Shown piece by piece: positions 1 to 64,000 of a DNA stretch of 64,000 nt. The stretch comes from Octopus sinensis (Eukaryota). The DNA lies in assembly GCF_006345805.1 (NCBI RefSeq), contig NC_043010.1:7936001-8000000 (forward strand), read 5' to 3'. Each line of letters begins with the position of its first letter. Within the stretch, counting starts at the first letter, position 1. The position numbers were made by a program, and so were the translations under genes. A model generated the notes under the pieces. The model did not search any database and was not told the DNA's origin. It saw only the letters and a list, made by a program, of their open reading frames with translations.

Positions 1-702
1 TATATATACGTAGACATACATATACATGTATGTATGTATGTATGTAGGTATATATATATAATATAGTTGGAGAACATTCTATAAGTGCTATATATACAAG
101 ATGAATTAAGAAATCCATACAGTACAGTTTGTGTTGAACAATTTAAATAATTTATTTCACTTTCAACAGCAAATTGTCTGTATAGCTAATATTTGGACAT
201 AGAATGTCTCAGATATAGCGTTGCTAAATCACGGAATCATCTGTATTTCTTTGGATTTAGCTCTGTAGTGAATGATTGTGACATTGTGCCAACTATGCAT
301 GGAAGAAAGAAATTCAATGGGCACCTGTATGTGTAACTTCCAATATTATATCTACAGTGTTCTACACCAAAATGTCAGCTATATACATAGATAGACAATT
401 TGTTTTGTGTGAATTAAATTGTATGATACAATACTGTATGGATTTTGTAATTCATTTTTCATATACATGTACTTATAGATACATTGTTATGCATATTCGA
501 TGACACAGCGTACACTACATAAATGAATAAATACATTGCAAGACCATATCATGAGCCAAGTTCTATGTTATTTTTGACAGGCTTTAACCACAAGGGAGAA
601 CATGTTGCTCTAACCGGCAAAAGATATCAATTCTAACCTTGTTGACTTTCAGTCAGTCCTTTGTGGTAGAATTAGAAACATCCATGCTCCCTCAGTCAAA
701 TT

Positions 703-1027
703 ATGAATATGTATGTATGTATGTATGCATGTATGTGTGTGTGTATGTGTGTATGTATGTATATGTATGTATGTGTGCGTGCGTGCGTGTGTGTGTATGT
801 ATGTATGTATGTATGTGTGTATGTATATGTATGTGTGTGTGTGTATGTATATGTCTGTGTGTGTATGTATGTATGTGTATGTATGTATGTATGTATGTAT
901 GTATGTATGTGTGTGTATGTATGTATGTATGTGTGTGTATGTATGTATGTATGTATGTATGTGCGTATGTATGTATGTATGTATGTGTGTGTATGTATGT
1001 ATGTATGTATGTATGTGTGTATGTATG

Positions 1028-1059
<32 letters not shown>

Positions 1060-1133
1060 TGTATGTATGCGTGTATGTATGTATGTATGTATGTATGTAT
1101 GTATGTATGTATGTATGTATGTATGTATGTATG

Positions 1134-1165
<32 letters not shown>

Positions 1166-1408
1166 TGTATGTATGTATGCGTGTATGTATGTATGTATGT
1201 ATGTATGTATGTATGTATGTATGTATGTATGTATGTATGTATGTATGCGTGTATGTATGTATGTGTGTATGTATGTATATGTATGTATGTGTATGTATGT
1301 ATGTATGTATGTATGTATGCGTGTATGTATGTATGTAGTATGTATGTATGTATGTATGTATGTATATGTATGTATGTGTATGTCTGTGTGTGTATGTGTG
1401 TGTGTGAG
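703..1408. repeat. Compound (TATG)n/(TG)n microsatellite
   Basis: Directly visible; explains the three MYVC-type ORFs at 639-1429. Confidence 0.97.
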
Positions 1409-2081
1409 CTGATTTCTGGAATAAATTAGCGGATGATGTAAAGTTGGTAATTAATGTTGAAATTACATAACACCCAGCAGAGTATATGAATTAATTAATA
1501 CTTTATAAGAATATATTTCCAGCCTTTTACACTAATTGTCTCATACACTAATTGCTTCATCTATTAATTCCCAAATCTACACCAGCGGATGAATTTTTTT
1601 TTGTCCTAGTATTGAAAACATGCACTCACATGCACATGCACTCACATGCACAAAATGCATGCAACACTCATCCACACGAGTACATACAATTGTGCACATC
1701 TACATATGCAGATACACACACACTTGTGCATACACAAATACACATGTCCACATCCACATACAATACACAAGAACACAGACACACACATACACATACACTC
1801 ATACACATGCCTTGTAATGATCCTTTATAAAAATCTAACAATGAGACTGAATTCCCTCCAGATTTTTTGCTAAGCTTTCATATCCACACAACACCCTTAC
1901 ATCGCACTCCTCTGTATATATGCAATCAAATCACTTATGCCGTGTACAATTATAACAAAGAAACACATAAAAGACAACATACTAAAAATCATTGGTGACA
2001 TTCACTCTTTACATTTCTTTCACTCCACACATTGCCTGAAAAAACAGTTATTTCTGTTGTTGTTGTTGCTGCTGCTGCTTG

Positions 2082-2433
2082 TTTATTTGTTTAGTGCAGC
2101 GGTCTTCATTCCAGAGTCAGAGAAGTCCGAAACGTGGTCCTTTGCTATTGGTAAGACCTGCAGAGGAGAAAGCAGGTCAACCCCCGACACCGAGAGCATT
2201 GACAGATGGATGAATGCACATCCAGGCTCAGCAGTTGCATAGGAAGTCGGGGACAAGAAACAGGAAGAAAGAGTGAGAGAGTACAACAGGGGTCACCACC
2301 ACCTCCTGCCGGAGCCTTGTGGAGCTTTAGGTGTTTACGCTCAATAAACACACACAACACCCGGTTTGGGAATCGAAACCGCGATTATCCAACCGCGAGT
2401 CCACTGCCCTAACCACTGGGCCATTGCACCTCC
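2082..2433 (-). mobile_element. tRNA-headed SINE, family D, body variant D1
   Basis: Minus strand begins GGAGGTGCAATGGCCCAGTGGTTAGGGCAG (A box) then GGTTTCGATTCCC (B box). Head shared with 16760-17144 and 23320-23622. Sits in a (GCT/GTT)n tract. Confidence 0.8.
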
Positions 2434-2544
2434 TGCTGCTGCTGCTACTGTTGTCTTCTTCTTCTTCTTCCAATCAGGACTCACGCCATTAGCCACAAAG
2501 AATAATCTCTAATTTGAGCCTACTCTAAGCTACTAAGCTCCTCA

Positions 2545-2657
2545 TGGAGCTTAAGGTGTTTTTGCTCAATAAACACTCACAATGCCCAGTCTGGGAATCG
2601 AAACTACATTCTCACGACCACGAGTCTGCTGCCCTAACCACTGGGCCATTGTGCCTC
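2545..2657 (-). mobile_element. Family D SINE head fragment
   Basis: Repeats gccctaaccactgggccattg and ctcaataaacac of 2340-2430. Confidence 0.75.
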
Positions 2658-2825
2658 TACTGCTACTGTTGTTGCTGTAGTTTAGTCTTAGGACAGCCAC
2701 ATCCTCACTGCCCATGCAGATTTTTGATCAAAACCATTCCAGTCAAGACTATGCAGTGATGCTGTATGTCAAGGACAGCGCTGTCCAATGCATCTTTTAT
2801 CTAAAGACAATACAATGTGATTTGA

Positions 2826-3025
2826 TGCACGCCAGGCAAAATGCTTAGAATTATTCTATCTGCCTTCATGTGTTAAGTTAAAATTTTGCTGAGGCTGACT
2901 TTACCTTTTACCATTTCGTGCTCAATAAATTGAATACCAGTTAAGTATTGGGGCTGATCTAATCTACTACTTACCTCAGCCTCAAATTTATTGGGCCTTG
3001 TACCAAAATTTCAAATCAATATAAT
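2826..3025 (+). mobile_element. Degenerate family B SINE (B2-type tail)
   Basis: Diverged match to the core gactttgcctttcatcc...aataaattaagtaccagt and to the ggccttgtgccaaaattt tail. Confidence 0.55.
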
Positions 3026-3284
3026 GTGATTTAAGGAAAATTTAGTTGCTATTTCTACAAGGTTGACAAACCTTATAGAGGCTCCCTTGTTGGTACATGA
3101 TATCATAGTTATCAATGAATAGTGAATAGAGCTACCTCGATGATCATTCCTCTTGATATTCAATGCCAATTTCTATTCGTCTTTATATCCTTGCCGAAGA
3201 GACTGAAAGGCCACGTCATCCATTTTTAACATTTAACATAAAAATTTGCAGCCCTATTAATAATTATTATTTCTGCCCATTAAG

Positions 3285-3475
3285 ACAGCAAACTGGCGGA
3301 ATTATTAGCACACCAGGTAAAATGTTTGGTGTCATATCATCTGCCTTTACATTCTGAGTTCAAATTCTGCTGAGATCGACTTTGCCTTTCATCCATTCAG
3401 GGTCAATAAATTAAGTACAAGTTGAGGCCTCTTTCTCAAAAAAAGCTCATTTTGTACCAAAATTTGAACCCAAAA
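3285..3475 (+). mobile_element. Degenerate family B SINE
   Basis: ctggcggaattattagcacaccagg head, gagttcaaattc B box, gactttgcctttcatcc core. Confidence 0.65.
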
Positions 3476-3847
3476 ATAGTTTAGACATATTTAGCAAAAT
3501 ATTTAATTTACCTATTATTAAACTTGTTTTTGGAAAATAACTAACCAAAAGATTCATGTATATACTTGTGATAGAAGATTTTAATCTAAATTTTGAAAAA
3601 TTAAAAGCATTTTGTAATTTTACCTCATAGAAAGAGATGAGTTCATAGATGGGTTGGTATCAAAAAGATTGAGACATTTCCATTCCTTAAGATAAAATGC
3701 TGTTAAAAAGTATGTGGAATTTCAGTTGTGTGTGTTTCTACATATGTATTCATTATCATCATCATGATCATCATCATCATCATCATTATCATCGTCATTG
3801 TCATCATCATTATCATCATCATTATCATCATCATCATCATTGTCCCC

Positions 3848-4047
3848 CTGGCACCTGTGCAGGTGGCACGTAGAAAGCACCCACAATAATCGCGGAGTGG
3901 TTGGCGTTAGGAAGGGCATCCAGCTGTAGAAACTCTGCCAGATCAGACTGGAGCCTGGTGCAGCCCCTGGCTTCCCAGACCCCGGTCGGACCGTCCAACC
4001 CGTGCTAGTGCGGAAAACGGACGTTAAACGATGATGATGATGATGAT
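3848..4047 (+). mobile_element. Family C short retroposon with (GAT)n tail
   Basis: gagtggttggcgttaggaagggcatccagctgtagaaac...ggacgttaaacgatgatgat recurs at 6850, 19035, 34636, 39180-39860 and 48759. Confidence 0.8.
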
Positions 4048-4842
4048 CATCATCATCATCATCATTATCATCATCATCATCATCATTATCCTCATCATCG
4101 TCACTGTCATGATCATCATCATCATTATCATCATCATCATCATCGTCATCATCATCATCATCTTATTTTTAATGTTCACATTTCTGAACTTACATGGCTC
4201 AGATGGAATTCATGGAATCAGAATTTTCTACGGAAGGATGGCATCCTTCCCTGGTACCATCCTTCACGTGTGTCTTAGTAAGATAATATTTCTTTATGGC
4301 CAGACATGATTGCATAGCAAAATCAGAAACAAAGAGCACCGTTCGTATGACTGTGATAATCTTTTGTTTCTATTATGTATTGTCAAGTTGTGTATTATTA
4401 GTTGGTTTAAAAAGGGACAAAATTAAGATAATCATCCTATAGTTATGATTTACATCAACATAATAAATATATGCAGCACAATAAATACATCAAGACAAGG
4501 AACATATCAATATATTATTTAGAATAGAAAATAAGAAATACGTAAGGTAAAAATATATGTGGAAAGGATAAAGAAAGAGTGATAAATTGATTAAATATCA
4601 GAAAATTAAAAATGTCGAATTCAGAATGAAAAATTAAAAATTATAAGATACATCGACGGCAGTGAGAGATCTTAATGATTCCATGCGACTGGAATATAAA
4701 TCTGTTTTTATTTTAGTAAGTACATATATTTTCCTTTATTTTTGTTTTGTGGACAATAGTGAGTTCAAAGACCCAACCTTTGTGCTTTACTATTTAAGGT
4801 CCTGATTCACCTGAATCCTGAACTTATATATATATATATATA

Positions 4843-5022
4843 GGCGCAGGAGTGGCTGTGTGGTAAGTAGCTTGTTTACCAACCACATGGTTCCGGGTTC
4901 AGTCCCACTGCGTGGCACCTTGGGCAAGTGTCTTCTACTATAGCCTCGGGCCGACCAAAGCCTTGTGAGTGGATTTGGTAGACGGAAACTGAGAGAAGCC
5001 CGTCGTATATATATATATATAT

Positions 5023-5080
<58 letters not shown>

Positions 5081-5288
5081 TGTGTCTGTGTTTTTCCCTC
5101 TAGCATTGCTTGACAACCGATGCTGGTGTGTTTATGTCCCCGTTACTTAGCGGTTCGGCAAAAGAAACCAATAGAATAAGTACTGGGCTTACAAAAGAAT
5201 AAGTCCTGGGGTCGAGATGCTCGATTAAAGGCGGTGCTCCAGCATGGCCGCAGTCAAATGACTGAAACAAGTAAAAGAGTAAAAGAGT
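4843..5288 (+). mobile_element. Family A SINE (tRNA head, CORE-like ccttgggcaagt, internal (TA)n(TG)n, (AAAGAGT)n tail)
   Basis: Near-identical to many other copies in the window; A box TGGCTGTGTGG, B box GGTTCAGTCCC; flanked by (TA)n. Confidence 0.9.
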
Positions 5289-6351
5289 AATATATATATA
5301 TATAGTCCAACCCATGCTAGCATGGAGAACGGACGTTAAACGACGATGATGATATATATATATACATACAATTGGTACTTGTCTTGGGCAACAAGAACCA
5401 CAAGCCCAGTAGTTATGATACAGGATTTGTAGGGAGTAACTTTCTTTTAAATGAGAAACTAAAGAGCTGAAGGGCTTCATCTGCTTATAAACTAACTGCA
5501 TTGGTAGTGAAGCTCTGATTCAGGGGTTCCAGGCTTTTGAAGAATGTGGTATCGACTTTTAGCTATTGGTGTTTCCAAGTCTACTCTGAACCAAAATGGT
5601 ACCATCTGTCAGGGTCTCAGCTATGAATTAATTCGCATGTCATAGGACTGTCTCTGAAAGAAGGTCATTTATACACACATACACACGCATGCATGCATGT
5701 ATGCACATATGCACACACATACACAGACACACACACACATGTGCACACACACATACACACACACATATATGTATGTAATGATGATATATATATAAGAAGA
5801 ATGGAAATAAAAACATTTTGGTTTGTTTGTCCTCTGTCAATTGAAAAATGAGATGTAAGCAGGAAAGAGAGAACACCACAGAAGAGAAAAAAGAAATGTC
5901 TTGTGAAACTAAATTCATGTGAAGTTTGTTGAAGTGACATACAAAGACAGGAATAACGAAATGGATGTATATAAGGGGAAAATAGTTTTCTTCTAGCTAA
6001 GAGAGCACATTCATCACGTCTATGTTACCAAGCCACTATCTCTTTAATTCTCATTTCCCCCCTGGACGGACACTACCACTTTTGTTTACTATGGATGTCA
6101 TGTAGATTTGGTAGATAGAAACTGAAGCCTGTTGTATATATATATATATCTATGATTATGCTTGTATATGTGTATTTGTGCATGTGTGTATGTATGTGTA
6201 TATATAAACACACAGATACACACACACATATATATGTGTATATATGCATATGTATATATGTATATGCATGTATATATATGTATATATATGTGTGTGTGTG
6301 TGTGTTTATATGTATATGTATATGCATACACCCATAAATACATACATGAGA

Positions 6352-6386
<35 letters not shown>

Positions 6387-6389
<3 letters not shown>

Positions 6390-6849
6390 GGGTTGGACAA
6401 AATAATGGCAACACCTTTAAATTTCAAACAGATTTATTTTAATATGGGTTAGGACCGCCTTTGGCAGTAATTACAGCTTGAATTCTATGAGGTATGGACT
6501 CATACAAAGTTTGAATTGTTTCCAAAGGAATTTTTATCAATTCTTCAGCTAAAACAGTCTCCTGTTCTTGTAGTGATGATGGTGGAGGATATCAACTCCT
6601 TACTTTTTTTTCTAAAATGCACCATAAATGTTCAATAATATTCAGATCTGGGCACTGTGGTGGCCAGATAAGATGTTCAACTTCACTAGAATATTCCTCA
6701 TGCCTTTTAGTAACAACTTCAGCTGTTTGAATTGGTGCATTATCATCCTCAAAGATTAAGTTTCCCTCCAGAAACAGTTGCACAGCCATAGGCTGAATTT
6801 GATCAGATAAAATGCTTAAATAGTCTTGACTATTAATTCTGCCATGAAG
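6387..6849 (-). mobile_element. Tc1-family transposon relic (transposase C-terminus plus 3' terminus)
   Basis: Minus-strand translation FEDDNAPI...WPPQCPDLNIIEHLW...SIPHRIQAVITAKGGPNPY* matches the DD34E Tc1 C-terminus. Terminus TA|CAGGGGTTGGACAAAATAATGG abuts (TA)n. In-frame stop present. Confidence 0.88.
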
Positions 6850-7020
6850 GGTGACACGTACAAAGCACCCACTATACTCTCAGAGTGGTTGGCGTTAGGA
6901 AGGGCATCTGTCTGTAGAAACCTTGCCAAATCAGATTGGAGCCAGCTTGCCAGTTCTCAGTCAAATTGTTCAACCCATGGAAAGCGGATGTTAAATGATG
7001 ACAACAATAGTGATGATGAT
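6850..7020 (+). mobile_element. Family C copy abutting the truncated Tc1
   Basis: gagtggttggcgttaggaagggcatc...gttaaatgatgac tail. Confidence 0.75.
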
Positions 7021-7035
7021 AGCTAGCTAGCTAGC

Positions 7036-7105
<70 letters not shown>
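7021..7105. repeat. (AGCT)n then (GATA)n microsatellite
   Basis: Directly visible. Confidence 0.95.
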
Positions 7106-7106
<1 letters not shown>

Positions 7107-7220
7107 TTACATCTATACATACATACATGCATATTTATACACACATACATATATGCATACATATGTATATTCAAGCATAAAGACATACATTTTTATGTAT
7201 ATAAATATGTGTGTTTGTAC

Positions 7221-7264
<44 letters not shown>

Positions 7265-7600
7265 TAAACTGTGAGAGAGGGGGAGTGAGAGAGAGAGAGA
7301 GAGTGTGTCTGTGTAAGGAGGAAAAAGAAAGAAAGGGAGAAGCACGAATAGCACAGCAGTAAATTTCTAAAGCCTGACATGAAATGGATCAACTGAAAAT
7401 TGATGTACATTATAAAACTTAGGAAAATGACAGAGGAGATTTAGCAAATAGAAAAACCGGGAAACTGTAGGACAATGAATTGATATGATGAAGTGGATCT
7501 TATCAGGAATGCGTATTCTTTACCTGACTCTATCATAAATAAGAGAGAAAAGACCAAGGTATGAAGCAAATGAAGAAACAATATTTTCTTTGAGAAATAT

Positions 7601-7679
<79 letters not shown>

Positions 7680-8514
7680 GTATTTAAAGAAGAAACATGA
7701 AATTAGCTTATTTTAATATATTTTATTTCAAATTTCTCAAGCAGTTATGAGATGTTTAACTACTTGCAGGATGTTATACATTTAATATATTCAAATATAA
7801 GACAACTCCATATAATTTTTTAAAAAATAAATTGGCAGGAGTGCAATGTCATTATATAAAAATTTTTATTATATTCAAAAGAATATTTACACATAGTTAT
7901 ATAAAAATCATATTTTCTATAAAATAAGATATAAAATGAAGGGACAATTTTCAAAACAGAATTGATAAAAGAAAAATTAATAAATAAACATATCACTTCA
8001 TATTCAAGCATAAATCGTATTTTCATGGTGCCAAATTGACATTTTCAACGACATTGTAATCTGCCATCAAGCTATATTCAAGAGGCAAATATATGTAGCA
8101 TTATCTGACTTGTATTATACTAAGTGTATGCTTTAATGAGTGGTTTATGAAAAAGATGGAAGTGATGGTGGTGGTTGTGGAGGTGAGAAATGGAATGATA
8201 GTCAAAAATTAAAAAAGATATACTACCTTATTTAATTGTTTTTCTTTGATGTTATACTTCCCTTATTTAGTTGTTTTTCTTTGATATTGATAATAAACAT
8301 TAGAAACAACTCCAGTAAAAGATGACATTTTTTTGTAAGCAGTTTTTATATGACAGTAGAGCTGACGTACAACTGACATATAGAGCTAGATAATGTGTTA
8401 GTAGACTTGATACTTAGAGCTCACTAATGTATCAATTAAATTGACCCACAGAACTAATATATCAGAGCAGTAGAGTTGATGTATAGTTAATATGTGACAG
8501 TTGAATTGACATAC

Positions 8515-9262
8515 AGAGCAAGCTAACATATCAATAGAACTGACATATAGAGCAAGCTAACATATCAATAGAACTGACATATAGAGCAAGCTAACATATC
8601 AATAGAACTGACATATAGAGCAAGCTAACATATCAATAGAACTGACATATAGAGCAAGCTAACGTATCAATAGAACTGACATATAGAGCAAGCTAACATA
8701 TCAATAGAACTGACATATAGAGCAAGCTAACATATCAATAGAACTGACATATAGATCAAGCTAACATATCAATAGAACTGACATATAGATCAAGCTAACA
8801 TATCAATAGAACTGACATATAGAGCAAGCTAACATATCAATAGAACTGACATATAGAGCAAGCTAACATATCAATGGAACAGACATATAGAGCAAGCTAA
8901 CATATCAATAGAACTGACATATAGAGCAAGCTAACATATCAATAGAACTGACATATAGAGCAAGCTAACATATCAATAGAACTGACATATAGAGCAAGCT
9001 AACATATCAATAGAACTGACATATAGAGCAAGCTAACATATCAATAGAACTGACATACAGAGCAAGCTAACGTATCAATAGAACTGACATATAGAGCAAG
9101 CTAACGTATCAATAGAACTGACATATAGAGCAAGCTAACATATCAATAGAACTGACATATAGAGCAAGCTAACATATCAATAGAACTGACAAATAGAGCA
9201 AGCTAACATATCAATAGAACTGACATATAGAGCAAGCTAACATATCAATAGAACTGACATAT
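8515..9262. repeat. 34-bp minisatellite, 22 units (AGAGCAAGCTAACATATCAATAGAACTGACATAT)
   Basis: Exact 34-bp period from 8515; unit 23 begins at 9263. Few substitutions; degenerate flanks. Confidence 0.97.
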
Positions 9263-10539
9263 AGAGCAAGCTGGTGTATCCATAGAACTAACATATAGAT
9301 TTAGATAATGTAACAATAGAACTGATCCATAGAACTGCAGGGTTGACAAACAGAATTAATATATAACTGTAGAAGAACATAGAGAACTAGTAAACATATC
9401 AGCAAGGGTGACATATAAAGTTAGATAATGTATAAGTAGAAATGACATATGGAGCTTATATGTCAGAAGAATTAATGTATATAGCTAATATGCTAGTAAA
9501 AAAGACAATAGACTTAGAAAATATGCTAAATAGAAGTGACTTTACACGATATATTAGTATATCTGACATAATACGTTAGCTTGCATATTGGTAGAACTAT
9601 ATACACATGTTGAGCTAGCTAAGAAGTCTATCAGTATTACAGACATAGTTAGACAATATGTTAGTTTTTAATTTATTTTTATTAACATAGTCATTTTGTT
9701 GAAGACTAGGAGATTAGGTTTGTACATTTTAAACTTGTTATCGTTCACTTGTGCCATATTTCTGGTAATAACACTTGATAATTCTTCATCAGGACACACT
9801 TTATCGATAGTTAGACCAAGTAAAGTGTGACATGAATGAGATTTTTGGCTGATACTTCTAGCATATCAAATGGCCGCAAAAGTATTCTCTCATTAGCTTT
9901 ACATATAAATGTAATTTAATCTACATAAGGTAAACAAATTGGCAGAATTATCAGTAGTGGTTAGGATGGCTTATAATATTTGCTCCAGACTCCTGTATTC
10001 TCAGTTCAAATCCTGATAAAGTCAACTTAGCTTTTCATTCTTTCAGGGTCAATAAATAAAGTACCAGTCCTCTACTAGAGTCAGTTCTCTCTCTTATTCT
10101 CTCTTTGGAATACAATTATAATTCAAGAGATCAGTTTCATTTTGATTCAGCCTAAGAATTGCATTAAGGGTACACATGCCTGTGGAATACTCAGCCATAA
10201 AATGCATTGATTTCATGAGTATCAGTACAGTTGATAAGACAACAAAACATTTCTTATCAAATCAAGTGATATCCATTTATCAAAGAAAGTGTTTTATGTT
10301 ACAAAGCTTATAACTTCCATTGAAATTAATCCATGTGGTTGATTATTTACGGAAAATTCTAATATAGATATTTTAAATCCGAGTTTATATAAATGAAATG
10401 TTTTTGTCTGTTTGTGTGTGTGTATAAGACTATTTATACAGCTGGACAGTATTCCTGCTGTTAATCATTAAATCATAAATAAGGTATAGTGGAGCCTAGA
10501 TTTCCACATTCTTAGAGAAACTGGAGCAAACAGAGTGAG

Positions 10540-10825
10540 ATGCTATGCCAGCAGAGTGTAAGATCCCGATAGGGCATCCCATGCTGAACAGGTCCCAGAA
10601 CAGAAGCCAGACTAAAATGTACAGCCTGCTTCCAGAGGTAAAAATGTGTTTGCATAGGGGCCAAGACCCCAACCTAGAAAAAGCAAAATTACAGAAGCAT
10701 CAATGACAGTTCAAAACCAACATGATGTGGGAGAGGACAGCTCAGAACCGAACCAAGAACAGTGAAGAAAAGTCGTCAAAGGCCTATTCTCTGTAGGGAG
10801 TAAAGGGCTTAATTAAGTAAAGTAA
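10540..10825 (+). mobile_element. RTE-clade LINE 3' relic
   Basis: ...gaggacagctcagaaccgaacc...gtcgtcaaaggcctattctctgtagggagtaaagggcttaattaagtaaagtaa resembles RTE ends (AQ-R--WR-VV-GL-S-GS followed by a (TAAG)n-like tail). Recalled similarity only. Confidence 0.5.
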
Positions 10826-12587
10826 TGTAGTTGCTTTGTTAAGTGGTTCATTAGCCAATTCGTGCATGCTGTTTCAAGATGCATTAGATTTATTGAACTA
10901 AGGTTTGTTTAATTGTACAGAAATTATGAAACCATCCTCAAGGCTGGAAAAGGTTAAAGCTTCCATGTATGTTTTCTTTTATATACGTTTATTGACTTCT
11001 GTCGTTGGACATTTGCCATACTGGAGCATCACTTCAAATACTTTATGCAAATTTTTTAATGCTGAAGTAATTAAATTTTCATCATTTGTTTAGCATTTTT
11101 CAGTTTTAAGACAAAATATCAGAGTTTATAATCATTCACACAGATTTTTTATTTTTTATTTTTGGCTTTTATGTGTTTATAGAAAATGCTACTAACCTGT
11201 GGTTTATTTGGTATTACATATTCCTTCCTCCTTCCCTCAAGTGTGTATATAAGTATGTGCATACGTATATGTATGTGCATTTATGTGACTTTACTGTATT
11301 GTGTTTGTATTTGTGATTGCATATGTATCTGCATGTGTGTGTGTTTGTGTGAGTAATTTTGCACATGTGGTTTTAAGAGTGGCATTTTAGCAGTGTTTGG
11401 AGCACAGAGATATGCATGCAGTTTGGTGCACTCCTTGAAAAGGTGGTGCTGTAGGAGAAGATTAATTTGGTATGTTGGAGGGAAACACAGATTACTTAAG
11501 TAGAAGTCCAACTAGCTAGTTTGGAAGAACTAATTGTTTTACAGGACAGAAATGGAAGTTTAGGACAAGTCAGAGGTTTAGGACAAGTCAGAAGTTTAGA
11601 CAATGGTAGAGATGTGACAGACAGTAATGATCAGTCAAATGATATGAATTTTTTCTTGATTTTTGTTTTCCGTTTTTTTTTAATCTAGAATCGGTGATGT
11701 TGGTGTCAGGAAGATGCACTTTTCTAAAGAAACTGTTCATAGTAAAATTGTTTATTTAAAAAAAATGTTATTTTAAAAATTAATGTAATCCTTCTTGAAT
11801 GAATGTTAACCACACTGAGAAGTTTCTTGGGGATGGTTAGTCCAGCATTTAAAGCATGGTAGTGTCCTCTATCTGGGAAGTGATCCTAAGATAATGAAGT
11901 CTGCAGCAGACATTTTTTTTCTTTTGAGTTTGCATTTTCAAGTTGTTAACTACACTTTGATAGACAGGTGGGATCTATCTAGTAGGGATGATATGAAAAA
12001 GATAAAGAGCATTGAATGTTAGTTTTCACAGAAACCAAAAAAATGAAATTGGATGAAACAGAAACCAAATTATTTATACAAAGAAGAGAAATAATGAGAG
12101 AAAAAAAAAAGAGATAGGAGAGCTATGATGGATGTTAGGGTTGATAGATGGTAATCAAAAATGCATCATCAACACAGGGGCTGAAATGAAGTGTTCTGCG
12201 AAAAATCTCTTTATCTAAATGATATATGAACAGTATTATATATAAAATGATACACGGGGAACACAAAATTATTGAGAATAAATCTAAATGTGATTCATAG
12301 GTAATAATATATATCAAATGTTACATGGTTAGTAATATATATATATATATATTATAAGATACATGAACACCATAAAAATATAGACAGACTATCTAAAAAT
12401 TTTGAAAGCATCTAAAGGGACTTCAAACCATTTTGTTTTTGTCAGAGAATATAAAGCTACAGTAGAATATCTGTGACAACCATACTATTGGGCAATGAAG
12501 AATGGAACATATTCTTACTCATTTTGAGATATTGGTCTATGATGACTTTTATAATGTTTGAAGGAAATACATATAAGTGCATATATA

Positions 12588-12994
12588 GGCGCAGGAGTGG
12601 CTGCGTGGTAAGTAGCTTGCTAACCAACCACATGGTTCCGGGTTCAGTCCCACTGCGCGGCATCTTGGGCAAGTATCTTCTGCTATAGCCCCGGGCTGAC
12701 CAATACCTTGTGAGTGGATTTGGTAGATGGAAACTGAAAGAAGCCTGTTGTATATATGTATATATATATATATGTATGTGTGTGTTTGTGTGTCTGTTTT
12801 TGTCCCCCTAGCATTGCTTGACAACCGATGCTGGTGTGTTTACGTCCCCGTCACTTAGCGGTTTGGCAAAAGAGACCGATAGAATGAGTACTGGGCTCAC
12901 AAAGAATAAGTCCCGGGGTCGATTTGCTCGACTAAAGGTGGTGCTCCAGCATGGCCGCAGTCAAATGACTGAAACAATTAAAAGAGTAAAGAGT
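12588..12994 (+). mobile_element. Family A SINE
   Basis: Full head-to-tail match to 4843-5288. Confidence 0.9.
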
Positions 12995-13185
12995 ATAAAG
13001 ATTGTCAGTGTGTCACACTTGATTTAAAGATTGTCTTTACTTGTTTCCAAATTTGAGAAAATATGGCGGTAGCAGATAAGAAATGACTCAGTTATGTCTG
13101 AGACATTTACACATGATGAATGAGAATGAAATGAGTGAAATAGTTAGAGAAGAGTGTGTAAATATTGATATAATCTAGAACTATA

Positions 13186-13569
13186 GGCGTAGGAGTGGCT
13201 GTGTGGTAAGTTGCTTGTTTAGCAACCACATAGTTCCAGGTTCAGTCCCCTTGCGTGGCACCTTGGGCAAGTGTCTTCTACTATAGCCTCGCGTCGACTA
13301 AAGCCTTGTGAGTGGATTTGGTAGACGGAAACTGAAAGAAGCCCGTCGTATATATGTGTATATATATGTGTGTGTGTATGTTTGTGTGTCTGTATTTGTT
13401 CCCCCAACATCGCTTGACAACAGATGCTGGTGTGTTTACATCGTCGTAACCTAGCGGTTCAGCAAAAGAGACCGATAGAATAAGTACTAGGGTTGATTTT
13501 CTCGACTAAAAGCGGTGCTCCAGCATAGCCACAGTCAAATGACTGAAAGAAGTAAAAGAATAAAAGAGT
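13186..13569 (+). mobile_element. Family A SINE
   Basis: Full match, with a short deletion in the tail. Confidence 0.88.
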
Positions 13570-13844
13570 AACTACCAAGAAGTGTGGAGAGACTGTCAGA
13601 AATTTTCTGTGATTTGTTTTCTCTTTTGTTCTCATTACAACTTATACCTAAGTACTCAGATTTGACATGTTTTCTGAAACAGCTGTTATCACAAAAATAT
13701 AGCTAAGGGTAGGTGGCAATTCTTTTATGGGGGTAGCACTTTTAGGTCTGCTAGGGCTTTGGTGGGGGAGAGGCTGCAAACTGAAGAGCAGTCCCACAGT
13801 TTAGCTATGACACTGTATTATCATACATAGATCTCTTTACTTAA

Positions 13845-14065
13845 CCCTTTTGTTACCAACCCGGCTGAAACCGGCTCTGGCTCTTTAGTATAAATGTCTT
13901 GTTTTCATAAGTTTTGAATTCAAATCTCCCACCAAATCTTAGTCACAATTTATGTTCCTAACACTAGCTTAATGATAGCGATGTTATTTTACTAAATTCT
14001 TTGTTATATTTAAAATAATTTGAAGAAACACAGAGCATCTCAAAATAAATACAGTAACAAAAGGG
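13845..14065. mobile_element. piggyBac-type MITE, 221 bp
   Basis: TTAA|CCCTTTTGTTAC...GTAACAAAAGGG|TTAA: perfect 12-bp TIRs with TTAA on both sides. Confidence 0.85.
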
Positions 14066-14534
14066 TTAAGCATTGGTTTATGGACATATTTCCTTCTTTT
14101 TATATTTCATGTAGAAAATAAATCACTGGAAAGAGAACAATTTTTATATCACATATCCAAATAATATTTTAAATTAAAAAAAGGATATTTTGATTATTAT
14201 CTTTGTATTTATTGCTAATCCTAGGAATCTAGAATGTATTATTTTTATATGAATTAATTTACTGTAATTTCTTTTCTTTTTTTACTACATGTGAAAATAA
14301 ACTGATAAGAAATTGCAATTCACAAGAAGAAAACATTTCATCTTTTTAAATATTTTACAATGAAATGTTTGTTCCAAGTGGGTTTCACTTTAGATTGTCA
14401 ACCTCTAAACCAGTGGAGCTTAACTTGGATAGTAGCAACCGGCACCCACTGAGTACATTGTGAGTTCACTAGTGGAGAAGTAAATATCAAGCATGAACTA
14501 TGGGGGCGGGTTAGAGGAGTCAGTATTTTTCATA

Positions 14535-14765
14535 GGCGGCAAGCTGGCAGAAACGTTAGCATGCCGGGCGAAATGCGTAGCCGTATTTCGTCTGCCGTTA
14601 CGTTCTCAGTTCAAATTCCGCTGAGGTCGACTTTACCTTTCATCCTTTCGGGGTCGATTAAATAAGTACCAGTTACGCACTGAGGTCAATGTAGTCGACT
14701 TAATCCGTTTGTCTGTCCTTGTTTGTCCTCTCTGTGTTTAGCCCTTTGTGGGTAGTAAAGAAATA
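14535..14765 (+). mobile_element. Family B SINE, B1 tail (tRNA head plus Meta/Nin-like core)
   Basis: B box GTTCAAATTCC; core cctttcatcctttcggggtcgat..aataagtaccagtt. Flanked by direct repeat AGTATTTTTCATAGG (14522-14536 and 14766-14780). Confidence 0.88.
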
Positions 14766-14864
14766 AGTATTTTTCATAGGAATAAAATATTTATACCCAG
14801 TACAATGCTTATTGTATAATAATCATTTTTCAAAAAAAATTTTTTGTCATGATTCCATCCATCC

Positions 14865-15130
14865 ATTTGTCCATCCTTCTCTGCCAACTATTCCTGAGAG
14901 CATTGTAGAGGTAGAATCCTTAGGTACTTCTTCCATAGGGCCCTATCAGAAGTAACCATCCCTATATTTTTCAACTGATTTCCCAAGCATAACCAACTGA
15001 GACTATGGATATTACTCACCCATCACATTCTTAGAATGCCCCTCGGTATTTTGCTGGTTGGCTTGGCTTGAAAAATCCATCTGGCAGCATTCTAATCATA
15101 TGTCCATTGAACTATCAGTGAATAGAAACA
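14865..15130 (-). mobile_element. RTE (Expander/Rex3-like) LINE 3' relic
   Basis: Minus-strand translation GHMIRM...SWLCLG...SDRALWKKYLRILP...EKDGQMDG ending in (GATG)n, like Expander/Rex3 3' ends; contains stops. Confidence 0.6.
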
Positions 15131-15606
15131 TGATAAAAGATGGGCTAAGGTCCAGGATGATTTGATTATATGATTCTTTGCTGTCCGTTGAAGTGTCCTT
15201 AAAAATTTAATATATACGGGTCACTAGTCAGTTAATAGAACTAAATGATGGCACATGATGGATAAGTTAATAAAAAAATTTGGGTAAGCTACTGCACGAA
15301 ATTAGCTTCTGTTTGAATAAAATAATTAAATAATCTGCATTTTATTCTTTGTTACAAAATATAAGGAAGACCTTATGTATTGTCATTAACATGAAGTTAT
15401 ATTCTGAAAACATATACTTGCAGCGAAACTTGTGTGTGTGTATGTGTGTGTGTGCATAATAGATATTATTTCATCTTAGTATTTTTATAGCTATTTTATC
15501 TAAATACCCACATTATGGATTTTATAATTCCACTAATTCAATCATCCATACAAAAATGTCATTAACGTTTTCAAACTAGTATACTTTCAATGATATTATT
15601 TGTCGA

Positions 15607-15652
15607 ATATATATACATATATATATATACAAATACATATATATACATATAC

Positions 15653-15687
<35 letters not shown>

Positions 15688-15903
15688 CACATATATATAT
15701 ATACATATATATATATATACATATACATATATATATATACATATATATACATATACATATATATACATATACATATATATACATATATATATATATATAG
15801 ATATATATACATATATTATATACATATATATATATACATATACATATATATACATATACATATATATACATTATATATATATACATATATATACTATATA
15901 TAC

Positions 15904-15949
<46 letters not shown>

Positions 15950-15950
15950 C

Positions 15951-15985
<35 letters not shown>

Positions 15986-16022
15986 CACACACACATATAT
16001 ATATATAAGAGAGAGAGAGAGA
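15607..16022. repeat. (TA)n/(TACA)n degenerate microsatellite plus (GA)n
   Basis: Directly visible; explains the IY-repeat ORFs. Confidence 0.95.
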
Positions 16023-16759
16023 GAGCAAAGATAAGGAAAACGAACGAGAACATGTGAGATTTTGTGGTTGAATTAGATTTAGGAAACATCTCTAATTTAG
16101 AATACAGTTAATAATAATTTGTAATTCAATACCCCAGTCAAAGTAATTGAGTTATTGTTTCAGCACTAAATATGAATCTCTCTTCTATTTCAGAATGATT
16201 TAATATAATAATTAAATCTAGCTTATCTTGTAAGACAGTTTGGATTTTATAAATTTGTGCATAGAAATACTGAAATAGTGTTTTTTGTTTATCTTTTTAA
16301 TGGCTTTGTTGGAGGGGGTAGGGTAGCTTTTATTTCCATTTGACTTTTTTTAAAATTTTGTATTAGGGCCTTCGTGACTGATAGGAGGATGTAATCCTGA
16401 CAGAAGACCTGACCCAAATGCTTGCAAGAGAGTGGACTCCCCTAAAGGAGGCACTCAAAAGTTAGGTATGTGGGGTGCTAAATGATTTACTACTCAAAAC
16501 CACACACACACACACAGAGATACACACTACACACACACACACAGATACACACACACACACACACACACACACATATGCATATACACACACACACACACAC
16601 ATGACAGGCTTCCAGTTTCTGTTTACCACATTACTGAACAAATAAATGGTTGGCCAAAGGTTGTGTAAGGTACCATGCAGTAAGACTGAACCTGAAGCCA
16701 CTTGCATTAAACCCACCATCTAAATACTACAGATCATAAGTTTCTTGTCTCAGAAAAAT

Positions 16760-17144
16760 GGAAGCACTCCGTCGGTTACGACGATGAGGGTTCCAGTTGA
16801 TCCGAATCAACGGAACAGCCTGCTTGTGAAATTAACGTGTAAGTGGCTGAGCACTCCACAGACACGTGCACCCTTAACGTAGTTCTCGGGGATATTCAGC
16901 GTCACACAGAGAGTGACAAGGCCGGCCCTTTGAAGTACAGGTACAACAGAAACAGGAAGTAAGAGTGAGAGAAAGTTGTGGCGAAAGAGTACAGCAGGGA
17001 TCACCACCATCCCCTGCCAGAGCCTCGTGGAGCTTTTTAGGTGTTTTTGCTCAATAAACACTCACAACGCCTGGTCTGGAAATCAAAACCGCGATCCTAT
17101 GACCGCGAGTCCGCTGCCCTAACCACTGGGCCATTGCGCTTCCA
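16760..17144 (-). mobile_element. Family D SINE, body variant D2, with 12-bp TSD
   Basis: Head TGGCCCAGTGGTTAGGGCAGCGGACTCGCGG; direct repeat TCTCAGAAAAAT at 16748-16759 and 17147-17158. Confidence 0.88.
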
Positions 17145-19034
17145 CTTCTCAGAAAAATACAGAAATTACTAACACATAGAAGAAATTCACATTTATGGTC
17201 AATCAATGATGACTTACTGCAGGTTGATTTTACAGTCTTTTAATTGTCCAGAGCTCTAATTATAAATGCAATTTGAGATCAAAATAATTTATACCATTTT
17301 TTTGACTCAGTTATATATTAAAATGTACATAAATTTGTATCATGGAATTTATACTGATTCATTTAACATTAAAAGAATTAAGATGTTATATCTATTAAGC
17401 TTCCCCTTTTATACAGATGTATTTTTGTTGATTCATTTTAGCTGATTACATTCCAAACATTTTTCTATTTTGTCCTCAAATCTTTTTGGATGCTAGAAAC
17501 TATTCTACAAATAATTGTTTCTAATAAAGGTAAAATGTCAGACACTCAAGAGAGAAGGCGGCAAGTCAATTAAATCAGCTCCAAGAATTTATTTTGCTGA
17601 ACCCTAAAGGAATGAAAAGTAAAGAACTGGAATTAGAACTGGAATTAAGAATGAAAGGAACCGGAAAAATACTCCAAGGAATTTTGTCCAACACTAATGA
17701 TTCTATGAAGATTCACCTACATTTCTACAAATGAAAAAGAACTAATTAGTTGTGTGCATAATTAAAATGGCCAGCTTATCTAAAATTATATCTGGGAAGT
17801 TCTAAATGAACAGTGTCCGCAGTATAATTCTGGTTTGAGTAGAATTTGGTTGCTATTTCTAACATGTCAAGTCAGCATGTAGAAGTTGCTTTATTGGTTT
17901 GTATTACAATAAGCATATAAACTAAGCAAACATTACAAGATTATATAAGTAGATTAAGTATGAAGCTTCGCTTCTTGGGAAATTCCAAAGTATTATAGTG
18001 ATATCTATAAATTCTACTGCTATTAGGGAAATATTTGTAACTGCTATAGTTATTGGGAAAAACTGAAATATTGATTGTATTTATGTTTTACAGTTTAACA
18101 CTGTTTGCACAGTTTTTAATTTCCTCTTGGATTTATTAGATGTGTTGGATATGTTAGTTGAGTCTCAATCTGTCTCCTTCTTGACCTATATCTCATTTAT
18201 TTTAACTATTCATCATACTTTCAAATAATAACCCCGGTATTAGTAACATCAACTACAATATTCCAGTCATTAAGCTGCTTCTGGTTATCCATTCCTCTGT
18301 TGCAAATGAAATTTAATGCCCTTAATACATAGCAATCTTCTTAGTTTATCCTACACAATTTATTCCCCAAAGAAATTTCCCAGTTATCAGAATGGTGATA
18401 TTTTCCAGATTTTGTTCTCTACTCAAAGACTACTATACATAAGAGAATAGCAGTTATGCTAAAGTACTGTAAGATTAAGCATAGGCATTATCAAAACCAA
18501 TTATAGAAATACTACAGCCAAGAATTAAATGGCCATCTAACTCACATCTTTGAATTCCATACATAGGTTCTTTCCAAAACCTATTGTAATATAATCCAGT
18601 GAAATGATGACTAATTCACATATCAAGATTCCACAAAATAAATGATATATTGCTCATTAAAGGAAATTCTGAAAGGCATAACTAAATTTTAAATGAGAAA
18701 TATCAACAGCTTTTTATATGGAAATGTATCATTGTAATGACACTATATCTAACATTTCTAATATTCTAAATGCAGATAATATTATTTGAAGATAGCCTAT
18801 TATTCTTAACAGTACAGCTAACAGTTAGAAGGAAGGCTATCACTTTAGGCATAATTACCAGTGATTTAGAAGCAGTTACTATAGAAATTCAGAAAGAGAA
18901 GCCAGTTTTCAACATCACTGATAAACACAATATTATTTAACATGATATTTCAAATATTTTGTCAATATTTCATTTATGGAATTTCAATGTCCAATGGAAA
19001 TTTAGCAGATAGCTTTCATGGTACATGATATAAT

Positions 19035-19275
19035 GTCGTCATCATCATCATCATTGCTATTTAATGTACATGGGTTGGACAGTTTGAGAGAAGCTGGCCA
19101 GCTGCAGAGCTGTCCAGGCCTCGTATCTGTTTTGACATAGTTTCTACAGCTGGATGCCCTTCCTCACACCAACCATTGTACAGAATATACTGGGTGCTTT
19201 TATGCAGCACTGGCACAGGTGCATTTACATGGCACCAGCATGGGTACCTTTTATATGGTACCGGCACCCAAGAAC
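19035..19275 (-). mobile_element. Family C copy
   Basis: (CAT)n, then tgggttggacagttt and tttctacagctggatgcccttcct. Confidence 0.7.
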
Positions 19276-19470
19276 CTGTAAGATTAGGAACACTCAGCTA
19301 AAGAGGGATGCAGGGAACATGTTAGAAATAATGAATTATTATTGTTGTTGCTATTGTTTTGCCACAGATCATCTCTGGTCTTGCGAGTCTATGCCTAAAG
19401 CCATTTCAACATGATCATCCCATTTTATTTTCTGTTAAGGAACCCAAAACTACAATTTCTAATGTACTCC

Positions 19471-19506
<36 letters not shown>

Positions 19507-20056
19507 ATGGTAGAGTGTAGCTTGAAGGATCTCTGCTATTTTGAACCACTGCATAGAAGCTACTTTGTTCATTCATATTATAATATTTCTATGAAGTAAA
19601 TTTCATATAAAGACACATGAACAGAAGACTTTGTATGCATTACAGAGAAGGTAAGATTTAAATTTTCATTGCATCAGACAAACAAAATACCATAAAAAGA
19701 AATGATAAAATTCTTAACAGTATTGTATAAAGAAAATCAAGGCTTCCTAATTAAACCATTTTAAAAACATTACTAAAAGAATCCTCCAAAACAAAACCAT
19801 ATGGTTAAATTCTATAGAGTTGGACTTTACATAACTATACACACACAGATACACACATATTCAAAAACACATAAGCACACATAGTCACGCATGTAAATCC
19901 AAGTTTGTAGAATTTGAACACCCAACTGCAAGATGCTGAACTCGATAACAACAAACATTTATTCCTTCTCTAACTGATCAGAATTGATTTAAAAATTGTT
20001 GCCATCTATAAATAACAATTACTGTGAATATAGAAGAATACTTATTCAATACAGAA

Positions 20057-20057
<1 letters not shown>

Positions 20058-20087
<30 letters not shown>

Positions 20088-20137
20088 TGATAATAATAAT
20101 AAAAATAATAATAATAATAATAAAAATAATAATAATG

Positions 20138-20192
<55 letters not shown>

Positions 20193-20225
20193 TAATAATA
20201 ATAATGATAATAATAATAATAATAA
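20058..20225. repeat. (AAT)n microsatellite
   Basis: Directly visible. Confidence 0.97.
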
Positions 20226-20227
20226 AA

Positions 20228-20780
20228 TGCCCTGATGCAGTACCAGGCAGTGGCTCTCATGGCTTCTGATCTTAACTGATTGGAAGTGTTATCATGTACA
20301 TTGTTTTGTCTTGGTATAAAAGATGGGCTACAGCAAATATTCTGCTCAATACCACAGATTTGCTTGTCAGTTGTTTGACCTTAACCTTGAGCATGTCCCT
20401 TAGTGGCTGACAATACGTGCATCTCTGATCACGAGCAGAAGTAGTGGGGGAGCATCATGGCCATGTGTTGAGAGGGATTCTTTGGAGTTTGAATGGTTCA
20501 CCTCTGGAAACATAGGTGTTTCGTTCAACATCCTAAAGCAACCCTTATTCAAGGACCTTTTGAGCAGGATGGGCTACTCAAACTGAAGAAAATTCTAACT
20601 GGGCCCCACCTGCAAGGTCATGTGCTGTTTATCTTGATATGAGATCACCATGTCGCGCACATATGGTTGTGATGCATGTGCCTGGTGTACCTTTATCAGA
20701 CGGGTAGTCATGATGGGTATATTGGGCTTCGTATATTTTACCCCAGTGTCACTTTGATGGCATGAACTGCTCTCTCACTC
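20228..20780. mobile_element. Unclassified ~550-bp element (X) embedded in (AAT)n
   Basis: GC-richer block with sharp boundaries and (AAT)n on both sides; no long ORF, TIR or tRNA head seen. Confidence 0.55.
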
Positions 20781-20824
<44 letters not shown>

Positions 20825-20840
20825 TAATAATAGTAATAAT

Positions 20841-21235
20841 GGTTTCAAATTTTCCCACAAGGGCAGCTTTTTTGTTGGGGAGAGGATGAGTCAATTACAT
20901 TGACCCCAGTACTCAACGGGTACTTAATTTATTGACCCCCAAAAGAATGAAAGGCAAAGTCAACATCAGTGGAATTTGAACTCAGAATGTAACAGCAGAC
21001 GAAATACCTATTTCTTTACTACCCACAAGGGGCTAAACACAGAGAGGACAAACAAGGACAAACGGATTAAGTCGATTATATCGACCCCAGTGCGTAACTG
21101 GTCCTTATTTAATCGACCCCGAAAGGATGAAAGGCGAAGTTGACCTCGGTGGATTTTGAACTCAGAACATAGCAGCAGACAAAATACCGCTAAGCATTTT
21201 GCCTGGCATGCTAACGATACTGCCTGCTTGCTACC
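20841..21235 (-). mobile_element. Composite B SINE (B1 joined to a headless B2 body)
   Basis: Two core copies; junction gaaatacc|tatttctttactaccc at 21008/21009. Confidence 0.8.
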
Positions 21236-21462
21236 TTAAATGATAATGAAACTAAAAAAATAATAATAATAATAATAATAATAAAATGTTCCATTGTTGT
21301 TACTTAAGGTCTCTGGGCAAGACTTGGAACAGGTTGTATAAAACAAAGCAACAACAATATAAATAATGATAATAATAATCTTTTCTATTATAGGCACAAG
21401 GCCTGAAATTTTGGTGGAGAGGGTTAGTCAATTACTCTAATAATCATAATAATAATAACAAC

Positions 21463-21493
<31 letters not shown>

Positions 21494-21555
21494 TAATATA
21501 ATAATAATAATAATAATGATAATAATGATAATAATAATAATAATAATAATAACAA

Positions 21556-21698
21556 TCCTTTCTACTATTGGCACAAGGCCTGAAATTTGGGGGAGGGGAC
21601 AGCTGATTACATTGATCCCAGTTCACAACTGGTACTTATTTTATCAACCCCAAAAGGATGAAAATGCAAAAGTCGACCTCAGTGGAATTTCAACTCAG
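21556..21698 (-). mobile_element. 5'-truncated B2 SINE inside (AAT)n
   Basis: tttctactattggcacaaggcctgaaatttggggg tail plus the core. Confidence 0.75.
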
Positions 21699-21722
21699 AA
21701 TAATAATAATAATATTAATAAC

Positions 21723-21777
<55 letters not shown>

Positions 21778-21785
21778 GAAATAAT

Positions 21786-22212
21786 AGAGAAACTATAAAT
21801 AGAGAAATCAAGGCTAATAGATCAGATATAATTGTCAGAGAAAAAGGATGCCCTCTAATCGATACCAACAGATGACAATGTTTCCCTAAAAGAAACAGAA
21901 ACTTTCAAAATGCAAAGAGCTGTTAATAGAAGTAACTCCAATGTGGAGCCTTAAAACAGAAACAATTCCTACAATAGTAGGTACATTAGATATGACAAAA
22001 ATATTCAGATATATACATAACAAAAACATCAGGACTTACAAGTATATACAACATACAGAAAATAGCACTACTGGACACCGCACACATCCTACGTAAGACA
22101 CTTTCAATATAGTGGAAGTAAGAACACCACAACAAACCACAGCACGTAACCAAGGCACACAGAGCTGCACTCAGTAGTGAAGTGAAAGCACGGGATGAAA
22201 ATATGACTACTG
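21786..22212 (+). mobile_element. R4/Dong-clade non-LTR retrotransposon 3' relic (restriction-like endonuclease domain)
   Basis: Frameshifted translation REIKANRSDIIV...DDNVSLKETE-LSKCKELLIEVTPMWSLKTETIPTIVGTL...NIQKIALLDTAHILRKTLSI*. These match RLE motifs (NRPD, EK-KY, IGALG, QK-A-LGTAHILR). (AAT)n on both sides. Confidence 0.78.
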
Positions 22213-22834
22213 AATAATAATAATGAGAATAATAATTATAGAATTTAGAATCCAGAGCAGATACCTGCCTGGCTGACCAAAGTAACTACCTACATACTAC
22301 CAACAACTGATGAGAGAAAATAGCATAAGAATTAACAGCCAATAACATGTCTTACTACTTTTTACAAGACCTTTCTTCACATCTGTAATAATTGGTAGAA
22401 TGTACACATTCCTTGAACTCCATCCTTCCACAAAAGCAAAAATGATGTAAAAGAAATTTCTTTGATTTCAAAGACCAATCACTCGTAAATAGATTGATCT
22501 TAGAAAAATTGCCACAGCAAAAACAAAATCTTGAGTTCAGCATGGATAGATTACAAGAAAGCTCTCCTATTTATCAACACTCACTGACCCTGACCATATT
22601 AATTTCCTCAGATTCTGGATTTTGCCAGGCATATCTGTGCAGTTAAAAATTCCACTTCGACATTTGTTTTTGGATCCAATCTTTCTGTACTCTGGAATGG
22701 CCAAGTGTCTTCTGTTGTAGCTACTTGGACAACCAATGCCTTGTAAGTGCTTTTAGTAAAATAGATATTTTGCAGAAGTCTTAGTTAATATTCTTTAATC
22801 ATATTCAGTTAATATTCTCATTGTTCACTTTATA

Positions 22835-23290
22835 GGTGCAGGCATAGCTATGTGGTAAGGAGTTTGCTTCCCAACCACGTAGCTCCAGGTTCAGTCCCAC
22901 TGAGTGGCACCTTGGGCAAATGTCATCAACTATAGCCTCAAGCTGACCAAAACCCTTGTAAAATGATTTCATTGGGGGAAATGGAAAGAAGCCCATCATA
23001 TATGTATGTATATATATATATGTGTGTGTGTGTGCATGTGCGTGTATGTGTGTGTGTGTGTATGTGTGTGTGTGTGTATGTGTATTTGCTTGTGACTGTG
23101 CTTGTCCTTCACCACTACTTGATAACCAGTGTTGGTGTGTTTATGTCCCTGTGGTCTAGCAGTTCAGCAAAAGAGACCAATAGAATGAGTACTTAAAAAG
23201 ATGTACTGGGATCAATTCATTTAACAAAGGCTTTTCAAGGCAGTGCCCCAGCATAACCACTGTCTAATGACTGAAACAAAGTAAAGAAAC
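22835..23290 (+). mobile_element. Older family A SINE
   Basis: Diverged head, CORE-like block and tail. Confidence 0.75.
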
Positions 23291-23319
23291 GATAAAACAT
23301 GTGTTAAATATTTTATATG

Positions 23320-23622
23320 TGGAGGCACATGGCTTAGTGGTTAGAGCAGCAGACTTGTGGTTGAGGGATCATGGGTTCCAATCTCAGACCGGGCGATGTG
23401 TGTGTTAATGAGCAAAACACCTAAGCTCCACGCAGCTCTGGCAGAAGGTAATGGCGAATGTCTGCTGACGCTTTCGCCACAACATTCTCTCACTCTTTCC
23501 TTCTGCATCTTGCAGCTCACCTGTGATGGACCTGCGTCCCATCCAGGTGGGGAACCTATACGCCAAAGAAACCAGGAAACCGGCCCTATGAGCCAGGCAT
23601 TGCTTGAGAAAGACCAAACAAA
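23320..23622 (+). mobile_element. Family D SINE, body variant D3 with V-domain-like segment
   Basis: D head (tggcttagtggttagagcagcagac...gagcaaaacacctaagctccacg), then gtgatggacctgcgtcccatccagg, resembling the V-SINE domain. Confidence 0.65.
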
Positions 23623-24018
23623 TATTTTAGATGTATTTTCACAAGCTTGTTATGCCAACCTTTTGCACCCACTTGAATTTAGAGTATCAGCATAATAGCT
23701 AGTATGCTAGTGTAGTCTATTAGCATAATGAATTTCTTTCCAATCATTTTACTTCTCATAGACAAAACACTCATATGTATGTGTATGTGATGGTGTGTGC
23801 ATGGAATAATGTGTATGTGTGTTTGTGTTTGTATATGTGTGTGCATGTGTATCTCATGTGTATGTGCATTTGTATGATGGCATATTTTTATGTCTTCATA
23901 AATTAGAGGTTCAGCAAAACAGTAAATGATAGAATAAATACCAGACATTCAAAAAAGTACTTGGGTAGATTTGATCTACTAATCCAACCCATGCCAGCAT
24001 GGAAAACGGACGCTAAAC

Positions 24019-24054
<36 letters not shown>

Positions 24055-24122
24055 GATACGTCTCAGCAGAGACAAATAAAACACAATGAAAAATAAAATC
24101 AAATAAAAAATTAAAATATATA

Positions 24123-24500
24123 GGCATAGGAGTGGCTGTGTGGTAAGTAGCTTAATTATGAACCACATGGTTCCGGGTTCAGTCCCACTGTGTGTCACCT
24201 TGGGCAAGTGTCTTCTACTATAACCTCGGGCTGACCAAAGCCTTGTGAGTGGATTTGGTAGACGGAAACTGAAAGAAGCCCAACGTATATATGTATGTAT
24301 GTGTGTGTGTATATGCTTGTGTGTCTGTGCCTTTCCCCCCAACATCGCTTGACAACCGATGCTGGTGTGTTTATGTCTCCGTAACTTAGCAGTTGGCAAA
24401 AGAGACCAATAGGCTTACAAAGAGTAAGTCCTGGGGTTGATTTGCTCTATCGACTAAAGGCGGTGCTCCAGCATGGCCACAGTCAAATGACTGAAGAGAG
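24123..24500 (+). mobile_element. Family A SINE
   Basis: Head-to-tail match. Confidence 0.87.
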
Positions 24501-24576
24501 GTATTAATTAGTTGGCATCTCTAAATAATCTAAATTTTCAGAAAGTCCTTTGCTTTTTTCCAACAAATATAAATTA

Positions 24577-25524
24577 TACGAAGTGATATCAAAAGTTTCC
24601 TGGACTAGTTATGCTTAATACAAAATAACTTACTTCCCAAAGTTTTAACACCATCTCCTTCAAACAAAATAACTAATTTCTCAAAGTTTTAACATCAGCT
24701 TCTTCAAAACAGTCACCTTGTACAGCAGTACACTGGTCCCAATGTTCCTGCCATTTTAGGAATCTGGTTTGGAAGTTGCTTACTGTAAGCACGTTGAGGA
24801 GCTTCTGTGATGCACTCCGGATCTCAACAACAGTGTTAAAATGGTGACCATTGAGCTGCATTTTCATCTTGGGGAACAGATAGAAGTCCACTGGTGCTAA
24901 ATCTGGCGAATAAGTGGGGTGTGGAAGCAATACCATGTTGTTTTAGGTGAGAAACTCATGAGTGAGGAGAATTCATTGAAGAATCTAATTCTTCATGCTC
25001 CACAGATCCGGTCGCTTTCACTGAATGCCCTCCCTCAAACAGTTCAAAACATCACAGTTGAACTCTCAATTGATGGCCTGGCTCTGGGGAATGAATTCTT
25101 GATGTACAATACCACATTTCTAGAGATGACGCTTGTGGCAGTTCTTGCAGATTGTTCATTGTCTTCCAGGGGTGTTCTGCTTCAGAAGTGCCTGTGCCAC
25201 TCTAAACATTGCATACATACAACCCATTACATCATCGCCATAAACTTACTGAAGCATGCTCAATGTCTCTGTAGCAGACTTCCCAAGTTTAACACAAAAT
25301 TTTACATTGGCTCTTTGCTCCTGTCCATGACAAAATTGCAGACTACTGCATACACGTGATCACAAAAACACAAATTTCACAACTTGCAAAGTAAACCCAG
25401 TGATGTCACCTAGCACACTGCCTCATGAAGGTCACTGCTAGCTCTCATTACACATACAATTCTGTGCTGCCATCTGTTGGCACACTACAGAGCTAGTCCA
25501 AGAACCTTTTGATATCACCTTCTA
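24577..25524 (-). mobile_element. Mariner (D34D) internally deleted element, ~950 bp
   Basis: 34-bp imperfect TIRs (28/34 identical), TA-flanked. Minus-strand translation EQRANVKFCVKLGKSATET (HTH), GIVHQEFIP, and YSPDLAPVDFYLFP...WDQC...GDCFE. Multiple stops. Confidence 0.92.
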
Positions 25525-25536
25525 TATATATATATA

Positions 25537-25741
25537 GTTAATCCAAACAAGAAAGCACAAAAAAAACACAACAACGCAAGGACGTGGAACAAATATAGTA
25601 TTATTGGACGCTCAGGAAAGAAGGGAAGAAGGAGGGTTTAACGTTTCGAGCGGAGCTCTTAGTCGGAAACATAGGAGAAGGAAAGATCCAGAGAAGGGAA
25701 GACAGAGGAAAAAAAATCGCCAACGGTACACACGAGGTCAC

Positions 25742-25743
<2 letters not shown>
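25537..25743 (-). mobile_element. Penelope-like terminal fragment with a hammerhead-like motif
   Basis: Minus strand 25670-25636 reads GTTT-CCGACTA-A-GAG-CTCCG-CTC-GAAA-CG-T-T-AAAC; (TA)n on both sides. Confidence 0.5.
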
Positions 25744-25791
<48 letters not shown>

Positions 25792-26287
25792 CATATATAC
25801 ACTTATACATTGTGTGTGTGTGTGTGAGTGTGTGTGTGCATGCATGTGTGTGTGTGTTTTATTAAGTGATTCATTCACTAATACTTTAGGAAGCTATGAG
25901 CAAAGTATTTCAGACCAAAAGTGACAGTTAAAAAGTAAAGCATGTCTAAAGTTGTCTTCCATACTTGCTGAAGTAAAAATAATGTTGATCATTAACTAAT
26001 ATTTTTCTTTTACCACATTTCTGAACATACTTATGCTTTTAATGTTTTAAGTAGTAAACATACACCAATCCATTTAACTATTAAATACTAACTGCACTTT
26101 GTATCTACCAGAAGAGTTTTTCTTTAAAGTTAAAAGAGAATATACGAACCTACCTACCTACCTATCTACCTACCTACCTACCTACCAACATACATACATA
26201 CATACACATACATACAAACATACATATGCATACAGAAGCATGCACATACATACACATATATGTGTCTATTTATATATATGTACATAA

Positions 26288-26321
<34 letters not shown>

Positions 26322-27439
26322 CTGTATATATATATTTATACATTTATACATATATTTTCATATACACACACGGTGTGTTTGTGTGTGAGAGCATGCTTGT
26401 GTGTATGCCTATGTAAGTATGTTTGCATGTATGCAGGCAAGCAGGTGGGTAGGTATATTCTATTTTAACTTATTTAATTATATATATATATATATGTACA
26501 CATACATATACATACATACATACATATCAAAAAGTACACCCATGCACACCCACACTCACACACGCACACACACATATATATATGCACATATTGACATATA
26601 TAAAAGTTTTCATTTATGAGTTTAGTTAATCTAAAGATGATGTAATTCATCAAACAGATAAACTGGATGTAATCATATTAAATGGAGGCAGTTTAAGCAG
26701 ACTAAACATCACTTGATTTATATCCAATAAAACGTGGGAAAAGTTTGATTTCTACTATGGTAAAAGTTTCTTAATTATCTTCTTGTTTGCATAATTATAC
26801 TCTACAAATTTAATGCAAATTTAGTTACAAATTATATCTATTAGTCATTCTCTGGTTCAGTACAAATGAATAGCTAATTGTAAGAATATCATAAGCATTT
26901 TTAATGACCCCACAAATGTTTGAAACTATTTCTAAATTGCTTTTATAATTATTTTGGTCAATTTAGTTATTCAGACAATTATGACCAAACATTAGAATTA
27001 CTCTGTAATTAGCCAGAGACTTTAATTTAGTAGAAAATAAACATCTTTTTGATAACTTGTTGATACTTATGTCATTATATTTCTATTGAAATACATTGCA
27101 TTTGATTCAATTAATTTTGAAAAAAAAATGAAGAATTTGGTAAGATAAATTTTGCTATTATTGAACTGATTACTAAAATTAGCATTAAATTTTGGTTTTA
27201 GTTCAGATACCTTTAAAGCTGGAGGTCTCTGTCATAGAATCAGAGTTAATCTGTTAATCTTTTATCTCTATAGAATCAGAGTTAATCTCAGGTAAGCTTG
27301 AAGCAAAAGGGTTCATAGTTGTCTGACTCAAGTCTACAGGCTCATGAAGTGGGGGCTTCTCCAGAATGTCAAGGTGTTTATACTGAGCATACAAGACCAC
27401 ACCATGAATAGAAGACCATTTCATTGAAGAGTTAACCTC

Positions 27440-27605
27440 CACATACTACTGGTGGTCCTCATACTATTGGTACTCATCTTCCGCTCAGTAGACCGGAGTA
27501 TTGTGAAATGAAGTGCCTTGCTTGAGGACATAAAGTGCTGCCCGATTTGAGAACTGAACTTAACAACCATGCGTCCAACATTCTTAACAACTCTTCTATT
27601 TGTCT
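27440..27605 (-). mobile_element. Degenerate CORE-like SINE head (family E)
   Basis: Minus strand gttaagaatgttggac...gtcctcaagcaaggcacttcatttcac...ctccggtctactgagc..gatgagtacc resembles the tRNA + CORE layout. Confidence 0.5.
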
Positions 27606-28902
27606 TCACTTTCATATCTGAAACCATAATATGTTACTTCAATTTGTTGATACTTTTTAATTGGTTTCGCTAATTCTGTTGCTCTCATGCTAAAGTTTTG
27701 TCTTCAAGGATTTAAGTTAAAAAAATCAGCTTGCTAAAGTAAGGGACTTAAGTAAGGGAATGCAACTTAAACAACAACACTGAGTTTTCAAACCAGTATA
27801 AACATAAACAAAGACATATACACACACAGGCACATACATACATACATACATACATACATACATACATACATACATACATACATACATACATACATACATA
27901 CAGACAGACATACATACATACATACATACGCAAATACATACATACATGTATACGTAAATGCATATATACATATGTGCATACAAACACAGATACATGCATG
28001 CATAAATATACTCACCCTCACACACACAATCATACATATGTGCATACATACATACATATATACATACATACATACACAACATACATACTCACACACATAC
28101 ACACACAGGATATATCTCTGCACATTTTCCTCTCTACCTAAATTCCATTCACAAGTGGTTAGTCAAGCTAAGACTATGGCACATATCATTGGCCCCCATG
28201 CTCCATGAAGTACTTAGGATCAGATCAGACTGAAAGCACATGACAGCCAAGTAGACTTCTTTACCACAGAGCCACATTTTGAAGTTTCATTGTAAACAAT
28301 TAAATTTGTAATGTTTCTTAAGCAGACATCAGATTCAATTCATGACTTTCAAAAGAAATATTATTTTCTTACTGATGAGCAGCCTTATCCCAAAATAACA
28401 GCCAGCTATCATCTATTTTAATATCAAATTATTTTGTCTGCATCCACTGAACTGTAACAAAGTAAATAGTCGGAAGAATATTGAGAGGCACTTGGCTGAC
28501 ATGAGAGAAAAAAATAAACAGTAAAAAGAAGACTATCTGTTGACAATGATTTACATTAAACTAAGAAAATTCCTCATAAACATAGCTTACTTTGAAATTT
28601 TCAATATCTAATGAATTCCCCCACCATCTTCCACCTACATATTAATATGCAGAGTTTGATATTTTCAAAACCTAAACATAACTGAGAAAAGTGTCTTCTA
28701 TAATATTTAATGTAAGAAAAACCAAACTAAGATAAAAAAAACAAAGCAAAAAAAGAAAGAAAACAAAAACAAAAAAAAAAGAGCTATGATAACAGCAGCA
28801 ATAAATTCTATACATATCTTGTTTATGGTTTAACCTTTAACATATGTCTACAATATAAAATTCATACACACACCACACATAGTATATATGTATATATATA
28901 TA

Positions 28903-28942
<40 letters not shown>

Positions 28943-28957
28943 TATATATATATGTAT

Positions 28958-28992
<35 letters not shown>

Positions 28993-29034
28993 ATATATAA
29001 TATATATATTATATTATATATATATATATATATG

Positions 29035-29070
<36 letters not shown>

Positions 29071-30945
29071 GAGAAGACAAATAATTGTGATAAAAATGTT
29101 TCTTAGTAAGTAAAAAATATGATAAAATTTTGACAGTAATAGATAAATAGTAAACAGCAACTAAATTTGAAGTAAGTTGCTTATGTTTTCCTCTGATGGC
29201 TGCTAAACACAGGATTAAATCTGTATTTAGATTTCACTTTAACCACTTAAAATAATTGATGAAGTTAATGCCGTAGTTATCAGGATTGAAAGAGATGATG
29301 ATTCGTTCTGACTTTAACATGTTTCTATTCAAGGTTAGATTCAATATTTCTTTTATGAATTTAATTCCAAGATAATACTGCATCTATCTCGAATTCTGAA
29401 TTTATCATCAAGAGACTTCTTTTGGCAGAGAAACAATAAAGAAAACAGAAGAAAGGAAAGAAAAGCCAGTTAGAAATGCGTCAGTGTTTCGTTAAGATCT
29501 GAATATTTAAAATGGATTAATGTAATTTTTAAAAGCAATCTATCTTAGTTTTACTTCAATAATCCATAGAAAAGCCAAATAATCATCTTTGCAGCTTAAG
29601 CTCAATAAAAACTTTGCTAAACTGCAAGTTTTAAACATTGTGCCTGCTCTATTTAATAACAGCAGAAGCTCATGTAGATGGCTAGTGGGCAGCATTGTTA
29701 ATCATTTAGAGAAAATTCTTTGAGGCATTTGTTATGACCGTGTGCCCCGAGTTCAAATTCTGCTACCTCACATTCGTCTTTTGTCCTTACAGCACCAACA
29801 AAATGTACCAATCCAGGGCAGTGGATTAGCAGAATTGTAAGAACTTTGAGATAGACACCTTGCAGTATTTGTTCCTAATCTTTGCATTCTGGGTTCAGCT
29901 CTCTCACAGGGCCTATTTGGGTGGGAGTCTAGACCCATTCCTTAATTTAAAATCACTGGCACCTTGGGTGCCTTTAGCAGAATCCATTCTGCTGCAAGCA
30001 TTTGCACCGGGTAGCTGGTCTCAAAATCTTCCTCACTATTTCTCTCCAGTCTTAGAGAAATTGTAAAGTGTTATGGCCACTGCCTTTCTCACCTGACTAA
30101 AAGTTAAAGAATTGGAATATTTAAAGTAAATATTTAAATAAAATACTTTTTGGACCCAACTGGTGGTTTCCTGGTACTGGAATGCAAGTTGGGACTTGAT
30201 CAACCCTAATTCGATCAACTGGGCAAGAGAGGTCAAATGTCAAATGTTGAAAGAGGGGTCAAATGTTGAAAGACATGAAACCTATTGAGACCCTGGAAAT
30301 ATCACTAAGGATGCATCTCAGGGCATTTGTTAGAGATGTTTTGGAACTGTCAAAAGTAGTAAATTTTTATACGGAAATTTGAAATTTAATAACAATGACA
30401 AATTAAATTTAAATGTTGAAGTGAATCTAACAGTTTTTGTGTGTTTCTTAAATGGCTTATAAACACCTTCCATGCTGCAATTGTTTTTGTTCCAGCACAC
30501 GATCTCAGATCAGGTCACTTGCTATGCAAGTACATACATCTCCGTAATTCTAAAATTTAATAGTTCCATTGTTATGAATGAATGTCAGTTGATCAATTGA
30601 GACACTATTACTCACAACGATTTTATAACCTGAGTGGTATCAAGATAATTTCCTCCCTTCCTCATACTAGTTTTATGGGTTCTGAGAATGGGTCATGTGA
30701 ACTACTTTTTCTCTTCTAAGCCATGAAAATAATTACAAACATAAATATATTACAGTACTACATTACTCTTTAGCCATAATAAAATTTTCAAGGATTAGTA
30801 CAAGGACACACATTTTTAAGGAGTGGGAACAGTCAATGGAATCAACTCCCGCACTTGACTAGTACTTATACAATCAGTTCTGGAAGGATTAGAAGCAAAG
30901 TCTATCTCAACCACATTTTAGTTCTAAATAACTAAGTATAACATA

Positions 30946-31352
30946 GACGCAGGAGTGGCTGTGTGGTAAGTAGCTTGCTAACCAACCACATGGTTCCGGG
31001 TTCAATCCCACTGTGTGGCATCTTGGGCAAGTGTCTTCTGCTATAGCCTCGGGCCGACCAAAGCCTTGTGAGTGGATTTGGTAGATGGAAACTGAAAGAA
31101 GCCTGTCATATATATGTATATATATATGTATGTGTGTTTGTGTGTCTGTGTTTGTCCCCTAGCATTGCTTGACAACCGATGCTGGTGTGTTTACGTCCCC
31201 GTCACTTAGCGATTCGGCAAAAAGAGACCGATAGAATAAGTACGGGCTTACAAAAAGAATAAGTCCGGGGTCGATTTGCTCGACTAAGCAGTGCTCCTGC
31301 ATGGCCACAGTCTAATGACTGAAACAAGTAAAAGAGAAAAGAGAAGAGAGTA
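30946..31352 (+). mobile_element. Family A SINE
   Basis: Head-to-tail match. Confidence 0.9.
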
Positions 31353-32357
31353 TTTCAAAGCCTTTTGTCAACACCTTTTTGATACTACAAACTCAATGAC
31401 ATAATTATTTCTAACATAGAAATATGGTTAGAATTTTTTTTTCAAAGGTCAGATTTATTGACTCCAGTACTTACTACTATTTCATCTTACCCACATAAGT
31501 ATAAAAAGTGTATTTGACTTTGGTGGAATTGGAACCCAGAATGAAAAAAGTTGGAACAAAGACTGCATAGTATTTCATCAAATACTGTAAAACTTCTTCC
31601 AAACCACTGCCTTTAACTAAAGTGATAATAATCTTATATTATCAAAAGAAGTTGATCTCCATCTGTCAGTCTGTCTGTAACAGGCAGGGAAGAAGGGGAG
31701 GAATTAAAAGAGGAGATAACTCCTGTCACAATATATATATTTAGGAGGAGAAAAGAGGGGGGAAAAGTTGTAGTTGAAAGAGGAATGCAGTTAGAGAGAG
31801 AAGGGTAGAGAGTAAAAGATAGATAGGTAAGTAGTGTTACTACCATAGTAATTAAAAAGTTTTCATTAAAAATTAAGGAATTTTAAGTACAAGTCTGTCA
31901 ACATTACACAACGAAGATTTAAAAAAAAACTATTTGTATATATATATGATACATAGATATTATTTTGTGTGTGTGTGCGTCTGTGTGTCAGTGTGTATGT
32001 CCATGTGTGTGTCTTTATGTCTCTCAACATATAGAGAATGCAACACAGACTTTAGAAAAAGACTTTCATTATAATGACAGGTTGTTGCTGTTTATGTTGT
32101 GGTTGCTGTTGAGAGAAATAATGTGAAAGAGAGAGAGAGAGGAAAGGTGCTAGTCAATTACATCAACCCCAGTACATAACTGGTACTTGTTTCATTGACC
32201 CTGAATGGATGAAAGGCAAAGTCAACCGCGGCGGAATATGAACTGATAACATAAGGATGGGTGAAATGCTGCTAAGCATTTTGTCCAGTGTGCTAATGAA
32301 ATAAAAATAATAATAATAATAGTAATAATAATAGTAAAAATAATAATAATGATGATG

Positions 32358-32412
<55 letters not shown>

Positions 32413-32542
32413 TAATTATAATAATATGCATAAAGCACTGCTTGTCTTAGGTCCTTGTTGTGACTGGACAGATGGTACAAACCCCCAGTAGACACAATAA
32501 CTTCAATCAACAACCTCACAATATTGTATACTGTGCGACGTC

Positions 32543-32598
<56 letters not shown>

Positions 32599-32872
32599 AG
32601 CCACAGGTGTAACTGACAAAGGCACATTACAAGTCCAAATCACATGACTATGAATTTATAGGAAAGGAGTATAGTAAACCGAAATGATCACAGGATATAA
32701 CTGATACTAATTTCATCTACCCTGTTGGGGTACAAAGAGTAGTCTTTCTTTAGTAGAATGAGTACCCAAGTAGAGATAATAAAATACTGCAAGATATTTA
32801 AACCAATATTGTACTGTTTCTTCATAATTTTACAAAAAAAACGCTTTTAATTATTTTTAATTATTTAAATAT

Positions 32873-33306
32873 GTGCAGGAGTGGCTGTGTAGTAAGTAGC
32901 TTGCTAACCAACCACATGGTTCCGGGTTCAGTCCCACTGCGTGGCATCTTGAGCAAGTGTCTTCTGCTATAGCCTCGAGCCGACCAATGCCTTGTGAGTG
33001 GATTTGGTAGACGGAAACTGAAAGAAGCCTGTCGTATATATGTATATATGTATATATGTCGTATATATATATGTGTGTGTATCAGTTTGTGTGTCTGTGT
33101 TTGTCCCCCTAGCATTGCTTGACAACCGATGCTGGTGTGTTTACGTCCCCGTCACTTAGCGGTTCGGCAAAAAGAGACCGATAGAATAAGTACTGGGCTT
33201 ACAAAGAATAAGTCCCGGGGTCGATTTGCTCGACTAAAAGGCGGTGCTCCAGCATGGCCGCAGTCAAATGACTGAAAGAAGTAAAAGAGTAAAGAGTAAA
33301 AGAGTA
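32873..33306 (+). mobile_element. Family A SINE next to a protocadherin splice donor
   Basis: Head-to-tail match; tail ends 13 nt from the exon boundary at 33320. Confidence 0.9.
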
Positions 33307-33319
33307 TAGAAGAACGTAC

Positions 33320-33482
33320 CTGTAAATTGACCCATATCATCCATGTTCCCTTCACATATTCCTTGTCCACTGTCCACATATGATTCTGGTCTCATGTCAC
33401 TGTATCGGTAAAGTGCCTGTGCTGAAGCTGCTTGCTCTTCGGTCCAGCCAACATATGTCTGAACTTCCTGCTGAGAACACTT
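33320..33482 (-). CDS. PCDH: Protocadherin second coding exon (cytoplasmic tail), 163 nt, phase 0 to phase 1
   Basis: Acceptor ttttgtttctttttttcttttcttctcccccccccttaattatAG| and donor CAG|GTACGT. Open in the frame set by the upstream donor: KCSQQEVQTYVGWTEEQAASAQALYRYSDMRPESYVDSGQGICEGNMDDMGQFT(G). Contains DSGxG as in protocadherin tails. Confidence 0.82.
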
Positions 33483-34370
33483 CTATAATTAAGGGGGGGG
33501 GAGAAGAAAAGAAAAAAAGAAACAAAAATCATTGGTAAGTAATTTTCTTTACCAATACTTATAATGTGTTTTCATAAGATATCATTAAGTCTTGACTTGA
33601 GACATTTAATTATCAAAATAGCTACCAACCAATCATTTCATGTCAAATAATCTATTAAAACTATTAATTCTTGAAAAAGCGCCACATAAAAATGTTTTGA
33701 GTCTTTGAAAGTTGACTAGTTCTTTGATTCTTTGCTTTATATTTCTTTTTCACAAAGTTTCAAAATTATTGATTTCTTACTGATTTCTAACAAGTTATTG
33801 ATTTCTAAAATTTTACACAGCCATAATAACTTTTGATAAGGTTTGGAGCAGTTGAGTTCGTTGACTCCAGATCTTAGCCAGTATTTATATTATTGACCCT
33901 TGAAGGATAAAAGGCAAATTCTACTGTGGGAGGAATTGTACTCAGAGTGTAAAAGAACAGTTTCAAAATTAATATTAAAAAATCTAGTAAAGTGTAAAAG
34001 AGTATCTAAATTAATGATCTCACAGATTCCAAGATAACATCATTTGATTGAGATTACTTGAAGTTTTACAGAGTTTTTTTCCTTCAGATTCATTGTCGCC
34101 AGCATCAGTTTCATTATCGTTGTCTCAATTAAATTGTTATGCATATCAGTTTTGTCATCCTCAACTTAAATTTCATCATAGTCACCTTAAAGATCATCGC
34201 TGTAGAATGGAATGAAATTTGTGTGTGTGTGTGTGTTTTAATGAACAAATATTGAGATAATTGACCAGAATTGTGAAAGAATGTAAACATTAAAATGCTT
34301 TGTAAAGAATTGCAAGTTTCGTATGATAAAAATTGTTGCACCTTATTTACTATAAATATACAACTATACC

Positions 34371-34601
34371 TATTTCTTTACTACCCACAAGGGGCTAAAC
34401 ACAGAGAGGACAAACAAGGACAGACAAACGGATTAAGGCGATTATATTGACCCCAGTCTGTAATTGGTACTTATTTTATCGACCCCGTAAGGATGAAAGG
34501 CAAAGTCGACCTCGGCGGAATTCGAACTCAGAACGTAATGGCAGACGAAATACGGCTACGCATTTCACCCGGTGTGCTAACGTTTCTGCCAGCTCGCCGC
34601 C
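34371..34601 (-). mobile_element. Full-length B1 SINE with 18-bp TSD
   Basis: TAAATATACAACTATACC at 34353-34370 and 34608-34625. Confidence 0.9.
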
Positions 34602-34635
34602 TTTATGTAAATATACAACTATACCACCGTCGCCT

Positions 34636-34901
34636 TACTGGCACTTGTGCCGGTGTGCAGGTGACACGTAAAAAAAAAAAAACATGATTTTCCGTGACCA
34701 TTGCCAGTACCGCCTGGCTGGCCCCCGTGCCAGTGGCACATAAAAGCACCCACTACACTCTTCGAGTGGTTGGCATTAGAAAGGGCATCCAGCTGTAGAA
34801 ACTCTGCCAAATCAAGTTCGGAGCCAGGTGCAGCCATCTGGTTTGCCAGTCCTCAGTCAAATCATCCAACCCATGCTGGCATGGAAAGCGGACGTTAAAT
34901 A

Positions 34902-34933
<32 letters not shown>
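34636..34933 (+). mobile_element. Family C copy
   Basis: gagtggttggcattagaaagggcatccagctgtagaaac...ggacgttaaataatgatgat. Confidence 0.8.
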
Positions 34934-35236
34934 AGTGCATTAGATGCAAAACTACATACTGTACTCTATACACAACATGACAAAGATGAAGATAAATTCT
35001 ATCAGTTTAACCTTTTATTCATTATTCCCACTTCATAATTCTCTCAACATATTCCTTACAAATCCAGCACAATCATTTTTGGTAATCAGCCAGTGCAAAT
35101 ATATTTACATAAATATATTGATTGATGCTAAACTACGTTATTTACTTTTGGGTTTGTCATGTTGCATATCTATATAGTATGATATGCAATTTTACACTTA
35201 ATATGTAAAACGTATGTATATTTAGAGTAATTTATA

Positions 35237-35750
35237 GATGCAGGCATGGCTGTGTGTTAAGAAGTTTGCTCTCCCAACTACATGGTTCTAGGTTCAGTCC
35301 CATAGCATGGTACCTTGGGCAAGTGTCTTCTATTTAAACACTAGGCTGAACATAGTCTTGTGTGTAGCTTTGGTAGACAAAAACTAAAAGAAATCTGTCA
35401 CACACACACACACACACACACCACACACACACACATATATTATGTGTATGTGTCTTTGTGTCAGCATTTGTCACCTCACCATCACTTGACAACCAATGAG
35501 TAAAAGAATGTATGTATATATTTGTGTCTGTGTTTGTCCCCCACCATTGCTTGACAATGGTGTGTTTATATCTCCATAACTTAGCAGTTCAGCAAAATAG
35601 ACCAATAGAATGAGAGCCAGGCTTTAAAAAAAAATTTTAATAAAATTGGTGCTGGGCTCAATTTATTTGACTAAAGTTCTTCAATGCCGTGCCCCAGCAT
35701 TGCCACAGTCTAATGACTAATACAAGTAAAGGATAAGAGATAAAAGATAA
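35237..35750 (+). mobile_element. Older family A SINE
   Basis: Diverged head and tail with an internal (CA)n. Confidence 0.7.
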
Positions 35751-35944
35751 ACTAAGTGTGACAATTTTTCATCATAGAAAACATATAATCCTTTAATGTT
35801 TTAATGTGTTTGCACTCTCTTAAAATTCTGCAACAACTAATCACTGATGTCAATCCCAGTGCATAATAAAAAAGCAGGAAAAAATTGCTCCATTCTACAC
35901 TGACATTTAAGTTGATGACAACAAAATTTTAAAGTTTGATGATA

Positions 35945-36525
35945 ATCTTTTCTACTATAGGAACAAGGCCTGAAATTTTGGTGGAGGGGGGGATAGACGA
36001 TTACATCAACCCCAGTACTCAACTGGTACTTATTTTATCAACCCCGAGAGGATGAAAAGATGAAAAGCAAAGTTAACTCAGAACGTGTAGACAGATGAAA
36101 TACCTATTTCTTTACTACCCACAAGGGGCTAAACACAGAGGGGACAAACAAGGACAGACAAACGGATTAAGTCGATTACGTCAACCCCAGTGCGTAACTG
36201 GTACTTAATTTATCGACCCCGAAAGGATGAAAGGCAAAGTCGACCTTGGCGGAATTTGAACTCACAACGTAACGCAGACGAAATACCGTTAAGCATTTCA
36301 CCCAGCAAGCTAACGATTCTTTTCTACTTTAGGCACAAGGCCTGAAATTTTAGGGGAGAGGGCCAGTCTATTACATCGATCCCAGTATGCAACTGGTACT
36401 TAATTTATTGACCCCCAAAGGGATGAAAGGCAAAGTCAAATCATTTGAACTCAGAATGTAAAGAAAAAGGAAATACCGCTAAACATTTTGCCTGGCGTGC
36501 TAACATTTCTGCCAGCTTGCCACCC
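35945..36525 (-). mobile_element. Head-to-tail stack of three B SINE bodies (B2-B1-B2)
   Basis: Three core copies; the gaaatacc|tatttctttac junction at 36104/36105 is the same as at 21008. Confidence 0.82.
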
Positions 36526-37122
36526 TTTGAGGTTGATGATGAGGAGAATGAGATGGAAGTCAATGTAACTGAGACTGATGATGAAAAATTTGAGGTTGAT
36601 GTTGTTGAGGTGAACGTTGATAATATAATATATATCATCAATGTAATAAAAATTTCATTAAGCAAGATAAAAAAATAAAATATCCTTGCATTCCAGTATA
36701 TTTCCATAACATTTTTTGTATATATAGGTGTATTATGTGAAGGTGTATACACAATAACATACACACACAAGTGTATATACATATAGCGTGTGAATGTGCA
36801 TGTGTGAGTGTCTATATGTATATAAATTTGTATGCAGGTGTATGTAACTATGTATCTCTCTCCCTCTCTTTCATCCATACGAGTGTGCTAGTATGTGTGT
36901 AAGTGAACATATACATACATATATATTTATATACATATATATATACATACATATATATACATGTATATATAGACGATAAGAAAATAGAAAAATGAATAAC
37001 AATGAGAAGTGGATCTTTGGTGTTATAAAGCCATTATCTAATTAACTAATTAATTAATTAAGATGGGAGTATGACAGAGTAAGTTTACAGCTGTTTCCAT
37101 GTATCAGGCTTGGGTAAATATG

Positions 37123-37162
<40 letters not shown>

Positions 37163-37263
37163 GTGTGTGTGTATGTATATATATGTATATATATATATGT
37201 ATATATATATATAATATATATATATATATACATACACCACACACCACACACACACACACACAC

Positions 37264-37297
<34 letters not shown>

Positions 37298-37892
37298 GAT
37301 ATACATGCACACACACACACTATTCCAACATGGGTTTAAAATGGGAAATTAGATTTATAAGTTGTTGTTAATAATGAGAAAGAGAGAAAAAGAAAGAAAG
37401 AAAGAGAGAGAGAAAGGGAAGAAGAAGCAAAACAGGAAAAGACACATTAAAAAGGAAGTGAAAGTGGGGAGAGACAAGATTTTTTCTTTAAGAAATATTT
37501 ATAGCATCGCCTGAATAGTTAAGACATTTGCTTTGTAAGCATGAGATCCAAAGTTCAATCTCATTGATTAGCATACTGAGCAAATGTCATTTCCTGTAGC
37601 CTCGGGTCAACCTAAACTTTGTTAGTGAAATTTGATTGACAGGAAATGCAGAGAAGCTGATCAGGTGAATTGTAACTGGAATTCAGAAGGTACAACTCTG
37701 TCACACCAGGTGTGATGCTGATTATGCCTGGAACTTTCATTAAGGGCATAAACATATGCATATACACAGTTGCATACATATATATATATATATGTTGTGT
37801 AGGTAGTTAGGGTAAATCCCAACTGTTTCCTGTCTAAAGAATGTCTGGTAAGAAATTCCTAAAATATCTATCAAACATTAGCAAATGTTATA

Positions 37893-38300
37893 GGCACAGG
37901 AGTGGTAAGTAGCTTGCTAACCAACCACATGGTTCCGGGTTCAGTCCCACTGCGTGGCATCTTGGGCAAGTGTCTTCTGCTATAGCCCCGGGCCGACCAA
38001 TGCCTTGTGAGTGGATTTGGTAGACGGAAACTGAAAGAAGACTGTCGTATATATGTATATATATATATATATTTCTTTACTACCCACAAGGGGCTAAACA
38101 CAGATGGGACAAACAAGGACAGACAAACGGATTAAGTCGATTATATCGACCCCAGTGTGTAACTGGTACTTAATTTATCGACCCCGAAAGGATGAAAGGC
38201 AAAGTCGACCTTGGCGGAATTTGAACTCGGAACGTGACGACAGACGAAATACAGCTACGCATTTCGCCCAGCGTGCTAACGTTTCTGCCAGCTCGCCGCC

Positions 38301-38335
<35 letters not shown>

Positions 38336-38620
38336 TATAATATATAATATGTATGTGTGTGTATATGTTTGTGTGTCTGTGTTTGTCCCCCCACCATCGC
38401 TTGACAACCGATGCTGGTGTGTACCGATGCTGGTGTGTACCGATGCTGGTGTGTATCGATGCTGGTGTGTTTACGTCCCCGTCACTTAGCGGCTCGGCAA
38501 AAAGAGACCGATAGAATAAGTACTGGGCTTACAAAGAATAAGTCCCGGGGTCGATTTGCTCGACTAAAGGTGGTGCTCCAGCATGGCCGCAGTCAAATGA
38601 CTGAAACAAGTAAAAGAGTA
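37893..38620 (+). mobile_element. Family A SINE interrupted by a B1 SINE
   Basis: Head 37893-38050, tail 38345-38620; also four tandem copies of accgatgctggtgtgt at 38407-38470. Confidence 0.88.
38070..38300 (-). mobile_element. Full-length B1 SINE nested in the internal (TA)n of a family A copy
   Basis: Near-identical to 34371-34601; (TA)n on both sides. Confidence 0.9.
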
Positions 38621-38744
38621 AAATGAAACACATGTGATGATGAATAAATAATATCAAAATATTTCCAATTTGCTATTTTGCTCTACATATATATATAAGT
38701 ATATATTATCCAAAGTGTACAGTATAATATATCCATCAAGGTTA

Positions 38745-38947
38745 ATCTTACCAACCGGTTTCATGCTAGGGGTACAATGGAGTGTTAGGTAACAATCTGA
38801 GTATATAACCTTATGCTCATCAGAGGTAGCTGATACAGTAATGATATTTCATTCCATATCAACTACCTCTGATGAGCATAGGGTTATATAATTGGATTGG
38901 TACTTAACACTCTGTTGTACTCCTAGTGCGAAACTGATTGGTAAGAT
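38745..38947. mobile_element. Fold-back MITE: 91-bp arms, 21-bp spacer
   Basis: Arms 38745-38835 and 38857-38947 align without gaps at 76/91 identity; TA|CCAA...TTGG|TA ends. Confidence 0.8.
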
Positions 38948-39065
38948 CAGCCATAAGGGATGTATAATACTGTAAACTTCAGATAATATACCCACTCTAT
39001 TGACAGATATACGAGTGCATCTTTTACTCGATTTATGGACTTTTAGATGACTTTTGTATATAAAT

Positions 39066-39098
<33 letters not shown>

Positions 39099-39842
39099 GA
39101 TAGGTAGATAGATAGCTACACACGTGCCTACATGTATATATATATATATATATAATATGTATGTATGTATGTATGTATGTCATGAAAGTCCATTTTACAC
39201 ACTGGAATAAGCTGGATGGTTCGACAAGACCTGGAAAACCAGAATACTTGCACCAGATTGTCCCGGCTGCTTTGGCATAGTTTTTATGGCTGGATGCCCT
39301 CGCTAATGCCAACCATTTTACAGAATGTACCAGATGCCGTAATACATGGCACCAGCACCAGTGAAGTCACCATGTAACTTAACAAGACAAAACTTCCTCA
39401 ACTGAGTGGCAAGTAATGTTAAGGGAGGTGGCTCTATGTCAGATGGTGCAAGGTTAGAGTAAAGTAGAAGGATGGAAAAAGGAGTCATGCAGTAAAGGTG
39501 ATACACGGCTAGTCCAGTTGAAATAAGGGATATGAGAATGAGAGAGAGAGAGAGAGAGAGACAAACAGGCAGACCAAGACAGAGAGAGAGAGAGAGAGGA
39601 AGAGAAAAGATGGTAATGATGTGTTGGGGTATACCTTTAATTTTTAGGAAACATATACATGTATATTTATGTGTATATATACACACACCCAGTGCACTCT
39701 GTGACATGATCACCTTTAGAAATTGCATCCAGTCACAGAAACCCAGTCAAAGCTGACAGTAGAGTTTGGCACCGTCCTCCAACTTGCCAACCCCTGTCAA
39801 ACAATCCAACCCACCCATGCCAGCATGGAAAATGGACATGAA

Positions 39843-39874
<32 letters not shown>

Positions 39875-39894
39875 GGTGGTGGTAGTGGTGGTGG

Positions 39895-39925
<31 letters not shown>

Positions 39926-39968
39926 GGTGGTGGTGGTGGTGGTGGTGGTGGTGGTGGTGGTGATGATG
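39843..39968. repeat. (GAT)n/(GGT)n trinucleotide tract
   Basis: Directly visible; gives the poly-H/T/V ORFs. Confidence 0.95.
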
Positions 39969-40584
39969 AACATAATCATGATCCTGATTATCATGATAAT
40001 GACAATGATGATACACACACACACACACACAACACACACATACACATGCACATATACACACAGACAAGGATTATATAAAACATAGTAACAAAAATGGGTT
40101 AATGGCAGCTCACTCTCAGCCAATTACCCCAGAGACTGACCAAAAACTGAACCCACATCAATTGAGCAGCAGAGATCCACCAACACCACCACCACCACCA
40201 CCACCACTACCTTAATGTCCCTACATTTGTTCTGCTTTTCAACTACTGTCGTTGTTATTTCTGTTTATTTGATTTATTTTGAAAATACATTTTAACATAC
40301 ACAACTTATCACTGCATTTTTACCTTATAGGTGTCATAACAACCAGAAAATACTTTTTGACCATTTCCATGTATGATGTCTCTGTATTTAGTAGTTCACA
40401 TGTATGTAGCAAACATTTATTTAGAACTTAGAATAAATGTCTCATATATCTTTTTTTTTCCCCCCCCCCCCACCACCACCACCATTACCAATTGTTAATG
40501 TACACTTTTAAACTAGATGTCACTTTTATACTAAAGCAGTTTTTCCTGATGTTGCTACATTTTACAATTTTTGCAAATGAAGTT

Positions 40585-40636
40585 GATATTGCACACACAC
40601 ATACACAAACACACACACATACACACACACACACAG

Positions 40637-40671
<35 letters not shown>

Positions 40672-40888
40672 GATATATATGCTCATATGTATATATATAC
40701 ACGCACATATATACACATATATATTAAGATGCATACATACACACATATATATATATAGGTACACATATATACATATAGTTATGAATGTATGTACGTTTGT
40801 TTTTAAGTATATATACATACATATATGTGTATATATATATATGCATATATATATATATATATATGTGTATATATATATATATATACAC

Positions 40889-40939
<51 letters not shown>

Positions 40940-41010
40940 TGTATGTATGGATATATATATTGCATATATATTGATAAACATGGACATATATCATATATAT
41001 ATTATGTATG

Positions 41011-41041
<31 letters not shown>

Positions 41042-41565
41042 TATGTGTGTATGTATGTATATGTGTGTGTGCATGTATGTATGTATGTAAGTACGTCCGT
41101 ACATATGTATGTATGTATGTGTGTGTGTACATACGTACATATGCATGTATGTATGTGTGTGTATGTATGTATGATTGTATGGCTGCATATATGTATGTAT
41201 ATGAAGCTAACATTTCAGTTCTTTATATTGCCAGTAAAATATCTCACTATATACTACATCACATTTTATTATTCATCTGTAGCTCTTTGTAACATTGGTA
41301 AGAAAACTGTTAAATGCAAATTTTTTTTTTTTTTTTTTTTTTTTTTGCAACACAGCAAGCTTGGAACATCAATTTTTTTTTTTTTTTAAATAATCCATGC
41401 AGTGAGGACAGTGTAGACAGAATAATATATGGAATGTCTGAGAAATGTCACCTCCATGAGCTTCAGATCAATAGCAGTCATGAAGAAGCAGTATCAAAAT
41501 TAGGAACTAGAGGTGAAAGTCACCAATTGCATTATCCTTGATACACATGTAAAAAAAATATATAT

Positions 41566-41633
<68 letters not shown>

Positions 41634-41638
41634 CATAT

Positions 41639-41687
<49 letters not shown>

Positions 41688-41772
41688 TATATATATGTAT
41701 GTATGTATATATATATATATGTATGTATGTATATATAATATATATATATTATATATATGTATGTATTATATA

Positions 41773-41820
<48 letters not shown>

Positions 41821-42080
41821 CTATATATATGTATGTATATATATATATACATATATACTAAAACAAAAAAATGAATAAAGATAAAAACTTGCAAACTTTG
41901 CCTCCATTTTTTTTTTTCTGTTTTTTTGTTATCAATCAACCAGCTAAGCAAGCAAAATATAAACTCTGGTGCTGATGTTTGCACACAATTATGCATGCAT
42001 GCTTGCATACACAAAAAAAACAGCCGTCTGCTTGGCTCTTTCATAGTTTCTTTCACTCGCACATGACACACTTAGATTGT

Positions 42081-42113
<33 letters not shown>

Positions 42114-42323
42114 TATATATTTATATATATATATACACACATATATACATATTTATATATACACACACAAACATATATATGTATGTATGTATGTATGTAT
42201 ATACATATATGTGTGTATGTATACATATAAACTATACATATGCACCCCCAGATATATGTAAATTTTTATCATATATACACATACAAATATTCACACAAAT
42301 ATATATATATATGTGTATGTATA

Positions 42324-42410
<87 letters not shown>

Positions 42411-42507
42411 ATATGTATATAAACACATATATATATATATGTATGGAGAGAGAGATACATTCATGAAATGCATAGATATACCTACAGTGAGGCTTCTATA
42501 TATGCAT

Positions 42508-42540
<33 letters not shown>

Positions 42541-42545
42541 TATAT
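40585..42545. repeat. Cluster of (TA)n/(CA)n/(TATG)n microsatellites with short unique spacers
   Basis: Directly visible. Confidence 0.92.
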
Positions 42546-43849
42546 ATTTGAGGGCAGCTATTCCGAACAAGAATTGACTAGACCCGTGACGACTCATCCA
42601 ACCGATGCTAGCATGGAAAACAGACATAAAATGATGATAATGATGATAGCATACATACATATGAGTGCACACATACCTACATTATAATATATTATCTACG
42701 TACACTTGCAATGAGAGAGAAACAAGAAAGGCATCACTTCCTGATTTCATTGCAATCATTGTAAGTATTGCTTACAAATCACATGGTTCTAGAATATCTA
42801 AAAGGGACAGACAGAATACTATTGGACAGAACTAGACAGAAGTCTATAAGAAAATACTTAGTCTCAATTGTGTATCAAAATAAAGTTTGTTATGATAGCT
42901 AATAAACTGCTGGTTCCATACTGTTCATTTACATATTGAAGGTTGGTGTACATTTAGTGTTACAGAAACAAAGTAACACAACTTTGGCATTTAGCTGGTT
43001 TAGTTCTCATCTAAAGAAAATGTAAAAAGCATCTACAATCCTACCACAAAACGTTTTCCTCTGAACTAGATCAACAGTGAAGACATTAAAACCTAACTTA
43101 TTGCTGCACAGAAATCCAGTTCTGACAGTTTTTCCCCCTTTGAAAGAGTTCTTCCTAATAGTTATCATTTCTTACAATGTGTGTTGCAAGTATTTATTCA
43201 AAAGACATTTCTTTTATTCCTCTTTTATTTGGTGTGCTATAAAAATATGCTGCAATTGTATATACAGATGCAAGCATTGTTGCTGGCAATGAAATGAATG
43301 GATATTATACATTAAATTATTGCTTTCAATGTCTGATATTTATAGAAGTTCAAACCACTGGATAGAAGATAGATATTATAATATTGTAACAATAAAATAA
43401 TATGATTCGAAGATTAAAATGCAAGGTATTTGAAGTTATGTGAAATGGATGAAGTTATGTGCTTATGTATATCAAGATAAATTAATTAAAATATTTACGA
43501 TGAACAATGCAATGTTTTAATTGCAAAGAAAGGCTTCGAATAACAATTTATTTCTATTATGAGTAATAATTAATATGAGAATAATTTGTTGAATACATAA
43601 ATATAATTTAATACATTTAAAATTTAGAATCTTGTAATAGAGAAATACTTGCTGAGATTCTAAAAACACGAAGTAAAATATTTTTAAAAGCTTTAAACTG
43701 TTTATGTTTGTAATGAAGCTAAACTCTGTTTGGATATTAAAACGTAACTTTATTCAGACTGACATAGCATCTTTGATAGCTATAAACTTTCAAATTCATT
43801 TCTCTGAATCAGTGTATAATAGAAAAGAGTTGGCATAATAACTATTGTA

Positions 43850-44390
43850 TGATGATAATGATGATAATGATGATGATGATGGTGGTGCTGTTATTGTTGT
43901 TGTAGTTGTTGGTGGTGGTGGTGCTGGCATTGGTGATGGTGATACATCTGCTGCTGTTGCTGATGTTGGTGGTATTTGTGTTAGTAGTGGTAGAGGTGGT
44001 AGTGTTGCTGCTGCTACTACTGCACTGGTACTGCTGCTGTTACTACTGCTGCTGCTACTGCTGCTACTACTGCTGCTGTTGCTGCTGTTGTTATTGCTGC
44101 TAATGATGATGATGATGTTGGTTGTAGTAGTAGTAGTGGTTGTGGCCAGTGGATAACAATGGAAGTGATGATGAGGATCATGATGAGGTAAACAATAATG
44201 ATGATTATGATGCTGAGGCAGATGGTGGTGGTGGTGGTGGTGGTGTGGTGGTGGTGGTGATGGCGATGGTATGTTGATGATGGCAAGGACAATGAAGAAC
44301 TTAATGATGGTGGTAGTAATGACAGTGTAATAATGACGGTAATGATAATGAAGGTAGCGATGATACTGATGATGGTGATAGTGATGATGG
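43850..44390. repeat. Compound trinucleotide low-complexity block (GAT/GGT/GCT/GTT/GTA)
   Basis: Directly visible. Confidence 0.92.
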
Positions 44391-44882
44391 GGAATTTACG
44401 AAGTGTTATAACATTCAAACTTTCCATATAACTCGGAAACTTCTCATCAAATATGGATTTTTCTAATTGACATATTTGTCATTACCATAATTATTTGGAT
44501 ATTTTCTTTAATCAGAGTCATAAAAGGTAAACTTTATAGAAAGTTTAACCTCATTACCAACTCATTATCTAATCTCATGATTAGGGGGTAAAAAAAAAAA
44601 AAAAAAAAAGAAACAACAACTAATTTTTGGCTTGAAAGCTACACAAGAAAATGACATGTTCAGTTTCCACATAGGAAAGAGGCTTTGAGAACTTTATCAT
44701 ATATGTAATGCAAGCATAATTATTCCCTTAACACTAATCTATGTTAGACAATCGCTTTCATGTTAATAATTATTGTGAAATTAGAAACAATTAGGAAAAT
44801 TAGCACAACATTTAAGGTAGTCTTTATTGTAATTTACAGCACATCAAAAGCAAATTTACAATAATGTAGAAATTATAATTAC

Positions 44883-47207
44883 CTGATGAGTTCCTTTAGT
44901 AAATGGCTGTGAATGAATTTCCATAGTTGAGTCTCTTCCTTTCTGACTAAGCTCATGTTTGGATGATGGTTGTGTTGCACAAAAGTATTCTGACTGTCTG
45001 CTGCAATTCATTAGTTGTTTTGGAGGAACCGCTCCGCATTGATACGGAGTGTTCCTTTGGTTTTTTCTCCTGACAATGCATATGGTAATGGAAACAACCA
45101 GTAATACGGAAACTGTCACTGCTGCCACTATGATTATGATGAATAAATTGATGTGTATTTTATCGTCAGACTGAAACTGCACTGCTGTCAGTTTAGTTGA
45201 TGTTTTGTTACTGACAGTCAGAGTTAAGGATAATGTAGTAGTAGCTGATAAAACAGGAATACCACTGTCTTTCACTTTAAGTAGAAGATCATATGATCCA
45301 GCATCATTTTGGTAAACAATCCGTGAAAAAGACAGCACACCTGTGTATGGATTGACAGAAAATAAATTTCTACCATTCCCTCCAAATATTTCAAACTTAA
45401 TAAAAGAATTTTGCCGGCTATCCCTATCAGAGGCTCTCAGAACTGTTATGTCATTTTTGCTTTGTGGTTGATAGAAGACATCAAGGCTAAAAGGGTCGAA
45501 GCTGGGAAATGTAAAATACGGTGCATTGTCATTTTCATCCATAACTTCGATAACTATATTTGCTGTGCTACTCAGAGATGGAGTTCCATTATCTTTGGCC
45601 AAAACTTTGAATTTATAAACTTCTTGCTGTTCACGATCTAATGATTGAGTAGTTGAAATAAATCCAAAATCAGATATTTTAAAAGGTAATGCAAATTTAA
45701 TGTTAGAAAAAAGAAAATATGTAAGCTGACTACCTGATCCAAGATCAGAGTCAGTAACGTTGATAAAACCAACAGGAAAATTAGGCATTTCGTTTTCATA
45801 TGTTAAAAATTTGAATGTTTCTTTTGTGAATTGTGGTTTTACATCATTGACATCAGTTACTTTGAGTGAAAACTCATGTTCAGTTTTCAGAGAAGGAGTT
45901 CCTCTGTCACTGCAAGTTATTGTGAAATTTATTCTACTTTCACTTTCTCGATCAACAGTCTGCTTTACTGATACTTTGTATCTTTTCTGACCAAGACTCT
46001 GAAGAGTGAACTTATTATGCCGGAGGTCACATGTCACTTGTCCATTCAAACCAATATCATTGTCGACAACTTTCACATATGCAATGAAGCTGCCAACTTC
46101 CATCGCTTCAGATATTGTTGCTGTGTTTCCAGTTAATTCTGAGAAATTTACTTCAATCACTGGAGCACTGTTTTGTTTATTGATAATATTTACCACAACT
46201 GTTACAACAGAGCTCAGAGGAGGACTGCCATCATCTCTGGCTTCAATAAATAGTTTATAAGTTTGTTTCTTTTCTGGTTTAAATTTTTTCAGAAGAAAGA
46301 TTTCTCCAGTATTTTTATTTATTTCAAAAAACGATTTTGCTCTCTCAGATGTCATGGAACTAAAATAGTATGATACGTTTCCATTTTTACCTGAATCTAA
46401 ATCAGTAGCTGACAAGATAAGAACTGGTATCTCTTTTGCTTGTCTGTTATTCACTGTAATATTGTAAATGTCTTGAGAAAATATTGGTGGATTGTCATTT
46501 TCATCTGTAACTGATATTTGAACATCCAAAATACCATGTTTTGATGGAGTCCCTCCATCTTTACCAATTACCTGCAACTCATATGTGTCTCTAACTTCTC
46601 TGTCTAACTCCCTTTTTAAAATTATTCCAAGTGAATAAGAGCCATCAACTCTCTTGGAAACTGCTAATGTGAATGGATCATCCTCATTTTTTATTAATTC
46701 ATAGGTGATCTGTGAATTTATGATGCTAACATCTTTGTCGACAGCATGTGGAATTGATTTTTTTGTTCCTTGCCTATCTGTTTCAGCAAAATGAAGACTG
46801 ACTACTTTTTCAGGAAACTCTGGTTGATGGTCATTAATATCTTCAATTCTTACTTTGATTTCAAGTACCTTGAGGAATGATTTTCCTGTACGCACTGCAA
46901 TATCCACCATTTTGAAACATTTAACATTATATTTACAGAGAGTCTCAGCATCTAATATCTTGGCAGTATACAGTTCTCCTCTTTTAGAAACATTAAACAA
47001 CTGGGAACTGCTTCCTGTTCCTTTTTCTAGTTGGCTGAATTTGATTATACTGTGCTCTTTCGATGAGATGTTATCCATTAGATGTGTATCAATAGCAACA
47101 TTACCTAGCAATGTACCAGGACTTTCACCTTCCCTGATGTGGTAGGTAAAATCCTCACAGATACAGGTGTGTAGATAAATCAATATGACACATATGTGTG
47201 TCAACAT
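44883..47207 (-). CDS. PCDH: Protocadherin large exon: signal peptide, EC1-EC6, TM, juxtamembrane tail (775 codons to the splice donor)
   Basis: Cadherin motifs DINDHQP, LDRE, DENDNPP, DVNDVKP, DENDNAP; EC1 Cys pair LCKYNVKC; TM IIIIVAAVTVSVLLVVSITICIV. Donor CAG|GTAATT after Q775; the last 8 aa of the 783-aa ORF are intronic read-through. Confidence 0.96.
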
Positions 47208-47257
47208 GTCACCAGGATTGAGTGTAAGACCGATTCAGTGAAAAAGATCAATAAAGC
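47208..47257 (-). other. 5' UTR part of the large exon, behind a strong splice acceptor
   Basis: ttttttctttttgtttccattgcAG| at 47258/47257; an in-frame TGA upstream of the ATG supports 47207 as the start codon. Confidence 0.8.
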
Positions 47258-48647
47258 CTGCAATGGAAACAAAAAGAAAAAAAGCCATTTTCACAAAGAC
47301 ATAATATAAACTGATTTCACTGCATGACTTAACAAAAATGTTCTTTAACATTAAATAAATCAAAACAAAACACTTTAAAAAAAACAAAGTCTCCCTATAA
47401 AACCGAAATAATTCTCGCAATTTCAAATTTCACAAGAATTTGATCTATAAAATATGAATAGGAAATATTCCTAGTGAACAGTAGCAGCAAGATATATATT
47501 TCAAACTGCAATAAAATAAAACAGTCAATGATGTGAAATGGAAGATTTAGAGGAAATGCGAGAAAGCAGCAGATATTCATATTTCTCTTTGTAATAGAGT
47601 AAAAATCCCAAGATTACTTATTCTTATCCCTTGGTTTTAATTTATTTCTTTCGAAACAACAATGATACAAGCAATGTATCAGAAGCACACGGGAGAAACT
47701 CACTCAATATCATAGCGATGATACCGAGCAACAACTGTTAACTGAATATAACAAAAAAAAAGAAAGAAAGAAAAAAGAAAAAGAAAAGAAAAAGAAAAAA
47801 GAAAAATCACAATAGCTCAAACATGTAAATCTGCAGTGATTATTACTGGATCAAGTTCAGGCATTTTTGCTTCTTCACTAATAACCAGGTGGGAAGGAGG
47901 GCAAAAGCTATTCACGATATATTTTCTGCTCTGACATGCAATGTTTTCTTTAATATTGTTTTACCTTCTTCAGCAGGCTACCAGCCAGCTAGCCAACCAG
48001 CCAACCAGAGTGGTTATGCTTGATATTATGTATTTCCAAACATGAGACATGTATATTGATTACTATCATACTGCATTTAGAAAAGAATTTATTCTGGTCA
48101 CATTTAAAGATTTTGGGAAACTGCACTTCCAACACTTCATTCTCACAGCATCTGAAAGTTTTATCATTCTTTAACCATAGAGAGTTTTTCATGGAATATT
48201 ATTTGTTTTGTTACGTTTGTTTTTTTTTTGTTTTTTTTTTTCTTTTTGTAAGGTTAAAACTAACACCTTAAAATGTGAGAGTGATTGGCAAGTAGAATTT
48301 GTTGCTAGAATGCTTGAGTGACTAAGAGAATAAAAACCCATTTTAATACTGAGAGAAATGGTTTGCAAAAGTTAATATAGGTGATCTCCAGAATTTTATA
48401 TAAAATACAACTATGCTATGAGAATACATCAATAATTTGAACAACTAACAAACAAATATCCACAGAATTAATGTTTTTATTTTATTTTCATGGTAATGGG
48501 AGAAAGACTTAAGATAATGGTTTGGTTCACAAAATTTTATAAATAAAATTTATTGCACACAATAGTGAATAAGCACGAAATATAATGGTATTTTGTAAAT
48601 AAACTAAAATAGCTAAAGTACTAAGTTAGTACAAATGAGCATGTGAA

Positions 48648-48698
<51 letters not shown>

Positions 48699-48727
48699 AT
48701 ATCTATCTGTCTGTCTGTCTGTCTGCC

Positions 48728-48758
<31 letters not shown>

Positions 48759-48759
<1 letters not shown>

Positions 48760-49140
48760 ATTCATGATCATCGTTTAACGTCCGTTTTCCGCGCTAGCAC
48801 GGGTTGGACGGTTCGACCAGGGTCTGGGAAGCCAGGGGCTGCACCAGGCTCCAGTCTGATCTGGCAGTGTTTCTAGAGCTGGATGCCCTTCCTAATGCCA
48901 ACCACTCCATGAGTGTAGTGGGTGCTTTTTACGTGCCACCTGCACAGGTGCCAGGGGAGTCTGGCATCGGCTACGATCGGTTGGTGTTTTTAACGTACCA
49001 CCAGCACGGAAGCCAGCCAAAGTGGTGCTGCCGTCGGCCACGTTCAGGTGGTGCTTTTCATGTGCCACTGGCACAGAAGCCAGTCGAGGCGGCGCTGGCA
49101 TCGGCCACGTTCAGATGGTGCTTTTTATGTGCTACCGGCA
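48759..49140 (-). mobile_element. Long family C copy with internal repeats
   Basis: Reverse complement of 3848-4047 plus four diverged ggtgcttttacgtgccac units. Confidence 0.82.
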
Positions 49141-49875
49141 GCTTAAATCATCAACCCATACCAACATGGAAAATGGAGGTTAAAAGATGACGATGATGAA
49201 GACACAAACAAATATTAAAAGTAGAAATGATATGTAAAATAGGCTGTCCAACATGGTGCTAGCTTAATATTTGACTGCTATAGAAGTAGCTGATCTTTGT
49301 TATTGATTTGGGAATGAAACTGTGTGTGTTTTCTCTTAGGAGCAGTTGACAAACCATGAAGCAGCTCAGCAGGAGACTCCTTTGCCTCTTTTATCTGCAC
49401 ATTTATTGCATCAAAAACATGCATTTATGTACTTATTTAACCCACAGTGAGAATTTAGAATTTTGATTATGTGCATGCATATGTATACATCTCTGACTAC
49501 ATCACCAACACTGAAGTTCCCAAGTGAGCAAAGGTCACCAGCCTGGAAGCCATTTTATTTGAGACATGACTACGTTGGATATATATATATATAGTTATAT
49601 ACAACAAAATATTAAGGAAAGACCCTGACAGGTCATTCGACTCACTTGAAAAGAGCAGCCAAACTCAAACCGCAAAAATAGTAGTAATTCTGAAAACTAG
49701 AGAAGAAATAAAAACATTTATCCCCTTCAATTTTGTACCCTGCAAGGTTTCAACATCTTTCACGCAATCGAATTTAATTAAATTAAATTAAATCCGTTTA
49801 TGCTTGGCTTGTCTATATATATATATTGATATGTATGTAAATATGTTTGTATATATGTGTGTTTATGCTTGTGAG

Positions 49876-50276
49876 GTGAAAGACCACTGCCTACCCAAGA
49901 CCATTATGTACGGTGAGCTCACCACTGGCCACTTAACAGGGGGCACTAAAGAAGCATCACAAGGATTGTCTGAAGCAGTCCTTTAGTGTTGTGACATTGA
50001 TTATTGAGAGGGATCCAATCTAAGTGCTGACCATGCTGCTTGGTGGCATACCATCAGTGATGCTGATTCCTTCTTTGAGATGACTTGCAGTGTCTCTCTT
50101 GAAGACAAACATTAGAGGCAAAAAAATAATACAGTTGCATCATAAAACCCTGGGCACTCATACCTCTGTCATCATTGCAGTTGGATATGTCAATCTTACA
50201 TCAGCTTTATCAGCCACAAACGAGTGTGCAGACATGGACAACAGCCTTCCGAATCTTCATCAGGGAAACCAAGCCA

Positions 50277-50280
<4 letters not shown>
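49876..50280 (+). mobile_element. RTE-BovB-like LINE 3' relic
   Basis: DHCLPKTIMYGELTTGH...CHHCSWICQSYISFISHKRVC (C-terminal zinc-finger-like) and 3' end gaaaccaagccaa; frameshifted. Confidence 0.75.
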
Positions 50281-50313
<33 letters not shown>

Positions 50314-50702
50314 AGATACATACATACACACGCACACACACACACTATGTATATATACATACACAGACACACACATAATGTGTATATGTATGTATCTATC
50401 GTACATATCACGCAATATTGTATGAGTGTATACACGCACATATATATATATATAATTTATATGTGTATATATATATATTATTTATATATGTGTATATATA
50501 TATATATATATATAGATATAATATATATATATATTTTTAAATTTCTTTTACTTTTTATCTAGTTTCAGCTCACAAGCTGTGGCCATGCTGTGGCACCGCC
50601 ATATATATAGTTATATATATATATTGATATGTATGTAAATATATTTGCATATATGTATGTTTATGGTTATGTGGTGTGCATGTATTTATATATATATATA
50701 TT

Positions 50703-50756
<54 letters not shown>

Positions 50757-52012
50757 TGTATATTTTGTTATATATATCTATGTGTGTGAGTGTGTATGTA
50801 TTCATGCATATAGATGATGATGATGATGATGATTAAGATGTGATGAGGAGGAGGAGGAGGATGCATTCTTTGTTGGTTTCAGTGATGAGCATTCGTTTCT
50901 TCAATCAACTGAACTACAGCCTCATTAAATAAATGTTTAAGCTGACATAATTCACAGGCTTTAATCACAATGACACATTGTGTGACAAGGTTGGACACTT
51001 CAATTACAAGTACAAACCATTCAATAGGCGACCTGACATCTTGCACTTACTCAGTTTCACTTAAAAGGCATGGCTCAGACTGGATGTATACGGCTAAATG
51101 ACATGTGCACAAGATATTGTGCTGTCAGATGAAACCCAAGACCTCACGATGGAGAACCAAATGTTCATCTACACAGTAAGTTATACAAACATCCATGTGC
51201 GCACACATGGACACACACACATGCACACAAACACACACATAAAACAGGAAAGAGAGAGAGAGAGAGATAACTATGTCTCTCTCATATATATATGTGTGCC
51301 TTTTAGTATTTATATATGTGTGTGTATTTATGTAATATACATACACACACACATATGTTATATATATATACATGTGTGTGTGTGTGTGTGTGTAATTGAG
51401 TATACCTTATTGATATAATTATTAATAAAATACAATATTTTGTGTCAGTTTTTCAATGGGTTTCATACTAGGGTTGAGATAATCCTAGCAATCATCAGAA
51501 AAGACTTCCTTGTGATTACCAAGATCATCCTAAATGCTGTATGAAACTGATTGATATGAGAATACATTATCGTATTTTATCAGTAATAATATACTCACTC
51601 TTGAAATGAATATATGAGTGGCTATATTTTTCATGCCCCATGGATTTTTAAACAACTACATATATACAGAAGTCATCCTATTGCACTTAAATATAGCTGA
51701 CTTTGCAACATAGGGACAAGACCTGAAGAAGGGAATCACAACTGGCTGCAAAATTTCCATAATTCTCTAGCTCACACGTGTGAACCTTCTTATAACAGCT
51801 ACTGATTAAGGAGCCCAAGCACCAAGAACAGAACTGGGCATTCAACTGCATCCAACAATGGTTTCATAGATAATTTCATAGCGACAACCACAACATGCAT
51901 GGAAGCAGGATGAGTGGGGACTTTACTTGAACACATGAAAACATGGGCTAGAGTGACGATTAAGCCTAAGCAATACAGGAATATAGGATCAGGAAAAGTA
52001 AATTAACTAATA

Positions 52013-52175
52013 GGCGCAGGAGTGGCTGTGTGGTAAGTAACTTGCTAACCAGCCACATGGTTCCGGGTTCATTCCACTGCAGGCATCTTGGCCAAGTGTC
52101 TTCTGCTATAGCCCCGGGCCAACCAAAGCCTTGTGAGTTGATTTGGTAGACAGAAACTGAAAAGAGCCTGTCGTA

Positions 52176-52232
<57 letters not shown>

Positions 52233-52439
52233 TGTTGTGTGTGTGTTTGTCCCCCTAGCATTGCTTGACAACCGATGCTGGTGTGTGTTTATGTCCCGTC
52301 ACTTAGCGGTTCGGCAAAAAGACCGATAGAATAAGTACTGGGCTTAAAGATAAGTGCCGGGATCGATTTGCTCGACTAAAGGCAGTGCTCCAGCATGGCC
52401 GCAGTCAATGACTGAAACGAGTAAAAGAGTAAAGAGAGT
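52013..52439 (+). mobile_element. Family A SINE
   Basis: Head-to-tail match. Confidence 0.9.
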
Positions 52440-52557
52440 AACAGAAGAAGATGCAGATAAATACAAGGACAACCTATTCCCTTAATAGTAAGTGGAAAAG
52501 CCAATCACACTCATTGACATGTAGTAGTCAACTACATGAGACACAATCATGGGTATC

Positions 52558-52990
52558 CTCTTTTACTCTTTTACTTGTTTCAGTCATTTGACTGCGGCCA
52601 TGCTGGAGCACCGCCTTTATCGAGCAACTCGACCCCGGGACTTATTCTTTTTGTAAGCCCAGTACTTATGCTATCAGTCTCTTTTGCCGAACCGCTAAGT
52701 AACGGGGACATAAACACACCAGCATCGGTTGTCAAGCAATGCTAGGGGGGATCAAAACCCAGACACACAAACACACACACGCACATATATATATAGATAT
52801 ATATATATATATATATATACATATATACGGACGGGCTTCTTTCAGTTTCCGTCTACCAAATCCACACACAAGGCTTTGGTCGGCGCGAGGCTATAGCAGA
52901 AGACACTTGCCCAAGATGCCACGCAGTGGGACTGAACCCGGAACCATGTGGTTGGTAACAAGCTACTTATCACATAGCCACTTCTGTGCC
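52558..52990 (-). mobile_element. Family A SINE
   Basis: Reverse-complement head-to-tail match. Confidence 0.9.
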
Positions 52991-53584
52991 TATGAAAGCA
53001 GATCTGGAGGGAAGACTGCAATTTCCTCAGGTTGTCCAGATAAACCTGTGACCAAATTTAGAATTTCAGTTTGAGGGAAAAAAAAAAGAAAAGAATCTTG
53101 TCTGAGCTTGGTGTCCAATGGAAATAAGAATATAATCAAATTTTTTAATGGAACCATGCAAATTCAAGAACCTTCCTCTGAAATACAGGGAGAAAAGATG
53201 GAAAGCATGGCTATACTTTTACAAGTTTGGCTGTAGAAAATTCCCTGTCAGTCAATATGAAGAATGCTTGCAACCATTGGAATAAGAAGAAGTGAGAAAA
53301 TAGCAGCTGTGTGGAAGGATGAGAGAGGCAGCAGAAAGTGTGCATTGCTAGTTATAGAGCAAGAGGGAAGAGTTAAGCTGGGAGTCAGGAGAATGATCAG
53401 CAATGATTTGACCAAAATTTCCAAGAGTCAAAATCCATAATGATCATTGGATATCTTATGATGACTTTAATTTTTCTGGCCAAAGCTACATTCACCAAAG
53501 ATGAATGGAGGCAAGAATCTTTTAGATGTACTCAGTACCATCTGACCCATGAAAGCATGGAAAAGTAGATGTTAAAACAATGAT

Positions 53585-53927
53585 ATCTTTATTTTTTATC
53601 TTTTACGTTTTATTTGTTTGAGTCTTTGATCCTTGAAGGATGTAGTTGAACAAATTGGCCCCAGTACTTCATTTTTAAGCCTGGAACTTTTCTATGGGTC
53701 TCTTTTGCCGAACTGCAAAGTAATGGGAACATGAACATACCAACACTGGTTGTCAAGCTGACAAATGCAAACACAAAGACACATACACATAGATATATTT
53801 ATATACATATTGGTTAACCCCCAGAGCTATAAAGGCATACACCTTCCCAAGTTGTCATGCCATGGGACTGAACCTGGAAATTTGTTGTTGGGAAGCAAGT
53901 TTCTTACCACAAACCACATCTGTGCTT
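53585..53927 (-). mobile_element. Older family A SINE
   Basis: Diverged reverse-complement match. Confidence 0.65.
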
Positions 53928-53954
53928 ATGATAAGGATTTATAAAGATATATAA

Positions 53955-53986
<32 letters not shown>

Positions 53987-54275
53987 ATTTAAATATTTCT
54001 ATACATACACAAACACACATATATATGTATACATACATACAAGACTTGCAAAATGGAATAGGAAAAATCTGGGTTACATGTTTCATAGCAAGTGGAACCT
54101 CAGAAATGGTAAAATCCCAAACGAGGTGTATACCACCAGCTACTCTTCAGATGAAGGATATCTTGATTAGATTAAAGGCTACATTGTCACAATGAGGTAC
54201 ATGTTGATGCAAAGAGGATTCAGTTAGAATGTGTGTGTCCATTTGTATACACAACACACACACACATTTGCATGT

Positions 54276-54603
54276 GCACAAACACACATGCAGAGGCAAG
54301 GCTAAGTAGATGAGAAGTTCACTTCACAACAAATAGTTTTAGGTCTAGATTTCACATTGGAAAAGTGTCTCCTATAAAATCTGAGGCTGATCAGGTCCTT
54401 GTGAGTGGATTTAAAACTGATACTGAAAACCTCTCATATATGCACACACACACACACACACACGTGTGCATGCGCACAAACACACATGCAGAGGCAAGGC
54501 TAAGTAGATGAGAAGTTCACTTCACAACAAATAGTTTTAGGTCTAGACTTCACATTGGAAAAGTGTCTCCTATAAAACCTGAGGCTGATCAAGTCCTTGT
54601 GAG
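54276..54603. repeat. Tandem duplication: 130-bp shared segment, 198-bp period
   Basis: 54276-54405 vs 54474-54603, three substitutions; bounded by (CA)n. Confidence 0.93.
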
Positions 54604-54948
54604 GTGACACACACACACACACACACATGCACACACATGCATATATGTATATGCATGTATTTGTGTATGAGAACATTGGTATATTTGCTTATATAAGTGC
54701 TTCTCCAAAATAATGGAGGTACAAGGAATGAGGGTGATGTCAATTGTCATGTTATTATATGTTGGCCTCGTGCTTTCAAAGTTGTGAAAACTTAAAGATA
54801 CCTCCCATGCGTTTTACATTTCAGCATTCTGAATTTAGCCATTTCAAATTGCTTTTTATAACTTCAATTAAAGAAAGCAAAGTTTATCATCCACGAAGGC
54901 AATAAGAAGACTGTACATGTATGATCACGTCTGCATTCACACACAACC

Positions 54949-55060
<112 letters not shown>

Positions 55061-55089
55061 TATATATATGTGCTAGTATAATATATAGT

Positions 55090-55290
55090 GCTGTGTTCTC
55101 TGGAGTGCAGCTCTCACAAGAAGAATTGTTCAGAGAAACTAAAGAGAAGAGGACTGTATGACAAGCAACAGTCCAGCTGGGTCCTAATTCTTCTATTGCA
55201 TGTCCACACTGTGACCATGAGTTTTATGCCAATATTGGCCTAATAAATCACCTCAGGGCTCACAAAGTGTAAGGCTTCTGAGACATGAAA
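55090..55290 (+). mobile_element. RTE-type LINE 3' relic
   Basis: SIACPHCDHEFYANIGLINHLRAHKV* resembles the RTE C-terminal C2H2-like motif. Confidence 0.6.
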
Positions 55291-55343
55291 GGTAAAATAT
55301 ATGTGTGTGTGTGTATGTATATATATAAATAAATATATATAAA

Positions 55344-55384
<41 letters not shown>

Positions 55385-55774
55385 CAATACACTCACACCA
55401 CCTCACATATATACTCACATGTTTATATATGGTGTATATATATGTATATATATGTATATGTATGATATGTTATATACACATATATACCATGCTATATAAT
55501 ATATCATATAAATTTATACATATATGTATATTTCCTTCTATAGGTTTCATAAAGATTTTTTTAGTTTCAAATAAAGATTTTACAAATCTATTTCTATCTC
55601 TCCTCCCCTCTTTGTTGTGTGTGTGTGTGTGTGCGTGTATGTGTGTGTATATACACACATGCACACACACACACACACATATATATATTATATATATGTA
55701 TACATACATATATTGATGTATGCATAAATGCATGTGTATACCTACACACACACACATATATATATGTATATACG

Positions 55775-55805
<31 letters not shown>

Positions 55806-57116
55806 TCTCATGTGTATGTATGAATGTATTAATATATACATACACATATTCATACATATATGTTTGCATATATTTATACATATACATATATATTTGTATG
55901 TATGTATGTATGTATGTATGTATGTATGTATGTATGTATGTATGCATGCATGCATGCATCTTTTTATCTATGTATTCACTCACACACTGCATGTACATAA
56001 TTACATAAATATCCATGCCATATTCTATGTATTAACAGCTATTGGATGTCAGGAAAATGAGTGTTAGTAGAGGGAAATGTGATAAAGATATATAACTGAA
56101 CATACACATACATACGCAAGAACATATACATATATAAATATACACACTCACACTCACACACACATGTAACTGTAGCATTCACATAAAACAGCTTTGTATG
56201 TGAATGCTAGAGAAAGCTAAAAATATAATATTACAAAACTGTAAAAAAAAAAGTTTTTAGAAAATTACAAAAAAAAAATCAATCACATTATTTTATCAAC
56301 TAAAGAATACTTGAGTAGTTCTAAAAGGTTTCAAAAACATTTGTTAGAGAAAAAGCTCTCTAATAATAACTGGAAGCATGAGAAATTCTACAATATAAAC
56401 AATGAATTATTATGAATAAGGAAATTGGAAAAAAATATCCAATTTGTTTTGTAAAAGCAGAGAAATTTTTTTTCTACTTCTGTTTGTCAATTTTGAAAAC
56501 AATAAACAGGATTCAGATTGTGAGTTGCTTCTATTATTTTACTGAGAAATAGAAGAAGAAAAGTGATAGAGAGAGAAAAATGTATTATTAAGGAATTTAA
56601 GAAACTTTTTTATATTAATTTTGGCTTTTGAGTTATGGAAATTATTAGCGTAATATTTTGGAAACATCCAAAGTTTGAGATTTTTAAAAAAGTGGTAAAA
56701 GAATTAGATAAATATAATAAATAATGTATTAAATCCATTTGATTTTGTTTTTGTTCTTAATATAACAGCTTATAATAATAATTCTAGAGGCTATATACAT
56801 ATTGGCAGAGATACAAATAACATTTGTCCCAATTTGTGTTATAAACTATTTAGAAATAGGAGGTAGATTTTATATGAATAATTGATATCTTATATTCAAA
56901 TGAGATTTAAAATGATATCTAAATATATACTAGAAAGGGTGATTAGAAAACTTAGAAACTTAAATCTATTATCAAAAAAACTATAAGAAAAGAAAAAGGA
57001 AAACATTTGGTTTATCAACTTAGTGTTTGTGTGTGGAAATTACATTTTGTTGTAAAGAGAAAAGTAATGTATACGGATTACTACTTAGAAACAGAATAAT
57101 AATAATAATAATAATA

Positions 57117-57172
<56 letters not shown>

Positions 57173-57813
57173 TTAATAATAATAATAAATAAATAAAAGG
57201 TATATCAACAACTGTCACAGTCAGACAGAATTACTTTTTAACTAAGAATCATATAGATATATATGTTCATATGTTGCGTGTGCGTGTGTGTATATGTGTG
57301 TATGTATGTTTATATTTTCATGTAATAAAATGTTCATAATAATATCATTAAAAAACCCATAGTATACTCTGAACTTTTGACAAGTAGATAAGCTTATGTT
57401 TATATGTACCAATGAATGTTAGTGTTTAAAGTTAATGTTAAAAAATATCATGAACAAAAATACTCCTTGTTAATTAGTTAAATATGAAAGTAGCAATCCC
57501 ACTTGAAGATTTTGAATATGCTAATAACAAAAAAAAACAAACACATATATGCAAATATCCCTATTTTGTTTAACTTTAACACCGCTATATGTAAGTATAC
57601 AAAACTTGATAAAAATTCATATTCTAAACTTGTGCATAGCTAAGTATATTTTGTTTACTATTTTTTAACTTTGTTTTTACTCTGTCAGTTATACTAACAC
57701 TGCTTTATAGTATTTAATAGTTTGAACGCTTGTGACATTTGTAACTATATAACATAACATACAGATACTTCACTATATGAAGAATATACAAATAACAATA
57801 TATAGCTACTTAC

Positions 57814-58010
57814 TTGCACAAGTGAATCTTTGCCAGTGTGCCATTACATGCGATGTGTATTCTGCTGTAGAGTTGTACAGTTACTGCTGCTGTTATATGC
57901 TAGCAGTGTTATGTGGCTTGGCCTATGTTATGGTAATGTAAAGTCTGCACTTCTACTAGTCATAGTAGTGTATATGCAATGTTTGATTGTCTGTTGCAAC
58001 CAATGAATGG
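57814..58010 (-). other. Candidate non-coding 5' exon of the protocadherin (far boundary uncertain)
   Basis: Donor CAA|GTAAGT at 57814/57813; unique, GC-richer sequence; stops in all three frames; lies in a SINE-free island. Confidence 0.35.
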
Positions 58011-58369
58011 CTTTTGTGAAATCACATGAATACCCCCAACCAAATAAGTAAATAAAAAATAAATAAACAAACATTAACTCTAATAATTTTTTTAACTAAA
58101 ATTTTAATTTATTTTATGTCTATAATTTGCATGTAAATGTTGAAAATTAATTTTATTTTTAATAAATTTCTATATATCTTTCCAGTTTAATTTTTCAATA
58201 ATAACTGTTATGGTATAGAGAAAAAGTAAATTAACAAGCAAAACTACTGTACATAGCTAAATACATATGTTTAAAATGTTTACAAAGTTATAAAGTCTGT
58301 GATTTAATTTCCTATTTCATGATGCAAAAAGCGTGTATATACTAAAATAGCACTGAACTTCCAACTTAC

Positions 58370-58384
58370 CTCTACTCTGAGTTC
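58370..58384 (-). other. Candidate microexon (15 nt; or 50 nt using the acceptor at 58419)
   Basis: gtttctgttgctattttAG|GAACTCAGAGTAGAG|GTAAGT, a consensus donor. Confidence 0.35.
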
Positions 58385-59249
58385 CTAAAATAGCAACAGA
58401 AACTCTCACAACTTATCTTCTACAGAGAAATGCTTTCCATCTTCAACATACAATAAATTACACAATTTTCCATGCCTATATTAAAATCATCTTTCCCTTG
58501 TGAAAAATTCAAGAACTGGGAATAAAATTGCGAATTAAAATATAAGTTTATAGTGAATATTATGAGCTGTATTCCTAGTAATGAAGTTATCAGCCAATCT
58601 TCATTCAGTGGAGTTGGAAATAAATAACTGAATTTTGTTTTTGTTTTTTTCAGTTTTATTTTTGATTATTATTTTCAACTAAAGAATGGCCTTAGGAGAA
58701 ATTTTATTTCAAGATTGTTGCCAAAATTTATTATATATTATGATAAAGCCTACAGAGTTATCCAAGAAAATTCAATAATTTCAAGAAAATTTTGTGTAAC
58801 AATTGGCCTCTCTATGGAATAACAAGTAGGTTACTTATAAAACATTTGGTTTCTGAAGCTATATTTGGTATTTAAGAAAATGAAAGTAGAAAACAAAAAC
58901 AAAAAAATCAGCATCTTTCATGAGATAAAAGAAGGAGTGTGACAAATTTGTGAATGTTGTTCTAAGGCAATATATGAAACATTCATTAATTTAACTATAT
59001 TACACATTCAACATTCCAATGACAACAAGAATATTTAAAATGGATATTTTAAAATTATTCTGCCTTTCAGTGTCTGAAAATGATATTCCTGTGACCTTTG
59101 TGGAGGAAATAGTTTATATCTGTTACACAATATTTTAACAGTACTAATCTTACATCTGTTCTGTTTTAGATAATATAAACACACACACAAGTACACACAC
59201 ACACACACATATGTATGTACATATATGTGTGTATGGTATATTATATATG

Positions 59250-59289
<40 letters not shown>

Positions 59290-59359
59290 GTGTGGTGTGA
59301 TGTGTGTATGTATATGTTGGTATATATATATATCTATAATATAGATAGATAGATAGATA

Positions 59360-59525
59360 GATGCAGCAGGGCTATATGGTAGAAACTTGCTTCCCAACCA
59401 CATGGTTCCAGCTTCAGTCCCACTGTGTGGCACCTTTGGGCAAGTGTCTTCTACTATAGCCTCAAGCGAACCAAAGCCTCATGAGTAGACTCAGTAGATG
59501 GAAATGGAAAGAAGCCTGTCGTAAG

Positions 59526-59563
<38 letters not shown>

Positions 59564-59786
59564 GTGTGTGTGTGTGTGTGTGTGTATGTGATAGTGTTTG
59601 TCCCCCAACCATTGCTTGGTAGCTGATGTTGATGTGTTAGCGTCTCAATAATCTAGCGGTTTGGCAAGAGTGACCAATAGAATAAGTGCTAGACTTGCAA
59701 GGAATAAGTCCTGGGGTCAATTTGTTTGACTAAATGCGGTGCTCCAGCATAGCCACAGTCAAATGACTGAAACAGATAAAAGAATA
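59360..59786 (+). mobile_element. Family A SINE (moderately diverged)
   Basis: Head-to-tail match. Confidence 0.82.
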
Positions 59787-59789
59787 TAT

Positions 59790-59834
<45 letters not shown>

Positions 59835-61318
59835 TATATATGCATGTATGTATGTATGTATATATATATATATATTTTTTTTTATATATATATATATATA
59901 TGAATGTATGTTTGTATTTAGGCATGTATAGGTCTATGTATGTATGTATATGTGTGTGTAAGTATGTACATACATACATATGTTTCATAATTTTCATTAT
60001 CTCAACGTCATTTCCCATTTGTTTTTCATTTCATGTATGTGGTGCTAAACAAATGTATTTAACTGAAAATTTTCATTGCATTTATTGTACAAAATTGCAA
60101 CATTGTGTGTACCAGAGATTACGAATAAGCAGTTTCTTCCTCCTTTACACCAGCAACACAATGTTGAAATGACGTAGTTTCCTGAAATATTTCTGTGTGA
60201 CATTAAAAAGAAAACTCCTAGCCTATAATCATCAGTTTTGAGGTTGTAATGAAGGAAAGAAGAGAATGAATCCACACAACCATTGCTCTGCACATCTCTC
60301 CAAAATGAAAGAAACACTGATGCCAAAACCTAATGAAGCCTGTTTAATTTCGAAATACATTAACAATATATGAGTAGTTGGTGATGATTGTTGTGCTACA
60401 CTCAAAAGACAGTTTAGCTGGATACATGATTACAAATGTAGGAAATAAGTAACTTGAGATTCAATAACAGTAAATCTAGAAGAATATTGGCACCAACAAA
60501 TGGTGAGGCTATGATTGTGAAATGAGTTAGTTTAATAAGGGAAATTGCTTGCCACATTTGGTTTGAATCTGAACATGAAAGGTGTCAGGTCCTTAATCTG
60601 AATAGATTAGTAGTCAACTATCTGAATAGCATAATTTGAACTATATCAAAAGTAAATAGAAATTGAAAAGAAGTCTGCCAGTAATATGTGGATATACAAG
60701 TGCAAAATTATGAACATTTTTCAACACAGGGAGAAACATATGTGCATGTGTATATATGCAAATATAAGTATGTATGTGAGAAACAAATTCAGAAAGTTGT
60801 TTGCATTTCTATGACAAACCAGCCAATATATTGCCTCTGGAAATATGCTAGTGTTGAATGCCAACAAATCAAACTAATGATATTCTATCCACTGAGTACA
60901 AGAGCAAGCTCATGAAAACGTTATCTCAATCGAATTAAACAAGAAATTCACTTTAATCAGATGTGTTAACTATCTTGTTTTTATCTGTTGATGATCGCAA
61001 TGGAATCATCACGTTAATCAACTTAGTGTTAAATTAAGCAACATCCATGCCCTACTATTCAAATCAAACTGCAATTGGCCTAAAACTATTAACATATCTG
61101 TCTATTTCTTAATCTTTATTTACATAATTCTTAACACAGAAAGAAAATTTAAATTTTATCAGAACTTTGCAAAATAAATACATGAATATACAAATAAATA
61201 AAATAACTAAGGTCTATACCTTCCTCCGACTATAACACTCACACTTGTCAATGTTTCTTGGTCACTACAGTATTAAACTTTATGGAGTTGAATGAAACTA
61301 ACTTAATTTTGCCTCTGA

Positions 61319-61389
<71 letters not shown>

Positions 61390-61407
61390 TATATCGATAT
61401 AGATATA

Positions 61408-61584
61408 GATGCAGCATGGCTATGTGGCTAGAAACTTGCTTCCCAACCACATTGTTCCAGGTTCAGTCCCACTGCGTGGCATCTTGGGCAAGCGTCTTCT
61501 ACTATAGCCTCGGGCTGACCAAAGCCTTGTGAGTGGATTTGGTAGACGGAAACTGAAAGAAGCCCATCGTATAAGTATATATAA

Positions 61585-61641
<57 letters not shown>

Positions 61642-61864
61642 TGTATGGGTGTGTGTATATATGTTTGTGTGTCTGTGTTTGTACCCCAACATCGCTTGAC
61701 AACCAATGACGGTGTGTTTATCCCTGTAACTTAGCGGTTCAGCAAAAGACACCGATACAATAAGTACTAGGCTTACAATGAATAAGTCCTGGGGTCGATT
61801 TGCTCGACTAAAGGCAGTGCTCCAGCATGCCCGCAGTCAAATGACTGAAACAAATAAAAGAGTA
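61408..61864 (+). mobile_element. Family A SINE
   Basis: Head-to-tail match. Confidence 0.88.
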
Positions 61865-62002
61865 AAACAGTATAATGTGTACTGTATATATATGTATATA
61901 TACATACATATGTATATATATATATATATATTACATATATTATATATATATATATGTATTATATACCACTATATATATATATCTATATATATCTATATAC
62001 AT

Positions 62003-62043
<41 letters not shown>

Positions 62044-62092
62044 CATATATATCTATAATATTTATATACATATATATACATATATATATATC

Positions 62093-62134
<42 letters not shown>

Positions 62135-62670
62135 TATGTATATATACACATATATATATACACCACATAAATACACACCATACACATATATATATATATA
62201 TATATATATAGATATAATATATACATATACATAATGGTAATACTGGGTGCCATAAATGTAGGAGCAAGGAAACAGTTATGTATTTAGCTGGATGATTTTA
62301 AAATTTAGACTTTATCTGGATGGTATTATATAATTGTTAAAACTAGGATATACTTGATGACTTTGTTACATGGTATTAAAGTAAAATACCTGAGCTTTAT
62401 TTTTTTCCTTTTTTATTGCTCATGAGTGACATGAGTGAAATGCTACATATAACGATATAACCTGTTAGTGCTTGCATTCTTGGTTATAAGAAAATAAATC
62501 TGGGTGGGATGTTTTCACAAATTACATTGTAATAGGGCAAGATATATATGTATGTTAGAAATGGTTAAACTCAAAGTAGATAAAGCCTTCAAACTTTTCT
62601 ATCAAAAGAGTTTTCAATTCAGTATTTACGCATTATTATTTATAGCCTTATCCACTTTGAGTTACACCAT

Positions 62671-62712
<42 letters not shown>

Positions 62713-62714
<2 letters not shown>

Positions 62715-62925
62715 TTCTCTTTTCTCTTTTACTTGTTTCAGTCATTTGACTGCGGCCATGCTGGAGCACTGCCTTTAATCGAGCAACTCGACCCCGGGAC
62801 TTATTCTTTTGTAAGCCCAGTACTTATTCTATCGCGTCTCTTTGCCGAACCACTGAGTGACGGGTACGTAAACACACCAGCATCGGTTGTAAAGCAATGC
62901 TAGGGGAACAAACACAGACACACAA

Positions 62926-62958
<33 letters not shown>

Positions 62959-63129
62959 CATATATACGACGGGCTTCTTTCAGTTTCCGTCTACCAAATC
63001 CACTCACAAGGCATTGGTCGGCCAGGGGCTATAGTAGAAGACACTTACCCAAGGTGCCACGCAGTGGGACTGAACCCGGAACCATGTGGTTGGTAGACAA
63101 GCTACTTACCACACAGCCACTCCTGCGCC
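62713..63129 (-). mobile_element. Family A SINE
   Basis: Reverse-complement match flanked by (TA)n; an extra internal fragment follows at about 63148-63190. Confidence 0.9.
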
Positions 63130-63502
63130 TATATATATATATATATATGACGGGCTTCTTTCAGTTTCCATCAACCAAATCCACTCACATATATAAGTAT
63201 ATATTTACAAAATGCGCTCTTTCAACAATGTTCTCGTTATACCTTGTTTGTAACTTTTGGGTAAATCTAATTTGCAAGATTTACCAGTTTTTCTTTTTCA
63301 TTAAATATGTAGGATTATTTTTTAAACCAAAGTCTTCTCACAAAATATTAAAGAACCATTTAATTGTTCTGTATATCAGATATGAAAAAATGTAAAGTGT
63401 TTACTTCATAAAATAATAAAGAACATAAGGTAGTATATATACATGAAAATATACATGTATCACAGAAAGACTGATGAAAGACCAACATATAGTCAATTCA
63501 TG

Positions 63503-63676
63503 GGTTGGCTGGCTGGTTGGTTGGTTGGTTAGTTGGTTGGCTGGCCGGTTGGTTGGCTGGTTGGCTGGTTGGTTGGTTGGATGGTTGATTGTACAGATAG
63601 ATAGACAGAGGTGAGTAGATTGCTAGACAGACAGACAGAGAGACAGACAGACATACAGACAGATAGATAGATAGAC

Positions 63677-63719
<43 letters not shown>

Positions 63720-63856
63720 GATAGATAGATAGATAGATAGATAGATGGGTAGACAGATGCATAGATAGATGGGTGTAGACAGACAGACAGACTGACAGGC
63801 AGGCAGACAGACAGACAGGCAGGCAGGCAGGCAGGCAGACAGACAGACAGACAGAC

Positions 63857-63892
<36 letters not shown>

Positions 63893-63902
63893 GGATGGAT
63901 GG

Positions 63903-63990
<88 letters not shown>

Positions 63991-64000
63991 ATAGATAGAT
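63503..64000. repeat. Compound (GGTT)n/(GACA)n/(GATA)n microsatellite running off the window
   Basis: Directly visible. Confidence 0.96.

What the first reader, a model, noticed from the sequence alone, without database searches (positions are those of the whole stretch)
44883..47257. The ectodomain exon is an internal cassette, not a first exon
It has a strong acceptor 50 nt before the ATG and a phase-0 donor at its end. Vertebrate clustered Pcdh variable exons are first exons with their own promoters. A self-contained internal cassette could instead be chosen by alternative splicing from a shared non-coding leader, a different route to neuronal barcode diversity (hypothesis).
Basis: partly seen in the sequence, partly recalled or inferred. 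Interest (0 to 1): 0.7.

Follow-up and report, generated by a model that had tools for sequence, protein, structure and literature searches.

The report
Octopus protocadherin exon with private leader
The big exon is the second exon of an already annotated Octopus sinensis protocadherin gene; it does have a real splice acceptor in front of its start codon, but it most likely gets its own short non-coding first exon 10.6 kb upstream, not a leader shared with its neighbours.

Summary
On the minus strand, ttgcag|G opens the exon at 47257, the ATG is at 47207, and CAG|GTAATT closes it after 44883 in phase 0. The 775 codons are 100% identical to Octopus sinensis RefSeq 'protocadherin beta-15' isoforms X2 and X5-X8.

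The acceptor is unlikely to be chance. It is the only pyrimidine-rich CAG|G on this strand in 64 kb. It sits at the same -50 position in Argonauta hians. The matching acceptors of two neighbouring ectodomain exons are used in annotated isoforms.

- **Tails are private.** Each neighbouring gene has its own paralogous tail exons.
- **A private leader is likely.** A 53-nt block (57866-57814) has a TATAA 31 nt upstream and a consensus GTAAGT donor. It is conserved in synteny in Argonauta, and a paralogous copy lies upstream of another ectodomain exon.
- **No shared leader was found.**

The acceptors do allow splicing across genes. Upstream-gene isoforms end inside the 5' UTR of the next ectodomain exon. 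This would explain why RefSeq lumps 3-5 such units into one "gene".

I had no transcript data for this exon itself. The architecture is ordinary, and interest is low to moderate.

The parts
58452..58885 (-). Conserved non-coding block A, about 590 nt upstream of the candidate leader. Possibly a promoter-distal regulatory element.
   Evidence: 78% identity over 446 nt to the syntenic A. hians interval L004 55225-55664. The match is unique.
57893..57897 (-). TATAA, 31 nt upstream of where strong conservation of the leader begins. Putative TATA box (inferred).
   Evidence: ATAAC followed by a CAG-rich run is also seen before the A. hians leaders.
57814..57866 (-). Candidate non-coding exon 1 (private leader), at least 53 nt. 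It is followed by the donor CAA|GTAAGT (GT at 57813-57812).
   Evidence: 45/53 identical to A. hians with no indel, and similarity stops right after GTAAGTA. A paralogous element with the donor aligned lies 12 kb upstream of A. hians ectodomain exon 3.
47258..57813 (-). Proposed intron 1 (10,556 nt). It holds conserved blocks at 47293-47450, 47819-47973 and 48041-48128.
47258..47283 (-). Polypyrimidine tract and acceptor (tttttttctttttgtttccattgcag).
   Evidence: Conserved in A. hians.
44883..47257 (-). Exon 2: 50-nt 5' UTR (47257-47208) followed by 775 codons (47207-44883). These encode the signal peptide, six cadherin repeats, the transmembrane helix and the juxtamembrane cytoplasmic stretch. 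The donor is phase 0.
   Evidence: Pfam Cadherin (five stretches) plus Cadherin_2. 775/775 identical to O. sinensis XP_029644506-8 and XP_036364489/93.
33320..33482 (-). Exon 3 (KCSQQEVQ...MGQFT), private to this gene. The donor is phase 1.
   Evidence: 100% tblastn match. Splice sites read. Conserved in A. hians L003 18638-18812.
15092..15111 (-). Coding part of an alternative terminal exon, (V)QWTYD* (isoform X7).
11946..11978 (-). Coding part of an alternative terminal exon with two acceptors 4 nt apart. They give DRSHLSIKV* (X5) or DPTCLSKCS* (X6).
   Evidence: Conserved in A. hians L003 27995-28112.

Best explanation
The window is Octopus sinensis DNA. The exon at 47257-44883 (minus strand) is exon 2 of a multi-exon protocadherin gene that lies in a head-to-tail array of paralogs.

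Proposed gene model:
- Transcription starts at a gene-specific promoter about 10.6 kb upstream.
- It produces a short non-coding exon 1, at least 53 nt, ending at 57814.
- Exon 1 is spliced to the acceptor at 47257.
- The large exon supplies the ATG, signal peptide, six cadherin repeats, the transmembrane helix and the first cytoplasmic residues.
- Its phase-0 donor joins private downstream exons (33482-33320, then alternative terminal exons). These give several C-termini.

Which ectodomain a cell makes is therefore set gene by gene through promoter use, as for ordinary tandem duplicates. It is not set by picking a cassette from a common leader.

Because each ectodomain exon keeps a strong acceptor, transcripts that run on from the upstream neighbour can splice into it. 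This creates upstream-gene isoforms whose reading frame stops in the next exon's 5' UTR.

Shown here: the splice signals, donor use, private tails, conservation, and acceptor use at two neighbouring ectodomain exons.
Inferred: the junction 57814^47257 and the transcription start.
For: Identity and donor use:
- The exon is 775/775 identical to the O. sinensis isoforms, and all of them continue into the exon at 33482.

Acceptor:
- It is the only such CAG|G site on this strand in the 64-kb window.
- It sits at the same -50 position in A. hians.
- It lies at the corresponding position to the exon 0b acceptor, AG|AGTTTATTAACC against AG|GCTTTATTGATC.

Acceptors of neighbouring exons are used:
- The 0a isoforms P0155 and P0005 end SLLTFQH*. 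This equals the first 24 nt of the 0b exon.
- The exon 2 isoforms P0002, P0137 and P0003 end IADF(L/V)N..MRPSL* or NFLNHHMRPSL*. These are encoded right after the exon 3 acceptor, 44 nt before its ATG.
- The small gaps between the database's gene ranges for neighbouring genes, read here as coding-sequence ranges, agree with this.

Private tails:
- Five ectodomain exons each have paralogous but different tail exons.

Private leader:
- The block 57866-57814 plus GTAAGT is conserved in synteny.
- A paralogous leader with an aligned donor lies upstream of A. hians exon 3. A profile search recovers only the three leaders it was built from above noise.
- A 17-codon upstream ORF keeps its frame and stop position across the proposed junction in both species.

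Literature:
- Cephalopod protocadherin diversity is attributed to full gene duplications, not to shared final exons (PMC9068888).
Against: - No transcript, CAGE or RACE data for this exon could be reached, so the junction 57814^47257 is inferred.
- RefSeq places this exon in one gene with exons 0a and 0b (O. sinensis X1-X9), and with five ectodomain exons in O. bimaculoides (X1-X19). I could not see which exon or splice site links them.
- No leader-like element was found within 10 kb upstream of A. hians exons 0b and 2 or of the P0175 paralog.
- Conserved blocks 40-870 nt upstream of the acceptor could be an alternative proximal promoter.
- The similarity of the leader to the 5' UTR of RNA-derived contig L001 from another cephalopod is weak (E = 0.25). 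Contig L002 gave no profile hit and aligns only loosely.
Confidence: 0.6

Rival explanations
1. One shared non-coding leader, possibly far upstream, is spliced alternatively to one of several self-contained ectodomain exons. The choice of ectodomain would then be made by splicing.
For: - Every ectodomain exon examined in this sub-array has an acceptor in front of its ATG.
- RefSeq groups 3 (O. sinensis) or 5 (O. bimaculoides) ectodomain exons with no shared coding exon into one gene.
- Exon 0a is entered about 63 nt before its ATG from different upstream exons in different models (P0163, P0005, P0154).
Against: - A conserved exon-like leader with its own TATAA and donor lies between the upstream gene and this exon. 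A paralogous one lies in front of exon 3.
- Tails are private.
- Units are 100-190 kb apart.
- At least two of the links in the lumped RefSeq genes (0a to 0b, 2 to 3) are explained by chains in which an upstream gene's tail exon is spliced to the next ectodomain exon. What links this exon to its neighbours was not seen.
- Published analysis found no vertebrate-type sharing of final exons in cephalopod protocadherins.
Confidence: 0.1
2. The exon is normally a first exon, as in vertebrates. The promoter would lie in the conserved 900 nt just upstream. The acceptor would be used only by occasional read-through from the upstream gene.
For: - Conserved blocks lie at 47293-47450, 47819-47973 and 48041-48128.
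- There is no transcript evidence for the leader junction.
- The distant paralog in L006 shows no clear acceptor near its ATG.
Against: - These blocks are not shared with paralogous upstream regions, so there is no common promoter motif.
- The acceptor is kept exactly in place over the Octopus-Argonauta divergence.
- The conserved GTAAGT donor at 57813 needs a partner.
Confidence: 0.15
3. The acceptor serves mainly the upstream gene (0b). It would give that gene an extra C-terminus that stops in this exon's 5' UTR, as seen for 0a into 0b and for 2 into 3. There would be no dedicated leader.
For: The same arrangement is annotated at two neighbouring junctions in three species.
Against: - None of the nine O. 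sinensis isoforms ends with any of the three peptides this junction would give (ALLIFFTESVLHSILVTC*..LY*..FIDLFH*).
- It leaves the canonical mRNA of this gene without a start site.
Confidence: 0.1

Closest known systems
Cephalopod tandem-array protocadherin genes (Albertin et al. 2015; Albertin et al. 2022, PMC9068888)
   Same: A multi-exon gene in a same-strand array of close paralogs. Diversity arises by whole-gene duplication with gene conversion. The exact protein is already in RefSeq for O. sinensis.
   Different: Nothing essential. The 5' non-coding exon and the splicing from one gene into the next ectodomain exon are not discussed in the papers I could read.
Vertebrate clustered Pcdh-alpha/gamma loci (variable first exons plus three shared constant exons; PMC7811963)
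   Same: One large exon encodes the signal peptide, six EC repeats, the TM helix and a short variable cytoplasmic part, and ends in a donor. The exons lie in tandem arrays.
   Different: Here the exon has an upstream acceptor and most likely a separate non-coding exon 1. The downstream exons are private to each gene, not shared. No promoter motif common to the paralogs was found just upstream.
Vertebrate non-clustered delta-protocadherin genes such as PCDH7, PCDH10 and PCDH19 (from my own knowledge, not tested here)
   Same: A large ectodomain and TM exon followed by a few small private cytoplasmic exons, with alternative C-termini.
   Different: Those genes are dispersed rather than arrayed, so read-through into a paralogous neighbour does not arise.
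Drosophila Dscam1 mutually exclusive cassette exons
   Different: Dscam cassettes encode interchangeable parts of one protein between shared constant exons. Here each exon carries its own ATG and a whole ectodomain, tails are private and the leader appears private.
Conjoined or read-through transcripts between tandem genes
   Same: Annotated isoforms join tail exons of one gene to the first coding exon of the next (0a into 0b, 2 into 3).
   Different: Here the junctions are conserved in position between Octopus and Argonauta annotations. They give short alternative C-termini. Their function is unknown.

Membership tests
Protocadherin (cadherin superfamily) | Signal peptide, about six extracellular cadherin repeats and a single TM helix | tested here: met
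   Pfam Cadherin E = 1e-76 in five stretches, plus the N-terminal Cadherin_2 domain. A hydrophobic helix INLFIIIIVAAVTVSVLLVVSITICIV is present. Absence of a classical cadherin cytoplasmic (catenin-binding) domain was not checked, because the tail exons were not scanned.
Cephalopod tandem-array protocadherin genes | Same-strand array of paralogs, each a complete multi-exon gene with its own tail exons | tested here: met
   The order of genes on the strand is 0a, 0b, 1, 2, 3. Tails are paralogous but distinct. Tail exons of this gene were located in the window.
Vertebrate-type clustered Pcdh (variable/constant) | Variable exons spliced to one shared set of constant exons | tested here: not met
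   The five neighbouring ectodomain exons all have different exon-3 and last-exon sequences. This agrees with PMC9068888.
Vertebrate-type clustered Pcdh (variable/constant) | The variable exon is a first exon with its promoter immediately upstream | tested here: inconclusive
   A conserved acceptor at -50, use of the corresponding acceptors at exons 0b and 3, and a conserved upstream leader with a donor all argue against this feature. No 5' end data exist for this exon.
Dscam-type mutually exclusive cassette array | Cassettes lie between shared upstream and downstream exons of one transcription unit | tested here: not met
   Downstream exons are private. The upstream leader candidate is gene-specific and has a paralogous copy at exon 3. 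The upstream part rests on inference.
Dscam-type mutually exclusive cassette array | Cassettes encode interchangeable segments of one reading frame | tested here: not met
   Each exon has its own ATG and signal peptide. An in-frame stop lies 30 nt upstream of the ATG.

The most novel reading that the evidence does not exclude
Every ectodomain exon in this sub-array keeps a working acceptor. Long transcripts started at one upstream promoter or leader might therefore skip to, and choose among, several downstream ectodomain exons across 100 kb or more. Part of octopus protocadherin choice would then be made by splicing. RefSeq's lumping of 3-5 ectodomain exons into one gene would be the footprint of such transcripts, rather than of mere read-through chimeras.
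Probability: 0.1. Interest if true: 0.7.

Novelty: already known. Interest (0 to 1): 0.3.

Why it matters
Octopus and vertebrate protocadherin expansions are a textbook case of convergence, so how each system picks an isoform matters. This locus suggests that octopus uses complete duplicated genes, each probably with its own promoter, leader and tails.

Unlike vertebrate variable exons, the octopus ectodomain exons carry acceptors. Read-through from a neighbour is therefore spliced in rather than skipped.

This has a practical consequence. Automated annotation merges several protocadherin units into one gene, which can distort gene counts and the assignment of single-cell expression. One recent survey lists 55 cadherin-like genes for O. 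bimaculoides against the 168 protocadherin genes originally reported, a different category. I did not check whether merging causes this gap.

Tried and rejected
- **Octopus DNA for the neighbouring genes.** Five look-ups returned no DNA because the gene ranges exceed 100 kb. I used the compact A. hians orthologous loci instead.
- **Search with the N-terminal 219 aa for RNA-derived fragments of this gene.** It gave one unrelated hit.
- **Look-up of the 783-aa read-through ORF.** It is not on record.
- **Tail exons of the upstream genes in the 16.7 kb upstream of the exon.** None were found. A weak 'NAFNFSK' match at 3641-3591 is probably chance.
- **The block at 47973-47819, which contains AAG|GTAAAA, as an alternative leader.** Rejected, because the conservation lies mostly downstream of the putative donor.
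- **A promoter motif shared by paralogs just upstream of the ectodomain exons.** Only repeats were shared.
- **Rfam and tRNA scans of the window.** Nothing was found.
- **RNA contigs L001 and L002 from another cephalopod.** Their 5' UTRs resemble the octopod leader only weakly, so I treat them as suggestive only.
- **Albertin et al. 2015.** It could not be read in the held library.

Full report
**What is there**

The only long ORF in the 64-kb window runs from 47207 to 44856 on the minus strand. On that strand a 25-nt pyrimidine tract and CAG precede G at 47257. The ATG follows 50 nt later at 47207. After 775 codons the frame meets CAG|GTAATT at 44883/44882, which is phase 0.

The exon encodes a signal peptide, six cadherin repeats (five Pfam Cadherin stretches plus Cadherin_2), one TM helix and about 70 cytoplasmic residues.

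**Whose gene it is**

The 775 residues are identical to five Octopus sinensis RefSeq proteins, 'protocadherin beta-15' isoforms X2 and X5-X8. The window is therefore O. sinensis chromosome sequence, and the gene is already annotated.

All five isoforms continue after ...THQ with KCSQQEVQ...MGQFT. That exon lies at 33482-33320, with a good acceptor and a phase-1 donor. Alternative terminal exons lie at 15111-15092 and at 11978/11974-11950/11946, the latter with two acceptors 4 nt apart. The long last exon of isoform X2 is outside the window. Use of the donor at 44883 is thus established by annotation.

**Is the acceptor real?**

- AG sites with at least 17/20 upstream pyrimidines and Y at -3 occur 21 times on this strand in 64 kb. 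The CAG|G subset has one member, this site.
- In the Argonauta hians ortholog (L003) the exon is 85% identical. The acceptor is TTTCTTTCATTTCAG|GG at the same -50, and the UTR is 45/50 identical.
- The acceptors at the corresponding position of neighbouring paralogs are demonstrably used.
  - A. hians exon 0b opens ...ttttcag|AGT TTA TTA ACC TTT CAG CAT TGA, 66 nt before its ATG. That reads SLLTFQH*, which is exactly the C-terminus of Octopus 0a isoforms P0155 and P0005.
  - A. hians exon 3 opens ...tttttttttgtcag|TTGCAG|ATTTT... The sequence IADFVNYPMRPSL* is encoded there, 44 nt before the ATG. It matches the tails of Octopus isoforms P0002 and P0137, the latter through a tandem acceptor 6 nt downstream.
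- The database's gene ranges appear to be coding-sequence ranges: for A. hians they start at the annotated ATG and end at about the stop codon. On that reading, the gaps between neighbouring genes fit these junctions: 39 nt for 0a to 0b, and 2 nt (Octopus) or 44 nt (Argonauta) for 2 to 3.

Acceptors in front of ectodomain ATGs are therefore functional in this sub-array. For this exon itself, use is inferred from position and conservation.

**Shared tail?**

No. The five consecutive units on the strand are 0a, 0b, 1 (this exon), 2 and 3. Each has its own exon-3 and last-exon sequences. These are recognisably paralogous, for example ...NSFNFSKPLPALP..., but different. This agrees with the published statement that cephalopods use full gene duplication, not shared final exons (PMC9068888). 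Vertebrates, by contrast, splice variable first exons to shared constant exons (PMC7811963).

**Shared leader?**

I compared the Argonauta interval between gene 0b and exon 1 with the window upstream of 47257. Only a few conserved islands appear.

One island is window 57866-57814. It is 53 nt long and 45/53 identical, with no indel. It is followed immediately by GTAAGTA, after which similarity stops. A TATAA lies 31 nt upstream, and a CAG-rich run precedes it in both species.

A profile built from the two orthologous copies plus a third element 12 kb upstream of A. hians exon 3 recovers those three sequences and nothing else above noise. In the alignment the donors coincide.

Splicing 57814 to 57257's partner site, 47257, also preserves a 17-codon upstream ORF. 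Its length and stop position are the same in both species.

The simplest reading is a private promoter and leader exon for each gene, duplicated together with the gene. Intron 1 here is 10,556 nt.

**Why RefSeq lumps the units**

Isoform numbers, descending lengths and accession runs point to one O. sinensis gene (X1-X9) that contains exons 0a, 0b and 1. They likewise point to one O. bimaculoides gene (X1-X19) that contains five ectodomain exons, with no coding exon in common.

The 0a-to-0b and 2-to-3 junctions described above explain at least part of this. Other gene models also enter exon 0a about 63 nt before its ATG from different upstream exons (P0163, P0005, P0154). An old model fuses 0a to 0b (P0164).

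I could not see what links exon 1 to 0b. This is the main loose end, and the reason the shared-leader idea keeps a 10% share.

**Limits**

No transcript or 5' end data for this exon could be reached. The exact-protein look-ups failed or returned no DNA for the long Octopus genes. Leaders were not found within 10 kb of three other A. hians paralogs. One more distant paralog shows no clear acceptor. Conserved blocks 40-870 nt upstream of the acceptor could be an alternative proximal promoter.

**Verdict**

The gene looks like an ordinary tandem duplicate with its own non-coding first exon and its own tails.

The proposed route to diversity by alternative splicing is not supported. What is mildly noteworthy is that acceptor-bearing ectodomain exons let neighbouring genes splice into each other, which complicates annotation.

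Noticed in passing
window about 46565-45798 (codons about 215-470 of the exon): A gene-conversion tract. This part (roughly EC3-EC4) is 94-100% identical to the neighbouring paralog (exon 2) within O. sinensis, and likewise within A. hians. Orthologs between the two species are only 84-96% identical there. The N-terminal 200 residues are only 50-72% identical between the paralogs.
   Followed up: partly
window 11980-11946: Two acceptors 4 nt apart (ctag|ATAG|ATCC) put the terminal exon into two frames. This gives the annotated C-termini DRSHLSIKV* and DPTCLSKCS*.
   Followed up: yes
window 47293-47450, 47819-47973, 48041-48128: Non-coding blocks inside the proposed intron 1, conserved 76-87% with A. 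hians in the same order. They are not shared with paralogous upstream regions. Their function is unknown; they could be an enhancer, a splicing control element or an alternative promoter.
   Followed up: partly
window 58885-58452: A 446-nt AT-rich block, 78% identical to the syntenic A. hians sequence. It is the largest non-coding conserved island between gene 0b and this exon, and lies about 590 nt upstream of the candidate leader.
   Followed up: no
window 57844-57814 joined to 47257-47235: If the leader is spliced to the exon, an upstream ORF of 17 codons spans the junction: MAHWQRFTCASFIDLFH* here and MAYRQKFTCSRFIDLLH* in A. hians. Its stop is kept in place by a TGA to TAA change.
   Followed up: partly
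window 27703-27605 and 27397-27209: Sequences matching two extra tail exons of an old O. bimaculoides model (P0132). In O. sinensis the second carries an insertion with an in-frame stop. Neither appears in any of the five O. sinensis isoforms of this exon that I examined.
   Followed up: no
window 5008-4911, 13351-13248, 24288-24192, 31111-31015, 33037-32940, 38040-37953, 52176-52082, 59516-59427, 61572-61475 and others: At least eleven copies of a roughly 100-nt repeat, probably a SINE core. It is also present in the A. hians loci at 72-85% identity. Abundant TA/CA microsatellites fill the introns.
   Followed up: no
L005 101148-101194 (A. hians) and Octopus isoforms P0002 and P0137: The short peptide that the upstream gene gains from the next exon's 5' UTR is conserved (IADFVNYPMRPSL against IADFLNHHMRPSL). 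It is reached through tandem acceptors 6 nt apart. It is unclear whether it is functional or a by-product.
   Followed up: partly
L006 9780-10040 (A. hians paralog P0175): This more distant paralog has a TA microsatellite and no evident polypyrimidine acceptor within 100 nt of its annotated ATG. The acceptor layout may not be universal in the family.
   Followed up: no
literature (PMC13218726, PMC6339937): A 2026 orthogroup survey lists only 55 cadherin-like genes for O. bimaculoides, against the 168 protocadherin genes (a different category) originally reported. Merging of several ectodomain units into single RefSeq genes, as seen here, might contribute. I did not check this.
   Followed up: no
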